Source of the DNA: an uncultured virus (IMG/VR IMGVR_UViG_3300025844_000015)
Taxonomy: Duplodnaviria > Heunggongvirae > Uroviricota > Caudoviricetes
Virus record (IMG/VR): IMGVR_UViG_3300025844_000015
Location: 52,886 to 72,885 of that record
Direction: 5' to 3' (one strand)
DNA: 20,000 bases
In this document: positions 1 to 20,000 of the stretch, one piece after another
How positions within the stretch are numbered: position 1 is the first letter of the stretch
How the letters are laid out: each line of letters starts with the position of its first letter
The notes under the pieces: model-generated
Databases searched by the model: none
What the model was told of the DNA's origin: nothing
The model's input: only the letters and a program-made list of their open reading frames with translations
Made by a program: the position numbers and the translations under genes

Positions 1-1242
1 TTTTTCTCTTTTCTTGAAAAAGAAAAAAAGGGGTACAATCTCTCTCTGGATGATGTAATGCGTTTTGTGCTAACAATCAAAAGCAAAAAGAGCGCTCTGC
101 GAAACGTAGCAGGTTCAGGAGAAGAAATATCAAGGTCCCTTGCTTCGTCAACTGTCGGAAGAGAAGCCAATCTTGCAAGAGGGTTCAGTGATACCAAAGA
201 TGTAAATCTAGGTGAAACCAGTATTGATAATATGCATGCAGTAGGAAAAGCATTAGAGGCCGCAGGATATGCAGAACTAAACGATGATCCACGCAAATCA
301 ACAATAGACCGAGACGCAACCGCGAGATTATTGAAATTCATCAACACTATTAAAGCTAGTGGTTTCAATACACCACGACAGGTAGCTCAAAATTTCGAGA
401 AGGCCGTTGGTTCATATCGCCGTGGTGTAGAGGGCTTCAAACAAGATATCGGTAGAGGGAACAGTGATCTTGATATTGCTAAAGATCGAGTAAGTAATAT
501 AACACCAAACATGTTAATGTTTCTGGCCGCAGTAGTAAAGAAAAAAGGTAGAAGTGAAGCGTGGGACAACTACCTAAACCCTGATAACTATGATGAACCA
601 CCGTTGCCGGGTTATACTCCGGGGTCATACAATCCCCGTGAAGCCGCTAAAGAACTAATAGCTATGGGACTTACAACCAAAACACCCAAAAAAGGACTGA
701 TAACTCTAAACAAGGATGCAATTAAAAAATCGGTTTCAGCCCTCCGCAACGAGTTAGAAGAATTAAAAACAGGTAGCATCGAACAACCCGGTAACGTTAA
801 CACAAAAAGTCTAAAAGCCGTTGAACAAAATGCTAAAGCGTTAATCGACAAGATTGACTCAATGGTTCCTAATGACATCAAACGACTGGCAGAAAGTAAA
901 CTAGCAGCGGCACTTAGAAAAGCCAGTGAAGATACCGGTGACGATTCTTTTATTCAAGCCTATAACTTGTATACTAACAAACTAGCCCAATCAAGCGAAA
1001 GTGAAGCCGTGGGTGATGCTTCCGAAAGAATCAAAAAAACCCACTTAGGTAGTGTTATCGCTTTCCTGAGAGCCAGAATCATCGGTCGCATGCTTTACCA
1101 TTACGCATCGATGGTAATAGGCGATGGAAAAAAGTGGAAAGCACCAAACAAAGACTATGGATTTACTGGTCCAAAAGAACTATCTATGGTAAGAAGCGCG
1201 CTCAAAAGTGGCGATGCATTAAAAACGTCACGTCTTTACTGA
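1..1242 (+). CDS. Hypothetical phage protein, probably 5'-truncated by the window edge (possible virion/internal protein)
   Basis: The ORF track starts at ATG 58, but the frame is open from base 1 (FFSFLEKEKKGYNLSLDDV-MRFV...), so the gene probably begins upstream. Helical, K/A/S-rich, no recognisable motif. Confidence 0.7.
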   Translation, partial: FFSFLEKEKKGYNLSLDDVMRFVLTIKSKKSALRNVAGSGEEISRSLASSTVGREANLARGFSDTKDVNLGETSIDNMHAVGKALEAAGYAELNDDPRKSTIDRDATARLLKFINTIKASGFNTPRQVAQNFEKAVGSYRRGVEGFKQDIGRGNSDLDIAKDRVSNITPNMLMFLAAVVKKKGRSEAWDNYLNPDNYDEPPLPGYTPGSYNPREAAKELIAMGLTTKTPKKGLITLNKDAIKKSVSALRNELEELKTGSIEQPGNVNTKSLKAVEQNAKALIDKIDSMVPNDIKRLAESKLAAALRKASEDTGDDSFIQAYNLYTNKLAQSSESEAVGDASERIKKTHLGSVIAFLRARIIGRMLYHYASMVIGDGKKWKAPNKDYGFTGPKELSMVRSALKSGDALKTSRLY

Positions 1243-1249
1243 AAAAAGC

Positions 1250-1281
1250 TTGACTTCACCTTCCCCAAGCATATATAAATA
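1250..1281 (+). promoter_or_regulatory. Overlapping sigma70-like promoter (TTGACT ... TATATA/TATAAA) and T4-type late promoter TATAAATA
   Basis: TTGACT at 1250-1255; -10-like hexamers at 16-18 bp spacing; exact T4 gp55 consensus TATAAATA at 1274-1281. The ORF track shows no + strand ORF until 1945. Confidence 0.7.
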
Positions 1282-1282
1282 A

Positions 1283-1617
1283 CCCTGTTCCCAACTTTGC
1301 AGTAAAGGAACACTTACAATTTGCATATCCCGAACAGGCTGCACAAATGTCGGACAGGGTGGATAGTAGACGATGAGGTTGCTATCCCATAGAAAAGCCC
1401 TAAAGGTCTGAATGAGGGGATTATACGTTGGTAACGCTTTCGGGACAGGCTGGACGTATAAATCCTAGACTCATGAAAACAAGTTCATTGTTCATCGCAG
1501 TGAAAGGTCTTGGATCAATATTGATCGCGAATGACTGGAGATCGTCTTTGTACTGCAAATACAATGATCTTGTTATGGTAGTAGCAAGATAGATTCACCT
1601 ACCTAGGTTGGAACGGG
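1283..1617 (+). ncRNA. Putative large structured non-coding RNA, family not recognised
   Basis: The 5' and 3' ends pair (1283-1295 with 1607-1617). Perfect 9-bp long-range helix TTTGCAGTA 1296-1304 / TACTGCAAA 1551-1559. Internal hairpins with G-U pairs at 1350-1411, 1412-1474 and 1567-1590. Loop-loop complement 1328-1334 / 1439-1445. Lies immediately behind a promoter. Confidence 0.6.
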
Positions 1618-1741
1618 AAATTTCCTAAACAAATTTATTATACAATTTTGTTAAAAAATGGGGGAGAGTATTTTAAAACCCTTCAAAAAATATTCAAAAA
1701 CACTGTAACCTACAAAATAGAAATAAAACAGAAACAAAATA

Positions 1742-1944
1742 AAGAATGTAAATGCGAACGGAGCGAAGCGTAGTGAGTATTTACATTCTTGTAAAAAAAA
1801 AACGAAATAACAAATTAATGGGGACCCCTTCGGGTCCCTCGGAGTCCGCTGTCGCGAACATCCGACTTGCTCTGCGCTCTTTAATAAGGTACAATATACG
1901 GTACACCCAAATAGGTACAGACAAATGAACTACAAACAAATAGG
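1742..1944. repeat. Cluster of inverted repeats and short direct repeats (origin-like)
   Basis: 12-bp perfect IR AAGAATGTAAAT 1742-1753 / 1779-1790 enclosing GCGAAGC 1763-1769; hairpin GGGACCC-CTTC-GGGTCCC 1821-1838; GGTACA at 1888, 1900 and 1914; CAAATAGG at 1908 and 1937. Confidence 0.6.
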
Positions 1945-1950
1945 TTGAAT

Positions 1951-4656
1951 ATGAAACACGAAGAGATACTTGAAAATAACGAAAAGAAAATTCTAGAGAC
2001 ACTAGGAAACAGAAGTGTGTTCGACGCTTGGAAGAAAGCTCTAAATTACACGCCCAGAGATTCTCAAGAGAAGGTAATGGAGTGGATTGATACGTTGCCA
2101 CCTGAAATCAAGTACATTTTAGTAGAAGCCCCCGTAGGCTGTCATGCAATAGATACACCAATAATAGGCTATGACGGACACATCAAACTGGTTCAAGAAA
2201 TAAAGGTTGGGGATCAACTAATGGGACCTGATGGAAAAAAGCGTACCGTTTTGGAACTGCATCGAGGTACTCAACAGATGTATAAGATAACACCGGTAAA
2301 AGGTGACCCATTTGTCGTCAACCAAGACCACATACTATCGTTGAAAACCACTCCGCTGGGAGGTAGGTACAATGTGTCAGGGAGCGAAATAGTAAACATT
2401 TCTGTTCGTGATTATCTGAATAAATCGAATCACTTTAAAAGAAATCACAAACTGTATCGACCGGATTTCATTGAATTTACGGATTCTCAGTCTTTTCAGT
2501 CTTGCAACGAAAAACAGCAAGAGATAAACCCATATTTCATGGGAGTACTGTTGGGGGATGGATGTATGAAAAAATGTGCTTCAGTTACCACTATCGATTA
2601 TCAAATTGCACAGACCGTATATGAACAAGCGGAAGTATTTGGACTTGAGGTTAGGGAACAAGTCAAAGAATCTACACATGCAATACAGTATTACTTGTCT
2701 AGTGGAAGGTCTCAGCTATATGAAGACCGAAACCGCTTGATCGATATTCTGAAGAGAAACGGCTTGTATGGAAAAACTTCAGGGAATAAGTTTATTCCAC
2801 ACATGTACAAGGTTGGAAATAAGTTAACACGACTCGAAATACTGGCAGGGCTTATAGACACCGATGGAAGTCACAACGGTAGAGGGGGTTTTGATTATGT
2901 AACTAAATCCCCCCAGTTGGCAGAAGACATTAAGTTCATATGCAGAAGTTTGGGACTATCTGTAAATTCCAGTATAAAGACGGTAGATGGAAAAAAATAT
3001 GCAAGAATATGTATTAGTGGTAACACAGATATTATACCTACCCGTTTGGAGAGAAAAAAGGCACCACCTCGAAAACAAAAAAAGAGACCCACAGTGACCG
3101 GGTTTTCGATAGAAAAACTTGATGTAGATGAATATTACGGCTTTTCTCTGGATGAAGACCATCTCTATTTGTTGGGGGATTTCATAGTAACACACAATTC
3201 AGGAAAATCTAATTTAGCAATGGCATTCAGTTCTTACATTAGTGATAGAATGGGTGATTCGTTCATATTAACTCCACAGAAAACGCTACAGCGCCAATAT
3301 GAAGAGTCATTTGAAAAACATCTTCTTTTTTCTGTATACGGAAGAAGTAATTATGAATGCGAACAAAAAAACACGACTTGTGATGTAGGCGCGGATATTA
3401 AACCTGCATGTGATAATTGTCCCGCTAAACTCGCAAGAGATATGTCTATTACATCACCTAATGCCGTAATGAACTATACATTAGCTCTAACTTATTTCAA
3501 ATACTTGAGAAAAATGATTCCCCCTAGAAATTTAATGGTGTTGGATGAAGCACATACCTTGGAATCCAACCTTGTCGAATTCAGTTCGATTTCTGTAACG
3601 GACAAGAAATGTAAGAAATACAACGTCAAGTTCCAGTTCGCTCGTAGCGCCGCTGAGGCCATAAATTGGATAAGTCGTACCTATCTACCTGCCGTCGAAG
3701 CAAAATCGATAGAGCTACGTAAGAAGGTGACTGAGATCGAAACTAGAGGTGGGGCACTGAGTAAATCTGACATACAGACTGTTCGTGCTGCCATAACAGC
3801 CACGGAACATCGTAACCAATTAGTAGATCTAGTAGAAATGGACATGTCTCTAATAGACAAGAAATACGTCCTTGTGTCTGAAAAAGTTGGATTCAAATTC
3901 AAGGAACTCTACGCCAAGAATAATTTTAAAAACATTTGTTTACCAATGGCAAATCGTTTTCTCTTTATGTCATCTACTATTCTGGATAAAGACGAATTCT
4001 GTCGAGACTTGGGGATCGACCCAGATGAGTCTGCTATGATTTCTCTTGATTCCGAATTTCCAGAAGAAAACAGGGAAGTAATATTTTCTCCCGTTACCAA
4101 AATGAATTATGGGTGGAACTCTGAAGAAAGAACACAAGATCGTAAGAAGATGATGACCCACATCAATCATGTATGTAGCTATCATGCGGACGAGTCGGGT
4201 GTGATACACACGGGTTCTTTCCAAGTTTCCCAGTGGATTCTTGAAAACATAAAGACAAATCATAGAATCATTCATCATAATCCCGGTTTCAATCTTAGTA
4301 GAGATGAAGCTATTGACACCTTTTTGGAGTGTTCTGAAAAAGAACCAACTTTGCTGATATCTCCTTCTGTGACTGAAGGCATGGACTTGAAGGATAATCG
4401 CGGAAGATTTGCACTTATAGTCAAAGTTCCGTATCCGTATTTAGGAGATGCGTGGACAAAACGACGTATGCAGATTTCCAAGGACTGGTACAACCGACAG
4501 GCTATTACAGGAATAATTCAGGGTTGTGGTAGAGTTGTACGTTCCAAGGATGACTGGGGTACGGTATACATTCTCGACGAGTCCTTCGAATATTTGTATA
4601 ATCAGACTAGAAAAATGATTCCATCATGGTGGAAGAGAGGATTGACAGTAGTATGA
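1951..4656 (+). CDS. DinG/XPD(Rad3)-family SF2 helicase with Fe-S cluster motif, containing an intein
   Basis: After intein removal the Walker A reads EAPVG/SGKS. Also Q-motif-like YTPRDSQ, motif Ia TPQKTLQRQY, Cys cluster GRSNYEC...C...CDNCP, motif II VLDEAH, motif III MSST, motif V TEGMDL and motif VI QGCGRVVRSKDDWG. ATG 1951 with AGGT SD is preferred over TTG 1945. Confidence 0.9.
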   Translation: MKHEEILENNEKKILETLGNRSVFDAWKKALNYTPRDSQEKVMEWIDTLPPEIKYILVEAPVGCHAIDTPIIGYDGHIKLVQEIKVGDQLMGPDGKKRTVLELHRGTQQMYKITPVKGDPFVVNQDHILSLKTTPLGGRYNVSGSEIVNISVRDYLNKSNHFKRNHKLYRPDFIEFTDSQSFQSCNEKQQEINPYFMGVLLGDGCMKKCASVTTIDYQIAQTVYEQAEVFGLEVREQVKESTHAIQYYLSSGRSQLYEDRNRLIDILKRNGLYGKTSGNKFIPHMYKVGNKLTRLEILAGLIDTDGSHNGRGGFDYVTKSPQLAEDIKFICRSLGLSVNSSIKTVDGKKYARICISGNTDIIPTRLERKKAPPRKQKKRPTVTGFSIEKLDVDEYYGFSLDEDHLYLLGDFIVTHNSGKSNLAMAFSSYISDRMGDSFILTPQKTLQRQYEESFEKHLLFSVYGRSNYECEQKNTTCDVGADIKPACDNCPAKLARDMSITSPNAVMNYTLALTYFKYLRKMIPPRNLMVLDEAHTLESNLVEFSSISVTDKKCKKYNVKFQFARSAAEAINWISRTYLPAVEAKSIELRKKVTEIETRGGALSKSDIQTVRAAITATEHRNQLVDLVEMDMSLIDKKYVLVSEKVGFKFKELYAKNNFKNICLPMANRFLFMSSTILDKDEFCRDLGIDPDESAMISLDSEFPEENREVIFSPVTKMNYGWNSEERTQDRKKMMTHINHVCSYHADESGVIHTGSFQVSQWILENIKTNHRIIHHNPGFNLSRDEAIDTFLECSEKEPTLLISPSVTEGMDLKDNRGRFALIVKVPYPYLGDAWTKRRMQISKDWYNRQAITGIIQGCGRVVRSKDDWGTVYILDESFEYLYNQTRKMIPSWWKRGLTVV
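2140..3198 (+). mobile_element. Intein (353 aa) with LAGLIDADG homing endonuclease
   Basis: Block A C1-HAIDTPII; block B VVNQDH; LAGLIDADG motifs PYFMGVLLGDG and ILAGLIDTDG; block F YYGFSL; C-terminal VTHN followed by +1 Ser. Inserted within the P-loop (APVG|SGKS). Confidence 0.95.
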
Positions 4657-4820
4657 AAACATTTCAAGTTTCAGTACAGGCCAATATAGTTGCAATTGAT
4701 GATGTTGTGGCGGAGGATTCCGACGAGGCTATCCAAAAGGTTTTGTCGGATATCAGGGCTGACGGTTATGATATATGGGGAGATTTTTCTGCACATGCAG
4801 AAGAGGTAACCTACGAGTAA
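4653..4820 (+). CDS. Small acidic hypothetical protein (55 aa, MKTFQVSVQA...)
   Basis: ATG 4653 overlaps the helicase stop (ATGA). Contains a V-A-E-D-S-D-E-A-I segment of a kind common in small phage proteins. Confidence 0.7.
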   Translation: MKTFQVSVQANIVAIDDVVAEDSDEAIQKVLSDIRADGYDIWGDFSAHAEEVTYE

Positions 4821-4845
4821 GACTAAATCGATATCATTCATATTG

Positions 4846-4935
4846 ATGATTCCATCGTGGTGGAAAAGACGCAAAAAGGCTTATAGAAGACAACATCATC
4901 CGAGGCAGAGAATTAAGACAGCGTTTCATGGATGA
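4846..4935 (+). CDS. Possible 29-aa basic peptide MIPSWWKRRKKAYRRQHHPRQRIKTAFHG, or a remnant of a duplicated helicase 3' end
   Basis: Below the ORF-track cutoff. Its first 8 codons duplicate the helicase C-terminus, and its TGA overlaps the next ATG (ATGA at 4932-4935). Confidence 0.35.
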   Translation: MIPSWWKRRKKAYRRQHHPRQRIKTAFHG

Positions 4936-5153
4936 TTATAAAAAACCACGCTTACTGTCCGGAATGTGGGAGTGACAATTCCATATCCACCTTAATGAGC
5001 TTTACATTTGATACCGACGACCCGGATAGTTACGAAGATAGAAACAACGTGACATGTTGTTGCTGTAGTTGGAAAGGAATTGCACATGATTTGGTTGGAA
5101 ATCAAAAAAAAGATTTACAGAGAGAATTTCGTATAAATATTAAAACAAGTTGA
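4932..5153 (+). CDS. Small zinc-ribbon-like protein
   Basis: CPECG and CCCCSWKG Cys pairs; 73 aa. Confidence 0.7.
   Translation: MIIKNHAYCPECGSDNSISTLMSFTFDTDDPDSYEDRNNVTCCCCSWKGIAHDLVGNQKKDLQREFRINIKTS
5132..5139 (+). promoter_or_regulatory. T4-type late promoter
   Basis: Exact TATAAATA ending 27 nt upstream of ATG 5167. Confidence 0.75.
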
Positions 5154-5166
5154 GAAGATATAGAAG

Positions 5167-5796
5167 ATGTCAAAAATAATATACACTACGGAAAACGAAA
5201 ACGAAAGACCAAAACAAACCAATGCGGATACTGCTCCTCCTTTAAATCTGGTATATGGCCAAGAAGACACGAACACACGCCCCAAAAGAAGGACAGTATT
5301 GCAGCATTATCTCGAAGAAAACTCTTATTACGTTTATGATTCGGAAAGCAGAAAAACTTTTGCAGAAACTGTAACCGGCAGTTTAATCACAGAAGATTTC
5401 ACTACGGACTGGTTGTTGAATGCTGCACAATCGCAGGGAGAATCTCCTTTTTTTGGTGAATGTTATAGTGTTGAACAAGCACAGACTCCAGTCCTTTTGA
5501 GCATAGATTACGACGGGGACAAATCGTATTATTCTTTGTCACTGATATTGCGGTACATTGGATCACAACCATCTACAACCGTGGAAATGGTGTTGACCTA
5601 TAACGACGGCTCTGATAATGTCGAACACAATTTTAATTTTGAGGTTAATAACGGAGAAGATCGCGAGGTTAATATAGATTTAACTGCTCTTGGGATTACA
5701 CCCGTATCTTTCGTGAATATTTTATTGACACCAGATTTGGTGGAATACGACATATTCAGGTTGTGTGATATAACGGGTGTCCGTATGTCCGGTTAA
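5167..5796 (+). CDS. Hypothetical late protein (acidic, probably beta-rich; possible virion component)
   Basis: 209-aa ORF behind a late promoter; T/D/E/N-rich; no recognised family. Confidence 0.7.
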   Translation: MSKIIYTTENENERPKQTNADTAPPLNLVYGQEDTNTRPKRRTVLQHYLEENSYYVYDSESRKTFAETVTGSLITEDFTTDWLLNAAQSQGESPFFGECYSVEQAQTPVLLSIDYDGDKSYYSLSLILRYIGSQPSTTVEMVLTYNDGSDNVEHNFNFEVNNGEDREVNIDLTALGITPVSFVNILLTPDLVEYDIFRLCDITGVRMSG

Positions 5797-5800
5797 TCTA

Positions 5801-6424
5801 ATGATTGACGTTGCTATAATTTGTAGTGGAAGCAGGGAAAGTTATTTCAAAGAATGTTTACTCAGTTTGGAAAAAGAGCCCGTAAACATATGTGTAGTAG
5901 ATAAACAGAAAACTCTTGGCGACGGAAGAATAAAATCTTATGAAGCTGGAGTAAACAGGTTTGTATGCTTTGTTGATGACGATGATGTTATTATTCCCGG
6001 AGCTTTTGATCGTGCTTTGTTTAAAATTAAGTTAGAGTCGAATATATCCGCATATTATTCTAACCATTTAGTTGTTACCGAAGATTTGTCTACCGTTATC
6101 GGACGTAGGTTTTCTAAATTGTCGTCACCCGGCTTATTACAAGACGCACAAATGCACCACATAGTAGTATATGACAGAAATACTATAAGCCCTGTTATTG
6201 GTTATCTGAGGGGGGTTCATACTCGCGACAGAAGGTTGCTGAATTACCATTCTATAATGAATGGTCGGGTTATTGGAGATTTGAACCATGGCGCAATGTG
6301 GAGAATACATTCTGGGAATAACCATAAAACCGCAGACATCAGATCCAATCCACCGGAATGGTTCGCAAAGATAGAAGAACTGGAAAAAGATATCATCGAC
6401 AAATTCTCCAAAATAGTCAGGTGA
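5801..6424 (+). CDS. Glycosyltransferase, GT-A fold (family 2-like)
   Basis: N-terminal strand IDVAII..., YFKECLLSL, ICVVD, and DxD motif FVCFVDDDDVIIPGA. ATG 5801 just after the previous stop is preferred over the start at 5777. Confidence 0.8.
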   Translation: MIDVAIICSGSRESYFKECLLSLEKEPVNICVVDKQKTLGDGRIKSYEAGVNRFVCFVDDDDVIIPGAFDRALFKIKLESNISAYYSNHLVVTEDLSTVIGRRFSKLSSPGLLQDAQMHHIVVYDRNTISPVIGYLRGVHTRDRRLLNYHSIMNGRVIGDLNHGAMWRIHSGNNHKTADIRSNPPEWFAKIEELEKDIIDKFSKIVR

Positions 6425-8579
6425 CTATTTTGGAGAATCCGTTTTTCAATTCAATTTTGATTTGATCTTTGAATGAATCTTTGATTTCGTCTCTATGCGA
6501 AATGATGAACATTGACAGTTTATTCTTTTCTGCTACCTCTTTCATCAGCTTTACGGTTTTTCTTACACCAACATTACTCAGACCGACATCTAGACATTCG
6601 TCTAGAATATACAAGTTGATGAAATTGTGCTTGGATTGTAGAACGTCTCTGAAGGCCAGAGAGAGGGCAATGTTTATCCGTGCCTTCTGTCCAGACGAAA
6701 GGCTCGTAAAGGTGATCTCACGGTCAAACTGGCCAATTTCCATGGAGAGGTCAGATTTGAACTTAGCCTTGTGAGGCAAACCCATGGTGCTCAAATAATA
6801 GTGCAATCGTTCGTTTAGGAACGGCAGGTACTTGTCCATCAAAGCTTTTCTTACAAACGAGTCCTTCTTAGTTAAAAGCTTTAACAAGAATTCTTGATGT
6901 TTAACTGTTTTCTCAAGAGAGTCGATTTCTTCAGACTTGCTTTCCTTGACCCTAAAACCTTGTAAAGTTTCAAGTGATTTTTCATAAGGGTTTTCTTGTT
7001 CTACAAGGTATCCTTTTTTTTCTTTCGCTGATTCCATCTTGTTTTTGGCTTCGAAGAGTTCTCGTAGGGTACCGAATGAAGGACTATCAAAAGTCTTTCC
7101 CTTCTCTATTTCAATGTCGCTTTTTATTTTTCCAAGTTCTTTCAAGAGTGACTCTATCTCGTCATTTCTATTAGAATGAGGATTTTGTTCTACTTTTAAT
7201 TCTTCGATAGTTTCTTTGACACCATCTCTAGCGTTCCGAAAACTTCCGACCATGAAGGGATGAGTGAATTCATTTGGTATTTGATTTTTGATTTCCTCTA
7301 ATCTAACAGTAGATTCGCTAATTGATTCTTCTATCTCCTGTGAGGTTTTCAGAGTTTTCTTGAGAACTTCAGAAAGAGTCTTCAATTCATCAACAACACT
7401 TTCGAGTTTATCTTTCGAGTCCTTGTAATCTTGAGAACAGTAAGGACATTTGGCGTTTTCCAAAGTCTTTTTTTCTTTTTCAAGTTCTTCTACTGCATCT
7501 AGACCTTCATCAAGGACCTTTTCCAACTTGCTCAGCTCTCTTTTCTTTTCCCCTATTTCCTTTTCCAGATTGTCTCTATCCTGAAAGAGGATCAATATCT
7601 TGTCGAGATCTTCTTCAGAAAATCTCTCGTAATTGGTCAATTCTTTTTCAAGTTCAACAATTTTTTTAGCTTTATTCTCATCATATGCTTCGAACTTCTT
7701 TTGTTCTTCTGTATAACGAGTCATAGTTCTGGATTCTTCTGTTAAAGAAGACTGTAGTTCCTTCAACAGTTTATTGTGTACGTCTAGTTTTTCCAATAAG
7801 ATTTCTTCCTTATCGAAATTGAATTTGCTATATTTTTCAATCAACTTTTCAACTTCTTCAATATCCAACTGGTGCTGATGATTCCAAGATGCAATATTTT
7901 TTTCCGCTTCTTCCACACCCTTTTTGTGTCTGGCGTGTTCTTGTTTGATTTCTTCGTTGGAATCTTTGGCATATTTCAAATCACTCTTACTGGATTTGAT
8001 CTGTTCTTTTAAGGTTTCGGCCTTTTTTGTAAGTTCAGTATAGGAGAAAAGTTCTTCTATTACATCTCTCTGCTTAGCTAGAGGCATTTTTAAAAAAGAT
8101 TCTTCGCTTGCAGCGTATGTTATGATCCTACTGAATATCTCGTATGGGACTTTGACAATTTCCTCGGCAATGTAAACATTAGCATTCGAAATACTGTCTG
8201 GTGTTATGTCTTTCCCGTTCTTGACAATTTTAACACCACTACCGCCCATTGCTTTATTTTTTCTATATCTGCTTATTTTGTAGATATCTTCTTTTATTTT
8301 AAAGTCTATTTCCACAAGGAGATCCTTGTTGTTGATGTTGTTTATTAGGTTGTCTTTCTTTTCTGATTCTTTCCCTAGAGCCAGATCGTAAAGAGCGAAA
8401 GTTATTGCCATCAACAATGAACTTTTCCCGCACCCATTAGAGTCCATTTCTCCATTCACAGAAGCATCGTGGTTGATACCAGTAATAAGGGTTGGATTCT
8501 TTCTCTGTAGATCTAAGCTAACGGCCTCATTCCCGTAGGACAGGAAATTTTGTAATGTCACTTTTTCAAATACAATCAT
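6417..8579 (-). CDS. gp46: Recombination endonuclease ATPase subunit (T4 gp46 / Rad50 / SbcC-like)
   Basis: NFLSYGN; Walker A NGCGKS; long coiled coil with zinc hook CPYC; signature LSSGQ; Walker B ILDE; H-loop IISH. Confidence 0.95.
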   Translation of the reverse strand: MIVFEKVTLQNFLSYGNEAVSLDLQRKNPTLITGINHDASVNGEMDSNGCGKSSLLMAITFALYDLALGKESEKKDNLINNINNKDLLVEIDFKIKEDIYKISRYRKNKAMGGSGVKIVKNGKDITPDSISNANVYIAEEIVKVPYEIFSRIITYAASEESFLKMPLAKQRDVIEELFSYTELTKKAETLKEQIKSSKSDLKYAKDSNEEIKQEHARHKKGVEEAEKNIASWNHQHQLDIEEVEKLIEKYSKFNFDKEEILLEKLDVHNKLLKELQSSLTEESRTMTRYTEEQKKFEAYDENKAKKIVELEKELTNYERFSEEDLDKILILFQDRDNLEKEIGEKKRELSKLEKVLDEGLDAVEELEKEKKTLENAKCPYCSQDYKDSKDKLESVVDELKTLSEVLKKTLKTSQEIEESISESTVRLEEIKNQIPNEFTHPFMVGSFRNARDGVKETIEELKVEQNPHSNRNDEIESLLKELGKIKSDIEIEKGKTFDSPSFGTLRELFEAKNKMESAKEKKGYLVEQENPYEKSLETLQGFRVKESKSEEIDSLEKTVKHQEFLLKLLTKKDSFVRKALMDKYLPFLNERLHYYLSTMGLPHKAKFKSDLSMEIGQFDREITFTSLSSGQKARINIALSLAFRDVLQSKHNFINLYILDECLDVGLSNVGVRKTVKLMKEVAEKNKLSMFIISHRDEIKDSFKDQIKIELKNGFSKIVT

Positions 8580-9625
8580 TATAAACCTCTGTAAATTTTT
8601 TTAAGTTCTTCAGATTCAATTTCTTCAGCCTTGATTTTTCCTAACAGGGCTAAAACTATTTCGTCCGTACTTTCCGACTCCAAGTCTTCCTCGTCTATGT
8701 CTTCGCTGATCTTATAATCATCGACAGGCTCTTCCATTTTCAGTTCCCTGAGAGAGTATTTGTTGATAAGAACTTCCTTGATATGCAGAATATCTTCGAA
8801 ACCCAAGTCTTTCTCATCAACCAGACAGGTTACAGTTGCCTTGGGTCTAAGATAATCTTTCGGATTCTCCAGAAGATCACTTAGAGAACATCTGATGTAG
8901 GTTGGTGCTTCTTCCCAATCAATGTATTTTAGATTATCATTTTCGAAATCGTAGATCGCCATACCACGTTCTGTTTGATTGGCGTCACTATAGTCCATCG
9001 GGAAAGTATTGCCAATATAATGAACGTTTTTCTTTTCCTGTCTTTTGTGGAAGTGGCCGGTGAATATCCGATCAGGCCCCCTGAAATCTTCTTGATCGGG
9101 TCCGTGTTCTAGAACCTTGGTTTCTCCCGTCAAAACGAATCCCTTGAACTCAAAGTGTCCAAAGACTACGTCATGAGAGTTGATCACCACAATTTGTTCA
9201 GCATATTCTTCTTCGAAAAGATACGGACAGAAAAGAATACTCTTGTTGCCGATTTTGACACTTATATTATCATCCACCAGAATTAGATTACCAAATGGTT
9301 CAAAAATTACAGTGTTAAAAGAGTTACGATTGTTTCTGTAGACTAAATCATGATTTCCTACGATTAGAAAAAATGGAAGTTTCAGTTCTTCGACCAACTG
9401 TTTAATTATTTTGTGTGATCGGTCTAGGGTTTTTCCTGTGATAGCATCTCGGTGTTCAAACCAATCACCACAAAATACAATTATGTCAACCTTTTCTTTT
9501 TTACAATTGTCTATAAACCAGTCAATGTAATCTTGACAATCATTCAAATGAACATCACTACTGTTTTTTCTACCTAGATGGATGTCGGTGAACATTGCAG
9601 CTTTTTTTACATTATTCAGATTCAT
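8579..9625 (-). CDS. gp47: Recombination endonuclease nuclease subunit (T4 gp47 / Mre11 / SbcD-like)
   Basis: Metallophosphoesterase motifs DIHLG, GDWF, VGNHD, GHFE and GHFH; adjacent to gp46. GGAG SD lies 6 nt before ATG 9625. Confidence 0.95.
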   Translation of the reverse strand: MNLNNVKKAAMFTDIHLGRKNSSDVHLNDCQDYIDWFIDNCKKEKVDIIVFCGDWFEHRDAITGKTLDRSHKIIKQLVEELKLPFFLIVGNHDLVYRNNRNSFNTVIFEPFGNLILVDDNISVKIGNKSILFCPYLFEEEYAEQIVVINSHDVVFGHFEFKGFVLTGETKVLEHGPDQEDFRGPDRIFTGHFHKRQEKKNVHYIGNTFPMDYSDANQTERGMAIYDFENDNLKYIDWEEAPTYIRCSLSDLLENPKDYLRPKATVTCLVDEKDLGFEDILHIKEVLINKYSLRELKMEEPVDDYKISEDIDEEDLESESTDEIVLALLGKIKAEEIESEELKKIYRGL

Positions 9626-10289
9626 ATTCATCTCCTGAATATTGTTTGTATGTCGGATCGTAGATCGACGAAAGTTCACTTATCTCTCTTTTTAGGAACT
9701 CGCAAACAGAAACTTTATTTTCCCTGTCCTCTTCCTTTTTCAAAATGGTTGATACCATATCTCGGTGGATATTTCTAGTCGCTTCTTTGTCTTCTACAAC
9801 TCTGGCAATTTCTCGCATCAATAGATTTTTGAAACGTTCGGAAATTTTCTTTTTGGCAACAGACTCTAGATATGCTTCCTCTAGTTCCATTTCTCTGAAA
9901 TCTTCTTCGTAGGTGTGTGATGGAAGTTCTCCCTCTTTCAATAATAAAGCATCTTTGATATTTCTTTGTGATTTTTCTGAATCTAAAAATTGCCAAAAAG
10001 CCCGTTTAATGGTCTGGGTGAAATATGCAAAAGGGTTGTAGTATGTATTTGGGTCAAAGCTGTCCCAGCCCCTACACACAATTGTAAAGGCATATGATTC
10101 CATATCCTCACGATATGTGTAACTTGCATAACTACCCTGAGACGAATATCGTTTGGCTAGTATCATGATCATCTCGCCAAAACGCTCAGTCATTCTGCCT
10201 TGTGTTTTGCTCTTGATAACTTCTTCAAGCATTTCTTTGTTATTGATGTAATATTGATCTTTTTTTGTTTTTCTTTTTCTTGTAGTCAT
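9612..10289 (-). CDS. gp55: Late transcription sigma factor (T4 gp55-like)
   Basis: YINNKEML, YTYREDM and FDP...NPFAYFTQ...AF motifs; gp55-gp47-gp46 order; TATAAATA promoters are present in the window. Confidence 0.9.
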   Translation of the reverse strand: MTTRKRKTKKDQYYINNKEMLEEVIKSKTQGRMTERFGEMIMILAKRYSSQGSYASYTYREDMESYAFTIVCRGWDSFDPNTYYNPFAYFTQTIKRAFWQFLDSEKSQRNIKDALLLKEGELPSHTYEEDFREMELEEAYLESVAKKKISERFKNLLMREIARVVEDKEATRNIHRDMVSTILKKEEDRENKVSVCEFLKREISELSSIYDPTYKQYSGDEYESE

Positions 10290-10327
10290 GTTTAATTCTC
10301 GACAGTAAGTTGCTATATTTACAAAGT

Positions 10328-10356
10328 ATTATATGGTCTTGAATGAATTATTCCAA
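10328..10356 (-). promoter_or_regulatory. Sigma70-like promoter for the gp55-47-46 operon
   Basis: Minus strand TTGGAA-N17-TATAAT (-35 at 10356-10351, -10 at 10333-10328). Confidence 0.6.
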
Positions 10357-10364
10357 ACATGTTA

Positions 10365-10372
10365 TATAAATA
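10365..10372 (+). promoter_or_regulatory. T4-type late promoter
   Basis: Exact TATAAATA upstream of the ORF at 10400. Confidence 0.75.
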
Positions 10373-10399
10373 TCTTCGAAATAATTTTGATTATTAAAA

Positions 10400-13300
10400 T
10401 TGGATAAGCAAGCGGCAAACCAACTAATACTCGCCATAAACGAGTTAAATCGCAGATTGGGTATGATGGGTGCAAATCAACGCCCCGGCTGGATGCGCGA
10501 TGGTGATTCTAACGCCAGATACGGTGGGACGGATTCCAGCGGAGAGAAACTGCTGGATAAGATGCGTGAACAGCGCAAGGTTTTCGACGATACCACTAAA
10601 GTACAAACTAGATTTATGCGAACCATGGCAGAGGGTGTTCCAATTATTGGAAACATCGTGAAGGTTATCGGCAAACAGACCGAGGATTTGAAAATGTCAA
10701 TGCGCGGTCAATCTGATGCTTATAAAAATGCCGCTCTCGCGACCGAAGAATACGCATACAGGGTGGGGCAGAATAGTGACGATCTTTATACTATTCATCA
10801 AACCCTATCCAATGTTCAAAAGAAAGCGTCAGATCTTGCAAAGATTGTCCAAAATAGAGCAAGTATAGAAAAAAGAATCTCCGAAAACGCAAAAACAGCA
10901 AAAATAGGCGCACAGAAAGTCAAATTGGAAAAAGATCTTTCGAATATTTCAGAGGTGTTGAAAGAAGCCCAGAAGAAACTTAGGTTGGAAAAAAACGCTC
11001 CGGTGGAGGGTAACATCAAAGAAATCATTAAAGATCTAAAGGAACTGAAGAAAGTTCCTGATCTGTTTTCTGATATTAAAGATGAGTTGGCCAAGAAAGA
11101 CGTTCAAGAAGCGATAAGAAAAGATCAATCACTAGCAGCCATCATGAAACCTATTGTGGATGGGTTGGGTAAAGATGTAGGAGAGGCTTCTGATAACATC
11201 AAAGAATACTCCAAATCTATTAATGAAACCGTGAAAGGAAGTTTCAATACGTTAGCTGGAATAATGCAAAAAAGTTTGGATGATGTTGTACAATCCAGAA
11301 ATGATTTGAACAATACTCTTTCTAATTTGGGAGCCTCTATTGCTGCATCCGTGGGGGTGGCGGCTAAACAAGAAGCCGTAATGTTTATGGAGCGCCAGAG
11401 GCTGACTGGATCAACCACAAGTACAGCCATGCGAGGGGAAGCCATTACGATGGGGGTTTCTGAAACAGAACTACTGACTTCACTCGCAGAGAATAGATTT
11501 CAGATGAGAAGACTAGGACAGGCTGAAGGATTCGGTGGGGCCGCGGAATTTATGGAGTCTTCGGCGTTCGAACAGATGAGACAAACCGCATACGAAATGG
11601 GATACACCGGAAAAGCAGCGTTGGATGCTATCATGCAAACTACTGATGTACTTAGAAGAGTCGGTGCAGATTCTAGTGTACAAGCGGTTTCTTCTACAAT
11701 AAAATTCATCAAAGAAACACATAAAGAGTTGGGCGTGTCACAAGAAGAAATGGCCGGTTTCTTTAGTGATATGATGAAAGATACAGAAGGTTTGAGATTA
11801 TTGGCCGGGGCCCGTGACGGTGGGGGATTTGCTTCTATCGAGGCAATGAATGAAGAAATTGAAATGAGAGGAAAACTGGCACGGGTATTAAATCAAGATT
11901 TGGAGATTCAAAAGAAAAGATTGAATGAGCAGAAATCATTGGCGTTCGGTGATCCAGCAGAAGCACTCAGACGGTCTATAGGGGGTAGTATTCTAGCTAG
12001 ACAGGTGGGCATGCCGTCGGAGGATGCAAACTTGCTTCGTCGCTACATGACATCCGGGGGTCAGGATATGAACGAACCAGACCTATTGAGGGCTAAAATA
12101 GCCAGAGAGAATATCGAGATACTTACTGGTAAAGCTCTTTCAGAGGCTGCAACAAAGGGAGAGGCGGGGTTTGGTGAGAGAGCACTTCTTACTGCATTCA
12201 TGGGCCAACTCGGACTTGATGTTGATAGTGCGCTTGGTGCATACACCAGATCGGGTGGTGGAAAACTTATTACTAATGAGGAACAACTTCTTGCGGCAGA
12301 AGCGGCTAGAACCCAAGAACCCGTTGAACCCGTGGGTCCGGCCATGAAGACCGCCATTGGGGCAATAGAGACTGCCCAAGGTGTTTTAAAATCTAGTATC
12401 GGACAGGCCGCTGCGGTAATTACTGGTTCTATAGTTACGACATCTGGGGGGATAATAGCATCAATCTTTGCAACCAGAATGGGGCTAGGACTTTCACCTC
12501 TAGGTCGCGCGGGTGGAGCGATTTCTAGGGCAGGTGGCGCAGTCGTGGGTGCTGCTAAGAGGATTGGGGTGCGTGGCGCAATACGGGGTCTAGGTCGAGC
12601 ATCGGTTCCGGTTTCTGTGGGGTTTTTGGCACATGATGTATACAAAGGCGTAAATGCCGGAATGTCTATCAGATCGTCTCGACAGGCAGAAACCCGAGCC
12701 AGACGGGGGTCAATAGGTTCTCTGGATAGAATGATTTCAACTATGCAAGAACGGGGACTTACTCACCACCCCAACGGAAGAAGCCTCGAAGAAATGATCG
12801 CCATGCGCAACCAACTGGCAGGAAGCAAAGGACCAGACACTGCTTCTGCGAATAGTATACCTAGCTTGATTGGCGTGTCCAATGATCCTACAATCCAACG
12901 AATTTTAAACGAAACTGGTCCGGGGAAGAGTTCAACACGACCCCCATCCAGTAGTCTACTTAGTGGAGAACACCAGATTCAACTTTCTTCGGCATTTAGA
13001 GGCGGGGAAGCCATAACATTGGCAGAAATGATGTCATCTTCTCGTAGACCGACAGACCCAAATTCAACATGGGGGGCTGACATTGGCTTGGACGACAGAC
13101 AGGGTATGAGAAAGTTGGCAGAGGATGGAATTATCAATTTTTCACAAAGCTCTGATTTTTCTAATACAACAGATATTGCGGGTTTGCGGGAAATGAAAGA
13201 ATATCTTGAAGAAGACGGAAGCTTGGAACGTACCGGAGAACGAGAAGCAGTAGAGATGATACGAGAAAAACTAGATCAATTGATTGGTGTAAACGAGGAG

Positions 13301-13456
13301 GGCAACCAAATAACCCTATCGACAGCGGATAAAGAATTCCGTGCAAGAAGAGAAATGAGCGAGGAGGACCAACGGAAAGCCGTAGACGAAGGTATTAATA
13401 GTGTAGTATCTACACAACTAGAAAACGCTCGCCGAAGAGCAGCTTCATATTCGTAA
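10400..13456 (+). CDS. Large helical virion protein, probable tail tape-measure/baseplate-hub-like protein
   Basis: 1018 aa; coiled-coil N-terminal half, Ala/Gly-rich hydrophobic segments and a Gly/Arg-rich amphipathic stretch (GRAGGAISRAGG...GRASVPVSVGFLAHDVYKG) as in tape measures; late promoter; TTG start uncertain. Confidence 0.55.
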   Translation: MDKQAANQLILAINELNRRLGMMGANQRPGWMRDGDSNARYGGTDSSGEKLLDKMREQRKVFDDTTKVQTRFMRTMAEGVPIIGNIVKVIGKQTEDLKMSMRGQSDAYKNAALATEEYAYRVGQNSDDLYTIHQTLSNVQKKASDLAKIVQNRASIEKRISENAKTAKIGAQKVKLEKDLSNISEVLKEAQKKLRLEKNAPVEGNIKEIIKDLKELKKVPDLFSDIKDELAKKDVQEAIRKDQSLAAIMKPIVDGLGKDVGEASDNIKEYSKSINETVKGSFNTLAGIMQKSLDDVVQSRNDLNNTLSNLGASIAASVGVAAKQEAVMFMERQRLTGSTTSTAMRGEAITMGVSETELLTSLAENRFQMRRLGQAEGFGGAAEFMESSAFEQMRQTAYEMGYTGKAALDAIMQTTDVLRRVGADSSVQAVSSTIKFIKETHKELGVSQEEMAGFFSDMMKDTEGLRLLAGARDGGGFASIEAMNEEIEMRGKLARVLNQDLEIQKKRLNEQKSLAFGDPAEALRRSIGGSILARQVGMPSEDANLLRRYMTSGGQDMNEPDLLRAKIARENIEILTGKALSEAATKGEAGFGERALLTAFMGQLGLDVDSALGAYTRSGGGKLITNEEQLLAAEAARTQEPVEPVGPAMKTAIGAIETAQGVLKSSIGQAAAVITGSIVTTSGGIIASIFATRMGLGLSPLGRAGGAISRAGGAVVGAAKRIGVRGAIRGLGRASVPVSVGFLAHDVYKGVNAGMSIRSSRQAETRARRGSIGSLDRMISTMQERGLTHHPNGRSLEEMIAMRNQLAGSKGPDTASANSIPSLIGVSNDPTIQRILNETGPGKSSTRPPSSSLLSGEHQIQLSSAFRGGEAITLAEMMSSSRRPTDPNSTWGADIGLDDRQGMRKLAEDGIINFSQSSDFSNTTDIAGLREMKEYLEEDGSLERTGEREAVEMIREKLDQLIGVNEEGNQITLSTADKEFRARREMSEEDQRKAVDEGINSVVSTQLENARRRAASYS

Positions 13457-13489
13457 CAGCTTCATTGGTGTTCATATAATTCATTGTTA

Positions 13490-13497
13490 AATAAATA
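13490..13497 (+). promoter_or_regulatory. Late promoter variant AATAAATA
   Basis: One mismatch to TATAAATA, 24 nt before the portal ATG. Confidence 0.6.
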
Positions 13498-13521
13498 GGT
13501 TGTATAGAATTTAAAAAACAC

Positions 13522-15252
13522 ATGAAAGCAAGCAAGTTTTACAAGATCGTACGCCCGATGGGTCGGGATTCCGAGGTCATAGATAACCAATCTGCTTATG
13601 GTGGCGGAGGTGGGCTTTTTGGAAAGTCTTCATGGTACAATAGAATCGTAAATGGTTCGGCAAATAGAAAGGGTCGTTACCGCGAATATGACATCATGGA
13701 TAGTGACTCAGACGTCGCTTTGGCTTTGGACTACATTGCGGAAGAAATGTGTGGGAATGCCACGAAAGGAAAAGATATTCTAAAGTTGGAGATGATGACT
13801 GAACCCTCCCAGAAGGTATCCAACACTACTATCCTCACATTGAAAGCAGCACTGAAAACATTCACCGCCCTGCATCAATTAGAGGGTGATCGTCTATTCA
13901 ACATATGTAGAAACACGATCAAATATGGAGACAGTTTCTATCTCCGTTCTCGAAAAACGAACGGGCGATGGATGTTTATTCCAGCCAAAAACATCGATGC
14001 CGCTATCACTGACAAATATGATCTAACGCATGTTAAGGCGTGGATGGTTAGAAGCGATTACAACAATGAGGTCAACGACAACACGGGAGTGTTCAACTAT
14101 TCTAGCGTATACGCGGGACAAGATACAAACCAAGCACAGCCCTATCGGGCCTCTGATGTCGTTAGGTTTTCTTTGTTCGACGAGACCAGCGAAGAAATGC
14201 CTTTCGGTCTTTCTATACTTCGTTCGATATACAAAGTGTTTAAACAAAAAGAACTGTTGGAAGACGCTATAGTTATCTACAGAATCCAACGAGCGCCGGA
14301 GCGCAGAGCATTCTACATCGATGTTGGTAGAGCACATCCACATGAAGTAAAAACCATTCTAGAAAAGGTCAAGAACGATTTTAGACAGAAGAGGATACCG
14401 TCGCAGATAGGGGGACAAAACCAAGTTGATGCAATTTATAATCCACAGTCCATGCAAGAAGATTTCTTTTTGGCCGTTAGACCGAACGGTGGTGGAACAA
14501 AAATTGAAACACTACCGGGGGGACAGAACCTCGGAAACTTAGATGACCTACACATTTTCTTCCGAAAGATCTGGAGAGGATTGAAAATACCACAAAGTTA
14601 CATTAACACCTTAGAGGGTGACGGCGGCACTGGTAATTTCAATGACGGTAAGGTTGGCATTGCTATGATGCAAGAAATTAAATTTAGTCTATACATCGAA
14701 AGACTACAGAGTTCAATAGAACGAACATTGGACGAAGAGTTCAAAAGATTCGTTTATGAAAACAATTTGAACATCGACCCATCTTTGTATTGCATCAAAT
14801 TACCGGAACCGAGTAATTTTAAGAAGAACAGAGACCAAGAGATTGATGCTGCTCTTATTGGTGTATACACCAGCATTTCTGGTGACAAGACGATCTCTAA
14901 CCGCTTCGCGCTTAGAAAATATCTACAACTCACAGATGAAGAAATGGCTCTCAATGAGAGATTGCTTCGTGAAGAAAAAGGACTACCTGTTGATGGTGGT
15001 CGTGAGGACATCCCAAAGCTTTACAATGAAGAAGGTGCTGAAGCGGGCGGATTCGAGGGTGGCCTCGGTGGAATGGCAGCAGGTGGCGGTGCTTTTGGCG
15101 GTGCGGGAGGTCTTGATGGTCTAGATGACATGGAAGAACCCCCGTCCGGAGGTGGCGGTCTTGAGGGTGAAGGGGTTGGGGCTGACGAAGAGGTTGGTGG
15201 AGAGACTCCCCCAGAACAACAACCACCCACCCAAAAATCTCCCGCGTTTTAA
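13522..15252 (+). CDS. gp20: Portal protein (T4 gp20-like)
   Basis: Hallmark LLEDAIVIYRIQRAPERRAFYIDVG, SMQEDFFL, GTKIETLPGGQNLG and EIKF motifs. Confidence 0.97.
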   Translation: MKASKFYKIVRPMGRDSEVIDNQSAYGGGGGLFGKSSWYNRIVNGSANRKGRYREYDIMDSDSDVALALDYIAEEMCGNATKGKDILKLEMMTEPSQKVSNTTILTLKAALKTFTALHQLEGDRLFNICRNTIKYGDSFYLRSRKTNGRWMFIPAKNIDAAITDKYDLTHVKAWMVRSDYNNEVNDNTGVFNYSSVYAGQDTNQAQPYRASDVVRFSLFDETSEEMPFGLSILRSIYKVFKQKELLEDAIVIYRIQRAPERRAFYIDVGRAHPHEVKTILEKVKNDFRQKRIPSQIGGQNQVDAIYNPQSMQEDFFLAVRPNGGGTKIETLPGGQNLGNLDDLHIFFRKIWRGLKIPQSYINTLEGDGGTGNFNDGKVGIAMMQEIKFSLYIERLQSSIERTLDEEFKRFVYENNLNIDPSLYCIKLPEPSNFKKNRDQEIDAALIGVYTSISGDKTISNRFALRKYLQLTDEEMALNERLLREEKGLPVDGGREDIPKLYNEEGAEAGGFEGGLGGMAAGGGAFGGAGGLDGLDDMEEPPSGGGGLEGEGVGADEEVGGETPPEQQPPTQKSPAF

Positions 15253-15271
15253 TAAATTGGGTTTTAAGTTC

Positions 15272-15279
15272 AATAAATA
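15272..15279 (+). promoter_or_regulatory. Late promoter variant AATAAATA
   Basis: Upstream of the AGGAG SD and ATG 15321. Confidence 0.6.
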
Positions 15280-15320
15280 GTATTGAAAATCAATAAGACA
15301 ATTCGAAATAGGAGTTTTTT

Positions 15321-16031
15321 ATGTCTATTAACAAATTTTACAACAGTTTTGTTCAAAAGCGTTCCACAGGTGAATTGAATGAAACAGAAGACTTGGACTC
15401 GTTGTTTAACGAGTACCTAACAGAAAAGATGGCGGGCCTTTTGGTAGAAGATCATGAAAAGTCTATGACTGCCGAACAAATGGCAGCACATATCAAGAAG
15501 CTATTTAAAATGTGTGATGATGAAGCAACCGAGAGTAAATTTTTGAAGCGCCTAGGCAAAGCTGCCGATGTGGAAGATTGCAAGGAAAAGGATATTACCA
15601 CATGTGCCAAAAAGCTTTGCGACATGGACGATGAAAAGTGTGATGATATGATTCATGAATTAGAAGGCATGGTTGATTACACTTATGAGTCCAAAAAGGA
15701 AAAGCCAGAAGAATCTGACGAGAAAGAAAAAGACAAAAAAAAAATTGATGAAGGGGTGTCAGTAGGCTCAGTCGTTAAGACTATGAACGGAAAGCATATG
15801 GTGGTTATTGGTGATATGGGGGAGGGCGACGTAACTGCTGTTCGCCTACATCATGGAAAACCCTTATACAGAACGCAAATCAACTTGCGTAGTAGCGAAT
15901 ACGTTCCCACCGGGGAAACAGTTCCTGTAATGTCTAAGAAAGACCTGAAGGATCGAGAAAACTCTATTATGGACAAGAGAAAGGATCATGTGGAATATGG
16001 TCACCGTACAGTAGGATCTTTTAACTTCTAA
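15321..16031 (+). CDS. Hypothetical acidic prohead core/internal head protein
   Basis: Lies between portal and protease; strong SD; several (L/I)xE sites (LNE, LTE, LVE, IDE); C-terminal KOW/SH3-like VGSVVKT...VVIG segment. Confidence 0.6.
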   Translation: MSINKFYNSFVQKRSTGELNETEDLDSLFNEYLTEKMAGLLVEDHEKSMTAEQMAAHIKKLFKMCDDEATESKFLKRLGKAADVEDCKEKDITTCAKKLCDMDDEKCDDMIHELEGMVDYTYESKKEKPEESDEKEKDKKKIDEGVSVGSVVKTMNGKHMVVIGDMGEGDVTAVRLHHGKPLYRTQINLRSSEYVPTGETVPVMSKKDLKDRENSIMDKRKDHVEYGHRTVGSFNF

Positions 16032-16033
16032 AA

Positions 16034-16204
16034 ATGAAGATCTCTATCGTTCTAGAAGCATTGGACAGGAACAGGGCCGCTTGGGGAGATCCCATTCCAA
16101 ACTTCATGGAAAAGAAGAAAGTAAAAAGCAGAGAAAAGAAGCTTCCAAAATTGGGAGCTTCTGTCTACGGTGTTGATCACGACAGCGGAGGTTCAAACGA
16201 ATGA
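16034..16204 (+). CDS. Small protein missed by the ORF track (56 aa, MKISIVLEALDRNRAAWGDP...), possible internal head protein
   Basis: Open frame from ATG 16034 to TGA 16204 fills the gap exactly and overlaps the next ATG (ATGA). Confidence 0.7.
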   Translation: MKISIVLEALDRNRAAWGDPIPNFMEKKKVKSREKKLPKLGASVYGVDHDSGGSNE

Positions 16205-16425
16205 AAAAGAAACTTTCACTCCAAAGAGAAATACTAGAGCGTATCGATTATTTTAATTATCTTGACCCAGATAGTTTGTGTGCAGATTGTAAAGAAAAAG
16301 ATCAAAAAAAAGACGACAAGGAAGAGGAAGAAACTTCGGAAGAAGAACTTTCTAGTGTCAAAAAATATTCTAAACCGGCAGATGTTAGACGATATCTTCA
16401 ATATGTTAATGCTAAGAACGATTAA
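16201..16425 (+). CDS. Small acidic hypothetical head-module protein
   Basis: 74 aa; GGAGG SD upstream; translationally coupled; contains ILE and CADC. Confidence 0.65.
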   Translation: MKKKLSLQREILERIDYFNYLDPDSLCADCKEKDQKKDDKEEEETSEEELSSVKKYSKPADVRRYLQYVNAKND

Positions 16426-16426
16426 C

Positions 16427-16434
16427 TATAAATA
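16427..16434 (+). promoter_or_regulatory. T4-type late promoter
   Basis: Exact TATAAATA upstream of ATG 16465. Confidence 0.75.
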
Positions 16435-16464
16435 ATTACTGAATTCAACCAAACAGGTGTTACT

Positions 16465-17076
16465 ATGAGCAACATTCAAAATAAAATTGTAGACGCAATA
16501 TTCGAAAACGACGAGGAATTGACTCGCACTCTAGTACGAGAACTTTCTTACGTTAAGACTCGAAAGATTCTTGGACTTTTGGAAAGTGGTGAAGTCACTA
16601 TTCGCGGTAACGACATTTTCGTAGGTGGCAATACGGTCGGTTCTTTTGAAACCAAGGACGATAAGATCGAATTCACGGCCTCCGGTGATGGTACCGTCAA
16701 GACTTTCGAAAACGATGAAGAATTGATGAATTATGTTTCCGGCCTTACTGAAGATATGAAAGAAGTAAAGGCACCAGAAGGATACACAAAGCATGATCTT
16801 TCGGCAAAACACAAAGACGAGCGCATGGAAAATCCTAAAAAGAAAGATCATGGCCATGATAAGGATCAGAAGGAACCCACTGGTAGTAGTGCCAAGGGTC
16901 CGAAAGAGCATGAACATTCTTTAGATACAAAGGGCCACGGTCATGATAAGGATCAGAAGGAACCCACTGGTAGTAGTGCCAAGGGTCCGAAAGAACATGA
17001 GCACACCCCAAACAGTAAGGCACACTCCCATGACGCTCCGTCTGGGGTTGGAGCCGTAGAGAAGAAAGGCAAGTAA
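16465..17076 (+). CDS. Prohead core protein (positional equivalent of T4 gp67/gp68) with His/Lys-rich repeated tail
   Basis: Immediately upstream of and coupled (TAATG) to gp21; N-terminus KIVDAIFENDEE resembles core proteins; LLE/LTE sites. Confidence 0.6.
   Translation: MSNIQNKIVDAIFENDEELTRTLVRELSYVKTRKILGLLESGEVTIRGNDIFVGGNTVGSFETKDDKIEFTASGDGTVKTFENDEELMNYVSGLTEDMKEVKAPEGYTKHDLSAKHKDERMENPKKKDHGHDKDQKEPTGSSAKGPKEHEHSLDTKGHGHDKDQKEPTGSSAKGPKEHEHTPNSKAHSHDAPSGVGAVEKKGK
16849..17004 (+). repeat. Intragenic tandem duplication with 87-bp (29-aa) period
   Basis: 53 bp identical at 16855-16907 and 16942-16994, encoding HGHDKDQKEPTGSSAKGPKEHEH twice. Confidence 0.95.
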
Positions 17077-17705
17077 TGATGGATACTCTAATTGAAAGCG
17101 TAGAACCCAGTATAGCAAACATTGTTTGTGAGTCTAACACGACTGGCAAAAACATGTGGCTTAGCGGTGTTTTTATGCAAGCCGAACATCCTAACAGAAA
17201 CAAAAGGATCTATCCTATTTCCGAAATGACTAGCGCAGTTAAAAATGCCAATGACATCATTAAAGAAAATGGCGGCATTTTTGGAGAACTCGACCACCCA
17301 GAGAAGCTCACAATAAATATGGATAGAATATCTCACGCAATTAAAGAACTTCAAATCAACGGTAACAACGTCATAGGTAGAGCAGAGATTTTGCGCACAC
17401 CAATGGGATTGATCGCTGAAGAACTTGGTAAGTCTGGTGTTCGTTATGGTATTTCTAGCAGAGGGGCCGGGAACGTTGGACCAAATGGAGTAGTGTCTGA
17501 GTTTGTGTTTGTGACTGCTGATTTGGTTGCCACGCCTTCCGCACAGGGAGCATATCCACGTCCCGTCTATGAAGGTTTGCAGAATAGCAAGGAAGGAAGA
17601 AAGGTTCTTACTTTGGCCGAAAGTTTGAAGCATGATGAAAATGCACAGAAGTATTTCAAAAAGAGCATATTGTCATTTATGGAGAATGTATTCAATAAGA
17701 TGTAA
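17076..17705 (+). CDS. gp21: Prohead core protease (T4 gp21-like)
   Basis: GVFMQAE..NRNKRIYP, GELDHP (His), TPMG, GISSRGAG (Ser) and DLVATPSA (Asp). Confidence 0.97.
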   Translation: MMDTLIESVEPSIANIVCESNTTGKNMWLSGVFMQAEHPNRNKRIYPISEMTSAVKNANDIIKENGGIFGELDHPEKLTINMDRISHAIKELQINGNNVIGRAEILRTPMGLIAEELGKSGVRYGISSRGAGNVGPNGVVSEFVFVTADLVATPSAQGAYPRPVYEGLQNSKEGRKVLTLAESLKHDENAQKYFKKSILSFMENVFNKM

Positions 17706-17775
17706 TTGGATGTTACTATTGAAACATGTATAATTCCTTGTGTAGGCAATACTAAAAAATAAAGCTTACATCTTT

Positions 17776-17803
17776 GACCCCACACTAGTGTGGGGTCTTT
17801 TTT
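17776..17803 (+). terminator. Rho-independent terminator
   Basis: Perfect palindrome GACCCCACACTAGTGTGGGGTC (17776-17797) followed by TTTTTT. Confidence 0.9.
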
Positions 17804-17853
17804 CATCTAAAAATATAGAATCTAAATACCTTTAACATAACAGGGTAACACAA

Positions 17854-18219
17854 ATGAATGAACTACACGGACAGTTGACAATGTATGTATCAGGCGAAAA
17901 TACATATACCAATGGAAATCTTACCAAAGCCACCGGAAAAGTTTCGTGGGGGATTAGGGACGACAGAAAAATAAACAAAAACGAATGGATGGTAGAGGAT
18001 GGTGATTTCCTTGAAGTGTATGATAATAGTGGAAGAATACTATTTTCAAAACACATCATAGAAGATTATGATTCTCATTACAATCCTTCTTTGAAAAGAC
18101 AAGTGTATAGAGGGACCACGGTGGGGTGGCTTCCTCACGGAGTTGACGCTGGATTTTGGTTCAACATGTTCAATAATAGATTTAGAGCAAGGTTGGTTAA
18201 AAAAGATGATCAGGAATGA
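17854..18219 (+). CDS. Hypothetical protein
   Basis: 121-aa ORF with aromatic-rich globular composition; possible late-promoter variant TCTAAATA at 17821-17828. Confidence 0.75.
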   Translation: MNELHGQLTMYVSGENTYTNGNLTKATGKVSWGIRDDRKINKNEWMVEDGDFLEVYDNSGRILFSKHIIEDYDSHYNPSLKRQVYRGTTVGWLPHGVDAGFWFNMFNNRFRARLVKKDDQE

Positions 18220-18337
18220 AGATAATGATGATTTGGTCGAAGGGTTCCTGAAACATTTTGATGGTAAGATGATAGACACCCCGGCAGACATACAAGAAAT
18301 CGTCAATGAGGAATTTTGGGATTTGTTAGGAGATTAA
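18206..18337 (+). CDS. Small acidic hypothetical protein (43 aa, ends IVNEEFWDLLGD)
   Basis: ATG 18206 overlaps the previous gene end, and the stop lies 3 nt before the next ATG. Confidence 0.6.
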   Translation: MIRNEDNDDLVEGFLKHFDGKMIDTPADIQEIVNEEFWDLLGD

Positions 18338-18340
18338 AGC

Positions 18341-18529
18341 ATGCCAATGTTTGATTTTAAATGTAACAAGTGTAATAAAGTAGTTGAGAAGATCGTATCA
18401 CACAAAGATGTAGATAAGTTGTTTAATTGTGATTGTGAAGAACAAGGAACTCTTCAACGAGTTGAAAGGATAGGAAAAACCTCTGTGGCTTTCAAGGGTA
18501 GATGGTTTTCAAATACCGGGGGGTATTAG
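18341..18529 (+). CDS. FmdB-family zinc-ribbon protein
   Basis: MPMFDFKCNKC...CDC...LQRV...VAFKGRWF matches the MPxYxYxCxxC...FKGxG(W/F) pattern; GGAG SD. Confidence 0.85.
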   Translation: MPMFDFKCNKCNKVVEKIVSHKDVDKLFNCDCEEQGTLQRVERIGKTSVAFKGRWFSNTGGY

Positions 18530-18536
18530 GCTTACA

Positions 18537-18767
18537 TCAATCTAACCACTTTTCAATATTTTCTTTCAAGGCTTCTATTTCAAATAGAAGCCTTTTTGCT
18601 TCTGAGAGATTGATATATTTCATACTCTCAATACTTTCTCTTACGGCCCTTATCCTCACAACCTCTGGTTGTAAATTTCTCTCCATTTTTTCTAGAGTAT
18701 TACTGTCCACCGATTTAGTTTTAGGTACTACGTAGCGATCCAGTATGCTTTGGGTGTGTTGGTTCAT
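18537..18767 (-). CDS. Small helical hypothetical protein (76 aa, MNQHTQSILDRY...), probably early-expressed
   Basis: AGGA SD 6 nt before ATG 18767; perfect sigma70 promoter upstream. Confidence 0.75.
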   Translation of the reverse strand: MNQHTQSILDRYVVPKTKSVDSNTLEKMERNLQPEVVRIRAVRESIESMKYINLSEAKRLLFEIEALKENIEKWLD

Positions 18768-18791
18768 ATTCAGTCCTAAGTGTAAGTAAAT

Positions 18792-18820
18792 ATTATAGTT
18801 TTTCCCAAATATTTTGTCAA
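18792..18820 (-). promoter_or_regulatory. Perfect consensus sigma70 promoter
   Basis: Minus strand TTGACA (18820-18815)-N17-TATAAT (18797-18792). Confidence 0.9.
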
Positions 18821-18920
18821 TACCCAAAGACATTTTTAAAAATTCCAGAAAAATAAAAATCTTTACAAATCAATAAGTTAAGAACTTTACATTAGTATTC
18901 TTTTAATTTTTTGGTTTAAC

Positions 18921-18928
18921 AATAAATA
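18921..18928 (+). promoter_or_regulatory. Late promoter variant AATAAATA for gp22-gp23
   Basis: One mismatch to the consensus, upstream of the GGAG SD. Confidence 0.65.
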
Positions 18929-18961
18929 ATACACGAAAATCCAAACAAATTTCTGGAGTAT

Positions 18962-19912
18962 ATGAAAATGGATGAACTATTGAAAATGTTGATGGAATCT
19001 GAACTTCTAACCGAAGACACTAAACAGGAACTATCCGAACAGATTAAATCTGTGATGGAATCCAAGATTTCTGAACAGGTAGAACAGAAGGAAAACGAAC
19101 TTCGTGCTGAGTATGCTCGGAAGTTTGTTACAGAGAAACAAGAACTGGCAGAAGCTATTGACACCAAGATTGAAGAGGCATTAGCTGCCGAGTTGGAAGA
19201 ATTACGTGAAGACGTAGAACGTTTCCGAGATCTTGAGGCTGAATATGCTCACAAGATCGTTGCAGAGAGACAGAAGATTGCCGAAGCTGTTCAGGAAGAC
19301 ATGAGACAGTTGATGGAAGCTCTAGATGCATATGTTGAACAGCGCTTGACCGCTGAACTGAATGAACACAGAGAATCCATCGATGAGGTTCTCAAGGAAA
19401 ATTACGGTCGTCAGATTGTTGAATCAATCGGTGGCGAATTCCGTAAGCGTTTCTTGAACGAAGATGATATTGAAGATCGCAAGCTTGAGTTGGAAGCAGA
19501 ACTTAACGAAGCTCGCGAACAGTTGAGCGAAGTTCGTAAGAAGTTGGATGAATCCATCAGAACTCGCAAAATGGAAGAAGTTTTGGAAAGCTTGAGCGGA
19601 ACTCCGCGCAGCGTAATGGAAGCAATTTTAGATAACGTTCCGACGGAAAAACTAGAAGAAGCGTATGACCGTTACATTGCTAAAGTTCTCAACGAGTCTA
19701 CCAATAAAGTATCGGAGAAGGAAAGCAACAAGCCAGTACTCGCCGAGGGAGAAGAAGCTGAAAACCTACTCGAAGGTTATGAGATCAAGACCGGTAACAC
19801 ACAACAGTTGGCCGAAGATGTTTCTGGCATCGATGATGGCGACGGTGACGAGGTTAAGGCTCAACTAAACGAATGGCTTACTAAGCTTCGCAAAAGCGCA
19901 GGTGTGAAGTAA
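18962..19912 (+). CDS. gp22: Prohead scaffolding/core protein (T4 gp22-like)
   Basis: Very acidic coiled coil with many LxE sites (MESELLTEDTK...), directly before the capsid gene. The true start may be ATG 18968. Confidence 0.85.
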   Translation: MKMDELLKMLMESELLTEDTKQELSEQIKSVMESKISEQVEQKENELRAEYARKFVTEKQELAEAIDTKIEEALAAELEELREDVERFRDLEAEYAHKIVAERQKIAEAVQEDMRQLMEALDAYVEQRLTAELNEHRESIDEVLKENYGRQIVESIGGEFRKRFLNEDDIEDRKLELEAELNEAREQLSEVRKKLDESIRTRKMEEVLESLSGTPRSVMEAILDNVPTEKLEEAYDRYIAKVLNESTNKVSEKESNKPVLAEGEEAENLLEGYEIKTGNTQQLAEDVSGIDDGDGDEVKAQLNEWLTKLRKSAGVK

Positions 19913-19949
19913 CACCACTAGTCTATAACTAAATTATAAGGAGAAAGTA

Positions 19950-20000
19950 ATGGACGATTTAAAATTGTTAAATGAAAACTGGAATGAAGCGCGTTCCGCT
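19950..20000 (+). CDS. gp23: Major capsid protein (T4 gp23-like), N-terminus only
   Basis: AAGGAG SD, then MDDLKLLNENWNEARSA running off the window. The position after the scaffold and the LxExW start fit gp23; only 17 codons are visible. Confidence 0.7.
   Translation, partial: MDDLKLLNENWNEARSA

What the first reader, a model, noticed from the sequence alone, without database searches (positions are those of the whole stretch)
1250..1620. Candidate unclassified ~335-nt structured phage ncRNA with its own dual (sigma70 + late) promoter
Seen: a promoter with no downstream ORF, then nested pairings. Terminal helix CCC(T)GTTC(C)CAAC 1283-1295 / GTTGGAACGGG 1607-1617. Perfect TTTGCAGTA 1296-1304 / TACTGCAAA 1551-1559. 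Three-tier hairpin: TCGGAC 1350-1355 / GTCTGA 1406-1411, AGGGT / GCCCT, GGATAGTAG / TTGCTATCC. Long hairpin ATGAG..GGAT-TATACGTT / GACGTATA-AATCC..CTCAT at 1412-1474. ATCTTGTTA 1567-1575 / TAGCAAGAT 1582-1590. The frequent G-U pairs work on the + strand, which favours RNA-level over DNA-level structure. Known: large phages carry big structured ncRNAs (e.g. ROOL, GOLLD), but I do not recognise tmRNA, RNase P, tRNA or intron hallmarks here. Inference: an abundant, possibly new RNA class made both early and late, perhaps an origin primer, scaffold or regulator.
Basis: partly seen in the sequence, partly recalled or inferred. Interest (0 to 1): 0.85.

Follow-up and report, generated by a model that had tools for sequence, protein, structure and literature searches.

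The report
New large folded RNA, giant phages
The gene-free gap in front of the helicase gene of this uncultured giant phage encodes a large, intricately folded RNA that fits no catalogued RNA family, is kept by compensating base-pair changes in about thirty related phages, and has no known job.

Summary
Window 1250-1627 holds a sigma70-type promoter and a structured non-coding RNA on the + strand.

- **Known families:** Rfam 15 and ARAGORN find nothing here.
- **Conservation:** Homologues lie in 43 loci (32 distinct sequences). All are on the helicase strand, directly upstream of the same DinG/XPD-like helicase. There is one copy in each of three complete 315-350 kb genomes.
- **Confirmed helices:** Covariation on sequence-only alignments supports the long-range helix 1296-1304/1551-1559, the long hairpin 1412-1474, the two inner tiers of the "three-tier" hairpin, and hairpin 1567-1590.
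- **Refuted helices:** The terminal helix is replaced by a 3' hairpin, 1604-1607/1624-1627. The outer tier is replaced by 1335-1340/1405-1410.
- **New features:** a three-way junction and a loop pseudoknot, 1577-1581/1599-1603.
- **Promoter:** The sigma70 element is widespread. The late TATAAATA box occurs in 10 of 32.
- **Tail:** A conserved tail follows (AT hairpin, A-run plus G-run, long hairpin). The 3' end is unknown.
- **Function:** Unknown. No RNA data exist. My best guess is a stand-alone, trans-acting structural RNA.

Earlier notes of this scan reached the same family through relatives.

The parts
1250..1281 (+). Promoter: -35 TTGACT 1250-1255, 18-base spacer, TATAAA 1274-1279, overlapping a T4-type late box TATAAATA 1274-1281
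   Evidence: The pattern occurs once in the window, 0.01 expected. A strict TTGAC-N16-18-(TAnnnT or TATAAA) site lies upstream of the RNA in 20 of 32 family sequences; TATAAATA in 10 of 32. The three other + strand TATAAATA boxes of the window (window 5132, 10365, 16427) start 35-38 bases upstream of ORF starts 5167, 10400 and 16465. A gp55-like late sigma factor is encoded at 9612-10289.
1283..1315 (+). Variable 5' leader holding the 5' strand of the long-range helix P2 (TTTGCAGTA 1296-1304). The start of transcription is inferred near 1286-1289, not measured.
   Evidence: The leader is missing in five relatives (L056, L100, L058, L057, L099), whose -10 box ends 6 bases before the core. Their 3' part is also short, 98-110 against 122-218 bases.
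1316..1411 (+). Core junction domain. Conserved block ACAATTTG...CGAACAGGCTGCAC. Helix Pa: CAGGCT 1335-1340 with GGTCTG 1405-1410. Conserved joining strand GTCGGAC. Hairpin tiers AGGGT 1356-1360/GCCCT 1397-1401 and GGATAGTAG 1361-1369/TTGCTATCC 1379-1387. In 27 of 30 relatives a further hairpin sits after GCTGCAC and makes a three-way junction. It is absent here, in L015 and in L078.
   Evidence: Pa is 100% paired in 30 sequences with CG 14, UA 9, AU 5 at one pair. The extra hairpin and the middle tier each have 5 of 5 pairs changing on both sides.
1412..1480 (+). Long hairpin P4: ATGAG 1412-1416/CTCAT 1470-1474, GGGAT 1417-1421/ATCCT 1462-1466, TATACGT 1422-1428/ACGTATA 1454-1460, and an apical loop with conserved TTC-GNNA. 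It is followed by the conserved single strand GAAAAC 1475-1480.
   Evidence: base helix 100% paired, 5 of 5 pairs covary; second tier 82% paired. The third tier shows one compensating change against L009 (by eye).
1481..1566 (+). Variable 3' inner domain: local hairpins (for example GATCAATATTGATC 1513-1526), a candidate helix around 1538-1543/1591-1596, and the 3' strand of P2 (TACTGCAAA 1551-1559)
   Evidence: P2: 18 of 25 sequences, Fisher p = 3e-5. The 1538-1543/1591-1596 helix shows compensating changes in 5 sequences. It would cross P2, so a pseudoknot is possible but was not tested further.
1567..1603 (+). Hairpin P7 (ATCTTGTT 1567-1574/AGCAAGAT 1583-1590). Its loop GGTAG 1577-1581 pairs with CTACC 1599-1603 to form a pseudoknot.
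   Evidence: P7: 24 of 26 sequences, 21 distinct arms. Pseudoknot: 92% paired in 23 sequences, 4 of 5 pairs change on both sides.
1604..1627 (+). 3' hairpin P8: TAGG 1604-1607/CCTA 1624-1627, inner TTG/(C)AA, and conserved loop TTGGAnnGGGnAATTT
   Evidence: 88% and 90% paired. The outer helix shows GC 13, UA 7 and AU 12, GC 10 at two pairs. For the whole 3' structure, 90.2% of cells are paired against 75.5% in shuffles, 0 of 500 shuffles as high.
1628..1685 (+). Conserved tail, first part: AT-rich hairpin about 1629-1652, A-run 1653-1658, T 1659, G-run GGGGGAGAG 1660-1668, which can pair with CCC(TT) 1679-1683
   Evidence: A5-6[T/C]GGGG(G), mostly followed by AGGGAG or TAGGGTAGG, is present in 32 of 32 family sequences (by eye). 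AAATGGGGG occurs only 3 times in the 72.9 kb contig. The AT hairpin is found in 31 of 32, with 14 G-U-type against 4 A-C-type wobbles, which favours the + strand RNA.
1742..1790 (.). Conserved tail, second part: long AT-rich hairpin (AATGTAAAT/ATTTACATT) with purine-rich loop GCGAACGGAGCGAAGCGTAGTGAG
   Evidence: A hairpin of 8 or more pairs lies between the G-run and the helicase in 32 of 32 sequences. Most carry a GCGAGCG..AGCGAG or GCGAAGC-type loop. Wobbles are 15 G-U against 13 A-C, so the strand and the DNA or RNA level are not decided. GGAGCGAAGCG is unique in the contig.
1820..1839 (.). G+C-rich hairpin GGGGACCC-CTTC-GGGTCCC(T), a possible end of the transcription unit. There is no U-run on the + strand.
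   Evidence: The tool scores it as terminator-like only on the - strand. A consensus intrinsic terminator between the RNA and the helicase was found in only 9 of 32 relatives and not here.
1867..1895 (+). The helicase gene's own promoter, TTGCTC-N17-TACAAT, ahead of the start codon at 1951
   Evidence: Read. Comparable -10 boxes, often TGTGGTATAAT, lie before the helicase start in relatives (by eye). This argues that the RNA is not simply the helicase leader.

Best explanation
Window about 1286 to at least 1655 is an independent gene for a large structured non-coding RNA of a clade of uncultured T4-core giant phages. Host RNA polymerase transcribes it from a near-consensus sigma70 promoter, so early in infection. 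In this subclade the overlapping TATAAATA box probably also drives late transcription.

The RNA folds into a compact multi-domain body:
- a junction domain closed by 1335-1340/1405-1410;
- a long hairpin, 1412-1474;
- a long-range helix tying the 5' leader to the 3' domain, 1296-1304/1551-1559;
- a hairpin-loop pseudoknot, 1577-1581/1599-1603;
- a 3' hairpin with a conserved loop.

Invariant unpaired blocks lie between these helices. I think it most likely acts in trans as a structural RNA, either the core of a ribonucleoprotein or an RNA-only assembly. It may serve the replication and recombination module that it always accompanies.

The fold, its conservation and its strand are shown. Transcription, the two ends, abundance, partners and activity are all inferred.
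For: - **No known family.** Rfam at gathering score gives 0 matches in 20 kb. At E up to 10 there are five weak matches, all at 1654-1859; the best scores 17.2 bits against a cut-off of 81.3. ARAGORN finds 0 genes.
- **Fold.** z = -3.18 on the + strand, -1.77 on the - strand.
- **Family.** Iterated nhmmer over 135 helicase-anchored loci and three isolate phage loci finds 43 loci, 32 distinct sequences, all on the helicase strand just upstream of the helicase. A covariance model of the 5' half finds 31 at E of 4e-16 or better among 100 sources searched. There is one copy each in three complete genomes of 315-350 kb.
- **Selection.** Against the relative L009/L015 the RNA is 81% identical over 393 bases. 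The upstream protein is only 34% identical in amino acids. The helicase is 83% identical.
- **Covariation on MAFFT alignments that were not fitted to any structure.**
  - 5' half: 87.4% of 736 cells paired against 65.4% in shuffles, 0 of 500 as high; slid controls reach at most 48.6%; 211 cells change on both sides against 80.7 expected.
  - 3' part: 90.2% against 75.5%, 0 of 500; slid controls at most 56.5%.
- **Strand.** Invariant G-U pairs exist only on the + strand.
- **Independence from the helicase gene.** The RNA has its own conserved promoter. The helicase has a separate one.
Against: - No transcript evidence of any kind. No RNA run holds the sequence, and all window-type carriers are uncultured.
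- The 3' end is undefined. There is no consensus terminator in the window, and only 9 of 32 relatives have one.
- The strict linkage to the helicase gene, the A-run plus G-run and the long palindromic hairpin downstream would also suit a cis-acting DNA or R-loop element.
- The nearest cultured relatives (XacN1, Xoo-sp13, RAS14) do not carry this RNA. They have a different conserved element at the same spot, so it is not indispensable to the clade.
- About two thirds of the helicase-anchored loci lack it. Most of these have more distant helicases or short gaps.
- 'Trans-acting' and 'ribonucleoprotein' rest only on analogy with other large conserved RNAs.
- The shuffle controls do not remove relatedness among sequences. 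The slid controls do.
Confidence: 0.5

Rival explanations
1. Transcription-primed replication origin. The promoter fires into an AT-rich unwinding stretch and a G-run. The G-rich RNA forms a persistent hybrid (R-loop) with the C-rich template and primes leading-strand synthesis. The adjacent helicase is loaded there. The folded 5' body steers hybrid formation, as the pre-primer RNA II of ColE1 does.
For: - The region is always next to the replication and recombination genes: helicase at 1951-4656 and gp46/47-like nuclease subunits at 6417-9679.
- An AT-rich hairpin, an A-run and a G-run are conserved in 32 of 32 sequences. The motif is nearly unique in the contig.
- A long perfect palindrome with a GCGAAGC-type loop shows no strand bias in its wobbles, 15 against 13. 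This allows a DNA-level role.
- From my own knowledge, not tested here: T4 oriF and oriG are a promoter plus an unwinding element, and ColE1 and mitochondrial CSBII use G-runs.
Against: - The AT hairpin shows + strand-only wobble pairs, 14 against 4. The G-run can pair with a downstream pyrimidine run through G-U pairs (by eye). Both look like parts of a folded transcript.
- A 340-base body with pseudoknots and invariant loops is far more than known primer RNAs need.
- The cumulative GC skew of the 72.9 kb contig turns at about 49-50 kb, 4-5 kb from the RNA, and follows gene orientation.
I did not check that claim.
Confidence: 0.17
2. Cis-acting leader of the helicase operon. A large sensor RNA, riboswitch-like or protein-binding, decides whether transcription from the upstream promoter reads through the downstream hairpins into the helicase gene.
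For: - Same strand and invariable position directly upstream of the helicase in 43 of 43 loci.
- Hairpins lie between the RNA and the helicase, some terminator-like: 9 of 32.
Against: - The helicase has its own good promoter after those hairpins, in the window (TTGCTC-N17-TACAAT) and in relatives (by eye).
- About 320 bases with further conserved elements separate the folded body from the start codon.
- No known riboswitch or T-box signature was found.
- No alternative terminator/antiterminator pairing was found.
Confidence: 0.12
3. A catalytic RNA (ribozyme) or guide-like RNA that works with the adjacent DinG/XPD-family helicase or another phage protein. Examples would be processing its own transcript or targeting nucleic acid.
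For: - Size, pseudoknots, a junction domain and invariant unpaired nucleotides are the features usually taken as hints of catalysis or precise recognition.
- Strict gene linkage with the helicase.
Against: - No similarity to any ribozyme, intron, omega-RNA or CRISPR family in Rfam.
- No variable 'guide' segment was identified.
- No nuclease or reverse transcriptase gene lies beside it.
- Phages with closely similar helicases do without it.
Confidence: 0.08

Closest known systems
GOLLD and ROOL RNAs (large 'ornate' RNAs of phages and prophages), with OLE and raiA as bacterial counterparts
   Same: A large, multi-domain RNA of unknown function, conserved by covariation, phage-borne, with its own promoter and no protein-coding capacity. 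If the tail is included, the possible size range is similar. Cryo-EM shows that GOLLD, ROOL and OLE form RNA-only homo-oligomers (abstract of PMC12286853, seen in the listing).
   Different: No sequence or structure match to their Rfam models, even at E up to 10. It sits beside a helicase in lytic T4-core giant phages, not beside tRNA genes in prophages (that comparison is from recall). No conserved palindromic kissing loop was seen. Oligomerisation was not tested.
ColE1 pre-primer RNA II, T4 oriF/oriG and the mitochondrial CSBII primer
   Same: A promoter-driven transcript followed by an AT-rich stretch and a G-run, next to replication genes. In ColE1 a folded RNA body controls hybrid formation. 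All of this comparison is from recall.
   Different: No antisense RNA I-like partner and no RNase H site can be inferred. The tail elements look folded in the RNA. No evidence of initiation exists here.
The conserved element upstream of the helicase in Xanthomonas phages XacN1 and Xoo-sp13 and Stenotrophomonas phage RAS14 (unannotated)
   Same: Same place, an unannotated gap of about 700-800 bases between a gene of about 350 codons and the helicase (640-820 bases to the longest helicase ORF). Same strand. It has a conserved core of about 330 bases in which 28 of 75 predicted pairs show compensating changes among 3 sequences. A G-run (ACGGGGGG) lies downstream.
   Different: No detectable sequence or model similarity: blastn, nhmmer and covariance models R1 and R2. 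The helix layout is different. Homology is therefore not shown.
The 10,006 candidate structured RNAs predicted from IMG/VR intergenic regions (PMC10690425)
   Same: Same data source and the same kind of object. Parts of this RNA could be among them.
   Different: The main text does not mention a helicase-linked or giant-phage motif (term search). Six contig names of this family were not found in files 3-6. The alignment and position archives (files 1, 2 and three others) could not be read, so its presence in the catalogue is undecided.

Membership tests
Any Rfam 15 family (including GOLLD, ROOL, OLE, raiA, HEARO, tmRNA, RNase P, group I/II introns, 6S, riboswitches) | Score at or above the family's curated gathering threshold with its covariance model | tested here: not met
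   0 matches in the whole window. With permissive filters at E up to 10 on 1150-2050, no match overlaps 1283-1627. No relevant match in four related loci.
tRNA / tmRNA | Cloverleaf or tRNA-like domain with a tag reading frame, as recognised by ARAGORN | tested here: not met
   0 genes in the window.
Hammerhead ribozyme (considered because of CTGnATGAG ... CTCATnGAAAC) | Unpaired CUGAUGA and GAAA core around three stems | tested here: not met
   ATGAG and CTCAT pair with each other, and all 5 pairs covary. No Rfam hammerhead match.
Group I intron (considered because of AAAUGUCGG, recalled from the Tetrahymena intron) | Location within a gene with flanking exons; P3-P7 core recognised by the Rfam model | tested here: not met
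   It lies between genes directly behind its own conserved promoter. No Intron_gpI match. The resemblance is a 9-base recollection, not a test.
Transcription-primed origin (ColE1 / T4 ori type) | Promoter upstream of an unwinding element and a persistent RNA-DNA hybrid that primes DNA synthesis | not testable with these tools
   The promoter, AT-rich stretch and G-run are present. Hybrid formation and initiation cannot be computed. GC skew is uninformative.
The new family itself (window-type helicase-upstream RNA) | Match to covariance models R1 (5' half) and R2 (3' part), + strand, upstream of the DinG/XPD-like helicase | tested here: met
   Window 1316-1480 scores 121.2 bits, E = 1.5e-25. 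Window 1556-1632 scores 50 bits, E = 2.5e-8. The window was part of both seed alignments, so it matches by construction. The independent support is the 32-sequence family.

The most novel reading that the evidence does not exclude
The RNA is the functional partner of the replication module. It could be the folded, G-run-bearing pre-primer of the phage's main origin, or an RNA subunit that loads or directs the adjacent DinG/XPD-like helicase. On this reading, the unrelated RNA at the same site in the XacN1-type phages is an analogous replacement. That would make an RNA-dependent step a general feature of genome replication in this lineage of giant phages.
Probability: 0.15. Interest if true: 0.9.

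Novelty: categorically new. Interest (0 to 1): 0.74.

Why it matters
Large RNAs with pseudoknots, junctions and invariant unpaired blocks are rare. Nearly every such class that was solved turned out to be a ribozyme, a ribonucleoprotein core or, recently, an RNA-only cage. This one is phage-borne, single-copy and driven by a near-consensus promoter. It is conserved better than the protein gene beside it and is tied to the replication genes of giant phages, whose replication start is not understood.

The family alignment and two covariance models now exist, so the RNA can be synthesised, probed and imaged directly. The positionally equivalent element in cultured Xanthomonas and Stenotrophomonas phages offers a genetic handle.

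As far as my searches reach, it is not in print. Other agents of this scan have already noted the family through relatives.

Tried and rejected
- **Expression.** The look-up of sequencing runs listed 24 DNA holders (aquifer, cold-spring and hot-spring metagenomes) and no RNA holder. Nothing was laid, so there is no evidence on expression either way.
- **Isolate phages.** blastn of 1200-2000 against 50,697 phage records gave no match. tblastn of the upstream ORF gave no match.
- RNAalifold on five sequences proposed a closing helix between CGAACAGGCTG and TAGGTTGGAnnGGG. I dropped it because both partners have better-supported mates. RNAduplex between the leader and the 3' domain was uninformative because it allows huge loops.
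- **Cellular genomes.** A pattern made of the 3' hairpin and the G-run tail gave 10 matches in 185,579 species genomes, about 8 expected by my estimate. None carries the RNA by R1 or R2. The pattern fits only about a third of the family, so absence is not shown.
- **Link to the XacN1-type element.** Not found by blastn, nhmmer or the covariance models.
- **GC skew as an origin test.** The turn lies at about 49-50 kb of the contig and tracks gene orientation, not the RNA.
- **Small ORF at ATGGGGGAG.** 16 codons here, 5 in L009, and no start codon in the ACG variants. Rejected.
- **Shine-Dalgarno mimic reading of the G-run.** Not conserved; the TAGGGTAGG variants do not fit.
- **Intrinsic terminator as the 3' end.** Found in 9 of 32 relatives, none in the window.
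- **Partner protein among neighbours.** The upstream and downstream small ORFs are poorly conserved and not co-distributed with the RNA.
- **Literature.** Seven searches and a term search in the XacN1 genome paper found no description.
Full report
**Context.** The window is the last 20 kb of a 72.9 kb IMG/VR fragment, estimated 21% complete. It comes from an uncultured phage with T4-type core genes:
- portal, prohead protease and a gp55-like late sigma factor;
- gp46/47-like nuclease subunits;
- a DinG/XPD-like helicase (Helicase_C_2) that here carries an intein.

The nearest isolates are the giant phages XacN1, Xoo-sp13, RAS14 and CM1. Their portal and helicase are about 50% identical in amino acids. 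The finding lies in the 708-base gap 1243-1950, between a 413-codon ORF of no known family and the helicase gene.

**Is the observation there?** Yes.
- TTGACT (1250-1255) and TATAAATA (1274-1281) are present. The combined pattern occurs once, against 0.01 expected.
- The + strand of 1283-1617 folds to -101.7 kcal/mol, z = -3.18, with 0 of 100 dinucleotide shuffles as good. The - strand gives z = -1.77, with 7 of 100 as good.
- Rfam 15 gives no match at gathering score in the window. With permissive filters only five weak matches appear, all at 1654-1859.
- ARAGORN finds nothing.

**Relatives.**
- Near-identical contigs carry the same region at 99.7-99.9% identity.
- One contig with an 83%-identical helicase (L009 = L015) has the region at 77-81% identity, while the spacer further downstream decays. 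Between the same two phages the upstream protein is only 34% identical. The non-coding stretch is therefore under the stronger constraint.
- I used an alignment of five helicases to fetch 55 viral loci and 80 metagenome loci. Iterated nhmmer found the RNA in 43 loci, 32 distinct sequences. All are on the helicase strand, directly upstream of the helicase.
- A covariance model of the 5' half (R1) recovers 31 of them at E of 4e-16 or better among the 100 sources I gave it, which was not all of the roughly 157 held. It finds nothing convincing elsewhere.
- Three complete genomes of 315-350 kb have exactly one copy. XacN1 has none.
- About two thirds of the helicase-anchored loci lack the RNA. Many of these have gaps under 200 bases before the helicase.
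- No conserved ORF exists in the RNA region.

**Structure: 5' half.** I tested helices on MAFFT alignments that know nothing of structure. In the 5' half (30 sequences, alignment A7):
- RNAalifold found two helices, and I added three.
- Together, 87.4% of 736 cells are paired against 65.4% in shuffles, with 0 of 500 shuffles as high.
- Partners slid by 1-3 columns reach at most 48.6%.
- 211 cells change on both sides, against 80.7 expected.
- The helix CAGGCT 1335-1340/GGTCTG 1405-1410 is paired in every sequence. It shows CG, UA and AU at one pair, AU, GC and CG at another, and a CG-to-UA switch in five sequences.
That pairing holds in only 12-30 of 30 sequences per pair and shows no compensation.
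- In 27 of 30 sequences a hairpin of free sequence sits after GCTGCAC. With the AGGGT/GCCCT arm it gives a three-way junction. The window, L015 and L078 lack that hairpin.
- The base of the long hairpin, ATGAG 1412-1416/CTCAT 1470-1474, is paired in all 30, and all five pairs covary.

**Structure: 3' part.** In 23 sequences (alignment A8):
- The loop of hairpin 1567-1590 (GGTAG 1577-1581) pairs with CTACC 1599-1603.
- TAGG 1604-1607 pairs with CCTA 1624-1627 around a conserved loop.
- Overall, 90.2% of cells are paired against 75.5% in shuffles, 0 of 500 as high. Slid controls reach at most 56.5%.
Its 5' partner is not conserved (by eye).
- The hairpin 1567-1590 itself is present in 24 of 26 sequences, with 21 different arms.

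**Structure: long-range helix.** In 18 of 25 sequences the leader forms a contiguous Watson-Crick helix of 6 or more pairs with the 24 bases just 5' of that hairpin. The sequences differ widely: TTTGCAGTA, TTTACAGA, ATTGCATG, CGTGCTA, TACATGA, AACACG, TCACACG, GATTACAAT, GAACAGAAAAA and others. Fisher-combined p is 3e-5 against shuffled leaders. Five relatives whose -10 box abuts the core have no leader, and they also have the shortest 3' parts. This fits the pairing.

**Promoter.**
- A strict TTGAC-N16-18-(TAnnnT or TATAAA) site precedes the RNA in 20 of 32 sequences. Several more have near-misses. One sequence is cut by its contig end.
- TATAAATA is present in 10 of 32.
- The window's three other + strand TATAAATA boxes start 35-38 bases upstream of ORF starts, and a gp55 homologue is encoded. 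Late use here is therefore plausible.
- The family-wide feature is the host-type, presumably early, promoter.

**Tail.** After the 3' hairpin, every one of the 32 sequences has an AT-rich hairpin, then A5-6, T or C, and a G-run, mostly GGGGGAGGGAG or GGGGGTAGGGTAGG.
- The motif is almost unique in the contig.
- The AT hairpin shows 14 G-U-type against 4 A-C-type wobbles, so it is read on the + strand.
- Further on, all 32 have a long AT-rich hairpin. Most have a GCGAGCG..AGCGAG or GCGAAGC-type loop (window 1742-1790). Its wobbles show no strand bias, 15 against 13.
- A consensus terminator before the helicase promoter occurs in only 9 of 32 sequences and not in the window.
- The transcript therefore probably extends past 1627, but I cannot say where it ends.
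- The helicase has its own promoter: 1867-1895 here, and similar boxes in relatives by eye.

**What it is and how it may work.** It is a new family of large structured RNA. I hold that it is a real structured RNA gene at about 0.9. I put the specific reading of a stand-alone, trans-acting structural RNA or ribonucleoprotein core at about 0.5. The rivals are:
- a transcription-primed origin, 0.17;
- a cis leader of the helicase, 0.12;
- a ribozyme or helicase-associated guide, 0.08.

Nothing computable here separates them. GC skew follows gene orientation, and no RNA data exist.

**Known systems.**
- GOLLD, ROOL, OLE and raiA are the nearest in kind, but membership fails.
- The hammerhead-like words pair with each other.
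- The group I-like word is a recollection only.
- XacN1, Xoo-sp13 and RAS14 hold a different conserved, covarying element of about 330 bases in the same gap. It has no detectable relation to this one.

**In print?** Seven full-text searches found no description. The XacN1 genome paper does not mention non-coding RNA, origin or helicase (term search). The IMG/VR catalogue of 10,006 candidate structured RNAs (PMC10690425) might contain it. I saw passages of its main text and files 3-6 of its supplements, which do not name six of the contigs. I could not read its position and alignment archives.

**Earlier notes of this scan.** Three AI notes on relatives describe the same family:
- one calls it a roughly 590-base RNA kept in at least 33 phages;
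- one calls it an RNA of about 415 bases with an unproven origin role, and part of that note later fell;
- one reads the 'origin-like' tail as transcribed with the RNA.

They agree with my reading but are not independent evidence.

Noticed in passing
window 2140-3201 (within the helicase gene 1951-4656): The helicase carries an intein with a homing-endonuclease domain: Hom_end_hint at residues 64-415 and LAGLIDADG_3 at 295-352. The 83%-identical orthologue in L009 is 549 residues and has no intein.
   Followed up: partly
L004 3230-3640 (XacN1), L005 3225-3640 (Xoo-sp13), L006 3165-3580 (RAS14): The cultured relatives have their own unannotated, conserved core of about 330 bases in the gap upstream of the helicase. 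28 of 75 predicted pairs show compensating changes among three sequences, and ACGGGGGG lies downstream. In XacN1 a 53-codon 'predicted ORF' (ORF313) is annotated on the opposite strand inside the gap, next to the core. It is a candidate second RNA class and is open to experiment.
   Followed up: partly
window 1653-1668 and the same place in 31 other sequences: The motif A5-6-(T/C)-GGGGG(A/T)(A)GGG is invariant in the family, but AAATGGGGG occurs only 3 times in 72.9 kb. In many relatives the preceding bases read TATAAAAA, one base off the late-promoter box. The G-run could therefore also be a second transcription start. Unexplained.
   Followed up: partly
window 1742-1790: A long hairpin whose loop holds GCGAAGC. 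From recall, that heptamer is known as an unusually stable mini-hairpin. Relatives have GCGAGCGnnAGCGAG, which can form tandem G-A pairs. One relative (L088) has three copies.
   Followed up: partly
window 5132, 10365, 16427: TATAAATA boxes start 35-38 bases upstream of the ORFs starting at 5167, 10400 and 16465. This fits T4-type late promoters read by the gp55-like factor encoded at 9612-10289.
   Followed up: partly
window 1-1242: The upstream ORF has no Pfam or PHROG family. It evolves fast: 34% amino-acid identity to the orthologue in a phage whose helicase is 83% identical.
   Followed up: no
window 10400-13456: A 1018-residue ORF behind a late-type box matches no Pfam or PHROG family.
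   Followed up: no
L036 about 2223-2281 and L042 about 2153-2210: Two phages that lack the RNA share a 59-base block, 76% identical, in their own gaps of 650-760 bases upstream of the helicase. This may be yet another conserved non-coding element at this position.
   Followed up: no
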